From Pristiophorus japonicus (Eukaryota), in assembly GCF_044704955.1 (NCBI RefSeq), contig NW_027252702.1, forward strand, positions 186,001 to 250,000: a DNA stretch of 64,000 nt, given 5' to 3'. The notes below the pieces were generated by a model. That model did not search any database, was not told the origin of the DNA, and saw only the letters and a program-made list of their open reading frames with translations. Shown here piece after piece: positions 1-64,000 of the stretch (position 1 is the stretch's first letter; each line of letters begins with the position of its first letter). The translations under genes were made by a program, and so were the position numbers.

Positions 1-3000
1 TGGTCAGGGTTTGGGCAGAGACTGGGCAGGGGCTGGGCAGAGACTGGGCAGAATTTGGGCAGGGGCTGGGCAGAGACTGGGCAGAGACTGGGCCGAGACT
101 GGGCAGGGTTTGGTCAGAGACTGGGCAGGGGCTGGGCAGAGACTGGGCAGGTTTTGGACAGAGGCTGGACAGATATTGGGCCGAGACTGGGCAGGATTTG
201 GGCAGAGACTGGGCAGAGGCTGGGCAAAGATTGGGCAGGGCTTGGGCAGAGGCTGGGCAGAGACTGGGCATCGTTTGGGCAGAGGCTGGGCAGAGACTGG
301 GAAGAGACTGGGCAGGGTTTGGGCAGAGACTGGGCAGTGGCTGGGCAGAGACTGGGCAGGGTTTGGGCAGGGACTGGGCAGAGACTGGGCATGGTTCGGG
401 CAGAGACTGGGCATATGCTGGGCATAGACAGGGCAGTGTTTGGGCAGAGGCTGGGCAGAAGCTGGGTAGAGACTGGGCAGAGACTGGGCAGGGTTAGGGA
501 AGTTACTGGGCAGAGGCTGGGCAGAGATTAGCAGGGTTTGGGCAGAGGCTGGGCAGTGACTGGGCAGTGACTGGGCAGAGGTTGGGCATAGACTGGACAG
601 AGACTGGACAGAGACTGGGCAGAGGTTGGGCATTGACTGGGCAGGGTTTGGGCAGTAACTGGGAAGGGTTAGGGAAGTGACTGGGCATGGTTTGGGCAGA
701 GGCTGGGCAGAGACTGGGCAGAGACTGGGCAGAGACTGTGCAGGCACTTGGCAGAGACTGGGCAGAGACTGGGCAGAGACTGGGCAGAGACTGTGCAGGC
801 GCTTGGCAGAGACTGAGCAGAGACTGGGCAGGGTTAGGGCAGAGGCTGGGCAGAGGCTGGGCAGAGACTGGGCAGAGACTGTGCAGGCACCTCGCAGAGA
901 CTGGGCAGAGACTGGGCAGAGACTGGGCAGAGACTGGCCAGAGACTGTGCAGGCACTTGGCAGAGACTGGGCAGAGACTGGGCAGGGTTAGGGCAGAGGC
1001 TGGGCAGAGGCATGGTGGTGGTGGGGCAGAGGCTGGGCTGAGGCCAGGCAAGGGCTGGACAGATGTTGGGCAGACACTGGGCAAGGGTTGGGAAGAGGTC
1101 GGGCAGAGACTGGGCAGAGGCTGGGCAAGATTTGGGGAGTGACTGGGCAGGGTTTGGGCAGTGACTGGGCAGGGTTGGGCAGAGGCTGGGCAGGGTTTGG
1201 GCAGAGACTGGGCAGAGGCTGGGCAAAGACTGGGCAGGGCTCGGGCAGAGGCTGGGCAGAGACTGGGCATGGTTTGGGCAGAGGCTGGGCAGAGACTGGG
1301 AAGAGAGTGGGCTGGTTTGGGCAGAGGCTGGGCAAAGACTGGGCAGGGCTTGGGCAGAGGCTGGGCAGAGACTGGGCATGGTTTGGGCAGAGGCTGGGCA
1401 GAGACTGGGAAGAGAATGGGCTGGTTTGGGCATAGGCTGGGCAGGGACTGGACAGGGACTGGGCAGAGGCTGGGCAGGGACTGGACAGAGGTTGGGCAGG
1501 GACTGGACAGAGACTGGGCAGAGGCTGGGCAGAGACTGGGCCGAGACTGGGCAGGGTTTGGGCAGAGACTGGGCAGGGGCTGGGCAGAGACTGGGCAGGA
1601 TTTGGGCAGGGGCTGGGCAGAGACTGGGCAGAGACTGGGCCGAGACTGGGCAGGGTTTGGGCAGAGACTGGGCAGTGGCTGGGCAGAGACTGGGCAGGTT
1701 TTGGACAGAGGCTGGACGGAGATTGGGCCGAGACTGGGCAGCGTTTGGGCAGAGACTGGGCAGAGACTGGGCATGGTTTGGGCAGAGGCTGGGCAGAGAC
1801 TGGGAAGAGAATGGGCATGGTTTGGGCAGAGGCTGGGCAGAGACTGGGCAGGGTTTGGGCAGAGACTGGGCAGGGGCTGGGCAGAGACTGGGCAGGGTTT
1901 GGGCAGGGGCTGGGCAGTGACTGGGCATGGTTCGGGCAGAGACTGGGCATATGCTGGGCATAGACAGGGCAGTGTTTGGGCAGAGGCTGGGCATAAGCTG
2001 GGCAGAGGCTGGGCAGAGATTAGCAGGGTTTGGGCAGAGGCTGGGCAGTGACTGGGCAGTGACTGGGCAGAGGTTGGGCATAGACTGGACAGAGACTGGA
2101 CAGAGACTGGGCAGAGTTTGGGCATTGACTGGGCAGGGTTTGGGCAGTCACTGGGAAGGGTTTGGGAAGTGACTGGGCAGGGTTTGGGCAGAGGCTGGGC
2201 AGAGGCTGGGCAGAGACTGGGCAGAGACTGTGCAGGCACTTGGCAGAGACTGGGCAGAGACTGGGCAGAGACTGGGCAGAGACTGTGCAGGCGCTTGGCA
2301 GAGACTGAGCAGAGACTGGGCAGGGTTAGGGCAGAGGCTGGGCAGAGGCTGGGCAGAGACTGGGCAGAGACTGTGCAGGCACCTCGCAGAGACTGGGCAG
2401 AGACTGGGCAGAGACTGGGCAGAGACTGTGCAGGCACTTGGCAGAAACTGGGCAGAGGCAGGGTGGTGGTGGGGCAGAGGCTGGGCTGAGGCCAGGCAAG
2501 GGCTGGACAGATGTTGGGCAGACACTGGGCAGAGGTTGGGAAGAGGTCGGGCAGAGACTGGGCAGAGGCTGGGCAAGATTTGGGCAGTGACTGGGCAGGG
2601 TTAGGGCAGTGACTGGGAAGGGTTTGGGCAGTGACTGGGCAGGGTTGGGCAGAGGCTGGGCAGGGTTTGGGCAGAGGCTGGGCAAAGTCTGGGCAGGGCT
2701 TGGGCAGAGGCTGGGCAAAGAATGGGCAGGGCTTGGGCAGAGGCTGGGCAGAGACTGGGCAGAGACTGGGAAAGGTTTGGGCAGTGACTTTGCAGGATTT
2801 GTTTAGTGACCGGGCAGAGACTGGGCATAGGCTGGACAGGGACTGGACAGAGACTGGGCAGAGGCTCGGCAGAGACTGGGCCGAGACTGGGCAGGGTTTG
2901 GGCAGAGACTGGGCAGGGGCTGGGCAGAGGCTGGGCAGAGACTGGGAAGAGACTGGGCAGGGGCTGGGCAGAGACTGGGCAGGGGCTGGGCATGGTTCGG

Positions 3001-3783
3001 GCAAAGACTGGGCATATGCTGGGCATAGACAGGGCAGTGTTTGGGCAGAGGCTGGGCAGAATCTGGGTAGAGGCTGGGCAGAGACTGGGCAGGGTTAGGG
3101 AAGTTACTGGGCAGAGGCTGGGCAGAGATTAGCAGGGTTTGGGCAGAGGCTGGGCAGTGACTGGGCAGTGACTGGGCAGAGGTTGGGCATAGACTGGACA
3201 GAGACTGGACAGAGACTGGGCAGAGGTTGGGCATTGACTGGGCAGGGTTTGGGCAGTAACTGGGAAGGGTTTGGGAAGTGACTGGGCAGGGTTTGGGCAG
3301 AGACTGGGCAGAGACTGGGCAGAGACTGTGCAGGCACTTGGCAGAGACTGGGCAGAGACTGGGCAGAGACTGGGCAGAGACTGTGCAGGCGCTTGGCAGA
3401 GACTGGGCAGAGACTGGGCAGGGTTAGGGCAGAGGCTGGGCAGAGGCTGGGCAGAGACTGGGCAGAGACTGTGCAGGCACTTGGCAGAGACTGGGCAGAG
3501 ACTGGGCAGGGTTAGGGCAGAGGCTGGGCAGAGGCTGGGCAAGATTTGGGGAGTGACTGGGCAGGGTTAGGGCAGTGACTGGGAAGTGTTTGGGCAGTGA
3601 CTGGGCAGGGTTTGGGCAGAGGCTGGGCAGGGTTTGGGCAGAGACTGGGCAGAGACTGTGCAGGCACCTAGCAGAGACTGGGCAGAGACTGGGCAGAGAC
3701 TGGGCAGAGACTGTGCAGGCACTTGGCAGAGACTGGGCAGAGACTGTGCAGGCGCTTGGCAGAGACTGGGCAGAGACTGGGCA
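1..3783 (+). repeat. G-rich satellite, 11-bp unit (GGGCAGAGACT and variants), runs off the left edge
   Basis: Continuous array of actgggcagag/gctgggcagag/tttgggcag units. The many long Pro/Cys/Ser or Gly/Trp ORFs here are repeat artefacts. Confidence 0.95.
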
Positions 3784-4335
3784 ATTGCCTGTATCAATCA
3801 CAACCTGATCTCACTGCCCGGCTCTCAACACATAGCTCTGTATCAATACCAAGCTATTAATAATGCCCCGGCCTGTCCCCATAGCAACGTATGAATCACA
3901 AAATAGACAAATTGCCCGCTCTCTAGCCTTGATCTGTATCAGTCACAAACTAATGCCACTGTTACAATCTTTACCCATAGTTCGGAATCAATACCATACC
4001 AATCCCACTGCCACGCTCTTTCCCCATAGTCCTACTTCCATCCCAAGCCAAAACTTTAGCCAGGCACTATCCCCATATACCCGTGTCAATCGAAAAGTAA
4101 TCCACTGCCACTCTCTCCCAATATCACAGCTCCATTCATAATCGTATCCTAGTAACTCTTTCTCTCATCACAGCGCACTATCACACTGCATACCCTGTTG
4201 TACTGTATCAATTCCAACCTATATCAAAAGTAGCCGAACTTTCTCCATTGCCATGTTTAAATCCCAAACTAATCCCTTTCGCCCACTCTATACATTATTA
4301 GGCTGCTTCAATCCTAAACCAATCCCACTGTCCTG
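3784..4335. repeat. Degenerate ~48-49-bp tandem repeat (tgtatcaatc...aatcccactgcc...ccccatag)
   Basis: tgtatcaat-like motif recurs at ~3790, 3839, 3888, 3934 and 3983. The same unit reappears at ~10790-11165. Confidence 0.65.
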
Positions 4336-4639
4336 CTTTCTTCAGAGCGTCATGTACTGTACTCAGCAATAATTTAACTTAATACAGGACCAATATATCC
4401 CCAGAAGGGAAAATAGCTCTACTTAACAAACACAACAGCTATAGTCAGCGAAAGACGTGAGAGTTAACATAAAACTAAAGGAAAGAGCCAATAAAGATAC
4501 AAACAATGGATACAATCCAGGGGACTGGGGGCGATATGAAGAACAGCAAAGCACGACCAAAAAGATCACACGGGCTCCAAAAACTCAAAATGAAAAAAAA
4601 GTGTCAGGGATATTAAGATTAACACAAACAGTTTTTACA

Positions 4640-6090
4640 TTACAATAAGAAAAGAGTTAATGAAATATGTTGTGGGCCCTTTCAAATACAGATGGGGTAA
4701 TATTACAAATGGAAATTCGGTAATGACAGACTAGTTGAATAATTTCTTTGTGTCAGTCTTTACAATAGAGAACGAGGTGAATTTATCCGACATTTTAGGG
4801 ACATTAGTAATGAATCAAGGACTGGATCTGACTAAAGGAAAGGCAAGCAAGGAAACGGTAGTTACAAAAAATAATGCCACTAAAGTTTGACACATCCCCA
4901 GCAACTAATATTTTGCAGCCCATGGTTATAAAAGAATAGGTGAATACATTTCAGATGCTTTGATTATAATCTTCCAAAGCATTCTCCAGTGAGGAATTGA
5001 CCTTTAGTTCGGAAAATTTTAACTGTGATTTTTATTTAAGAAACTTGACACCAAAAAAACTCAGTAAATTATAGGCCTGTGAGACTAACATCTGAAATGT
5101 GAGAGTTATTGCAACCTATATTGAAAGAAAGAGTATCCGAGCACTTAGAGAAATTTGGACTGATTCTAGAGAGCCGAAATTGATTTGTAAATGGTAGGTC
5201 ATGTTTAGCAAAATAAATTGAAATTTGAGGAAGCAACTAAAGTAGTTGACAAGGGAATGCCTTTGAAAGTAATTTTAATGAACTTCCAAAATGCATTCTT
5301 AAAGGTTCCACATAAGAGACTATTAGCTAAAATTTAACCACATTCAGTTGAAGGAATTATATTGATTTGGCGATAGAAGACTGAGTGTATGGATAATGGG
5401 GATTTACTCACATTGGAATGAAGTGACTTCGGGTGTTCCACAAGTATCTGTGCTGCGGTCTCAACTATTTGCTGTATTTATCAATGATTACCGAACACTA
5501 TTGGGTGCCATGTATCCAGGTATTTCGAAGGCACAACGATTGGCGGCATAGTCAGTCGGTTCGACAGGAGCACAGCATCACAAAGTGAGATTGATAGATT
5601 AAGTGAGTGAGCAGAACTCTGGAAGGGGAATTTTATTGCAGGTAAGTGTGTGGTCATCCATTTTGGATAGATCCGAGTCTAACGGAAATGGTGAGAGTGT
5701 AGGAACAATGGCGGTACAAAGAGATTAAGTTTCCAAGTGCAGATCAGGAAAATGCAGTAATGGTGCAAAAAAATAATCAGCACTGTTAAAGGAATTGTAG
5801 CGGTTGTAAGTAAAGGGCTGTAATATAAATTAGAGCAAGTTTTGCTACAATTATACAAACCCTGCTTATACCACCTGGAGCGCAGTGTACATTTCTCAGC
5901 ACTGCACATTAGAAACTATATCTAGCCTTGGAAGGAGTGCAGCCCAGATTTGCCAACTGTTACCAGACCTCCAAGGCTTAGATTTTGAAGAGATATTATA
6001 TAAATTAGACTTGTATTCCCTGGAAGGGACAGTGTTTTGTGGTGATTTAATTTAAGTTTTAGGGATTTTGAAAATAATTGATAGGGTCGA
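4640..6090 (+). mobile_element. Highly decayed CR1 LINE ORF2 (reverse transcriptase) fragment
   Basis: Degenerate CR1 RT DNA motifs (aattataggcctgtgag, ggtgttccacaagtatctgtgctg = GVPQGSVL-like) with many stops. Confidence 0.75.
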
Positions 6091-6099
6091 CAGAGATAA

Positions 6100-7330
6100 A
6101 CACAGGAACAGGAGTAGGCCAATCAGCCCCTCAAGCCTGTTCCGCCATTCAGTGAGACCATGGTTCACCTGCGACTTAACTCCATATATCTGCCTTTTGC
6201 GTGGATCCCGTAATGTCTTTGGTTAAGAAAATACTATCAATCACTGATTTAAAATTAACAATTGATCTAGCATCAATTGCCATTTGCAGAAGAGAGTTCA
6301 ACACGTCTGCCAACCTCTGTGCATAGAAGTGTTTCCTAATTTCACTCCTGAAAGATCTGACTAATTTTTCGACTATGCCACTTGTACTCGACTTGCTAAT
6401 CAGACGAAACAGATTCTCTCTATCTACCCTATCAGTTACCTTAGATATCCTGAAAAGCTCGATCAGATAACACATTAATCTTCTATATTCAAGGGTATAA
6501 AACCCTAATTTGTGTAATCTTTCCTCTTAACTTAACCTTTGAATTCTGGTACCATTCTAGTAAAACTTTGTTGCACTCCCTCCAGTGTCAATATATCCTT
6601 GTGGTGCCCAGAAGTGGTCACAGTACTCCAGGTGTGGTCTAACCTGGGTTTTATACAGCTGCAGCATAACTTCTACTTCCTTTGCTTCTAGGTCTCTAGA
6701 TATAAAGTCCAGCATTCATTTAGACTTTTTTGATTATTTTCCGTACCTTTTCATGATATTGTCCAACCAGGACTCTTTTGACCTCCGCTTTGCACAATTA
6801 ACTTTGCACCACCTCGGAGATTCCCTGTTCAATGCTTTTGATGACGTCACAGTTGCCTACATTGAAATCCATTTGCCACAGTTCTGCCCATTCACTTAAT
6901 CTATCGATATCGCTTTGTAATTTTATGCTTTCATCTACACTGCCTGCAATGCCACTGATTTTTGTGTCATCTGCAAATTTTGATAAATGAATTGCTATGC
7001 CATTATCTAAGTCGTTAATAAATACTGTGAGTCGTCGAGGCCCCAACACAGATCCCTGTGGGACACCAGTAGTCAAATCCTACGAATTTGATTACCCACC
7101 CGTTATCCCTAAACTTTGTCTCCTGTGGCTCAGACAGATTCCTAACCAGTTACATAATTTGCCGTCAATTCCTTGGGCTTCTACCTTAGTTACCATTTTC
7201 TTATGTTGGACTGTATCAAATGCCTTCTGCAATTCCATATAACTAAGATGCAATGACATTCCCCTGGCCAATACTTTAGTCACATCTTAAAAAAATTCAT
7301 TCAGTTTTGTCAGGCATGAACTAAATTTTA
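6100..7330 (-). mobile_element. CR1 LINE 3' fragment (RT to 3' UTR)
   Basis: ORF 6798-7076 has [10 protein letters not shown]...SKFADDTK; ORF 7092-7283 has QKAFDTV; CR1 3' hairpin ggagtaggcc...gcccctcaagcctg near 6110. Confidence 0.85.
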
Positions 7331-7396
7331 TAAAATCTTGGCCTTTATTACAAAGGGGATGCAGTATAAAAACAGGGAAGTCTTGCTACAGCTATG

Positions 7397-10300
7397 CCTT
7401 AAGACTCTGTGCCTCAATGCGAGGAGTATTCGTAATAAGGTGGCTGAATTAACTGCTCAGGCAGCAATTAATGAATATAGTATAATTGGCATCACGGAGA
7501 CATGGCTCCCGGGTGACCAAAGCTGGGAACTCAACATCCAGGGGGATTCAACATTCAGGAAGGATAGACTGAAAGGAAAAGGATGTGGGGTAGCGCTGCT
7601 TGTTAAATAGGAAATTAATGCAATAGTAAAGAAGGACATTAGCTTGGATGATGTGGAATCTGTATGGGTGAAACTGCGGAATACCAAAGTGCAGAAAACG
7701 CTAGTGGCAGTTGTGTGCAGACCACCAAACAGTAGTAGTGAGGTTGGGGACAGCATCAATCAAGAAATTAGGGATGCGTGCAATAAAGGTACAGCAGTTA
7801 TCATGGGCGACTTTAATCTACATATAGATTGGGCTATCCAAACTGGTAGCAATATGCTGGAGGAGGATTTCCTGGAGTGTATTAGGGATGGATTTCTAGA
7901 CCAATATGTTGAGGAATCAACTAGAGTCTGGCCATCCTAGACTGGGTGATGTGTAATGAGAAAGGACTAATTAGCAATCTTGTTGTGCGAGTCCGCTGGG
8001 GAACAATATGCTAGATATATTTATTAAAATTGAGATTGACACAGTTAATTCAGAGACTAGGGTCCTGAATTTAAGGAAAGGTAACTTCGATGGCATGAGG
8101 CATGAATTGGCTAGAATAGACTGGCCAATGATATTTAAACGGTTGATGGTGGATAGGCAATGGCAAACATTTAAAGATCACAGTGATGAACTTCAAAAAT
8201 TGTACATCACTGTTTGGAGTAAAAATAAAACGGGGCTCAACCGTGGCTAACAAGAGAAATTAAGGATATTGCTAAAGTCCAAGAAAGAGGTTTATAAATT
8301 GGCCAGAACAAGCAGCAAACCTGAGAAATGGGAGAAATTTAGAATTCTGTAGAGGAGGACAAAGGGTTTAATTAGGAGGGGTGAAATAGCGTATGAGAGG
8401 AAGCTTGCTGGGAACATACAAACAGACTGCAAAAGCGTCTATAGATATGTGAAGAGAAAAAGATTAGTGAAGGCAAACGTAGGTCCCTTGCAGTCAGATT
8501 CAGGTGAACTGATAATGGGGAACAAAGAAATGGTAGACCAGTTGAACAAATACTTTCTATGTTTCTATATTCAGAAAGGAAGTGGATGTAGTCCTTCCTA
8601 CTAGGAGGATCAAGGCGTATGGTGAGAAAGCAGGAATGGGGTACTGATGTTGCATATTCAGCCATGAATTCATTGAATGGCAGTGCAGGCTCGAAGGGCC
8701 AAATGGCCTACTCCTGCACCTATTTTCTATGTTTCTATGTTTCTATGTTCTGGCTTCATGAAGGAAGACACAAATAACCTTCTGCAATTGCTAGGGGACC
8801 AAGGGTCTAGTGAAAAGGAGGAACTGAAGGAAATCACTATTCGGTGGAAAACTGTGTTAGGGAAATTGATGGGATTGAAGGCCGATAAATCCCTGGGGCC
8901 TGAAAGACTGCTTCCCAGAGTACTTAACGAAGTGGCCTAGAAATACTGGATGCATTGATGATCATTTTCCAACAGTTTATTGACTCTGGATCAGTTCCTA
9001 TAGACTGGAGGGTAGCTAATGTAGCACCACTATTTAAAAAGAAGGGCGAGAGAAAACGGATAATTATAGACCGGTTAGCCTGACATCAGTAGTGGGGAAA
9101 AAGTTGCAATCAATTATTAAAGATTAAATAGCAGTGCATTTGGAAAGCAGTGATATGATCGGTCCAAGTCAGCATGGATTTATGGAAGGGAAATCATGCT
9201 TGATAAAACTTCTGGAATTTTTTGAGGATGTAACTGGTAGAGTGGACAAGGGAGAACCAGTGGATGTGGTGTATTTGGATTTCAGAAGGCTTTTGACAAG
9301 ATACCACCCAAGAGATTAGTGTGCAAAATTGAAGCACATGGTATTGGGCATAATGTACTGACGTGGATAGAGAACTGGTTGGCAGACAGGAAGCAGAGAG
9401 TCGGGATAAACGGGTCCTTTTCAGAATGGCAGGCAGTGACTAGTGGAGTGCCGCAAGGCTCAGTGCTGGGACCCCAGCTCTTTACAATATACATTAATGA
9501 TTTAGATGAGGGAATTGCATGTAATATCTCCAAGTTTGCAGATGACACTAAGCTGGTTGGCGGTGTGAGCTGTGAGGAGGAAGGTAAGAGACTGCAGGGT
9601 GAATTGGAGGTTAGGTGCGTGGGCAAATACATGGCAGATACAGAATAATGTGGATAAATGTGAGGTTATTAATTTTGATGGCAAAAACAGGAAGACAGAA
9701 TATTATCTGAATGGTGACAGATTAGGAAAAGGGGAGGTGCAACGAGACCTGGGTGTCATGGTACATCAGTCATTGAAAGTTGGCATGCAAGTACAGCAGG
9801 TGAAGAAGGCAAATGGTATGTTGTTCTTCATAGCGACAGGATTTGAGTATAGGAACAGGGAGGTCTTACTGCAGTTGTACAGGGCCTTGGTGAGGCCTCA
9901 CCTGGAATATTGTGTTCAGTTTTGGTCTCCTAATCTGAGAAAGGACGTTCTTGCTATTCAGGGACTGCAGCGAACGTTCACCAGACTGATTCCCGGGATG
10001 GCTCGACTGACATATGAGGAGAGACTGGATCGACTGGGTCTGTATTCACTGGAAGTTAGAAGGATGAGAGGGGATCTCATAGAAACATAAGGTTCTGACG
10101 GGACGGGACAGGTTAGATGCAGGAAGAATGTTCCCGATGTTGGGGAAGTCCAGATCCGGGGGACACAGTCTAAGGATAAAGGGTAAGCCATTTAGGACCG
10201 AGATGAGGAGAAACTTCTTCACTCAGAGAGTTGTTAATCTGTGAAATTCCAGAGAGTTGTTGATGCCAGTTCATTGGATATATACAAGAGGGAGTTAGAT

Positions 10301-10456
10301 GTGGCCCTTACAGCTAAAGGGATCAAGGGGTATGGAGAGAAAGCAGGAAAGGGGTACTGAGGGAACGCTTAGCCATGATCTTATTGAATAGTGGTACTGG
10401 CTCGAAGTGCCGAATGGCTTACTCCAGCACCTATTTTCTATGTTTCTATGTTTCTA
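7397..10456 (+). mobile_element. 5'-truncated CR1 LINE ORF2 (APE endonuclease + RT), frameshifted, nested inside another CR1
   Basis: [39 protein letters not shown] and RPHLEYCVQFW motifs; ends in a (TTTCTATG)n tail at ~10435-10456. Confidence 0.92.
8553..8748 (+). mobile_element. Short CR1 3'-end insertion nested within the 7397-10456 element
   Basis: Interrupts gaacaaatact|...ttctggcttcatgaaggaagac; carries a CR1 3' UTR and tttctatg tail. Confidence 0.8.
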
Positions 10457-10785
10457 TACAGGGTATTGGTGATGCCACACCTGGAATACTGCGTGCAGTT
10501 TTGGTTTCCATATTTATGCTTCGGACACTAATCAGAGAAGGTTCACTAGGTTTATTCCGGAGATGAGGGAGTTGACTGATGAGGAAAGGTTGAGCAGGTT
10601 AGGCCTATACTCATTGCAATTCAGAAGAATGAGAAGTGATCTTATCGAAAAGTATAAGATTATGAGGGGGCTCGACAAGTTGGATGCAGAGTGGATGTTT
10701 CCACTGATTGGGGAGACTAGAACTAGAGGGCATGATCTTGGAATAAGAGGCCGCCCATTAATAACTGAGATAAGGAGGAATGTCT
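10457..10785 (+). mobile_element. Right half of the host CR1 fragment (left half at 7338-7396)
   Basis: gtcttgctacagcta (7380) rejoins tacagggtattggtg (10457), as in the uninterrupted copy at ~50270. Confidence 0.8.
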
Positions 10786-10789
10786 GTCC

Positions 10790-11165
10790 AAACTTAACAC
10801 CACAACCACACATTATCCCCAGCTATCTGTATGGATCAAAAATTAATCCCACTGCCCATTCCCTCCCCATAGACCTGCTCCTTTGCAAAAGAAATCCCAC
10901 CACCCAGCTATCGGGATATAGCAGTAAAATGCCAACCTTATCCCACCGCCCCGCTCTCCACCAATAACCAACTAGCTCAGTACGAACACAAGTGCATTAC
11001 TCTCTGTCCATAGCCCTGCATCAATTCAGGACGAGACGAACTGCTCACTCTCTCCATATTTCCCGCTAGCAATCCTAAATTAATCCCAATGACCAGCTCT
11101 CGCTCCATAGTCTTTATCAATCTAAAACCAATCGCACTGCTACTCCCTTTCAATATCACAAACCA
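10790..11165. repeat. Second block of the degenerate ~49-bp tandem repeat
   Basis: aatcccactgcc...ctctccccatag-like units as in 3784-4335. Confidence 0.55.
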
Positions 11166-11167
11166 AT

Positions 11168-12470
11168 AACATAAGAACATAGAGCGGAGCAGGAGGAGGC
11201 CACCTTGCTCCTCGAGCCTTCTCCTCCATTTAATAATATTATGGCTGATCTGATCATGGACTCAGCTCCACTTCCCTGCAGCTCCCCATAACCCCCTATT
11301 CCCTTGTTGCTCAAAAATCTGCAGTGGAGGCTGTGTCATTGAATATATTTATTGCGAGGATGGACAGATTTTTGTGCGATAACATCGTGGTCCTAGCACT
11401 GACCATTCGGGAACACCACTGTCGCCCATCCATGTGTCTGAAAAACAACCATTTATCAAGCTTCCGCTCATTTAGTCCAGTTTATTATCCAAGCTAACAC
11501 TGACCCTCATATTCCATGAGCCTCAATTGCATTAACCGGCCCTTTATGTGATACTTTGTCAAACACCTTCTTCAAATCCGTATAAGACAACATCCGTTGC
11601 ATTCACTTCACCAACCTCTTCTGTTAATTCTTCAAAAATTCAATTAGATTAGTCACACACGATCTGTCTTTTACAAATCCGTGCTGGCTCTCCGTAATTA
11701 ACATAAACCTCTCCAAGTGCCTGCTAATTTTTTTTTCTGATTTGTAAAACCTTACCCACCACTGACCGGTGTGCAGTTATTAGAATTGTCCTTAAACCCT
11801 TTCTTGAATATGTGCATAATATTTGTCACTTTGCAATGCTCTGGCACCTCCCCTGTATCGAGGGAAATTGGACAATTATAGGAAGCCCTTCCCCTATTTC
11901 CACCCTCACTTCACTTATCAACCTGGGATGCAAGCCATCCGGACCAGGTGACTTATCCATTCCAAGCAGATCCAGCCTTTCCCATACATCCTGCCTATCA
12001 TTTTTTACCGCATCCATTACCTCTACCATCTCCGCTTCTACCGATAGTTTGTCAGCAGCCCATTAAATAGCAAACACTGATAATCATCAAGTATTCTAGC
12101 CTTGCCTTCCGCCTCTAAGCATGCATTTCCTTCTTTGTCCCTAATTGGCCCTGTCCTGCCTCTTATTACCCGCTTACTAATTACATGCCAGTAGAAGATT
12201 TTTGGGTTCCCTTTTATGTTAGCTGCCATTCTAATCCTCACTCAGAGGACGGTGAATCTTTGGAATTCTCTACCTCAGAGGGCTATGGATGTTCGAGTGT
12301 ATTCAAGACAGAGATCGATAGATTTCTGGATATTGATGAAATCTAGGGATATGGGGATAGTGTAGGCAAGCGGAGCTAAGGTAGAATATCAGCCAGGATC
12401 TTATTGAGTGGCCGAGCAGGTTCGGGGTGTCAAATGGCCTAATTTTGATCCTAATTCTTATTTTCTTATG
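11168..12470. mobile_element. Mosaic of CR1 fragments (minus-strand 3' end and RT piece; plus-strand 3' end)
   Basis: acataagaacatag tail; minus-strand ORFs with KSPGPDGLHPR and NPKIFYWHV; plus-strand 3' UTR at 12240-12470. Confidence 0.75.
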
Positions 12471-13209
12471 TCACCTCGTACAACTGCATCATCCCAAAAC
12501 ATTCATTCCTGATATGAAATGTACCCGCTGGTCAATTGCGAGTCCGATGAAAATATTTTGTGGTACATTTTCTTTCGTACCGCACGGGCATCAATTACAG
12601 CGGGGAGCAGGCGGGGAAATGTTCCTGTCGGTAGCTAAACCAGCCAGAGTTTCATTTAATTCATTCATATTAACTTAAAATGTGATGGAACCGGTAAAGG
12701 ATGGTCCAACTTCCTAGCATAATATTCCACTCCGAGCAAGGCTCCGGGTTTATTTTACACCCAGGAGGTAGAGACTGAAGTGGATCTCATTGATGTAACA
12801 TGTAATAATCTGTCCACAATGTAACAGAGTGAAATGTAGTCAGTGACTGGGCTGGATGGATTTAGACTGAAAGCGATGTGCTGTGTGGGGCCGAATGGAC
12901 TTTGAGCATCCTCCCCCACCCCTGTTGGCTTGTGTGGTCTTGCATAAAGCAAGAGTATAACGCGAGAAAGAGCCACAGTGGCTATCTGTCTGCATCTTAG
13001 AGAAGCAATCAGGAAACGGATACAAACACAAGTTGCATTAACTCGAACACACTAAATGTGCGGCCCTCCACTCACACACTGACTGTGCTGGAGCAGCTTG
13101 CTCTACACTCTGCTGGACAAGATTGCTGAGATTAAAAATCAGGCGGGGATGCTGAAGCTGGGGAAACCTGTCATTTACTTGGCTTTTTAATTTTTCTTGA
13201 ACTGAGGTG

Positions 13210-15676
13210 AACATTGCGTTGCATATTGATTGGGCTAACGAAACTGGTAGCAATGCGGTGGAGGAGGATTTCCTGGAGTGTATTAGGGATGGTTTTCTAG
13301 ACCAATATGTTGAGGAACCAACAAGAGGGCTGGCCATCCTAGACTGGGTGATGTGTAATGAGAAAGGACTACTTAGAAATCTTGTTGTGCAAGGCTCCTT
13401 GGGAAAGAGTGACCATAATATGGTAGAATTACTTATTAATATGGAGAGTGACACAGTTAATTCAGAGACCAGGATCGTGAAATTAAGGAAAGTTAACTTC
13501 GATGGTATGAGACATTAATTGGCTAGAATAGACGGGCGAGTGATACTTAAAGGGTTGACGGTGGATAAGCAATGACAAACATTTAAAGATCACATGGATG
13601 AACTTCAACAATTGTACATCCCTGTCTGGAGTAAAAATAAAACCGGAAAGGTGGCTCAACTGTGGCTAACAAGGGAAATTAAGGATAGTGTTAAATCCAA
13701 GGAAGAGGCATATAAATTGGCCAGAAAAAGCAGGAAACCTGAGTACTGGGAGAATTTAGTCATACAGCAGAGGAGGACAAATGGTTTAATTAGAAGGGGG
13801 AAAATAGAGTATGAGAGGAAGCTCGCTGGGACCATAAAAACTGACTGCAAAAGTTTATATTGTTATGTGAAGAGAAAAAGATTAGTGAAAACAAACGTAG
13901 GTTCCTTGCAGTCAGATTCAGATGAATTTATAATGGGGAACAAAGAAATGACGGACCAGTTAAACAAATAATTTGGTTCTGTCTTCACGAAGGAAGACAC
14001 AAATAACCTTCCAGAAATACTTGGGGACCGAGAGTCTAGTGAGAAGGAGGCACTGATGGAAATCCTTATTAGGCGGGAAAATGTGTTCCGGAATTTAATG
14101 GGATTGAAGGCCGATAAAGCCCCGAGGCCTGAAAGTCTGCATCCCAGAGTACTTAAGGAAGTAGCCGTGGATGCATTTGTGATCATTTTATGTCGTCTAT
14201 CGAGACTGGATCGGTTCCTATGGACTGGAGATTAGTGAATGTAACACCAATTTTTAAGAAAAGAGGAAGAGAGAAAATGGGTAATTACCACATCAGTATT
14301 GGGTAAAATACTGGAATCAATTATTAAAGATGAAATAGCAGCACATTCGGAAAGCATTGACGGGATCGGTCCAAGTTAGCATGGATTTATGAAAGCAAAT
14401 ACTGCTTGACAAATCTTCTGGAATTTTTTGAGGATGTAACTAATCGAGTGGACAAGGGAGAACCAGTGGATGTGGTGTATTTGGACTTTCAAAAGGCTTT
14501 TTACAAGGTCCCACACAAGAGATTGGTGTGCAAAATTAAGTACATGGTATTGGGGTAACGTACTGACGTGGATAGAGAACTCTTTCGCAGACAGGAAGCA
14601 GAGAGTCGGGATGAACGAGTTTTTTTCAGAATGGTAGGCAGTGACTAGTGGGGTGCCGGAGGGCTCAGTGCTGGGACCCCAGCTATTTGCAATAAATGTT
14701 AATGATTTGGATGAGGAAATTGAGTGTAATATCGCTAAGCTTGCAGATGACACTGAGCTGGGTGGCGGTGTGAGCTGTGAGGAGGATGCTAAAAGGTTGC
14801 AGGGTGATTTGGACAGGTTAGGTGAGTTGGCAAACGTATGGCAGTTGCTGTATAATGTGGATAAATGTGAGGTTATCTACTTTGGTGGCACAACCACGAA
14901 GGCAGAACATTATATGAATGGTGGCAGATTAGGAAAAGGGGAGGTGCAGCGAGACCTGGGTGTCATGGTTCATCAGTCATTGAAAGTTGGCATGCAGGTA
15001 CAGCAGGCAGTGAAGAAGGCAAATGGTATCTTGGTCTTCATAGCGAGAGGATTTGAGTAGAGGAGCAGGGAAGTCTTACTGCAGTTGTACAGGGCCTTAA
15101 TGAGGCCTCAACTGGAATATTGTGTTCAGTTTTGGTCTCCTAATCTGAGGAAGGACGTTCTTGCTATTGAGGGAGTGCAGCGAAGGTTCACCAGACTGAT
15201 TCCCAGGTTGGCAGGACTGACATATGAGGAAAGACTGGATCGACTGGGCCTGTATTCACTTGAATTTAGAAGTATGAGAGGGGGATCTCATAGAAATATA
15301 TAACATTCTGACGGGACTGGACAGGATAGATGCGGGATGAATGTTCCCAATGTTGGAGAAGTGCAGAACCAGGGGACACAGTCTTAGGATAAGGGGTAAG
15401 CCATTTAGGACTGAGATGAGGAGAAACGTCTTCACTCAGAGAGTTTTAACCTGTGGAATTCCCTACAGCAGAGAGTTGTTGAGGCCAGTTCATTGGATAT
15501 ATTCAAGAGGGAGTTTGATATGGCCCTTATGGCTCAAGTGATCAAGGGGTATGGAGAAAAAGCAGGAAAGGGGTACTGAGGGAATGATCAGCCATGATCT
15601 TATTGAATGGTGCTGCAGGCTTTAAGGGCCGAGTGGCCTGCACCTGCACCTATTTTCCATGTTTCTATTTTTCTAG
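13210..15676 (+). mobile_element. 5'-truncated CR1 LINE ORF2, frameshifted
   Basis: ORFs 13207, 13594, 14641 and 15085 (EEPTRGLAILDW, GVPEGSVLGP, LADDT, EYCVQFW); CR1 3' tail near 15650. Confidence 0.9.
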
Positions 15677-15679
15677 AGT

Positions 15680-16850
15680 ATTGGTTAATGGACACAAAAC
15701 AGAGAATAGGGGAAAATAGGTCATTTTCAGGTTAAAAGGCTGTAACTAGTGGGGTGCCGCAAGGATCAGTGCTTGTGTCTCAGCTATTTACAATTTATAT
15801 CAACGACTTACTTGAAGGAACCGAGAGAAATGTATCTAAGTTTGCTCACGTTACAAAGCTGGATGGGGAGTAAGCTGTGAGGAGGCCATAGAGAGTCTGA
15901 AAATATATATACACAGGTCAGGCGAGTTGGCAATACGCTGGCAGATCGAATATAAAGTGGGAAATGTGAGGTTGTATACTTTTTTAGGAAGAATAGAACA
16001 TCAAGTTAATTTTTCAATGTTGAGAAACTATTAATTGTTAGTGTTCAGAGAAATGTAGGTATCCTCTACAGGAAATACAGAGATTTAGTATACAGGTAGA
16101 GTAAGCAATTTGGAAGCCATTGGCCTGTTGACCTTCATTGGAAACTGGTTGGAGTAGAAGAGTGAGCAAGTCTTGCAGCAATTGTCATCGGCTTTTGTGA
16201 GACCTCACCTGGAGGACTGCGTGTAGCTTGTATTTATATAACTCATTTCAAGACCACAGGACATTCCAACGCGATTTGCAGCCAAATATCGTGATGCTCT
16301 GTCACTGTTGTAATGTACAAAATATGGCAGCCAATTTGCGCACAGCAAGCTCCCATAAACTGCAATGTGATCATGACCAAATATACTGTTTTACTGATGT
16401 TTCTGCAAGAAAGGTCGAGTAGATTTATTCCTGTGATGAGAGGGCTGTACTGTGATGATAGATTGAGTACATTGCTGTTTAGAAGAATGAGAGATGATCA
16501 CATTGAAACATACAAGATTCTGAGGGGATTGTCAGGGAAGATGCTGAGAGGATGCTTCCCTCGGCTGGAGAGTCTAAAATAAGTTATAGTTTCAGGATAA
16601 GGGATCAGCTATTTAAGACAGAGAGGAGGAGGTCTTTCTGCACTCAGAGGGTTGTGAATCTTGGGAATTCACTGCCCCAGAGGGCTGTGGATGCTGAATC
16701 AAGGCTGAAAGCGATATTTTTAGAATCTAGGATAATGTAGGAATGTGGGGACCGGGCAGGAAAGTGAAATTGTCTGATTGAATGGCGGAGCAGGCTCGAG
16801 GGGCCACATGAGCTACAGCGGCTCCTAAATCTTAAGCTATTACGATGTTA
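15680..16850 (+). mobile_element. Older CR1 RT/3' fragment interrupted by a SINE
   Basis: gtggggtgccgcaaggatcagtgct; continues after a SINE at ~16226-16405 through to the 3' UTR. Confidence 0.7.
16226..16405 (-). mobile_element. Shark SINE 3' part (DeuSINE/SacSINE1-like)
   Basis: cttgtatttatata...ggcagccaatttgcgcacagcaagctccc, shared with copies at ~35210, 44290, 55960 and 63020. Confidence 0.6.
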
Positions 16851-16999
16851 AGAAGATCTTTCGTCGGAAAAAGTTTTGAGGGACATGTTGGTCAAGCGGG
16901 TAAACGGATTTGAGATACAGACCAGGCACGATCTAATTGAATGCAGTCCCTGGCTCTAGGATCTGAATGACTCAGTCCTGTCCCGATGTTCCTATATTG

Positions 17000-18228
17000 C
17001 AGCAGCGAGGTCGGGAGGTCCAGTTCGGCAGCGAGGTCGGGAGGTCCAGTCCGGCAGCGAGGTCGGGAGGTCCAGTCCGGCAGTGAGGTCGGGGGGTCCA
17101 GTCCGGCAGTGAGGTCGGGAGGTCCAGTCCGGCAGCGAGGTCGGGAGGTCCAGTCCGGCAGTGAGGTCGGGGGGTCCAGTCCGGCAGTGAGGTCGGGAGG
17201 TCCAGTCCAGCAGCGAGGTCAGGGGGTCCAGTCCGGCAGCGAGGTCGGGAGGTCCAGCCCGGCAGCGAGGTCAGGGGGTCCAGTCCGGCAGCGAGGTCGG
17301 GAGGTCCAGCCCGGCAGCGAGGTCGGGGGGTCCAGTCCGGCAGACTGGTCGGGGGGTCCAGTCCGGCAGACTGGTCGAGAGATCTAGTCCAGCAGCGAGG
17401 TCGGGAGGTCCAGTCCGGCAGCGAGGTCGGGGGGTCCAGTCCGGCAAGGAGGTCGGGGGGTCCTGCCCGGCAGCGAGGTCAGGAGGTCCAGTCCGGCAGG
17501 GAGGTCGGGGGGTCCAGCCCGGCAGCGAGGTCGGGAGGTCCAGTCCGGCAGCGAGGTCGGGAGATCCAGTCCGGCAGGGAGGTCGGGGGGTCCAGCCCGG
17601 CAGCGAGGTCAGGAGGTCCAGTCCGGCAGGGAGGTCGGGGGGTCCAGCCCGGCAGCGAGGTCGGGAGGTCCAGTCTGGCAGCGAGGTCGGGGGGTCCAGT
17701 CCGGAAGACAAGTCAGGAAATCCAGTCCGGCAGCGAGGTCGGGAGATCCAGTCCGGCAGCGAGGTCGGGAGGTCCAGTCCGGCAGCGAGGTCGGGAGCTC
17801 CAGTCCGGCAGCGAGGTCGGGAGATCCAGTCCGGCAGCGAGGTCAGGAGATCCAGTCCGGCAGCGAGGTCGGGAGCTCCAGTCCGGCAGCGAGGTCGGGA
17901 GATCCAGTCCGGCAGCGAGGTCGGGAGCTCCAGTCCGGCAGCGAGGTCGGGAGATCCAGTCCGGCAGCGAGGTCGGGGGGTCCATCCGGCAGCGAGGTCG
18001 GGAGCTCCAGTCCGGCAGCGAGGTCGGGGGGTCCATCCGGCAGCGAGGTCGGGAGCTCCAGTCCGGCAGCGAGGTCAGGGGGTCCATCCGGCAGCGAGGT
18101 CGGGAGATCTAGTCCGGCAGCGAGGTCGGGAGATCCAGTCCGGCAGCGAGGTCGGGGGGTCCATCCGGCAGCGAGGTCGGGGGGTCCATCCGGCAGCGAG
18201 GTCGGGGGGTCCAGTCCGGCAGATTGGT
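17000..18228 (+). repeat. CpG-rich 26-bp minisatellite (CGGCAGCGAGGTCGGGAGGTCCAGTC), ~47 copies
   Basis: Directly visible tandem array with gagatc/gagctc/ggggtc variants and some 24-bp units. Confidence 0.95.
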
Positions 18229-18578
18229 CGGACCCGAGGCCAAACCGTCATCGGTTGGAGAGAGATTGGGAAAAAAATGCAGCAGACCCTGCGATTGGAG
18301 AGTAGGTTATTGTTGGGCCCGGGGAGGCGGGGTACAGTGCCAGTAGTATATGGTCCAACTCACAAACTGCTCCAAGCTCAATATGCTCACCTGTACCGAG
18401 TTTCCTGAAAACCAGGGAGAGGGGACCTGAGTGAAGGAGGGAGGGGGTTAATGGGAACAACACTTGCCATTGGACCAAGGCCTTGCTCTGTAAAGTTAGT
18501 GTGGTAGCTGGTGTGCAACGCCAACCGATGGTAAAATAATTCATGCACGGTCAACTACCACCTTCGAAGAAGATAGTA

Positions 18579-18613
18579 CTGCAGTAGCAGCAATTGCTCA
18601 CTAGATGGCGGGC
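18579..18613 (+). promoter_or_regulatory. Candidate CTCF site with upstream module
   Basis: CTGCAGTAGC-agcaat-TGCTCACTAGATGGCGGGC resembles the CTCF core CCACTAGATGGCGC plus a TGCAG upstream motif. Confidence 0.45.
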
Positions 18614-19683
18614 ATTCCGTCATACAAAGTGCATCTTCTTGGCACTCCCACACCAGTAATCAAAGATCACAGATTGAGCTGTGGCGACAGTACGACACTT
18701 CACCCGTTCTGCTGGACATCCAGTTAGTTTGTTTTAGCTTCTATTTGAAGGGAGTGAGTTAAAACTGCCTGGTGGGATGATTAAGAAATTCACCAGGATA
18801 CACTTTTGGTATTATTGTATTGCTCAGATACTTGCTCCATTCCAAACAGGAATTTAAACACTTCCAAACTAGCGCAGGTACCACACAGTAGGACTTTCCT
18901 GGGTCTTATTTCAGACCATGTGAAAGGTAAGCACTAGGTTGGTGAAACCGGGTCCAGGTCAATGTGTTCCAATGTGCTCATCAATGGGCGGCATGTTTTA
19001 GTGGATTCCACACCTCTGCTCCTCGCTATTATACTAAATATTACTTATTTGTTTGGTTTCCTGCTGCTTAACATTCGAATTTTAGATAACGTGTTAACCT
19101 CTTTATGTTTAACAGGGCAGAGCCTCCGCCAATATAGCACACAGGCAAATTTCCAAAAAATGTTGAAGGGAATTACTTTGAAGCATCATCATGCTCCATC
19201 GGCTTAACTTCAGAGGTTCTGCCAAGTTACCCTTGCGGACGGGAGCTGCTCCGAGAACATCGCAATATCGGTGAGTTGTTGAGTTAAATGTTCTCCTTGT
19301 GTGGCTCGGTGTCAGATTTTGTATCATAATACTCGTGTGAAGGGGCTTGGGCCGGTTAACTAGGTTAAAGGCGCTATACAAATGCAAGGTATTGTAAAAT
19401 GTACATCACAGGTGTGACCGCTGGCTTTAAACGAGAAGACAGGGGGCACCACGGGAAGGTTTGCAGCATTCGACCAGGAACAGTGCCAAGTGTTTTTTTT
19501 TTAGCTATTTAGTCTGTCTGCTCATGTTTGGGATGTATCGCTGGAAATTACCGATTGAGATATTACTGCAGCAACACATTAGCATGACATCCTTTGAATA
19601 TTGTTTCAATCGTGTTATACCACCACACGATGCTCCCTCCAATGGCCCCGGCCTGCTGATGGTCTTGTAGGGGGGGTGATGGC

Positions 19684-20126
19684 TATGAAGCCAAGTCGCT
19701 GATGGCATCGCGGGCAGGCAAAGCAGGAAGGGCGAAGGAGCAACAGGAGTCCGTAGTGGGAAGTGGCCGGGGCCCAGGAGCAGCGTGAATTTGGGCCCAG
19801 AAGAGGCGAGGGCCCAGGGGCAGCACGGGCCAACCCACACTGTGATATGTGTGTGCGCTCGGTCTGTGCAGCAGAGCTGGTCTCCAGTTAGTCTTGGGTA
19901 ATCCTTGCCACTGGACCAAGACCGAGCTCTGTCAAGTCCGTATGGTGGCTGGTGTGCAACAGTGACCACACGTTAAAACAATCCAAGTACAGGCATCTTC
20001 CATCCTTCAGGTTGTAGTTCAGGATCTGGAATATTAGGTCCTTCATTGACACACCTGTGAACTCATCCCTTTTTCGCTAGAACCAAGTCATCCTCGTGTC
20101 GAAGGACTACCTATGATGATGATGAT
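19684..20126 (+). mobile_element. Non-autonomous repeat with an RTE-like 3' end and (GAT)n tail
   Basis: Ends aagtcatcctcgtgtcgaaggactacctatgatgatgatg. A similar 3' end lies at 35380-35532 and a partial copy at 18463-18520. Confidence 0.55.
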
Positions 20127-21249
20127 TGTTTCAATGGAGGCACAGGCGGTTTAAATCAAGCAGCTTAAACTTTCAAGTAATGGAACAGAAGAGAGCCACA
20201 GAAAGCAGGTAAACCTGAGTCGCGGAATATCACAAGCAGCAATTTCTAGCCTTTATTTCCCCGAAGTTAAATACAGAATGGATTCACTAATTTTAGTTGC
20301 ATTGATTGAGGGATTCACGTCGATAAATTGATGATTGGATTTCTGTCTTATTAATGAATGAATCAATTCATCAAAATAATTACCAGAACATTTAGGCTAA
20401 AACTGAATAATGAATGTCTTATATGTATGAATCTTGTAATAATTATTATACCGCTTCATAATTGGATCGGGTTAATTGACTGGGTTATTTCTCATGTTAC
20501 TGGAACACACCCAACCCCTCCAGCCGTCCCGGTCCATTTAATATCTGATGTAAATTAGTGTGAGTCAGTACGCTGTGTTCTAGACTTAATTTATCTTATT
20601 TGCTCAGGGTGTATAATAAATGAGTTTAATTCGTGAGTATTGTTAACTTGATCATTTAAGAAAATTAAAAGGTGAATAAAAATGTACACTGAACATAAGT
20701 ATTAGATTTAAACTCAGAACATTCAGTCAAAACACATTGAATACATGGTGCAAATTACATTTATTATCTTCTAATCCTATGCAATGACAGCGTCGAAAAG
20801 TAACTTATGATAAAACAGTGTTATTACATTCAAAACAATGCGGTGCATAAAATCTATTGTTTTAGTTTCCACGATTAGCAATTGGACCCACTGTTTCTGA
20901 CACTTTATTTGAGACAAATCACGGCAAATAAGATTATGTCAGGAAAGGGTATGAAGGGATATGGGACCAAGGCGGGGCTCAGGTAGAGATCAGCCAGGAT
21001 CTAATTTAATGGCGGCACAGTACCGAGGGGCTAAATGGCCTATTCCTGCTCCTCGTGCCACTATATTACGTTAAGAACCAAAATCGGTCCTAATATCACA
21101 GTTTCACACATTTAACAATGGAATTGTTGACAACATTACAATCCAGGGTTTTTCATGCAATTAGATACATGGGCAGATCTATGTTGCAGCTGTGGGCAAT
21201 GATGTTGCACTGGCTCTGATGGTGGTTCTCTCTGCTCGTTATATAAGGC

Positions 21250-21750
21250 CTGCTTTTACCAGCAGAGGATTTTTATAAAACAACAAAATAATTGTTTAAC
21301 ACTCATTTATATTTTAACACCCATAAGTTTATTTTTTAGCCCCGTTAAAAGAAATTTTTTTAAATTCTAAGAAATATTCTTTTAAAATATTTAATGAAAT
21401 GTCACTTTAATTATTTAAAAACATGTAATTTGTTTTTAAAATGTGTTTCATATGTTTGAGTATTTTGGGGGGTATTCTCATTCATACTTATGGCAGCTCC
21501 ATTTAAACAGAACTCAGCAATCGATATGGATCGGGATACCACTACATTCCTTGGTTGGGCTGGACCGTGTGAATCCAGGGGCTCTTGCGAAACACATGTG
21601 CTCCCAGGATAAGTGGGCCTCTACGCAGGCCTCCCCATACAAGCCCAGGACAGCACCTTGCCCAACCTCCTAGACCATCATTTCATAGATGTTTCGCACA
21701 TCGGAGGCATCCGCCCGCGTGAAGCCTCCGACCAAAATTCAACCCCCTAG
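21250..21750. repeat. AT-rich interspersed (MITE-like) repeat; related inverted copy at ~36900-37160
   Basis: tttttagccccgttaaaa...ggggtattctcattcatac matches the reverse complement of ggaaataaccttaaaatac...tttaaaggggctgaaaaa. Confidence 0.45.
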
Positions 21751-22569
21751 TTATCAATCTGTTCAACCATAAACTTACTTCAATGCACTTTTTGCCCACA
21801 GGAATTGGCTGCACCCTCTATGCTGTCTACGGGCCGTGACTACTCAAATTTCACGAGGAAGACTTACAACTTGGACGTGTGTCCACGACCTCAGGAAAGT
21901 GGTAGGACAATTTCCCTTGATACCTTACCCAGCGACATCGTGATCACATCTTGAACAAATAGCCGGCATAAGAAACACAGCTGCTAGTCCAAGATTCTAC
22001 TAACATATAGTAAAACATACAGACTTTCTCCACTAGACCCCGCTGAAACTTCGTTGGTCTCAGTTTTGTGCCATGTGATGTAACAAGGGAGGGATGTGTC
22101 AGTACTGTGTGTTTGTCCTCACTCGCCCCTGTCCCTATAAAACACAGGTAAATCTCATCTACTCTTTATCCCCTGTCCTGGGGACCTTTCTGTTATTCAA
22201 ACTGCACCACAATTATTTACAATTCCACTTAATTCTGCAATGACTAAATCTTAGATAATCTATCAACACATTTAATAATCCATTTAAAAATCCAATTTCA
22301 CAATTGGAGCCAAGAAATTTCAGCTGGGGTTGTGTCGCCTGGGATCTTTAAAACGATCCACGCGATTCCGCCGCAGTTCACGTGGTGGTGGAACCATTGT
22401 TGGAGCAAATAACAGACTTGACTTTAGGAGCAACATCACTCAGTGACAGACTGGTGGGATATGGGCCTTCACAACAGGCTGTAAACAGCGATACACAGAA
22501 TGGGCAGCAGTAATAAACATATTCATTTCGGGAATGGTGCACAGCATTGAATGGGACATTGTCGTTCGT

Positions 22570-24720
22570 TTAATACAAAAGCAAAATCACATGAATAGTG
22601 CCAATCTGTAATACAAAGAGAAAATGCTGGAAACACTCAGGTCAGGCAGCGTATGTGGAGAGATAATCAGATAGCAAGAGTTCCTATAGGTATATAAAAA
22701 AGAAAAGAGTGGCTAAAGTAAATGTTGGTCCCTTAGAGGACGAGGCCGGGAACTAGTAATGGGGAACATGGAGATGGAAGAAACTCTGAACAAATATTTT
22801 GTATCAGTCTTTATGGTAGAGGACACTAACAATTTTCCAACAGTGGATAGTCAAGGGGCTATAGATGGTGAGGAACTTTACACAATCACAATCACTAAGG
22901 TGGTGGTATTCAGTAAGATAATGGGACTAAAGGCAGATAAATCCCCTGGACCTGATGGCTTGCATCCTCGCGTCTTAACAGAAGTACCAGCAGGGATTGT
23001 GGATGCATTGGTATTCATTTACCAAAATTCCCTGGATTGTGGGGAGGTCCCAGAATCTGGGGAAAACTGAAAATGTAACGCCCCTATTTAAAAAATGAGG
23101 CAGACAATAAGCAGAAAACTATTGACCAGTTAGCCTAACATCTGCAGTTGGGAAAATGTTGGAGTCCATTATTAAATAAGCAGTAACAGGACAATTGGAT
23201 AAGCAAAATTCGGTCAGGCAGAGTCAGCATGGATTTATGAAGGAGAAGTCAAGTTTAACAAATTTCTGGAGTTTTTTGAGGATGTAACGAACAGGGTGGA
23301 TAAAGCGGAACCAATGGATGTGGTGTATTTGTACTTCCAGAAGGCATTTGATAAGGTGCCACATAAAGGGTTCCTGCACAAGGTAAAATTCACGGGGTTG
23401 GGGGATAATATATAAGCATGGATAGAGGATTGGCTAACAAACAGAAAACACAGAGTCGGGATAAATGGTTCATTCTCTGGTTGGCAATCAGTAATTAGTG
23501 GAGTGCCGCAGGGGACCCAACTATTTACAATCTATATTAATGCTTTGGAAGAAGGGACCGAGTGAAACGTAGCCAAGAGTGCTGACAATACAAAGATGGA
23601 AGGAAAAGCAATGTGTGAGGAAGACACAAAAAATCATACTGCATCTCCCAAATTTTTGCCCACTCAATTAGATTGTCTTTGTCCTCAGGACATGGACATA
23701 GGCTGAGTGAGTAGGCAAAAATTTGGCAGATGGAGTATAATGTGGGGAAGTATGAGGTCATGTTCTTTGGCAGAAAAAAAAAATCAGAGCAAGTTATTAT
23801 TTAAATGGAGAAATATTGCAAAGTGCCGCAGTACAGCGGGACCTGGGTGTGTGTGTGCATGAAATACAAAACGATAATATGCAAGTATAGCAAGTGATCA
23901 GGAAGGCCAATGGTATCTTGGCCTTTATTACAAAGGGGATGGAGTATAAAAGCAGGGAAGTCTTGCTGCAGCTGTACAAGGTATTGGTGAGGCCACACCT
24001 GGAATATTGCATGCAATTTTGATTTCCATGTTTACGAAAGGATATACTTGCTTTGGAGGCAGTTCAGAGAAGGTTCACTCGGTTGATTCCGGGGATGAGT
24101 TGGTTGACTTATGAGCAAAGGTTGAGCAGTTTGGGCCTCTACTCATTGGAGTTCAGAAGAATGAGAGGTGATCTTATCGAAACGTAGAAGATAATGAGGG
24201 GACTTGACAAGGTGGATGCAGAGAGGATGTTTCCACTGATGAGGGAGACGAGAACTAGAGGGCATGGTCTTACAATAAGGGGCCACCAATTTAAAACTGA
24301 GATGAGGAAGAATTTCTTCTCTCTGAGGGTTGTAAATCTGTGCAATTTGCTGCCTCAGAGAGGTATGGAAGCTGGGACATTGAATAAATTTCAGCCAGTA
24401 ATACACAGTTTTTGAGCGATAAGGGGTTATGGGACGCGGGCGTGGAAGTGGAACTGAGTCCATGATCGGATCAGCCATAATCTTATTCGATGTCGGAGCA
24501 GGCTCGAGGGGCCGTATGGGCTACTCATGTTCCTATTGTTTATATTCTTATGTTCTTATGTAATCCGACTTAACGTTTCAACTCGAAGACTTTTCTTCAG
24601 AACTGGAAAAAGGTTGGAGATGTAACAGATTTTAAGCAAGTGCAGGAGCAGGTAAAAGGGGGAAGGGAGGAAAGAATAAAATGGAAGTTCTGTGATGGGA
24701 TGGATGGCAGGAGTGACTTC
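22570..24720. mobile_element. Penelope-like repeat fragment (22570-22668 and 24560-24720) split by a CR1 insertion
   Basis: aaaatgctggaaacactcaggtcaggcagcgtatgtggagag continues as ttaacgtttca...cagaactggaaaaaggttggagatgtaacag after the CR1. Family call by recognition only. Confidence 0.45.
22670..24560 (+). mobile_element. 5'-truncated CR1 LINE, (TTCTTATG)n-tail subfamily
   Basis: KSPGPDGLHPR ORF at 22759; RT motifs; tail attcttatgttcttatg at 24544. Confidence 0.88.
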
Positions 24721-25742
24721 ATGACAATCAAGCTGACAGAGGTGTGCTTCTAAGCGGAAATGTGATTACATTTTTGGCAAGCCGTATATTCTAGTAAATC
24801 TTGGCTGCCGATATTGTTTAGGTTAATGTACATACAGCAAATTCCCTCAAATGTGACGAGAGGCAAGTAAAACTGGTGACTTGATTCGGTTATATTCTTG
24901 GATGTGAGAATGTTGGCCAATGTATAAGTCCCCAGCTCTGCAGCGGCTGATACGGCCTGGTTTTATCGATTCAGTCGATTGACGGGGCACGTGTGAAAAT
25001 GCAGCCCTCCCCCAGTGCTGCACTGGTCATATCAAACTTAAATCTAGGAGGTGGTACTGGAGTAGCCCTTGATCCCACCACCTGATTGGTCGCTCCCTTG
25101 CCTTTGGACCAATCAGCGAATCTGACAGGGGGCATTGACCTTACAAAACTCACATACTTCTAGCTAATTGTTTGGGAGATCAATCATAAAGCTTCAGCAA
25201 AATGAAAGTAATATTATAGCGAAAGGTTTTAAAATAAATGCTTAATATTTCTGAAGGTCACCTGGTGCTGTGGTTATGAATATTCGGAGAGGGCGTCGTT
25301 CATTAATCTGCTAATAAGTTGGGCCTTTATCCAAAGTGCAGCGTTTGAATGTAATATTACATCGATTCAGCGAATTTTCCTGCAGTCACGGTAAATTTCA
25401 ACCTATCCCTCCTGGACATTCGGTTGTTTCTCCTCAGTTTATATTAATGGATTCTGCGGCTTTTTCCCAACTCACTGGTTTGCGACAGTTAGGCGGAATT
25501 CTAAATAGCACGGACACTCAACGAAGCAGGAATAAGAAATGAGCAATAAAAGAAAAGGAATAAAACAGTTTTGTTGTTTGGGTAAGACCATACAGGAATA
25601 CGAGATGAAGTGGTGCAGTGCAGCAGCATATAACGGGGAGGGAGCGAGCGAGGCAATGTAGTCCCGTCTGTGATCAAGCTCCGACAGAAGTTCCCGTAGA
25701 AGCATTGCTATAAGCCGCAGGAGCCTTCTGGCCAAGCGGCCT

Positions 25743-25751
25743 CTAGTTCAC
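25743..25751 (-). CDS. IgNAR: Candidate IgNAR TM2 exon (codes V-N-stop, giving cytoplasmic tail KVN)
   Basis: Minus strand tactcac...ttctgttgtgtccactgcag|GTG AAC TAG; phase 0 matches the TM1 donor. It is the only TM2-like acceptor I found downstream of TM1. Confidence 0.6.
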   Translation of the reverse strand: MN

Positions 25752-26962
25752 CTGCAGTGGACACAACAGAATGATAAACCAGTGAGTAACAGAGTGAGGT
25801 GATGATGTGTAATCTGAATAGTCACACGTGTGCAATGTTAAACAAGATGATGGACTTCTGCGTTGAAATATGAGGAGGTTTTTGCATTTGGGCAGTTAAC
25901 CTCCAGAAATGAATGGCCACACCCCGAAGTCCAGGCAGCCTCACAAGTCGCGTGTCTCCCTGAGTGCATAAATCACAAGGGAATCATTCTTATCTCTCGT
26001 TATATCTACAGCAATAATCATACAATTCTCAGAAAAAGGTGAGCATCCTTCTGAATTATCGCTGGACTCCTAGCAAACCTAACATAGTCTCTGTACATTC
26101 CCTAAAAACTCAGCATGGTATTCCAAATGAGATACGGTTGGCGATCTGTTTAACCTGCTATTTATTCTCTCCCTCTTGATCTGTAACCGGGAATTCCATT
26201 AGTCCTTTTGATCATCCGTTTCCTTTCAGTGACACACTGACCTGAGCAATGACATTGCTTGTTCATCTTTATATCTCCCTAGAACGTCGCCATTTCCATG
26301 TTATTCCCATCTACCACTCTTACATACAAAGTGCTCATCCTCACACGTTTTTGCAGTCAGCAGGATTTGTCATCCATCAACCACACGCATATTGCATCTA
26401 TCTTCTTTTGCAATTGTCTGATGTATTCACGATCCAATGTACCTCTTTGTTTAGTATTAACAGTAATCTTGTATAGACACTAACTTTCTCCTTATTCTTC
26501 CGGTGACGTGATTACAGGTATACATCTCACATTCTGAGTCAGTTTATTCATTTTCAATTTTAATGTCATGGCCAGATTTTAGGTGATACTTTGATTTAAC
26601 ATCAGCAATATTACAGGTAAATATCAAAACCTACGGCTATGTCAGGAACAGAGAGATGCGCTAGGTTGGAGCATAGATCTTTCACTGTCGTGCAATTAGA
26701 GGCAGTGGGGAGATAATAAAAAGAACTACAGCATTATTAGTGGTTGTAATGTGTAACTACAACGTGATACGTGTAGATGGAGAATCTAAATTTCAAATTT
26801 GGAGTTAGGAATTTATGATGCCAATAGAATAATAAGGGAAAATGTATAACCTAGAAAAGGGAAATGAATTACATCCTTACAGGCTGGTCTCATTGTCCGC
26901 AGCGATATTTCCATGAAGGCAACACTTGCTCTCTAATCATCCTGTCGAATGCCATCGGAATT

Positions 26963-27100
26963 CTATATATGTGTGTGTTTGAGAGAGATAGAATCAGATA
27001 GGTAGATAGATTGATAGACAGACTGATAGACAGACAGACAGACAGTCAGACAGTCAGACAGGCATATGGATAGATAGGTTGATAGAAAATAGACAGACAC
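26963..27100. repeat. Compound TA/TG/GA/GATA/GACA microsatellite
   Basis: tagatagattgatagacagactgatagacagacagacagacag. Confidence 0.85.
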
Positions 27101-29116
27101 GAAGCTGGATGAGAATTGAGTGAATATAATAAATTGAGTGGCATTAAGAAGAGAAGGAAATGAAATGTACCCTAACTTTAGAGTGGCCAAACAGTTTTTG
27201 CAGAGAGTACTGGCAAGTAGTTTGCGAGTAACTTAGATAGTGTGGTGTTATCAAACTCACAATGAATCTAGTTTTCATACTTTAATATTTACTTTAAATT
27301 GCAGGTTAATTATTGTGCCTGGCTGCTGACAGGCTAGTTGTAACTGGTGTCTTTGTAAAATATATGTGTTTAAGGAACATCTGCTAAGCCACGTGGCAGG
27401 GCGAGAGTTGGCTGAATCTCTTAAATGGGGTGGCTTTCTAATCAAGGTAATGACGGGAATTTGTTGAAAGTGAGAATTCGGTGCAGAGTTAGGACAAGGT
27501 ATTTTAAAACATGGAGCAGCAGTAATTAATCAGAGTAAATCATTTTATCTAACTGGATAATTTGAAATTATATCTGTCTATAACAATATATGTCATAACG
27601 AGGTAGACTTTTAAGAAAACAGCTGGTACCCATTGCCTGCAATAAATGTGGCTTGTGGGATCTCCAGGACGCTACATGTGCCCTGGATAAACAAGTGTGC
27701 ATGTATCGCCTCCAGTTGCACAACATCAAGCTCATTGTTTCTTTGTCAGTGCAGGGAGCACAAGAGGTTGATAGTTTCCTGCAAATTCCAGGAGGTGGCC
27801 ACCCCACAGCTACAGAGACTGCAGGGCTTTATAATTGGATGGACAACCCACAAGGTAGGAAGAGTCCAGTAGAGCAGCAATCCTCCGGGATGGTGACACC
27901 CTCAAACCGCTTTTCAGTGCTGCGTAGCATACAGTATCGGGCACAACCACAGTAATGTGGGGCAAATGAAACACAGGGAGGCACAGCAAAGTGTAGAAAT
28001 GCAGTAGTCATAGGGGATTCTCTCGTCAGGGGACAGGCAGTCGGTTCTGCAACCGCCGACATGAGTCTCCCAAGGTGGATTTGCTCAATTGTGCAAGGGT
28101 AAAGGATATCACTGAAAGGGCGCAGAAATTTCGCAAGGCGAAGGCAGACAGCCAGAAGTAGTGACTGACGACGTAGCTAGAAAAAGGGCTAAGGTCCGAC
28201 AGGCATAGTTTCAGGAGCTAGGGAGGACGTTAAAGAGCAGGACCTGGATTACTCCCAGTGCCACGGGCTAGTGAGTATAGCAGCACCAAGATAAAACTAG
28301 TTTAACGTGCGGCTGGAGAAATTGTGCAGGAGAGAGGTCTTCATATTCCTGGAGCATGGGGATCAGTTCTGGTGCAGGAATAACTTGCAAAATATGGAAG
28401 GGCTTTACATCCAATTGGGCCGGGACCAATGATCTCGCAGTGATGTTTACTAGTGCTGTGGGAGAGGTTTACGCTAATATGGCAGGGGTGGTGCAGCAGG
28501 ATAGAGGACTGGTGGGAAGATATGACGGGCACGGAGAACGTGAATCGGTAAACACAATTGGAATAAAGAGTACTTTAGAAATAGGAGGGTTCAGACCGGG
28601 GAAATGCAAATCAGTGTAAAGTGGTTTTGGAGTGCATGTGTGTAATTTCCCGTAAATTGGTGAATAAAGTTGGGGAGCTGCAGGCACAAGTTGCCACATG
28701 GGATTATGGTACAGTATATTGTCAATAACGGAGACATGGCTCAAATAAGGGAAGGAATGGCCCCATTATGTTGCTGTGCGCTATGCATTAGCAAAACATA
28801 CAGAAGGAAAACGATGGAAGTGTGGAAATATTGATCAAAGATACTGTTACAGCATTAGAACTGGATGGCGTACTTGAGGATTCCAGGACAGAATTGTTTG
28901 ATTAGAATTATGGAACAAAAGAGGAGCCTTTTCCCTTGCAGGTGTTAAGTACAGGCCACCAAATAGTGGGAATGAAATAGAGGAGCGAATTTTCACGCAA
29001 CACTATAAAGTAGTGATAATAGGGAACTTAAATGTTGCTAATACAGACTGGGACAATAACAGTGTAAAGGGAGTATTTCCTGAAAAATTTAGAGGAGAAT
29101 TTTCTTGGTCAGATTG

Positions 29117-31659
29117 GTCAGGAGGGCATCAAACAGGAAATTAGGGGTGCATGCAATAAAGGTGCGGCAGTTATCATGGGTGACTTTAATATGCATATAA
29201 ATTGGGCGAACCAAACTGGAAACAATACGGTGGAGGAGGATTTCCTGGAGTGCATAAGGGAAGGTTTTCCAGACCAATACGCCGAGGAACCAACTAGGGG
29301 GGAGGCTATCTTAGACTGGGTGTTGTGTAATGAGAGAGGATTAATTAGCAATCTCGTTGTGCGAGGTCCCTTGGGAAAGAGTGACCATAATATGGTGGAA
29401 TTCTACATTAGGATTCAGAGACCATGTTCCAAAACATAAAGAAGGGAAACTTTGAAGGTATGAGGCGTGAATTGGCTAAGATAGATTGGCGAATGATACT
29501 TAAGGGATTGACAGTGGATGGGCAATGGCAGACATTTAGAGACCACATGGATGAACTACCAGAAATGTACATCCCTGTCTGGCATAAAAATAAAAATGGG
29601 AAGGTGGCTCAACCGTGGCTATCAAGGGAAATCAGGGATAGTATTAAAGCCAAGGAAATGGCATACAAATTGGCCAGAAATAGCTGCGAACCAGGGGACT
29701 GGGAGAAATTTAGAACTCAGAAGAGGAGCACAAAGCGTTTGATTAAGGCAGGGCAAATAGAGTACGAGAGGAAGCTTGCAGGAAACATTAAAATGGACTG
29801 CAAAAGCTTCTATAGATATGTAAAGAGAAAAAGGTTAGTAAAGAAAAACGTAGGTCCCCTGCAGTCAGAATCAGGAGAAGTCATAACTGGGAACAAAAAA
29901 ATGACAGACCAATTGAACAAGTACTTTGGTTCGGTATTCACTGAGGAGGACACAAACAACGATCCGGATATAAAACGGGTCAGAGGGTCTAGTAAGAAGG
30001 AGGAACTGAGGGAAATCCTTATTAGTCGGCAAATTGTGTTGGGGAAATTGATGGGATTGAAGGACGATAAATCACCAGGGCCTGAAGCTCGGCATCCCAG
30101 AGTACTGAAAGAGGTGGCCTTGGAAATAACGGATGCATTGACAGTCATTTTCCAACATTCCATTGACTCTGGATCAGTTCCTATGGAGTGAAGGGTAGCC
30201 AATGTAATCCCACTTTTTAAAAAAGGAGGAAGAGAGTAAACAGGGAATTAGACTCCGGTCAGTCTGACATCGGTAGTGGGTAAAATGATGGAATCAATTA
30301 TTAAGGATATCAGAGCAGCGCAATTGGAAAGAGGTGACATGATAGTTCCAAGTCAGCATGGATTTGTGAAAGGGAAATCATGCTTGACAAATCTTCTGGA
30401 ATTTTTTGAGGATGTTTCCAGTAGAGTGGACAAGGGAGAACCAGTTGATGTGGTGTATTTGGAATTTCAGAAGGCTTTCGACAAGGTCCCACACAAGAGA
30501 TTAAATTGCAAAGTAAAAGCACATGTGATTGGGTGTAGTGCACTGACGTGGATTGAGAACTGGTTGTCAGACAGGAAGCAAAGAGTAGAAGTAAATGAGT
30601 GCTTTTCAGAATGGCAGGCAGTGACTAGTGGGGTACCGCAAGGTTCTGTGCTGGGGCCCCAGCTGTTTACATTGTACATTAATGAATTAGACGAGGGGAT
30701 TAAATGTAGTATCTCCAAATTTGCGGATGACACTAAGTTGGGTGGCAGTGTGAGCTGCGAGGAGGATGCTATGAGGCTGCAGAGTGACTTGGATAGGTTA
30801 GGTGAGTGGGCAAATGCATGGCAGATGAAGTATAATGTGGATAAATGTGAGGTTATCCACTTTGGTGGTAAAAACAGAGAGATAGACTATTATCTGAATG
30901 GTGACAGATTAGAAAAAGGGGAGGTGCAACGAGACATGGGTGTCATGGTACATCAGTCACTGAAGGTTGGCATGCAGGTACAGCAGGCGGTTAAGAAAGC
31001 AAATGGCATGTTGGCCTTCATAACGAGGGGATTTGAGTACAGGGGCAGGGAGGTGTTACTACAGTTGTACAGGGCCTTGGTGAGGCCACAGCTGGAGTAT
31101 TGTGTACAGTTTTGGTCTCCTAACTTGAGGAAGGACATTCTTGCTATTGAGGGAGCGCAGCGAAGGTTCACCAGACTGATTCCCGGGATGGCGTTGACTG
31201 ACATATCAAGAAAGAATGGATCAACTGGGCTTGTATTCACTGGAGTTCAGAAGAAGAGAGGGGTTCTCATAGAAACGTTTAAAATTCTGACGGGTTTAGA
31301 CAGGTTAGATGCAGCAAGAATGTTCCTAATGTTGGGTAAGTCCAGAACCAGGGGTCACAGACTAAGGATAAGGGGTAAGCCATTTAGGACCGAGATGAGG
31401 AGAAACTTCTTCACCCAGAGAGTGGTGAACCTGTGGAATTCTCTACTACAGAAAGTTGTTGAGGCCAATTCACTAAATATATTCAAAAAGGAGTTAGATG
31501 TAGTCCTTACTATTAGGGGAATCAAGGGGTATGGCGAGAAAGCAGGAATGGGGTACTGAAGTTGCATGTTTAGCCATGAACTCATTGAATGGCGGTGCAT
31601 GCTCAAAGGGCCGAATGGCCTACTCCTGCACCTATTTTCTATGTTGCTGTGTTTCTATG
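29117..31659 (+). mobile_element. Younger CR1 LINE ORF2 (best-preserved copy; 427-aa RT ORF at 30276-31559)
   Basis: [56 protein letters not shown]; internal stops and frameshifts. Confidence 0.93.
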
Positions 31660-31944
31660 ATTCCAGCCCAACAAGGTTGGAAGCAATGCGGAATCTGTTA
31701 CCGGGGCATGGAATGGGGCGAATGCAGTATTATTCAGACAGAAAGCATTTAGGAAACAGAGATAACAATCTTATTAGGGGTAAAGTAGTTATGGAAATGG
31801 ACACAGAACAATCAAGGAAGAAAATATTCAACTTGTGGAGGGTTAAAATCAGTGATTTTAATGGGATCGGGTCCAGGTGGACTGGAATGAAAGACTGACA
31901 GGTAAATCAGTAACTCAGCAAGGGAAGGCATTCAAATAGCAGGC

Positions 31945-32968
31945 AGCAAATGGTGGGGTGCCGCAGGGCTCAGTGCAGGGACCCCAGCTATTTACAATAT
32001 ACATTCATTATTTCGATGAAGGAATTGAGTGTAAAATCTCCACGTTTGCGGATGATACTAGGCTGGGTGGCGGTGTGAGCTGTGAGGAGGATGCTAAGAG
32101 GCTGCAAGGTGACTTGGACAGGTTAGGTGAGTGGGCAAATACATGGAAGATGCAGTATAATGTGGATAAATGTGAGGTTATCCACTTTGGGGGCAAAAGC
32201 ACGAAGACAGAGTATTATCTGAATGGTAGCAGATTAGGAAAAGTGGAGGTGCAACGAGACCTGGGTGTCATGGTTCATCAGTCATTGAAAGTTGGCATGC
32301 AGGTACAGCAGCCGGTGAAGAAGGCAAATGGTATGTTGGCCTTCATAGCTCGGGGAGTTGAGTGTCGGAGCAGGGAGATCTTATTACAATTGTATAGGGC
32401 CTTGGTGAGGGCTCACCTGGAATATTGTGTTCAGTTTTGGTCTCCTAATCTGAGGAAGGACGTTCTTGCTATTGAGGGAGTGCAGCGACATTTCATGAGA
32501 CTGATTCCCGGGATGGCAGGACTAACACCTGAGGAGAGACTGGATCAACTAGGCTTATATTCACTGGAGTTTAGAAGGATGAGAGGGGATCTCATAGAAA
32601 TATACAAAATTCTGATGGGTTAGATGCGGGAATAATGTTCCTGATGTTGGGGAAGCCCAGAACCAGGGAACAAATTCTAAAGATAATGGGTAGGCCATTT
32701 AGGACTGAGATGAGGAAAATCTTCTTCACTCAGAGAGTTGTTAACCTGTAGAATTCTCTTCCGCAGAGAATCGTTGATGCCAGTTCATTGGATATATTCA
32801 AGAGGGAGTTAGATATGGCCCTTACAGCTAAAGGGATCAAGGAGTCTGGAAGAAAGCAGGAAAGGGGTACTGAGGGAATGATCAGCCACGATCTTATTGA
32901 ATGGTGGTGCAGGCTCGAAGGGCCGAATGGCCTATCCTGCACCTATTTTCTATGTTTCTATGTTTCTA
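31945..32968 (+). mobile_element. 5'-truncated CR1 (RT C-terminus + 3' UTR)
   Basis: ORF 31958-32623 PQGSVQGP...FADDT...EYCVQFW; tttctatgtttctatg tail. Confidence 0.9.
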
Positions 32969-35204
32969 TTCGATAATATAGGTACAGACTCGAAACATTT
33001 CCACGAGGCGGAATGGAGCTTCATCAAAAGCTAGAGCTATGTTGATGACTAAAGATATTGAGATTAAAATGAAGCATAAAAATGAGACTTTGATAAATAT
33101 TGGAGTTAAAATTCAGTCGAGGAACAGACTGAATATTAAATGTACAGTTGGAACGTGAAACAGGAACTGAAAGGGGCAAAGATTGTGTCTGAGAAAACAT
33201 TAGCAGCTGATGTAAAAGCGATGTCATAATCATTTATAATCATAAATACTACAAGGGTAGTCAAAGGATGGGTGGGGCCGATTAGCGACAACATTGGACA
33301 TCTTCTTGTGGAGTCGGATGGGATGGCAGAGGACAAAAAATGAGTACGTTGCATGTCTTCACTAAAGTGGAAGGTGCTGCCAATTTTACAGTAAATGAGG
33401 GGGTAGTAGATAAATTGGATAGGATAAAAGTAGATAAATTGGAACTACTTAAAATGTTAGCATTCCTCAAGGTGGAAACATGACCCAGTACTGATGGGAC
33501 ATATCCTATTTTGGTGAGAGATGTAAGAATGGAAATTGCAGAGCATCTGGCCACAATTGTCCAATGCTCCTTCGCTGTGATAGTGCCAGAGGACTGGAGG
33601 ATTATCATGTTACACCCTTTTCCAAAAAGGGGAGAAGGAAAAAACAGGCAACGATAGGCCAATCAGCCTAACGATCCGGTGGGAAAACTTTTAGAGACCG
33701 TATTCTGGGAAAAAAGTAATTGGTGTTTAGAAAATATGGGATAAAAAATGAACGCCAGCGCGGATTTGTTAAAGACAAATCATCTTTGAGTAACTTGATG
33801 GATCACGTTGATGATGTAAAGGTGTGGATGATGAAGATGGTGCGGGTGATGTGTTCTTCATGGATTTTCAAAAGAAGTTTCCTAAGGTACAAATAATAGA
33901 TTTGCAAGCAACATTGAAGCTCATGAAATTAAAGGCGCCATAGCTACATAGATATGGCCTTGGCCAATGGATATAAAACAGAGAGTAGTGGTGAACGCCT
34001 GTGTTAAGACAGTAGAGAAGCGTGCAGTAGTGTCTCCTAGAGGCCGATGTTGGAACTATTGCACTTTTTGTTATTGATTGCTTTGATTTAGAAATATATA
34101 TATATCTATTTGTATATTATTAACGTGGTTGCTGAGAGAAGTAAGGATGGAAAGTGCAAAGCATCTGGGTATAGAAAGAATAATTTCAAAGTTTGTAGAT
34201 GAGACGAAACGTGGATATGTAATAAACGGTAAGGAGGTTAATAACAGATTTCAAGAAGAATTAGACAGACTGCTGAAATGAGCAGACAAGGCAATGCAGT
34301 TCGAGTGATACATTGTGGTATGACGCATGAGAAGATGCGATCTAAACTAAATGGTACACTGTTAAAGGAAGAGAGACAACTAGGGTGTATGCACACGGGT
34401 CTTTAAATGTGTCAGAAAATCTTGAGAAGCCGCTTAAAAGGCACAAGGGTCCTTGGCTTTTTAAATAGAAGGGAAGAGAACCAAAGCATGTGAGATACGC
34501 TAAACCTTTATGAAACAGCAGGGGTTTATGACCAATTGTGGACACCACACTTGAGTATCCATGTCACGGCCTTAGAGAGGGTTGCCTGTCGATGTACTAG
34601 ATTGCTAACATAAATGAAAGAAGTCAGTTATGTGGAAAGACTTGGAACTGCGTTTGTTATCCTAAGGGCAGTGGAGATTAATGGGATATTGATCGAGAAA
34701 TAATTCAGGAGAAACTGTTTCCAGTGGCAGAATGGTCGGTAAGCAGAGGACACAGATTTAAAGTAATTGGCAAAATAAGCAGATTTGAAATGAAAAAGGG
34801 AATTGCATAAATATTTGACAGGTAAAAATGCCAGGCTATGGGGAAAGAGCAGGACACTGGGATAAATTGTATAACTCTTTCCGGCACAGGCAGGTTGGCC
34901 CGAATGGTGTGCTTTTTGACTGTATCGGTCCAGCATTTTATGATTCTCGGATTGACTACATTTGGACAGAATCATAGTAACATACCAGTCCCTAAATTAA
35001 AGGTTTGCAGTATGTCCTTCTGTTTATATAATACTTTGATTTTATATCACTATTTATAGTTAAGTAGAAAAAACGCAATTGTGGATGCAGAGAAGTAGCT
35101 CTCCTCGGAGCTGATCTTCAGAACAGGCTGATTCTATGTGAGATGCAATGCTGAGCTTCGACAGCGCCACAAGTGGCGGGAGGGTGTCGTTATAGCGGGG
35201 CAAG

Positions 35205-35532
35205 TTTAAACAAGATAACATAAATACTAGCTTTTATATAGCGCCTTTTACGACCACCAGACCTCTCAAAGCACCTTTCAGCCACTGAAGTACTTTGAAC
35301 TTTATAGTCACTGTTGGAATGTGTGAAACGCGGCAGACAAATTGGCAATGCAGAAAGCAAGCCCATGCAGTGGAAGGAGCCTGAAGGAGACCAGACGCCA
35401 ATTTCCTTCAACCACTGTCTGCCCCACCTCTGACAGAGACTGTAATTCACGGAATGGAGTGTACAGTCACCTGAGAACTCACTTTTGGAATGAAAGCAAG
35501 TCTTCCTCGATTTCGAGGGCCTGACTCTGATG
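35205..35532. mobile_element. SINE tail (minus) joined to an RTE-like LINE 3' end (plus)
   Basis: ctttttatatagcgcctttt...aagtactttgaa, then cacctgagaactcacttttggaatgaaagcaagtcttcctcgatttcgagg. Confidence 0.5.
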
Positions 35533-35608
35533 TGGATATACTGAAATAAACAGTCAAATTTCGAATGAAATTTCACAAATTCACTCTGCTATTGAAGGTC
35601 GGTTTTAC

Positions 35609-35766
35609 CTTGTGGAACGTTACACATGTGCTATACACAATACTGAGAATAAACAGGATCACCAGAGCGATCACTGTTGAAGCGGTGCTGCCGTTCTCAT
35701 CGAAGTTTTCTGATCCATCTTCCTCTACCACGTGGTCTCCTGGGTCTTCCCTTATTGGAGGGATTT
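35609..35766 (-). CDS. IgNAR: IgNAR transmembrane exon TM1 (acidic spacer + CART-like TM helix)
   Basis: ttctag|AA ATC acceptor in phase 1; EIPPIREDPGDHVVEEDGSENFDENGSTASTVIALVILFILSIVYSTCVTFHK; AAG|gtaaaa donor; LFxLSxxYS motif of membrane Ig. Confidence 0.9.
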
Positions 35767-35929
35767 CTAGAATGTAAAGATGGATATTGTTATAAATGTG
35801 TTCAGGTTGAAAACATAATAGATACAAAGCTGATGCAACAACACGGACCTGGCTGTCGCGAGGAACACGGAGCATGACAGGTTGTACTGAGGCAACTTGA
35901 AAATGTAATTCATACATTAACCAGCCCGA

Positions 35930-36095
35930 TGTTAATGGGATTTTAACTGATAAGGGAATAAGAGGTTATGGGGAGCGGGCAGGCAAGTGTAGCTGTTTCC
36001 ATGATCAGATCAGCCATGATCTTATTGAATGGCAGTACAGGCTCGAGGGGCCATAAGTCCAACATGCTCATATTTCTTATGTTCCTATGTTTTAT
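35930..36095 (+). mobile_element. CR1 3'-end fragment
   Basis: gataagggaataagaggttatggggagcgg...ttcttatgttcctatg. Confidence 0.75.
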
Positions 36096-37169
36096 GTGGG
36101 TGAAAGTGATTCTCAGGGCAATGGGGAGAGACTAGGTTGTGTGATGACAGTAGCGATCAGAGTATACATGGCAGAGGATTGAGTTTCTGCAACACATTTA
36201 TCCAACATTTTTACCATTACGGAGAAAAGGCTTCATGATGCTGACAAGCGCGTTTGATTCAATATCATTTCTCACCGGGCAGCTGACAACAAAGATAATG
36301 ACACTATATGTAAAGGAGTGAAATTTTTATCAGGAAAGTAGACTGATTATAGGATCAAATCCCTTGCGGTTCACCTTCTAAACTGATATAAATAAATCCG
36401 GGGAGGGTCATATTTCGGGCTCAAGATTTACCTCTCTTTGATCAGCGCACTTTGTGTTGGACTGTGAAAACCTATCGAGATTTTGCAACAAAGGTATCTC
36501 GCGGACACAGGCAAGTTGTGTGATGCGATTTCAATGGGTGGCAGTATTTTAAATTATCACATAGGCAGAGCGTTAGACCCGCCTCACTGTCATTAGGATT
36601 AGGTGTGACTCACGTTGATGGCGCTGCCATACACTTAGCTGTTGGGTTACTCTACTATTCTCTGTTACACCAATTATTATGATTTTTTGGAAACTATAAC
36701 ACGTGGTTTGGTATATTCCTGTATGGTGCCTCGAGATTTCTCCAATAGATACACGAGAGCCCTGAATTATCGGTGGCAGGATTCCGGTGGGGAAATGTGT
36801 CGGATCCGAAAATAAAATGCCCCTCTACCTGTTGGTCCGGGAGGTATGGAGATTCCGGGTCCTGGGCCGCCCCGGGTACCCGCGGGGAGAGGCTCAAGTT
36901 TCCCAGGACCGCAGCAGATTCGCAAACGTCCCTAGGATCATTATCCGCCCAACCAATAAAAGATGGGAATCCCCATACATGCTTATACCGTATGTATGGA
37001 TGGAAATAACCTTAAAATACGTCTACACTTCAACTAAAAAAGACACATATTTAAAATTAATTTAAATTGAATGTAATTGAATGTAATTGAATATTTTTAG
37101 AAAAAATTTGTTTTGAAAAATAAATCTGCATGTTTTAAAGGGGCTGAAAAAAACGTTACTTGTTGTGTT

Positions 37170-37890
37170 GCCAGGACCGGGAGCCAAAGTAGGTCCCCGA
37201 GCACAGAGTTGATGGGTGAACAGGACTTGGTGCCAGATAAGATATAGGTAGCAGAGTTTTGGATCAACTCAAGTTGATGGAGGGTGGAAATTGGGAGGCT
37301 GGTGTGTAGAATATTGGAGTAGTCAGTTCCCGAGATAAACAAGGCACGCCTGTGAATTTCAGCAGCAGATGATCTGTGACTGGGCAATATTACTGAGGTA
37401 GAAGTAGATGGTAATGGTGATTGGGAGGATATGGATTCGGAATCCAAGCTCAGGGCCAGTTATGTTGTCAGGGTTCCAAACTGTCTGATTCAGGCTGCGA
37501 CAAAGTTCAGAGAGAGAGTAGTCCGTGATTAGGAAATTGAATTTGTGGCGAGGTCCGAAGAACATGTCTTCGTTCTGCCCAGTATTTAAAGACAAAATCA
37601 ATTCTGCTCATCCTGTATCAGTTAGCGTCAGAAATCAGAGGCAGTGCATGGGTTCAGAGGTGGTGGTGAGATAGAGCTTGGTGTTTTCAGTGTACTTGTG
37701 GTATCTGATGTTTCATGATGTCACCGAGGGGCAGCATGTAATGAAAGAGGAGGGTACTAAAGATAGATCCTTGAGGGACACCAGAGGTAACGGTGAGGGA
37801 GACGGAAGAGACACCAATGAAGGAGATTATCTGCCTACCAATGGCTAAGTAAGTGGCAATCGCCAGTCTTATTGCATAGTTGACATTGTA
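37170..37890 (-). mobile_element. Decayed L2-type LINE RT/C-terminal fragment in the secretory-TM1 intron
   Basis: GVPQGSIFSTLLFHYMLPLG (ORF 37687) and LHQLELIQNSA...LLWLPV (ORF 37097), typical of L2 ORF2. Confidence 0.7.
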
Positions 37891-38172
37891 ATGGGCAGCA
37901 GGATAATCGTTCACCTTTATTCATTCCTTTCTACAAATGGACATCTCATTGGCCAATTGCACACCACATGAGCTCTGTAAGCTTCCAAGAACGGTGAGGA
38001 TCAGTGTAAGCTGATTCAAAGTACCAGTATTGTCTCCACAAAGTGGGGCAAAGGGAACGTGCTGCACAGGCGGAATATTACACAATGGTTCAACATGTGT
38101 CTGGATCAAGTTGTAAATCATCATCACGAAGATCACACGCATATAACCAAAAATGCGGGAAGACAGATGGTT

Positions 38173-38189
38173 TTTATTCTGCTTTTATT
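38173..38189 (-). terminator. Tandem AATAAA polyadenylation signals for the secretory transcript
   Basis: Plus-strand tttatt at 38173-38178 and 38184-38189, ~330 nt after the secretory stop. Confidence 0.65.
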
Positions 38190-38516
38190 ACAAGAAGCGG
38201 AGCCACCTACAGACTTCAGCTCAATTTCATATTTATCCAACAACATCACGCAACCCTTCAAGGGATCTTCAGAAATATTGCAGCTTTGTTATAAAACGGC
38301 ACTAAGGTTATTCATGGTTATCGGATTTCAACCACAATTATGCAACATTGAGGGATATAGTTTGACATATTAGCGAAATACATCATCAATTGTTAGCTGA
38401 TCTGGAGGGTGACAGTGACGGAGGGTAAATGGGAGATTCGCTGACTCAAACACAAACAATGATGAACATCACAGCAGCAACACTTCTATAGCAAATATCC
38501 ACTCAACCACGGGTGG

Positions 38517-38899
38517 TTATGTACACGATGTAAAACTGTCGGTTAGAACAAGTGAAACGTTAACTAAAGTAGGTTTACCGTGAGATTTATTGATACTTCT
38601 GATTAAATTCATTTTGAGGGACGGGTGTCCCACTAAGCAGGAGTAAGTGTCGCCGCTGTTCCACTCCGCCGCGGCCAGCCTTAGCCTGCTGCCAATGGAG
38701 CTGGAACCGGGTTTATTCTCCATGTCCGGTTGGCTCGGGGAAGCTGAATCCAAAAGGGTGTCATTGACCATCCAAGCGATGTAAATCTCAGCAGGGTAAA
38801 AACCGCTGGCCAGGCACACCAGTGTAGCCGTCTTCTCAGTGTCAATCTCGTCTGGTGATGGAGGCAGCACGTAGACCTTAGGACGGTGCATTTCACCAA
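38517..38899 (-). CDS. IgNAR: IgNAR C5 domain + secretory tail (internal TM donor after 38579)
   Basis: ttgcag|TT GGT acceptor; VGEMHRPKVYVLPPSPDE...LVC...GFYP...W...YSCLVGHPSL; tail GKPTLVNVSLVLTDSFTSCT* with NVS sequon and penultimate Cys; CAC G|gtaaac donor. Confidence 0.95.
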
Positions 38900-39324
38900 C
38901 TGCAAAGAGAGCAATATTTATTAAACTGAGTGTATCCCTTGTCCGCTCTTCTCTTCCCGTCTCCCTCTTCCAGTGAAACTCCGCATTTGGGCATTTGGAG
39001 CCGTGTCCTATCTGTGAGAGTTTACACATTTCTCTGCCTGGTCCGGGGTGTCTTTAATGGGCTCTCATTGGTAGATTTATTGTGGTATGATGTTAGTTTG
39101 CAAAGGGTTGAAGACAGTCACCAATTTAGAAAATACTATCAGTGTTGGGACGCAACATGTTCAAACCCCTCATATTTCTCATTCTACTCTGTACCCGTGT
39201 GGTGAATAGCAGGAACCCAGGCTATATATCACTGACTAAAGGAGAATTTACAATAGACAGCGGATGAATCGTACCGACCAATGATCATCGGATCAGTATG
39301 CCAACGAGTATTATCTGTGCTTAC

Positions 39325-39642
39325 CCTTTGTTTTCCTGGTGGAGATTTTCACTGGAGTCGGCAATTCTCTGTCCTCTACGAAGCACAGATATTCAACCCC
39401 ACTGTCCCACTCGGCCGCGGAGACTTTCAGTTTGCTAACGATGGCGGATTTACTTCCGCTCCACTCTGGAGTTAGAGTCTCTACTCCTTCCGTTCTCCAC
39501 CTGCCTCCCACTTGCCAGGACACACGGACGTTTTCTAAATCGCTGAACACGACTTCACACACAATGGTCGCTGTCTGCTGGGTCCAAATCTCTTCAAAGA
39601 CAGGGTTCAGTATCTTTACAGAAATGCCTGCCTCATGACAAT
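39325..39642 (-). CDS. IgNAR: IgNAR C4 domain exon
   Basis: ttctag|AT TGT acceptor; DCHEAGISVKILNPVFEEIWTQQTATIVCEVVFSDLENVRVSW...EYLCFVEDRELPTPVK; G|gtaag donor; the N-terminal Cys is the likely interchain bond. Confidence 0.95.
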
Positions 39643-41169
39643 CTAGAAAAAGAGGGAATGGTTATTTCACACTGTCATGTTAAAACCACGCGAAGCAACA
39701 ACAGTAACTCACTCAAAGAGATGTGAATAATTCCACTTACTGTAGTGAGTTATGGGTTTTCTCAGATTATTTCTTCTGAGCTAATAAGTTGGTTCCCCAT
39801 TCTTGTCCAGTTGCTTTCGGCCTTCTGACTTCTTTGGGTGATGCGCTCAATAATATTTCCGATCATTTATTCCGAGCTCGAGCACTGCCTGCTATTTAAT
39901 GGGGGCTGACTGTCCCCGCTCCGGTGATGGAAACATTCACCCTTCAGACTGACTGATACTGGAGGACAACCGCCGCCCTGTGGCCTGTATGTGGCAGGTC
40001 CCAGTACTGCTCATACAAAGTGAGCAAAAGTCATCTCTATTGCAATGATAAAGTCCGGGCAATGGACGGAACAGTGCCCTGAGCACCAGCACCAACCATC
40101 AGATGCTTTGTATCATTTGTCACCGCTCTGGCTGTCTCGCTTACAGAGTAGAAAGTGTTGAGGAACATAGCAGCTACCCCTCAGGGCTAGGAAGGAGCGC
40201 TGTTGGTAGGTTGGGGTTAAATACTCCATTGTTTGAAAAGTTTAAAGGGAAGAAACTATAATTTTATGATGAGATACCTGACCGGCAATGCTGGATATTG
40301 CCATTAGTGACAGTGGAAATGTCTTCTGATATCCGTACCTTGACAACATTAAGGGAATTACTACCAGAAATTGTAAAACATGTCTTAAATTTTTAACTTA
40401 AAATCGGCAACTTCTGTATGCATCAGATAAAATCTGACAGAATGAACATTCCCCCTCATTGTTTTCACGAAAAGCTAAAGTTTGAATGCTTCCCCGTCAC
40501 TCGCAGTGTGGGGCTGAGACAATTATTGCACAAACATTTTGATTTGATTGAACAACAATTAGAAGCGAGAAGGTAATCACAAGGGTGGCTTTTGCACCCA
40601 TCAAACCAGAGTGTCACATAATTGGGTTCAGTCCATGGAGACGGTATGTGTCTCCTCCTGTGACATGTAACACCGGTGGAGGAGAGTTCTCGAATACTTA
40701 AAATGTTCCATGGTGATGTACATCGATTGGTTGCGCCCATTGGTTGATTTTGTCTTTTACTTCACTGCCGGCAACCACTCAGGGTTGTGCTGGAATTTAA
40801 TCAGGAAGTGCAGATTGAAACAAACACCAATCAAAATCTGCTGCTCAGAGTGAACATAGGAACACTCTGTCTTTAACCACTGCATATTTCTGCTTAAAGA
40901 TAGCCCACAATCACCAGGGTACCGTGCCGTGAAATTAGACAAATGCTGATCCTGCCCCTTCTTACCTTTGGTCCACACATCCCTTGTGGCGGAGCACATA
41001 TTGAGCGCTGATCATTTTATCGTCCACCTGCTGCCTGGGAGTTAGGGACGCATACATTTTGTTACAGCTAGAGGGATCTCATCACTGGGGCGTGCGTTGT
41101 TCAGTGCTGGCTTTAGATTAAAGAACTGAGTGCTGATTGTGTGATAGTACTTTGTGGAACTGTCCTTAC

Positions 41170-41487
41170 CTTTCGGGCTGCTGATGGTCCCCGTCACAGA
41201 GGATTGTGAAGGTGGATGTGAGGCTGCACAGGTATACTTTGATCCTTTCTGCCATTCCGCTGATGGTAAAACAAGCAGGCTCCTTGTGCTGAAGGTCAGA
41301 TCCTGTTCAAGAGCAGTAGGGAAATGGGTGACATTCACGCTCAATGCAGCTCCGTCTTTCTCCCAGGACACGGTGATGTTGTCAGGGTAGAATCCTCTGA
41401 TCAAACATGAGAGAGTGGCAGTGCTCGTAGTTTGAATCTCCGCTGGCGATGGAGGCAGGAGGCGGAGCTTTGGTCTCACTGGCTCCA
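41170..41487 (-). CDS. IgNAR: IgNAR C3 domain exon
   Basis: ttacag|TG GAG acceptor; VEPVRPKLRLLPPSP...LSCLIRGFYPDNITVSW...YTCAASHPPS; G|gtaag donor. Confidence 0.95.
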
Positions 41488-41562
41488 CTGTAACAAAAGT
41501 TCACCCAGTGTTAGTGTCTCATCCACTGCCATTCGAAAACAAGGCTTTATATTGTTACCCAC

Positions 41563-41865
41563 CTTTTGCTTTTCCTGTTCGTTTTGATACCGTCGTCGAT
41601 GATTGACCCTCCTGTGCCGAACACACGAACTCTACCCCGCTCTCCCACTCTTCCACGCTGCATGTCAAACGGCCAATGGTCAGGTACTGATCTCCATACT
41701 TAGTAGCTGGTTCGGTCAGAACTCCTTCAGTCCTCAACTTTCCACCCATTGTCCAAGAGATCGAAACCTCAGTGGGAACTGTCGAGACCACTTCACACAC
41801 CAAGGTGGCAGTTCTATTGATCCAAATTTGTTGAACGGATGGGTCTCTGAGAAATACTGCGAGCT
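41563..41865 (-). CDS. IgNAR: IgNAR C2 domain exon
   Basis: gacag|AG CTC acceptor; ELAVFLRDPSVQQIWINRTATLVCEVVST...W...EEWESGVEFVCSA; G|gtgggt donor; 75-nt intron to C3. Confidence 0.95.
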
Positions 41866-42074
41866 CTGTCAGTGAGAAACCAGAGGTTCATAATCGGTAC
41901 AATGTTTTTGTGTTCTCAATTTCGGCAGTTCAGCAAGATTTTTAATTTCATTGATAATTGTTTGCATGGCAAGATGTGATCTTGTCTCTCACTGATTATT
42001 GTTGAATTTAAAACATCATTCTGGTGTTTCCATGTATGTTCAGTCACATCATAACTTTGTAAAACAGATCTAAA

Positions 42075-42210
42075 CAGAGAGGTAGAGAAAGAAAGGGAGA
42101 TACAGAGATAGTGAGACAGAGAGATAGGAAGAAACATAAAGATAGAAGATAGGTAGAAAGAGAGACAGATATGAAGAGATGGAAGCAGAGATAGAGAGGC
42201 ATAGGTAGAG
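42075..42210. repeat. Purine-rich (GA/GATA) low-complexity tract abutting the gap
   Basis: gagaggtagagaaagaaagggagatacagagatag... Confidence 0.75.
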
Positions 42211-42402
42211 NNNNNNNNNNNNNNNNNNNNNNNNNNNNNNNNNNNNNNNNNNNNNNNNNNNNNNNNNNNNNNNNNNNNNNNNNNNNNNNNNNNNNNNNNN
42301 NNNNNNNNNNNNNNNNNNNNNNNNNNNNNNNNNNNNNNNNNNNNNNNNNNNNNNNNNNNNNNNNNNNNNNNNNNNNNNNNNNNNNNNNNNNNNNNNNNNN
42401 NN
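42211..42402. other. Assembly gap (192 N) in the C1-C2 intron
   Basis: Run of N. Confidence 0.99.
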
Positions 42403-42509
42403 TCGAGCCTGTCCCAAACAATTGCGATACCTTGTGTATCACAACATATAAACTCCACCCCACCCGAAACCACGTGATCTTCTGGGTGCGGTAGAAATAC
42501 AGCTAAAAA

Positions 42510-42950
42510 ATCTCAAGTCGAGCATTTTCTAACTAGCGCATCGATCTTTGTATCGTCTGTAATTGTGCAAATTATGCACAAAACCCCAAATCGAAATCAT
42601 TAATAAAAATAGTAAAATGCGACGTTCCCAGCACTGATCCCTGCGGGATCCCACTGGTGACCGCTCCCCAAACAGATCCGAGTACATCTCTCGCTACTTT
42701 TAGCCTGCATCCTGCCAGATAGTACTGAATCGATCTCAATATATGTCTACTAATACGAGAGAATGCGACCTTAGAGAGAAGCCTCTTATGCGGTACATTT
42801 TACAAAGCATTTTAGAAATCTAAGTAGACATTGTCTACTGGGCTTTCCTCATCCACCAACTTTGTAATTTTTCAAAAAATGTAAAATAGATTTGAGAGAC
42901 ATAATCTTATTTGTATGAAGCCATTTTGGGTGTCCTTAACTGGTCCATCC
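42510..42950 (-). mobile_element. Decayed CR1 RT fragment
   Basis: cccagcactgatccctgcgggatcccact = reverse GIPQGSVLG; aaagcattttagaaatctaagtagac = reverse YLDF*NAL-like motif. Confidence 0.65.
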
Positions 42951-43871
42951 CGTTATATAAATATATATCTATAGAGAGAGGGAGAGTCAGAGAAAGGAAG
43001 ATGGATTGAATGAATCCTACAGCATAGATGATCATTTGGTCTATGTCTGAGGCCACCATGGAAGTGCGCTCTTCTCGGTTGTTCCTGGCCCTTACCCATG
43101 ACTATTTTTAAACAAAAGACCAGCTTATTGTTGAAAGGTATTGTGATCGAATCTGTCAGATTAATCTAATGACAGCTTTCTCTCACTCTCTATCTCTCTC
43201 TCTCTTTCTGTTATTTCTTTCTCCGTCCCTGTCTCATCCATTTCATTTCTGTGTGGATACCCTGTATCACTTACAATCCATCCTCCCGCAATTAGTGAGT
43301 AACAGAAACACACTGTTACAGTTTGATCCTCTTTGCCGAAGATAGGCTGTGCGTTTTTGTTTGGTTTTGCCTGGATTTGATTTGGTAAATTAATTATGTA
43401 AACTGTTTCACAATTCTTTATACATTGTTTGTAAGATCTTAAAAGTTTATGATCGATGTGTTTGTTGACCATAGTACAATGTTCATGTACGCGTTAACAC
43501 ATCTCAAACTACCATTTGTATCATCCGCGGAACAGCGAGCACCTTCAGGTACCTCAGGAATTACCGCTGCAACAGAAAATGATAGAATGATACCGCACCG
43601 AAGGAACCCATTCGGCCCATCCTGCTTGTGCTGGCTCATTGAACGAGCACCTTCAGTTATCGCGGCAATTGCTGCTAAAACATTCCAAACTATATTTACT
43701 GTAGTTTTACACTGTACCATAAGCTGTCGCCGATTTTACTAAGGCCGGGTTCAGGGCTGTTTAATCTTCATCGATAAATGATCACAATAACTTCTCATCT
43801 GATCCAACACTGGTCAAGGAATTGAGAATGTTTCACCTGTGCAGCCGTGTGAATTGGTTACATTTGCTCAC

Positions 43872-44192
43872 CTGATGTGGACCGAATTTCTTTCCACTGG
43901 TTACTTTTGGTTGGGGGGTGTGAGACATGACAGCTGTACACGGAACCGCTCGACCATTCCTGGAGGGGCACCTTAAGGAGGCTCGTGGAGCTAAAGACTC
44001 CGTTGGAATTCTTAGCTGGCGACGAGGTGGTAAAGCCAGACGATATTGCGTTTCCGTTCTTCTCCCAGCTCACGGCAATGCTTTCTGGCTGGTATTCGCT
44101 GATGAGGCAAACCAGTTGCACAAAACCCTTTGCTCTCAGTTCGTCAGTTGCAGAGTAGAGGAGACTGATGATTGGTGGAGTAGGTTGTACTG
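43872..44192 (-). CDS. IgNAR: IgNAR C1 domain exon
   Basis: ttttag|CA GTA acceptor (NAGNAG); AVQPTPPIISLLYSATDELRAKGFVQLVC...W...LLKVPLQEWSSGSVYSCHVSH...KEIRSTS; G|gtgag donor. Confidence 0.95.
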
Positions 44193-44289
44193 CTAAAATT
44201 ACAAAGAAGGACTTACTCTCTCTCTCTATAATGACGATTAGACAGTTTATAACAGGCGAGGGACAATATTTATCCTTCAACCAACATAT

Positions 44290-44465
44290 AAAACAGATGA
44301 TCTGATCATTTTCACATTGTTGTTGTGGGACCTTGCTGTGCGCAAATTGGTTGCCACTTTTCCTATATTACAAAAGTGACTGCACTTCAAAAATACTTCA
44401 TTGGCTGTAACGCGCTTTGGAGCATCCCAGGATCTTAAAATGTTCAATATACATGCAAGTCTTAT
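44290..44465 (+). mobile_element. Shark SINE 3' part
   Basis: gggaccttgctgtgcgcaaattgg...cttcattggctgtaacgcgctttgg...atgcaagtctt. Confidence 0.6.
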
Positions 44466-44734
44466 TTTATGTATTTTATATCTGTGGTTAATTATCGTTT
44501 AATTTACTTCCATTAACGTTGCTTTGAAATTTGACGCCACCTGAAATATATATTTTTCAAAGGGCCCATAATAATTTGATTGGCTCACAGCCTAGCGCTC
44601 TGCAGAATTTAACGCATATGGATGAAAAATCATAGAGGAGTTATAAAAGTAACCGCATCTAAAATGTCACTGCTCCGTTCACATTCAAAAATATATTATT
44701 GATTTGAGTAACCGTTTGTTGAGACTTATAAGAA

Positions 44735-45650
44735 CAGAAGATCATAAAAACATAAGACATAGGAGCAGGAGTGGGGCATACGTCCCCTCGAGACCGCTCC
44801 ACCATTCAATATCTTGGTTGATCATCGACCTCAACTCCAATTTCCCGTCCGTTTCCCCTCGACTCTAAAAATCTACCTATCTCAGCCTTGAATATATTCA
44901 GAGACTCAGCATCCACAGTCCTCTGTGTAGAGAATTCCAAAGATTCACTGCCCTCTGAGTGAAGCAATTCCCCCTCGTAACTCTCCTAAATGGCCCACCG
45001 CTTATACTGAGACTGTGCCCCCTATTTCCAGACGCTCCAGCTCGGGGCAGCAACCTCTCACCGTTTATCCTGTCAATCCCCTTCATAATATTGTATGTTT
45101 TAAGAAGGTCAACTCTCATTCTTCTAAACTCCAGAAAGTATAGGCCCATTCGAGACAATCTCTCATCATATGATAGCACTCTCAACTCAGGATTCAATCT
45201 AGTGAAGCTCCATTGTACTGCCTCCAAGGCAAGTATATCCTTCCTTAGATAAGGAGACCAAAACTGTGCACAGTACTCCAGGTGTGGTCTCAATAAGGCA
45301 TTGTACAATTGTAGCAAGACTTCCTCACTCTTATAATATAACCCCTTGCAATAAAGGACACGATGCCATTTGCCTTCCTTATTGCTCACTGTACCTGCTT
45401 GCTACCGTTCTGAGTTTCTCACACACAAATCTCTCTGAACACCAACTTTTAAAGGTTTCTCAGCATTAAAAGAATCTGTTTTTTTATTCTTCCTACCAAA
45501 GTGAATGACGTCACATTTCTCCACTCACTGATTCTAGCTGTACCCCTTTGCAGACGGTTTGTGTTCTCACAGCTTACTGTTCGACCGAGCTTCGTATCGT
45601 CAGAAAACTTGGATATATTACACTCAATCCCTTCGTCAAGGTCATTTTCC
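44735..45650 (-). mobile_element. 5'-truncated CR1 in the J-C1 intron
   Basis: ORF 44898-45389 LLRPHLEYCAQFWSPYLRKD; cataag tail repeats at 44740-44760. Confidence 0.85.
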
Positions 45651-48225
45651 CGAATTCACAAAATGTGCTGTGGGCCAGAGGGGGTTCTCATCCTGAACGT
45701 GCAACAGTGAATATACTACCTAACAGATATACTTTAAGTACACAAGGGATGAGCATAGGCAGGGCTGGAGCTGTGTCCTTGCAAGAGCCGAGAAAATAAA
45801 GGTAGCTGATAAAATGGAACAGTCAGAGAGGCTAGGTGAATCTCAAATTACCACTGATGACGTTTGACAAAATATTGAGTGAAAAAATGAAACATCAAAA
45901 GAGGAAGTAATGAAATAGCGAGATAGAAGCAAACAAGTCATTTAGCTCATCAACGACCATAAACGCAAACATTGAGTTCACAATCCTTGGCCAAGTTAAA
46001 TGCTAATATAAAACGATTTCTCGATGATAGTGGTGATGTGAATACCATTGACAGAGGTATTAGTAGCACAGCTTCACTCGTTGTTTTCAGTCAGAGGAGA
46101 GAAGGAGGAAATTAACCCTAAAATCACCGTTGCCAATCTCAGGGAACTGGGCTTAACGCCTGACATTCCTTATTAAATGTTCCACTAGAGGGGCTGAGCC
46201 ATGTTACATAGACCAGGTAGTGTCTGGGCTACTGTAACGGACAGAGTACAATGGCTGGCCCTGTAATGTCAGAAGACAAATGTTCCAGTGTTAGCTTTGT
46301 TTAAACTGGGGAGTCCCAGTTGTTTGGGGAGCGAATTCCCTGTGGGACAATCCACATGGTGCCCTGTAATAGAACCAAATGGCTTTTCTCGGCGCGCACA
46401 TCCTGACGTCGTTAGGACGGGGTTCCTTTCAATCAGTGACGTATTCTGTCTCCCCGAAGAAACCCTAAAACCCAGCAATATTTTCAGTCCAATCTACGTC
46501 TCACCACCCTCTTCAAGTCAGTGTTGTTCTATGTTGCTGCCTGTCACATTTTGTGGGTTTTACGCCAGGCACATTCTCATGTCAGAGGCCACACTGGAGA
46601 ACTGATGGGTCATCCTGTAACATTCACAGTGTACCTTCTCCTCGGGAGAGAGATTGAAACAGCCTGACCTAACCTGACCTGTAAGTTTTTGGTGGAATGA
46701 TGTAGATCGGGTTCATATCTTATCGGATCCAGTGTCCGATTTCTAGCCATTAATGTGGAACTCTCTCGGATAACGAGCACATCCAATCAAGCGACAGGTG
46801 ACAATAAACTCTTACTCTGCACATCCTCTACGGGATTCTCGTCTCTTCGAAATGCTGACTTAATATACAGGCCATCAAAACAAGACATAGGCCCTGATTA
46901 AATTCATTACTTCTTCAAATAAATTAAATCAAAGGGATTGAAAAGTATAAAGAGAGAGTCGAAGCTTTCACTATGCTCCTCAATGCATTAAATAACGAAG
47001 AGATCGCATATTTTTTATTTCTACACTCATGAGGCCTAGAAATTTCTGTGGTTGCGCGAAAGAATCGGAAATGGTTCGGCCGCCCGTTTTAGGCAGCGCC
47101 TGATATTCAGTCGAGCACAGTCAAAATGACTTTTTGCATGAAACCCACTGTGGTTTGCAAATGTTCTGCTGCTCGGTACATTCTTACACACAGACCGCCT
47201 CTGTTGTCTCAAATACGGCTTTCTCCGAGTTTGGCTTCCATGTACACAGGCTTCCACAGAATTGGAGTCTAGGGAATGAAAGTGGTCTACGCCGGGAGTG
47301 AAGCAACACACGGTGTTTCACTGTGTTAGATATAATTTTCACTGAAGTTCACAGCACAACAGGCCAACCTCTGTTTCAAGACTGGAAAAGTTTCACTGTC
47401 ACTTTTAGTTGGTTTGGAATGAAAAATCTTGGCAACAGTTTTCCAATCAATGGAAATGAAAAGCTGTTGCAATGTATAATAGGCTGTCAATTCACGATCA
47501 CTGGTTTCGCGTAACTGAGCGAGATCTATTTCATCCCCAGTGCCATTGTCTAGGTCACTGTAATGTGTCTGGTGATAGTCCAGAGTCACAAATGAATAGA
47601 TTCGAAGGGACAATATAGTTACAAGACCTGTGCCAATATTAAGTTAACAGTTAAAGTTTTTATACAAGAAGTGATCTTAAAGGGGGAGAGAAATTCGGAG
47701 GCAACAATTAATAAAATGACACGTTATAATCTTTTCGTGTTTTCAGAAAACAATCCTCTACCCCGGAATTGTAATAAACCTTCAAATCAGAAACACTGTT
47801 TATCGGGGATATTCTGGGAGACCTCAGTAACTTTACCAGGCATGCTCCGTTTTAATTGTTTAAACTATTAGAATCTATGCAAATAAGCAGCTTAAATAAA
47901 CCATGAGGGGCACGTTATACAATGAAATTGAGGTTTCTTTCGGCTTAAGATATATATTTAAATACAGGTTTGTCTGGAGGTAATTTATATAGTAAATACA
48001 GGTTTGTTTGTATATTTTTTTATACAGGTTAATTTTATTGACGAGGAAAATCTTTTTTCATTCTTTTTAAGCTAAAGCCAATTAAACTGTCAGCAAACCT
48101 AACCGACTTTCCAAAAAGAGCGTCAGCGTTTGCACAGTGCGCTTCAGATCATGTTAAACAGAACACTGATTCTTAATATCTTCTGTGAAAAGACAGTGAG
48201 AAAAGTAACAAGAGACGGCACTTAC

Positions 48226-48273
48226 CAGGTTTCACAGTCAGCGTGGTGCCAGCTCCGTATTCATTGTAATAGC
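48226..48273 (-). CDS. IgNAR: IgNAR J segment
   Basis: YYNEYGAGTTLTVKP (YGxGT motif) followed by G|gtaagtg donor. Confidence 0.95.
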
Positions 48274-48312
48274 CACAGTAAGTCAGTCCCCAGTCAGCCC
48301 CGTCCAAAAAGG
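48274..48312 (+). other. J recombination signal sequence, 23-bp spacer
   Basis: CACAGTA (48274-48280) + 23 nt + CCAAAAAGG (48304-48312). Confidence 0.85.
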
Positions 48313-48622
48313 GTATTTGAGGCAAATGTCCGGTAATAAGTACACCAAAACAACTCCGCTTGAAGGAACTTTCTGATGTATTAGATTCATTCATACATTT
48401 CAATTTCGGTCAGTTTCTTTCCATCCAGATATTTACTATGTGCAGTGCGAAATCCTGTAACAGTGATGAAGTCAATCCATTGATTTAACATCAGACAGAG
48501 CTGAGAGATTTCAACCAAAGTTCCAAATGGAATTAATTGCAGACTTTATGTAGTAACAACCTTGAGTAAGACGCATATTGTAGAGCCACCTTTACGAGTA
48601 GGAACCAGATAACTGTTGGTGA

Positions 48623-48690
48623 GGTTTGTGCTATGGGCTGAGTCACTGTGTTATTCCATACACACATCATTTCACACCAGCACAAGAACT
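48623..48690 (-). other. IgNAR: D2 segment (TGTATGGAATAA, 48651-48662) flanked by 12/12 RSS
   Basis: J-facing RSS: CACAGTG-12-GCACAAACC (48623-48650). V-facing RSS: CACATCA-12-ACAAGAACT (48663-48690). Confidence 0.85.
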
Positions 48691-49004
48691 CCATTGTTGC
48701 AAACATCACAGATATTCCAAGATATTGATTGAAAGTTGCAGTAAATATGCTTCAAATCATTGCCTTTATATTGGGATCCCCGGAGATGTTCATAATTCTA
48801 AGCCACTCACAGAAATTTCTCAAAAAATATCAATATCCCACAAAGATTTTGATTTAACATTTATACAAAAATCACGTAAATGAATAGAGAAAAATCTTTA
48901 AGATATTATCCAGTGCCTGACAGAGGCAGTATGTATGTAACCGTGAGGTTATTAGCCACAGAGAGAATAACCTGTATTAATGTTGTATTAAAAGGTGTGG
49001 GGAT

Positions 49005-49081
49005 AGTTTATGTATTAGGGGGATGCAGGATTCAATACTGTGGTATATCCATACACAGTGACAGAGACCAGTACAAAAAGG
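49005..49081 (-). other. IgNAR: D1 segment (TATGGATATAC, 49043-49053) flanked by 12/22 RSS
   Basis: V-facing RSS: CACAGTG-12-ACAAAAAGG (49054-49081). J-facing RSS: CACAGTA-22-ACATAAACT (49005-49042). Confidence 0.9.
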
Positions 49082-49270
49082 TCCCCTGTGCATTAATACA
49101 TGAGCCTCAGGCCGAGACACAAACTGCAATCCAGATTCCTGCCTCAATACTTCTTGCAACAGATTTTCTTGTAAGAAAGGATGTTATCCTTCCAAAATAC
49201 TGAGTGTCTACTCTTCATGTTCAAGCAACAGGTAAATATTGACCTTGTTCGTGTAACAAAGTGAGCTGAT

Positions 49271-49309
49271 GGTTTGTGTATTGCAGGGACCTTCTCCTCC
49301 ATTGCTGTG
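49271..49309 (-). other. V recombination signal sequence, 23-bp spacer
   Basis: CACAGCA + 23 nt + ACACAAACC immediately after ...TGC CAA GCT TAT GAT AC. Confidence 0.9.
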
Positions 49310-49583
49310 GTATCATAAGCTTGGCAATCATACGTGGCACTGTCTTCAACTTTCAGGTTATTGATTCGCAGAGAAAATGTATTTGCTCCCTTGTTGACTG
49401 TTTCAACATATCGTCCGCCAATTGTGATGCTGTTCCGATTTGATGAACCCGGATTTTTCCGGTACCAGTACGTGCTGTATAATCCATAGCTCGTATCAGT
49501 TAGGACACAGATGATGGTCAGGGAGTCGCCTGTCTCTTTTGTTGCCGTTCTTGGTGTTTGGTCCACTCTTACACCGTAGGCAC
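49310..49583 (-). CDS. IgNAR: IgNAR V exon (leader part 2 + germline VNAR, type IV/IIb-like)
   Basis: ttcag|GT GCC acceptor; [47 protein letters not shown]...[33 protein letters not shown]; short FR2/CDR2 deletion typical of VNAR; only the two canonical Cys. Confidence 0.97.
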
Positions 49584-49720
49584 CTGAATGGAGAAAATAT
49601 ATTTAATGCATCGTATCTGAAACAGAACACGAGTTAAAGGCGAGGCAATTTCCACAATGTAAACGCAGCCGCACAGTTTTATCCAAATTAACATTAATCC
49701 CTTTATTAAGTATCACTTAC

Positions 49721-49763
49721 TCGGTACGCAGGCTAAAAGGACCGAAACGCAGAAAATATTCAT
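49721..49763 (-). CDS. IgNAR: IgNAR leader exon (MNIFCVSVLLACVP)
   Basis: ATG at 49763, hydrophobic signal peptide starting MNIF as in IgNAR leaders, phase-1 A|gtaagt donor, 137-nt intron to V. Confidence 0.93.
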
Positions 49764-49857
49764 TGTGTCTACACCAGCGGGGAACAATTTAACGAGAGCG
49801 AACTCCAGACCCCAACACCGACTGTTCTGTGTAACTGTGTGTGTCTGAACACCGACC

Positions 49858-49911
49858 TTATAAACCTCGAGAGACTGGGCTTATTTGCATGGGGCGGAAG
49901 GAGAGACCAAT
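49858..49911 (-). promoter_or_regulatory. IgNAR promoter: TATA-like (49858-49864), octamer ATGCAAAT (49883-49890), GC box (49891-49897), CCAAT (49907-49911)
   Basis: Perfect octamer in heavy-chain orientation 120 bp upstream of the ATG and ~20 bp upstream of TTTATAA. Confidence 0.85.
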
Positions 49912-50139
49912 AGGAGTGAGTATAGCTCATGGGCTGTGATAGGCTGCATTGTGTTTTTTTTTTCTATTGTCACAATGGTGGTATTTGTACTGATTAATAT
50001 GAACAGATAAGTAGAGAACTGCACCTAACCGTGTTTGGTTTGTTTGCATCTGTACAGATTGTGTTTCCTTACTTTCCTAATTTAATAATTTCGGAATATA
50101 TTACTGCTGGATGAATAATCATATCTACGCTTATCCACT

Positions 50140-50580
50140 CGGGACCGAGTGTAACGTAGCCAGGTTTGCTGACGATACAAAGATGGGGTGATAAACAACA
50201 GTCTAAGTGAGTGGGCAAAAATAGAATTCTGCCTTTTAATGCAAAGGGGATGGAGTATAAAAGCAGGGAAGTCTTGCTACAGTTATACAGGGTATTGGTG
50301 AGGCCACACCTGGAATACTGCGTGCAGTTTTGGTTTCCATATTTAAGAAAGGATATATTTGCTTTGGACGCAGTTCAGCGAAGGTTCACGCGGTTGATTC
50401 TGGAGATGAGGGGATTGACGTATGAGGAAAGTTTGAGTAGATTGGGCCTCTACTCATTGGAAGTGAGAAGAATGAGAGGTGACCTCATGATCGGATCAGC
50501 CATGATCGTATTAAATGGCGGATCAGGCTCGATTGGCCGTATGGCCTACTCCCGCTCCTGTTCCTTAGGTTCTTATGTCA
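50140..50580 (+). mobile_element. Internally deleted CR1 3' fragment
   Basis: ORF 50211 KGMEYKSREVLLQLYRVLVRPHLEYCVQFW jumps directly to the 3' UTR. Confidence 0.85.
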
Positions 50581-50799
50581 GTTTAACACAGCTTACTCAA
50601 ATAATTACTGCTGAACCTCTAACTCCTTTACTGTGACAAACCGAGCATCCGCACCCTCTGTACCCCCCGCTCCGCGGACACTGACCAGCAGCCCCGAGCT
50701 CGACACCAGCCGCATTAATATAACCAGAGCTGCAGTCTGGGTTGTGCGGTGGTCTCGCGATCTTTGGTCATGTCGTTTGTAAAGTAATTGGACTTTAAG

Positions 50800-53700
50800 G
50801 AAGCCTTTGAAAAGTTACTAGCGCCAAAATTAAGTAAAGGCTAACGAGTACAGAATTAAAGAGTGGGGAGCATACTGCATTAATAGAGATTAGAAGAGAG
50901 AAACATCGCTCATTATATACGAACGGGTTGGAAGTGGATGAAGGGAACCCACAGGGAGCGATTCTGGGGACTCCACTGTTCACCGGGTATATCAAAGATA
51001 TGGATCCACGACAAGGAGAGTGGTGCAGAAATTTATACATCACACCAAAATAGGAGGTATAGTTAATTATTTATTAGACCAACGGAAACTACAAAGGGCT
51101 ATTGATACAAATGAAGACGGAGCTGAATAGTGTCAGATTTAATTCAATATCAGCAAGTATGATGTGATTGATTTCTGTAAATAGAACATTAATTATAACC
51201 TGAATGGAAGTAGGCTCCATGCTGTGGAAGTGAAGAGTGAAGCAGCATCTCAGCTTGAACAAGCTGTAAAAAGCTAATCGGATTCTCGATTTATCTCAAG
51301 AGATATAGATTATAAAAACCAAGAGGCCATGATAAGCCTACACAGGACTTGAATAAGACTACAGCTTGGGAGCTGTGTACAGTATTTGGCTCCACACTAT
51401 AATATGGATATTGAGGATTTAAAGATTGTACAACACAGAATAAATAGCACGCTGGAGTGATGAGATATAAATATGCAAAAAGATTCGAAATTGCTCCGTT
51501 TTCTTTCGATCAATTAGATTACGGGTCATTATAATAAAAGTGTTTGAAATTATGAAAGAATGCGACAGTGTAGATATAAACAGATTATTTCCAATGATTG
51601 AGGGGCGGTGGGGTAGCGATACAAGATGAAATGGAAGAGAGTTAGACCAGTGATTAATAGAAACGGTTTCACACAGAGAATTGGGAGCCTGTGGCATTCA
51701 CTTCCAGGGTTAATGGTTGGGGCAGAAACTTTGCCAACATTCACGATTGAATTGGATAAGTGGCTCTAGCACAAGGTGTTGAACGAATGTGGATGAAGAC
51801 GGGTACATGCGGCTAGAACTATTTGCATGTGTGGAGGGTGAACACCGACACTGACTGGTTGGGTCCACTGGTCTGATTCCGTGTTGTAACCAGTAGATAT
51901 TTCTATATATTCAGTGCATACCGCGGAGAGCTGTATATTTAATATTCTCACTGCATATGCGAATTTCATAATCACCCAAGTTTGGTGTTATCTGTGAATT
52001 TACTTACTTCGCATTGACACTTTAGCAGCCTATCATTAAAAATTAAATCAATTCAACCTCTGTGTACCAGCGACACATCCAATGCGAACATGGACCCCTG
52101 CTGGTTGACAGGGGGTTGTCCCTCCGTCTGAGTACCTGACAAGTAATGGAGCAGATGCCAGGTCGGTCCTCCATCAGCACAAAGCCGGTAACAGCCTTTC
52201 TCTAGTCTACAGCTGTCCAGATTGACAGCATGGGTTTGTCATTAAGGCAGAACACAAGGAGCCAACAAAAATAGCTTCGACTGAAACAACAGCAAGCAAG
52301 ATGAGGCAAAAAGGAAGCTTATTTCAGATATCCAGAGCGAAATATTGCAGAAAACCTAGAGGAGAGTAGCAATTGCAGGGGTGAAATTAAAAAGAAAAGT
52401 AGGAAATTAAAAGAGAGGGCATGAAAATTATTACAATGTTACATCACGGAAAACCTAAATATGTTTTGCCTTTGTCTTCACAAAAGAAAGGGACGATGCA
52501 GGGACTGAAATTAAGGAGGTAATATTAGTTGAGAAAAACATTGTGCGAGAGGAAATATTATGGTGTTTAGCATCTTTGAAAGTAGATAAATCACCAGGTC
52601 CAGATGACATGCATTTCAGGCTGTTAAGCGAGACAGGTTAGGAAACACTGGAGACTGCGGTTATAAATTTCCTACCTATCTGTCCATACGCATGGGGGCA
52701 GAACCGCTAACATTGTACAATTATTTAAAACCCTACAAAAGATAGTCTGAGTAATTACAGGTCAGTTGTCCTAACTTCGGTGGCGGGCAAAGAAATTGAT
52801 GACGGTCGTGCATTTGACGTAACATACACAGATTTTATCAAGGCTTCTGACAATGTCCAATATGGCAGATTGGTCAGAAAAGTGAGAGTCCATTGGGTCC
52901 AAAGGAAAGTGGCAAGTTTCAGCAAAATTTGGCTCAGTGGCAGAAAGCAAAGTGTAATGGGAGTCTGGTGTGTCTGTGACTTGCGGCTGGTGTTGCTCAG
53001 GGCTCAGCACTGGGTCCCTTTCTTTTTGTGACATATATCAATGACGTAAACTTCAATGTAGGGGCAAGATTAATAATTTGCAAATGATCTTAACATTAGC
53101 CATGTGGTTGATAGTGGAGAAGAAAGCTGTAAAGTGCAGCAAGATATCGATGGACTGGTCAGGTGGGCAGAACAGTGGTAACTGGAACTCAATCCGGACA
53201 AGTGTGAGGTAATGCATTTGTGAAGGGCCAACAAGGCATGGGAATACACAATAAATGGATGACAGTGAGACGTCTGGAGGAGCAGAGGTAACTTGTAGTG
53301 CTGGTCCACAGATCACTGAAGGCAGTAGGAGAGGTAGATAAGGTGGTTAAAAATGCATTCGGAATGCTTGCGTTTATTAGCCGAGGTATAGAATATAAGA
53401 GCCTGAGGTTATGTTTTGACTGTACAAATATCTAGTTAGTCTACAGCTGGAGTACTGCGCGCAGTTCCAGTCACCCCATTACAGGAAATAGGTGATACGA
53501 ATAAAGACGATACAGCGGAGATTTACAAAGCTGTTGCCAGGACTGGAGCATTATACCTATGAGAAAAGATTGGATATGCTGGCGTTATTTGCTTTGGAAC
53601 ATAGGAGGCTGTCGGGAGATTTAAATGAGTTGTATAAAATTATGAGCAGCCTACATAGAGTGGATATGAAGGACCTATTGCCCTTAGAGAAGAGGTTACT

Positions 53701-53860
53701 AACCAGGGAATATAGATTCCAAGTAATTGGTATTTGGCTAATCGCTTGAAGTGCTGTAACCACGAAGGCTACGGACCAAGTGGGATTAGGCTGGATAGCT
53801 CTTTTCCGGCCGACACAGACACGATGAGCCTAATGTGCTCCTTTTGTTCGGATTGTATGA
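50800..53860 (+). mobile_element. Two old, decayed CR1 RT fragments (~50800-51900 and ~52230-53860)
   Basis: gggaacccacagggagcgattctgggg; aaatcaccaggtccagatg; ORF 52780 DFIKASDNV; ORF 53492 QRRFTKLLPGL. Confidence 0.7.
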
Positions 53861-54105
53861 TCCCAACATGCACTACTTTCTTAAAAGCAGCAAGCCACGT
53901 TCCCATTGGAAGGCACATGTGTAAATTTCTCTCCGGAGCAGAGATGTGTTCTCGCTGAACCCATCATGTTCAGCGAATCTACCGGTACACACGGAGCCGA
54001 CAAGATCGATTTACACTATACACACTGGTCTATCTGCGAGCGTCAAGGGATTCGTGTTCCACTGCTGCCTTGTGCATGTGCTCCTGGAGCGCCAACATTG
54101 AAAAA

Positions 54106-54119
54106 GCGCCCCCTCTCGG
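54106..54119 (-). promoter_or_regulatory. Candidate CTCF site
   Basis: Minus strand CCGAGAGGGGGCGC resembles the CTCF core; it may lie inside an interspersed repeat. Confidence 0.35.
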
Positions 54120-54699
54120 CTTTTTCCGACCATGACTGTCCGTGGGGGATAAATCACTTGCTGGAAATGTTTTGATTGGCGTTCCCGGAGTGGACGATCT
54201 CATCGATTATCTGTTGTCACCATCCAAATTGTTTGTGCTTGTCATTTGCTGAAATAGCAACATAGAAATAAAAAAATTTACAGCGGAGAAAGAGGCCATT
54301 TCGGCCCATTGTGTCCGCACCGGCCGACAAAGAGCCACACAGCCCTTGGTCAACAGCCCTGGCGGTTACATGAAGCCTATGAATAATGAACAATGGCGGA
54401 CAGATAAAGTGCCTTCAGTAATTCGATCCACGCCAGAATAACGATCATGTAATCAAAAGGGATGTCATCAGTTGGGAATTGTCTTTCATAAGCTTGGCCA
54501 TCTCACCTGGGAACCTGAACGTGTTCATGGACCAGGGTAGATTTCACACCATGGCAGTGATTTCTGATCTGATATGTATTGATACTAACAGTCCGATTTC
54601 TGATTTATGAGCATTTATTCCAGCGGATATCACTGCCTGGAGATCAGTGTTGATGACGCTACCCAATCAGCATTTCCAAATTTGAGAAGCTTTTTCCAA

Positions 54700-55088
54700 A
54701 CTTATCCAAACGTATAAGATTATGAGGGGGCTTGACCAGGTGGATGCAGAAAGGATGTTTCCAATGATGGGGGAGACTAGAACTAGGGGGCATAAGCTTA
54801 GAGTAAGGGGCCGCCCATTTAAAACTGAGATGAGGAGGAATTTCTTCTCTGAGGTTTGTAAATCTGTGAAATTCGCTGCCTCAGAGAGCTGTGAAGCTGG
54901 GTCATTGAATAAATTTAAGACCGAGTAAGACAGTTTCATAACGGATAAGGGAATAAAGGGTTATGGGGAGCGGGAAGGAAAGTGGACCTGAGTCCATGAT
55001 CGGATCAGCCATGATCGTGTTAAGTGGTGGAGCAGGCTCGAGAGGCCGTATGGCCTACTCCTTCTCCTATTTCATATGTTCTTATGAT
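54700..55088 (+). mobile_element. CR1 3'-end fragment
   Basis: MRGLDQVDAERMFPMMGETRTRGH; tail ttcatatgttcttatg. Confidence 0.85.
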
Positions 55089-56379
55089 CCATGTTCGCTG
55101 TTTATACAGAGATATTTATTGGTTTATTTTAATCGGGCGAGCAGCCCAATTCGCAAACGGAAAAAATGTTACACGAACACATTGATATAATCTTCAGTTT
55201 CGTCTCAATTATTAACCATCTGCTCCAAGCGGGAGCCGCAACATCAGAGATCGGGAGTACCCCGTACTACATATAGACTGAGGTTTTCATCTAACTTACA
55301 GAAAGTAAAACTAGGAGGCGAGTCAGTGAGTACAATTATACGACAGGTCGCAGCGTCAGATCACCCTGGGTGGGGTGATGTGCAGCTGGCTGAGTGAGAT
55401 ACACTGTCCCATGCACCTTGCTCAAAGTCCCGGGGCAAATGGACATTGTGTGAGCTCCATTCCCCTGGCAGGTAGTATGTAGTGTTAGAATAAAGCGGGA
55501 AGAATTTCCGCATGTACAACCTGGGCTTTTTGAATTATTGCTCCTCATTGGACAATAGTTATACTACGAATGGATCTGCCATTTGGAGCTGGGTTTTGCT
55601 GCTGTTTTGTGCATTGGCGATCTCACCCACATTCCCATCCAGAGAGCACTCTGCACACTACCCCTCATCATAGCACTCACCCTGTCGCTTCGAGTGCAAA
55701 CCCAAACCACTTCACAGTCCTGTGCATGTGATTATACATCTGCATACCTTAACTATATGGGAATTTAAAACAATATCGATAAACGTAAATATTAGCCTAG
55801 TAATTAAAATGTACTCGAATGGGGAACGGGTAGTTGGTGATAATTGTGGCCGTGTGGTGCATCAATATTATAAATTGGGATTAATTCTCCTCATCTTGTT
55901 TTACATTGATGCAGCTGGCGCCGAATATCTCATAAAATGAGACACTGGTGAGAGGAAACAGATTGTGATCATGCTGTGCACAACTGGCTGCGTTTCCAAC
56001 ATTACATCAGTGACTACATTTCCAAACTAGTTAATTGGTTGTAAAGTGATTTAGAACGTCCTGATTTCGTGCAAGGCGCTATAGAAATGCAAACATTTTT
56101 TTTCTTTTGTAAACTCAGCCCAGACTTCAGTAATTGTACTTCCCCTTTCTCATGAAGCCTGTGTTCTCGGCACTGTATTCGACAGTGTCAGGGCTGAGCC
56201 ATCCTACTGATTTTGAAGCTCAATTATCCCGAAATCCATTCCATTTCCCAGCTGGCTCACTTGCTCTTTGTCCATGTCACTGTTGTCTTACTGGCGTCAC
56301 TGGGCTGAGCATTGCAAATAATCCAGCAGTTTCACTTCTGTACATTGCAGGATATTAACTTTACATAAAGGGCAAGTAA

Positions 56380-57620
56380 AGTGGTCTGGGAGATTGAGAG
56401 AAAAAAACAAAGGGACACAAATACAATATTAAGAGCTGTAAAAAGAGAATATGAAAACGCTTCCAAGTAATAGAAAGACTTACAGTGGAAGAGTTGATGA
56501 ACATATCAGCAGTGAGGCAGTGGCGAAGCCAGTTGTAGACCCATTATAGACCGATAATACTGCAACAGATAACGACTTACTGGCAGATTTATTAAACGAG
56601 TGCAATGTATCCGTTTTCACAGTAGAGGAAGAGAATACAATAACAGGTGATGGAATGTAGACTAAATAAATGAACCAGAAGACATTTCTATATTCAGTAT
56701 TTACAACAAAATCTGCAATGAAATAAATAATGAGACTTAGCATTGGTAGATCTGCAAGGGCTGATGGTTTCCACCGCAGCATATTAAACAAAGTAGCTCC
56801 GAAAATTGCAGATGTGTTAGTGAGAATCTGTAAAGCTCTCTTTATTCGGGAAGTGTGTAGTTAGATTGAAAAATTACTAAAATTACTCCATTATTTAAGA
56901 AGACATGGACAGAGGAACGGGTAACTACAGGCCCACAAATTTAATGTCAGTTGTGGTAAAGCTGCTAGAGACTGACATTTGGGGAAAGAGTGACTGAGTA
57001 CGTCAACGGATGTCAGGTGATCAGAGAGAGCCAGCCGGGCCCTGTTAAGGGTAAGTCATGGCTGACTAAACAATTTAATTTTTGAGGAGGTCACTAATAA
57101 TTTGAACAATGGTATGTCTATGGATGTTAATTATATGGACTTCCTGAAGGCAGACCTTTCTTTAAGGTATCAGAGAAAAGATTATCAGCAAAAGTGATTT
57201 ATTACATTAAATTCCGAAGCTGGCCTAGTGAGATTTGAAACCAGGTCGCCGGATATTTGGTCGCAAGCCTCCGTATTACTAGTCCAGTAACAGAACCACT
57301 ACAGTGCCGTTCCAGAAATGGCTATGAGCAAAGATTAAGGAAATGCTGGATTATTTGGCCATTAAATGAGGCGAAGGTATAAGTATCATAGGAAAGGTTA
57401 AACCACGACTGCAGGATGATGAGATCCAGGTACAAACTGGTAAAAGGCCAGTTCAGGTCCGATGGAAAAGATGTCTTCTATTCTGAAAGATTGGCCAATC
57501 ACTGGGATGGACTTCCAAGTGAAAGTAACATCTTTAAATCATACAAGGAGCGGTTTGGATTTCTAATAATGGCTAAGTTAGAATAGGCAAATCGCTCTCT
57601 CACTTTTTACTTATGTCTAA
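56380..57620 (+). mobile_element. Decayed CR1 fragments with an embedded short SINE-like piece
   Basis: ggtaactacaggcc, aagggtaagtcatggctgactaa and tatatggacttcctgaaggc are RT motifs. Confidence 0.55.
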
Positions 57621-57899
57621 ACTCTATTTCATTGACAACAGCCGTGTTATTACTATCCCAGTGACAGTAGAACTGATGTATTCCGTTGCTTCATGCTCTG
57701 TAATGCGTATCCCCTCAGTTTCATGTTGATATTGGCATTAACATTAACATTACCCGCATTTACCAGCTTAATTGGAGCCACCCCTTGCAGCGCTCACTCT
57801 GACACGAATTTCAACATCCACGTCAGTCCGAAGCAAAACTGATGAAAATGTGCCCCCTCTTCTCCAGAAGGCGCTGATTCTGGTTGTACTGACCTTCCC

Positions 57900-58430
57900 A
57901 TGCCATGGCGCACCATCTTGCCGTCCGTCGGAGGTGCTGGTCCCCAATGGAGTGCTCACTACGTGGGAGTGCTCCCTTTGTTTATTGTGGACTTGGTCTG
58001 GAGGGTGTTGCATGGGGCACTCCTAAGAAATCGATTTTTAATTCAGTTCACGGACACATGTGTATGTCGAATGTGTGAGGTAGCAGCCCCTCATTCAATA
58101 TTATAGGGGGCTGCTCCTCAAATTCTGGTTGCACTTCAGTCCCACACTCTTGATCTTTGGGCACCCTGAGCGGAAGGGAGCGGGCAGTTCGAAGGCCTCC
58201 TCGTAGGACTGCTCCTGGGCCTCGCCAAGGGGGCCAGTAACAGTCCCGGTGGCAGACAGTCGAGGTGGCCATTCATCCTGACTGCCTGCCTCTCTTCCGC
58301 AGTTACATTTGAGCCAGGGTGTCCCTGGAGATGGAGCACCCGGTGTCCACCGGTATGCTCTGGGCCTTCTCCGAGAGGTGGGCGCTGGAGGGACTGGAAT
58401 GCATCCTTTCAACTGGGAAGAGAAGTTTAA
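57900..58430 (+). mobile_element. L1/Tx1-like LINE C-terminal fragment
   Basis: GC-rich cccacactcttgatctttgggcacc...ctgctcctgggcctcgccaag, resembling shark Tx1-type ORF2 3' ends. Recognition only. Confidence 0.4.
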
Positions 58431-58577
58431 TTTGATTTGACTTTACAAAGGTTACCTTAATGTTCAATTGTTAATTTTTGGATTTTTTAGCCTCAAAAAA
58501 ACAAAGTGGCACTTGAATGAAAGTTTCTACCAAAATAGTTGTACTGTGGTCCATTGGGTGCTCCCAGTTCTTGGGAT

Positions 58578-58953
58578 TTCATAGAAACATATAAAATTCT
58601 GAGGGGATTAGACACGTTAAAGGCAGGAAGAATGTTCCTGTTGCTGGGGAGTTCCAGAACCAGGGGTCACAGTCTAAGGATAAGGAGTAGGCATTTAGGA
58701 CTGAGATGAGGAGAAACGTATTCACTCAGAGAGCAGTTAACCTGTGGAATTCCCTGCCGCAGAGTGTTATTGAAGCCAGTTTATTAGATATATTCAAAAG
58801 GGAGTTAGATATGGTCCTTACGGCCAAAGTGATCAATGGAGAGAAAGCAAGAAAGGCTACTGAGGGAATGATCAGCCATGATCTTATTGAATGGTGGTGC
58901 AGGTTCGAAGGGCCGAATGACCTGCTCCTGCACCTAATTTCTATGTTTCTATG
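58578..58953 (+). mobile_element. CR1 3'-end fragment
   Basis: MRRNVFTQRAVNLWNSLPQ; tttctatgtttctatg tail. Confidence 0.85.
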
Positions 58954-59819
58954 AAGCCTAAACCAAGTAATTATTTCTCATGTATGACCCAAGCCGATAA
59001 CCTAGCTCAAGGGCACCCAGCCCCGTGGCTAAAGAGAAACAACTTTATTTCATCAATAATGATTCAGTGGCCAAGTTGCACAGAACAAATTTTATTTCTG
59101 AACATTGCTCTGTGAATATAAATCAAGAAATGCGGGTCCAAGTGAAAGAAGGCCTCGTCTCTCACTCCAAGTGTTGGGATTTGAGCAATATACAGATACG
59201 TTTCTTATACAAAGTGCGACAGAGACTGGGGATCACTTTGGAATGGCATGAGGTAATGAAAGGCGCCATACAAATGCAAGTTCTATTACATATAATCAAG
59301 TTTATTTCTCAATTAGCTCGTCTGCTAATAGAGATTACATTTTTATAACATAAGAAATCAAACAGATCAATGCATAAATAGTATTGATGGAGTTTCAATC
59401 CAAATGGTGTTTAATAAGTAAATACTGCCTTGAGTTCAGCCAATCAATGCTGGCGGTTCTCACCGCAACACACAGGCGGGTTCGTCCCCGTGTCACTTAT
59501 AGCGTGAAGTTCCATATCGTAAGGGAAATAAAACAAGGAACTGACTCATTTGTTGCATGTGATCGCCATTACCTCCCGCTTCCATATCACCAACTAATAA
59601 TAAATATATGTTCCTCATATCAGTCACCATCCAGAACAACCTGCTCAACTTGTTAAATAAAATAGGATTGAAATCGACACGGAATCAGATGATTGCATAT
59701 ATCTAGAGCTATTATATATTCTGTCCTTATCACCGGATTAACAGTAATTGAGCTTTTAGCTGTTTGGGATTTACACATTACAAGTTATGGTTGAAACGGT
59801 GGAATCTGAGCCCAGATAT

Positions 59820-60760
59820 TATGGGTGTACAGGGCACAATTTCAAAATTTGCAGATGAGACATAACTTGGGTCTATAATGAACGGTTTGGAGGATAGCGA
59901 TAGTCTTCTAGAGCATATAGGTTGGCTGGTAGAATGGGCAAACACGTGGCAGATGTAATTTAATGCAGGAAAGTGCGAACTGGTACATGTTGGTAGGAAC
60001 AATTAGGAGAGGCAAAATACACTAAAGGATACAAATCTAAAGGGGGTCCATGCAAAGAGAGACATGGGGATATATGTGCACAAATCGTTGAAGGTGACAG
60101 GGCACGTTGTTAAATCGTTTAATAAACCACACGGCATCCTGGGCTTCATAAATAGTGCTAGAGAGCACAAACCAAAGGAAGTTATAATGAGCCTTTATAA
60201 CACACTGGTTCGGCCTCAACTAGAGTATTGTTTCCAATTTTGGTCATCACACTTTAGGAGGGATGTGACGGCCTTAGAGAGCGTGCAGAGAAGCTTTACA
60301 AGCAATGTTCCAGGGATGAGAGACTTAATGTAGGTGCATAGACTGGAGATGCTGGGGCAGTTCTCCATAGAACAGCGAAGGTTGTGAGAAGACTTGATAG
60401 CGTTGTGCAAAATCATGAGGTTTATAGACAGACAAAATAGAGAGAAAATATCTCCATTGGCGGAAAGGTTGGGAAACAGAGGACACATATTGCAGTTGAC
60501 TTGCAGAAGAACCAAAGGCGACATGAGTAAAAATGTGTTTACGCAGCGATTGGTTAGGCATGGATTGCACAGCCTGAAAGGACGCTGGCGGCAAATACAA
60601 TTGTGGCTTTCAAAAGGGATTTGGATAAATGCCGGAAGGAGATCAATTTTCAGGGCTATGAGGAAAGTGCGGGGAAGTGGGATTAGCTGAGGTGTTCTTG
60701 CAGAAAGCTGGCACGGGCCGAATGGCTTCATTCTGTGCTGCAACCATGCCATAATGCTAT
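59820..60760 (+). mobile_element. 5'-truncated CR1 (distinct older subfamily)
   Basis: tcaaaatttgcagatga; ORF 60064 LVRPQLEYCFQFW. Confidence 0.8.
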
Positions 60761-61699
60761 GGTTCATTTCCTCTTCCAACATTTCAGCCAGAATTTGTCT
60801 CAAAGCGAGTAGACGGTAAGGTCCAATATTTTCTGAGAGTACTTAGAGGAGCCGTTTGTGAAGCATCTCAGTCCTGCAAGTTCAATCCTGGAAAATGATT
60901 GAGGAAAGTGCAGAACATATTTGGGATCGGAACCTAATTAAACCTCATTCAGCGAGTGACTAACAGAGGCTCTGTCAGTTTTATTGATAGGAAGCACAGA
61001 CTGATGACTATTAAAATAATAGTCACCTTGGCAATAGGTCAAACCATTGCAAACAGTCCGCTCAACATAGCCACGAAGAAATATTTTAAACGTTTCTCGG
61101 CACACTACTTGTATTATTTGTCTGTAGTCACAACCTACCGACAGGCTGCGGTTCGCTGGTCCGAGAACAGCGCTCAGTCACGGCTCAATAGTTGCATCCT
61201 GCGAGCTGAGCGCTATTCTGCAGCATACTAACACGGCTTTACACCTAAAAGTTAGATCCTAAATCAGAGTTCCTAATAAAGGCACACAGGTAAAACCACT
61301 TATCAACAACTCTTGCTGTCTGTCAACTGAACACATTTCAGCTGAATCGATTAGTGTAAAATCTGTATTGATAAATGGAATCTTCAGGTGAGGTTATATT
61401 TGTCACTAACTACTCAATTCTGATTTCCTGCAGACTTAAAAACATCAGTCATTATGTAAATTGGGGACGAACGCGCCCCACTTTGAGCAATGCAAACAGC
61501 TGCAGCTAAAATCGACAGATCTGGTCAGCCTTCTGCTGAACCGTGCGAAATAGAGGGTGTTGGTGGAGATGAGCACAAACAGGAAACTCCGAAAGGTGTA
61601 ACGTAAAGATATCAAGGCTGACATCTCCAAAGGAGGACCATATGGTCTATAGTGACAAAATGATCAAAGCCTGCTGTGTGACCCTGAGGGGGTGCTCTG

Positions 61700-62830
61700 G
61701 AGAATGCTGTAATACAACTCGGTAATGTTAGGCGGTGAATTTTAAAACGGGTGCAAGAACAAGCACACATCTGTGAAGCTGCAGGACAAATTGAGAAGGT
61801 TGTTAATTAAACATACGATGTCTTTGGTTTTATTAATAGCGATAGAAAGTATAAACACGAGGAAGTTATTCTAAATCCTTGTAAATCAGAGATGAAGTCT
61901 AAGCTGGAGTATTGTGTCCAATTCATGGCTCCAGGTTATATGAAGTATATTTGACTTGAAGATGATGCTGAGGAATTTAACACAAAGATCTTAGGGATGA
62001 AGGAATCCTGTTATGTGGAGAGAATACAGAAACCGCGATTATTCTTCTTGGAGCAAAGTGGAATAAGACGAGAATTAAGAGGGGTGTTTAAAATTATTGT
62101 TTTTTTTAACAGGACAGATAGGGTAGTCTGCTTCCACTGGGAGGAGGGTCGTTACCATAGGACACATATTTACATAAAAACATAAGAAATAGGAGCAGGA
62201 GTAGGCCATATTGCCCCTCGAACCTGTTCCACCATTTAATACGATCATGGCTGGTCCGATTATGGACTCAGCTCCACTGTCCCCTTGTTCTCTTATCAGT
62301 TAAGAAACTGTTTCTCTCAGTTTTAAATTTATTCAATGTCCCAGCTTCCACAGCTCTCTGAGGCAGCGAATTCCACAGATTTACAACCCTCTGAGAGAAT
62401 AAATTCCTCCTCATCTCAGTTTAAAAAATGGGCGGCCCCTTATTCTAAGTTTATGCCCCTAGTTCTAGTCTCCCCTATCAGTATAAACATCCTCTAGGCA
62501 TCCACTTGTCGAGCCCCCTCATGATCTTATATGTTTCGATATGATCACCTCTCTTCATATTTAATTTATATGCCAAAAAAATAGCCACTGGGGAGATGAG
62601 GAGTTTTTTATGCACCATGTTATCATGATCTGGAATGCACTGCTCGAAACTGTTGTGGGGTCGGTTCAACGGTAACTTTGAAAAAGTAATTGGATTTATA
62701 GTTTAAAGGGAAACATTCACAGGCAATGGGGAAGGAGCACTGCAGTGGGACTAATGGGTAGCTCTTTCAAAGAGCTGACACAGGCATGATGGTCCGAATG
62801 ACCTCATTCTGTGCTGTTTCATTCTGTGAT
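61700..62830 (+). mobile_element. Decayed CR1 with a nested minus-strand CR1 3' end (62175-62560)
   Basis: ctggagtattgtgtccaatt; acataagaaataggagcaggagtaggcc marks the inverted insert; the host resumes at ~62560. Confidence 0.75.
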
Positions 62831-63019
62831 TTGTTTTTAATGTAATAAGTTAGGTAATATATGACTTGGTTTAGTATTAATTGCTTTGGGTTACCGTCCT
62901 TCCGTTTACTGTCTTGTTATAAGGGATAGATTAGTGCATCGGGTAATGGTTTGGGGAATAATGTGAACATTGTTAGTAATAAAATCATTCATATCAGGCA
63001 TGTGGCAAAAGCGACTAAA

Positions 63020-63445
63020 GAAAGATTTGTCTTTGTAGAAGCCTTGCTTAAGGGCCCAAATCGCTTTACAGCCTCTGAAGTACATTTTTCAAATGTTGGG
63101 ATATAGGAAACAGTGCAGATAATTGATGCCCAGCAAGGTCCCGCCAAAAGGAATGAGAGAAATGAAGAGAAAATCTGCTTTAGTGATATTGTTTGTGGAA
63201 TAAATTATGAGCAGGACATTGGAGAGAACTCCCTTGCTGTTTGTGTAAATAATGGCATGGAAGCTGAGCAAGTGGATGGGATCTTGATTTAATATCTCAT
63301 CTGAAAGACCACACTGTGGGCAGGGCTGCACTCCCTCAGTACTGCACTGGAGTGCCAGCCTCGAGCATGAGCTGAAATCCCAGGTGTGGGACGCGGACCT
63401 CTGACCTGACTCTGAAGTGTGAGTGCTCTCACTGAGTCACAGCTG
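63020..63445 (-). mobile_element. Near-complete shark SINE (DeuSINE/SacSINE1-like)
   Basis: cgctttacagcc...cagcaaggtccc...tttaatatctcatctgaaagac...gcactccctcagtactgcactgg...ctgagtcacagctgac. Confidence 0.6.
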
Positions 63446-63679
63446 ACACTTTGGTTACCAAATCTCGATGTCGAGCACTCACAGTCCGAATTATCATCCC
63501 TGGAGTCCCTGCTGGAGAAATCGGCTTGCTTTCTTTGGTTATTCTATGAATATCTTGCAGAAAAGATCAATGTTATTTTCGAAGCATCATTTGTTTTGTT
63601 AAACATACCATTGTTGGTAGCAGCGTATAGTGTTACTGGAACAGTACAAGAAAGGTCCACTGGTACAGGGTTATTTTCA

Positions 63680-64000
63680 TTTATGTGTTTGAGGAATGTG
63701 GGCGTTGCTGGCAAGGCCGGCATTTATTGTCCATCCCTAATGGTCCTTGAGAAGGTGCTGGTGAGCCACCTTCTGGAACCGTTGTTCTCGGTACAACTGA
63801 ATGGCTCGCTCGGCCGTTTCAGAGATCAGTTAGACCTCAACTAAATCTGGATCCACGCTCTTGGTCTGGAGTCACATATAGCCCATCTGGGGTACGGATG
63901 GTAGATTTCCCTGTACTGTAGGACATTAATAGATGGGCTTTTAAGAAAATCCATTAATCCACAATTACGGTAGCTTCATCGTCACAATTACTGGCACTAT
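63680..64000. repeat. Interspersed shark repeat, family not assigned
   Basis: gtgggcgttgctggcaaggccggcatttattgtccatccctaa...ttgagaaggtgctggtgagcc. Confidence 0.4.

What the first reader, a model, noticed from the sequence alone, without database searches (positions are those of the whole stretch)
48226..49310. IgNAR cluster with only two D segments (IgM-like V23-12D22-12D12-23J)
Seen: exactly two RSS-flanked Ds, regularly spaced (V-D1 ~260 bp, D1-D2 ~380 bp, D2-J ~380 bp), with no third RSS pair found. Both Ds are short (11 and 12 nt), so neither looks like a germline-joined D-D. Known: canonical nurse-shark IgNAR clusters have three Ds (two are germline-joined in type III), while shark IgM clusters typically have two. 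Inference: this is either an ancestral two-D state or a clean loss of one D, predicting three junctions and shorter CDR3s.
Basis: partly seen in the sequence, partly recalled or inferred. Interest (0 to 1): 0.75.

Follow-up and report, generated by a model that had tools for sequence, protein, structure and literature searches.

The report
Two-D shark IgNAR antibody gene
This intact, spliced shark heavy-chain-only antibody gene (IgNAR) has two diversity segments instead of the textbook three, as do its unjoined sister copies in the same genome; the layout likely grew by duplication inside the NAR family rather than being borrowed from IgM, and would build the binding loop from three joins instead of four.

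Summary
Confirmed. On the minus strand lies a complete IgNAR cluster (leader, type IV V, D1 11 nt, D2 12 nt, J, C1-C5, secretory tail, TM exon). A contig of this cluster is spliced C2-C3-C4. Two Ds is this genome's norm: of 8 IgNAR V found, 5 unjoined ones are colinear two-D, 3 are germline-joined, none shows a third D, and only this one is intact and fully unjoined. 'IgM-like' holds for spacer order only: D2 with its signals aligns to the D of 8 of 10 NAR-TCR cassettes and to 0 of 50 IgM/IgW loci; the V signal, D1's 3' 22-spacer and the NAR-TCR V 22-spacer resemble each other. So D1 likely arose by duplication in a one-D NAR cassette. Ancestral versus lost is unresolved (about 50:35). Shorter CDR3 is untested; untrimmed germline pieces give 17 codons. 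Papers read state three Ds; ten searches found no unjoined two-D IgNAR. This scan noted two-D IgNAR before in a skate and another shark (unchecked notes).

The parts
49721..49763 (-). Leader exon (MNIFCVSVLLACVP, phase-1 donor)
49310..49583 (-). V exon, VNAR type IV/IIb (two canonical Cys only, no CDR2)
   Evidence: 77% to Squalus acanthias E06 (4HGK), ungapped over 84 residues
49271..49309 (-). V 23-RSS (CACAGCA-23-ACACAAACC)
49054..49081 (+). D1 5' 12-RSS (CACAGTG-12-ACAAAAAGG)
49043..49053 (-). D1, 11 nt; frames YGY / MDI / WIY, no Cys
49005..49042 (-). D1 3' 22-RSS (CACAGTA-22-ACATAAACT); spacer resembles NAR-TCR V 22-spacer and IgNAR V 23-spacer
48663..48690 (+). D2 5' 12-RSS with degenerate heptamer (CACATCA-12-ACAAGAACT); spacer 9.2 of 12 identical to NAR-TCR D 5' spacer
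48651..48662 (-). D2, 12 nt; frames CME* / VWN / YGI; homologous to the single NAR-TCR D
48623..48650 (-). D2 3' 12-RSS (CACAGTG-12-GCACAAACC)
48274..48312 (+). J 23-RSS (CACAGTA-23-CCAAAAAGG); spacer 13.5 of 23 identical to NAR-TCR J spacer
48226..48273 (-). J segment (YYNEYGAGTTLTVKP) with GT donor
43872..44192 (-). C1 exon
   Evidence: best PDB hit 4Q97 IgNAR, E 2.4e-43
41563..41865 (-). C2 exon
   Evidence: best PDB hit 4Q9B IgNAR, E 4.9e-37; spliced to C3 in run X5
41170..41487 (-). C3 exon
   Evidence: spliced to C2 and C4 in run X5
39325..39642 (-). C4 exon
38517..38899 (-). C5 exon with secretory tail ending in Cys-Thr
35609..35766 (-). Transmembrane exon 1

Best explanation
This is an intact, spliced type IV IgNAR minicluster with two D segments, the layout shared by its unjoined sister copies in this genome, and its first D likely arose by duplication within a one-D NAR cassette rather than from IgM. 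RAG would join V(23) to D1(12), D1(22) to D2(12) and D2(12) to J(23), three junctions; V could also skip D1 and join D2, while D2 is obligatory because D1's 22-RSS cannot pair with J's 23-RSS (inferred from the 12/23 rule). Shown: the segments, signals, open exons, splicing of C2-C4, the same layout in paralogues, and homology of D2, its 5' RSS and the J-RSS to NAR-TCR. Inferred: somatic rearrangement of this copy; that D1's 3' signal is a copy of the old V signal; that the two-D state is older than the three-D state of nurse and bamboo sharks (about even odds, see rivals). As the only intact, fully unjoined IgNAR cluster found here, it would supply most of the animal's diverse IgNAR, with cysteine-poor CDR3.
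For: Six RSSs far above chance, no third D. All exons open with GT/AG ends. Run X5 (kind not on record) holds a 623-nt contig joining C2-C3-C4 across two GT-AG introns with 2 differences from this cluster, against 28 differences of the nearest paralogue over the same stretch; a second X5 contig covers V from the exact splice acceptor, 1 silent difference. Paralogues L013, L015, L017, L018 are colinear with the window over V-D1-D2 (78-90% identity in the intervals). Germline joins in paralogues used the same signals: L016 is V-D1 | 22...12 | D2-J, L014 is V joined up to D2's 3' RSS (DNA run X1 holds the L014 join). blastn of V-RSS..J: D2 block hits 8 of 10 NAR-TCR cassettes (65-72 nt, 68-74%, E 1e-7 to 3e-4) and 0 of 50 IgM/IgW loci outside the J exon. 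Spacer identity against column shuffles: D2 5' vs NAR-TCR D 5' 9.2/12 (p 0.0003), J vs J 13.5/23 (p<0.001), D1 3' vs NAR-TCR V 11.6/22 ungapped (p<=0.002), IgNAR V vs D1 3' 11.2 (p 0.006), IgNAR V vs NAR-TCR V 12.1 (p 0.001-0.003); IgNAR V vs IgM V 6.3 (p 0.51), vs IgW V 3.3. 9 of 10 NAR-TCR cassettes have one D; the tenth has two through an exact 427-nt tandem repeat, so D gain by duplication is seen directly.
Against: D1's 5' spacer is as close to IgM and IgW D1 5' spacers (7.7 and 8.0 of 12, p 0.006 and 0.002) as to anything in NAR, and only 4.8 of 12 to D2's 5' spacer (p 0.06); D1 3' vs IgW D1 3' also reached p 0.02 (63 comparisons, uncorrected, and RAG preferences in spacers can cause convergence). 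Whole intervals show no clear homology to NAR-TCR or to each other (z 0-3, off-target pairs as high as on-target), and 40-nt flank tests are weak (V vs D1 3' p 0.02; an unrelated pair reached p 0.007 among 48 tests). The ~380-nt D1-D2 span also occurs in IgM, so it is not diagnostic. IgM and IgW here have the same 23/12-22/12-12/23 order, which is what inheritance from an Ig heavy cluster would give. No rearranged V-D-J junction was seen; sharks make sterile transcripts (PMC5192425, passages). D2's 5' heptamer is degenerate. No three-D germline sequence was available to compare.
Confidence: 0.62

Rival explanations
1. Three Ds were ancestral for IgNAR and one D unit was lost cleanly, by unequal crossover between repeated D units, on the stem of this shark lineage before its IgNAR copies multiplied.
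For: Three Ds are described for nurse and bamboo shark and called general in reviews. This genome's IgNAR Vs plus three Squalus VNARs cannot be rejected as one clade (p-AU 0.249), so one loss would explain all copies.
Against: No relic D or relic RSS pair in any interval. The NAR sister cassette has one D in 9 of 10 copies. In the V tree the orectolobiform VNARs form one supported clade (100/97) inside an unresolved set of squaliform-like Vs, so one gain fits equally well; that tree uses 85 columns, a long-branch root and engineered or mutated clones.
Confidence: 0.33
2. The two-D order was inherited from an IgW/IgM-type cluster (V23-12D22-12D12-23J is the shared heavy-chain ground plan), and NAR-TCR's one-D cassette is a germline V-D1 join of such a two-D NAR cluster that kept D1's 22-RSS.
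For: Same spacer order in IgM and IgW here. D1 5' spacer close to IgM/IgW D1 5'. All 9 NAR-TCR V ends printed carry a 22-spacer and run 25 nt from the Cys codon against 17 in IgNAR, like the V-D1 join of L016 (23 nt); 22-RSS to D span 377-378 vs 380 nt.
Against: IgNAR's own V spacer resembles D1's 3' spacer and NAR-TCR's V spacer but not IgM or IgW V spacers, which a duplication explains and this model does not. No D-region alignment to 0 of 50 IgM/IgW loci. Reviews favour transfer from NAR-TCR to IgW (PMC12227049, PMC4279169, passages).
Confidence: 0.2
3. D1 is itself a heavily trimmed germline join of two Ds, as in nurse shark type III and bamboo shark IgNAR2, 5 and 6.
For: Pre-joined Ds are documented in IgNAR (PMC4622739, PMC8692893, passages) and germline joining is rife in this genome (3 of 8 IgNAR, most IgM sampled). 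D1 coding differs much between paralogues.
Against: D1 is 11-13 nt in all 5 unjoined copies, no longer than D2 (12) or the NAR-TCR D (13); the joins seen here add length (L014: 29 nt between V and the last heptamer); D2 coding is just as variable between paralogues.
Confidence: 0.07

Closest known systems
Nurse shark type I/II and white-spotted bamboo shark IgNAR clusters, V-D1-D2-D3-J-C1-5 (PMC4622739, PMC8692893; passages read)
   Same: One V, one J, five C exons, secretory tail and TM exon; RSS with 12, 22 and 23 spacers; rearrangement within the cluster.
   Different: Two short unjoined Ds (three junctions) instead of three Ds (four junctions); no non-canonical Cys in V.
IgNAR clusters with pre-joined Ds: nurse shark type III, bamboo shark IgNAR2, 5, 6 (same papers, passages)
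   Same: Fewer free D units and three rearrangements.
   Different: Here both Ds are 11-12 nt, single-D length, and the layout is the genome's norm, not a joined exception.
Spiny dogfish type IV/IIb VNAR E06 (PDB 4HGK)
   Same: Closest V (77%), same Cys pattern and J motif; 10 residues between the FR3 Cys and DGAG.
   Different: A rearranged, immunised clone; its germline D number is not in any paper I could read.
NAR-TCR V-D-J cassette (PMC1845163, passages; 10 cassettes in this genome)
   Same: Homologous D with its 5' RSS, J-RSS, and a 22-spacer signal upstream of the D at the same distance.
   Different: One D, V with a-b loop Cys and no FR2 Trp, sits among TCR alpha/delta V segments, no Ig C exons.
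Shark IgM and IgW miniclusters, V-D1-D2-J (PMC5192425, passages; 50 loci in this genome)
   Same: Spacer order 23/12-22/12-12/23.
   Different: No sequence alignment across the D region; VH-type V; paired with light chains.

Membership tests
IgNAR | Single V domain of NAR type lacking CDR2, two canonical Cys, FR2 Trp | tested here: met
   Ungapped 84-residue alignment to 4HGK, E 8e-40; top 30 PDB hits are VNARs
IgNAR | Five C exons of IgNAR type, secretory tail with Cys, TM exon | tested here: met
   Five open C exons, tail and TM; C1 and C2 best hits are IgNAR 4Q97 and 4Q9B; C3-C5 not searched against a library
IgNAR | Minicluster with RSS-flanked V, D, J obeying 12/23 | tested here: met
IgNAR | Three D segments (textbook layout; one review says 'up to three') | tested here: not met
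   Two only; same in 4 paralogues. A layout trait, not what makes the isotype, hence a variant
IgNAR | Expressed, rearranged, light-chain-free homodimer | tested here: inconclusive
   Spliced C2-C3-C4 contig in one run; no V-D-J junction seen; protein not testable
VNAR type IV (IIb) | No non-canonical Cys in CDR1, FR2, FR4; none forced in CDR3 | tested here: met
   V and J have only the two canonical Cys; 1 of 6 D frames has a Cys, followed by a stop
NAR-TCR | a-b loop Cys, loss of WYRK Trp, location in TCR delta locus without Ig C exons | tested here: not met
   Window V has WYRK, no a-b Cys, and IgNAR C exons; the ten C23 cassettes do meet these marks
IgM/IgW cluster | VH-type V and homologous D-region sequence | tested here: not met
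   0 of 50 loci align in the D region at E<=0.05; only the spacer order is shared

The most novel reading that the evidence does not exclude
Two Ds is the ancestral IgNAR state, built from the one-D NAR-TCR cassette when a copy of the V end and its signal became D1; the textbook three-D cluster is a later duplication in some sharks, so D number is a tunable dial on CDR3 length, and this long-lineage shark runs nearly its whole diverse IgNAR repertoire from one three-junction cluster.
Probability: 0.35. Interest if true: 0.68.

Novelty: new variant of a known kind. Interest (0 to 1): 0.47.

Why it matters
Reviews explain the long, diverse VNAR CDR3 by three Ds and four joins, a rule drawn from orectolobiform sharks. 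A lineage whose IgNAR family has two Ds shows the rule is not general, offers a germline reason for short cysteine-free type IV VNARs such as the dogfish E06 scaffold used in drug work, and gives sequence markers (RSS spacers shared with NAR-TCR) that make the old question of whether NAR V moved from TCR to Ig or back testable with existing shark and skate genomes.

Tried and rejected
Third D: sought by mismatch scans, a matrix scan without CAC requirement, self-blastn and the J-C1 intron; none. A conserved block at 48465-48430 scores 9.1 bits, lacks CAC and has no partner, so not counted. NAR-TCR identity for the window: rejected by IgNAR C exons. Assembly artefact: DNA run X1 covers all 30 bins with no joint or loose end suggesting a missing unit, though no single contig spans the stretch and it may be the source sample. 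Interval homology to NAR-TCR, IgW or within the cluster: inconclusive. V tree could not order two versus three Ds. No RNA holder listed by the run search; X6 and X7 gave no cover. CDR3 lengths: protein searches returned 13 mostly PDB-derived VNARs and 1 gene model, too few and partly synthetic to test. In one search my C3 and C4 queries were cut one base off frame, so the stops printed there are a script error; the exons are open. Papers not held: PMC4874517, PMC24375, PMC1458790 and three DOIs; Smith 2012 (dogfish), Diaz 2002, Greenberg 1995 and Jia 2023 were seen only as references and could hold germline D counts. Supplements of PMC11641339 (sequence pages are pictures) and PMC8692893 (no RSS text) gave no germline sequence; bioRxiv supplements were not seen.

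Full report
The observation. The window is G000:C2090:186001-250000. On its minus strand lie a leader (49763-49721), a V exon (49583-49310), two Ds, a J (48273-48226), five C exons, a secretory tail and a TM exon, all open and with GT/AG ends. The V aligns without gaps to the spiny dogfish VNAR E06 (4HGK, 77%, E 8e-40) and has only the two canonical cysteines, so it is type IV/IIb as defined in PMC4622739 (passages). C1 and C2 hit IgNAR structures 4Q97 and 4Q9B best. The likeness to Squalus suggests a squaliform-type shark; this is an inference from protein similarity only. The six signals run V23, 12-D1-22, 12-D2-12, 23-J, with heptamer spans of 256, 380 and 377 nt and Ds of 11 and 12 nt. A matrix trained only on non-IgNAR signals ranks these six sites first; six reach 12 bits against 0.11 in 100 shuffles, and only D1 and D2 form D-like pairs at 6 bits. 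D2's 5' heptamer is degenerate (CACATCA).

Is it used? The run search listed no RNA holder, but run X5, of unrecorded kind, holds a 623-nt contig joining C2, C3 and C4 across two GT-AG introns. It differs from this cluster at 2 positions; the nearest paralogue differs at 28 over the same stretch. Another X5 contig covers the V exon from its acceptor with one silent difference but stops 48 nt before the V end. So the cluster is transcribed and spliced in one run; rearrangement is not shown, and sterile transcripts occur in sharks (PMC5192425, passages).

The family in this genome. A protein search found 8 IgNAR V and 4 NAR-like V (counts are lower bounds); a DNA search with the V-J interval added no further locus. 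Five of the 8 are unjoined and colinear over V-D1-D2, at 78-90% identity in the intervals. L015, L017 and L018 have lost D1's 3' heptamer by a 6-nt deletion; L013 has CAG for CAC there; L017 has a frameshift in V, L018 a stop and frameshift in C1, and no C exon was found in the 18-28 kb fetched downstream of L013, L015 and L017. Three are germline-joined: L016 (V-D1 | 22...12 | D2-J, with C1-C5), L014 (V joined up to D2's 3' RSS, only C4-C5 seen) and L019 (full VDJ, C1-C3 seen in the stretch fetched). None of the 8 shows a third D, though a joined cluster could hide one. The window's copy is the only intact, fully unjoined one found.

IgM-like? The spacer order is the same as in unjoined IgW-like clusters (L098-L101, L105; V class identified by IgW hits) and partly joined IgM clusters here. 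The sequence is not. Against 50 IgM/IgW loci the V-J interval aligned only at the J exon (5 loci), whereas D2 with both signals aligned to 8 of 10 NAR-like cassettes at E 1e-7 to 3e-4. Those cassettes lie among TCR V segments on C23 and have the a-b loop Cys and lost Trp that PMC1845163 (passages) gives for NAR-TCR; whether their downstream V is leaderless was not checked. Nine of ten have one D, V22-12D12-23J; one has two through a 427-nt tandem repeat. Spacer comparisons tie D2's 5' RSS and the J-RSS to NAR-TCR (p<=0.0003), and make the IgNAR V spacer, D1's 3' spacer and the NAR-TCR V spacer a mutually similar trio (p 0.001-0.006) that excludes IgM and IgW V spacers. Against this, D1's 5' spacer resembles IgM and IgW D1 (p 0.006, 0.002) more than D2 (p 0.06), 63 comparisons were made without correction, and interval and flank tests were inconclusive.

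Mechanism and history. Under the 12/23 rule (established knowledge) the cluster rearranges at three junctions; D1 can be skipped, D2 cannot. Untrimmed V end, D1, D2 and J start give 14+11+12+14 = 51 nt, 17 codons, before N addition; a naive bamboo shark library peaks at 15-16 residues (PMC12865624, passages; CDR3 definitions may differ), so shorter loops are plausible but not automatic. E06 has 10 residues, one clone. I favour D1 arising as a duplicate of the V end and its signal in a one-D NAR cassette (0.62 for the whole account). Rivals: clean loss from three (0.33), inheritance of the IgW/IgM plan with NAR-TCR as a V-D1 germline join (0.2; NAR-TCR V ends are 25 nt from the Cys codon against 17), and a trimmed D-D join (0.07); they are not all exclusive. 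A 26-row V tree puts the orectolobiform VNARs in one clade (100/97) but does not reject monophyly of this genome's Vs plus Squalus (p-AU 0.249), so gain and loss each need one step.

Against what is known. Passages of PMC4622739, PMC4279169, PMC12907318 and PMC8692893 state three Ds per cluster; PMC5192425 says up to three; pre-joined Ds are reported for nurse shark type III and bamboo shark IgNAR2, 5, 6. I read part 1 of 4 of PMC11641339 and its supplement text, and passages of PMC12227049, PMC11767079, PMC6312525; none gave a two-D cluster. Ten searches listed no paper reporting an unjoined two-D IgNAR, but the primary germline papers and the dogfish repertoire paper were not held and may contain it. 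Earlier notes of this scan report two-D IgNAR in a skate and another shark and four- and five-D clusters elsewhere; they are unchecked leads, not counted as evidence, and I reuse their idea of duplication inside the NAR family.

Verdict. A real, ordinary-looking IgNAR gene with a layout that departs from the textbook and is the norm in its lineage: new variant of a known kind, interest 0.47. The most useful new point is that its signals tie it to NAR-TCR, which makes the order of D gain testable.

Noticed in passing
G000:C23:10.1-11.34 Mb (L009-L012, L042-L047): Ten NAR-TCR cassettes among TCR alpha/delta V segments; V signals have 22-nt spacers and long V ends (25 nt from the Cys codon), as a germline V-D join would leave.
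   Followed up: partly
L023 (G000:C23:11182000-11191300): NAR-TCR cassette with a 427-nt tandem duplication giving two 12/12 Ds, which could not join each other under 12/23; its V has a stop.
   Followed up: partly
L009, L010, L012, L044, L045, L046, about 115 nt after the V nonamer: A weak orphan 12-RSS (CACACTC...ACTCAAACT) in 6 of 10 NAR-TCR cassettes; possibly a D relic, possibly chance.
   Followed up: no
L016 (G000:C2090:647000-656900) and L112: IgNAR joined at both ends in the germline (V-D1 and D2-J) with one junction left and all five C exons, 410 kb from the window in the opposite orientation.
   Followed up: partly
L014, L019: L014: V joined up to the last D, only C4-C5 seen. L019: fully germline-joined VDJ in frame with a short J-C1 intron.
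   Followed up: partly
L015, L017, L018: A subfamily of IgNAR pseudogenes sharing a 6-nt deletion of D1's 3' heptamer and loss of the FR2 Trp.
   Followed up: partly
G000:C23 14-66 Mb (L056-L096): None of the 41 IgM-type V loci examined showed a fully unjoined V-D-D-J; they are V|DDJ, VD|DJ, V|D|DJ or VDJ or had no call, while unjoined two-D layouts were seen in IgW-like loci. The sample is the best hits of one V, not all IgM.
   Followed up: no
window 48465-48430: Block conserved in IgNAR paralogues in the D2-J interval with heptamer-like words but no CAC and no partner; unexplained.
   Followed up: partly
window 41410 and 49480: The window differs from most DNA-run depth at these two places: alleles or assembly errors; 49480 is silent.
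   Followed up: no
window 29068-32623, 44898-45401, 50211-50636: Reverse-transcriptase-like ORFs of LINE type around and inside the cluster (recognised from recall, not searched).
   Followed up: no
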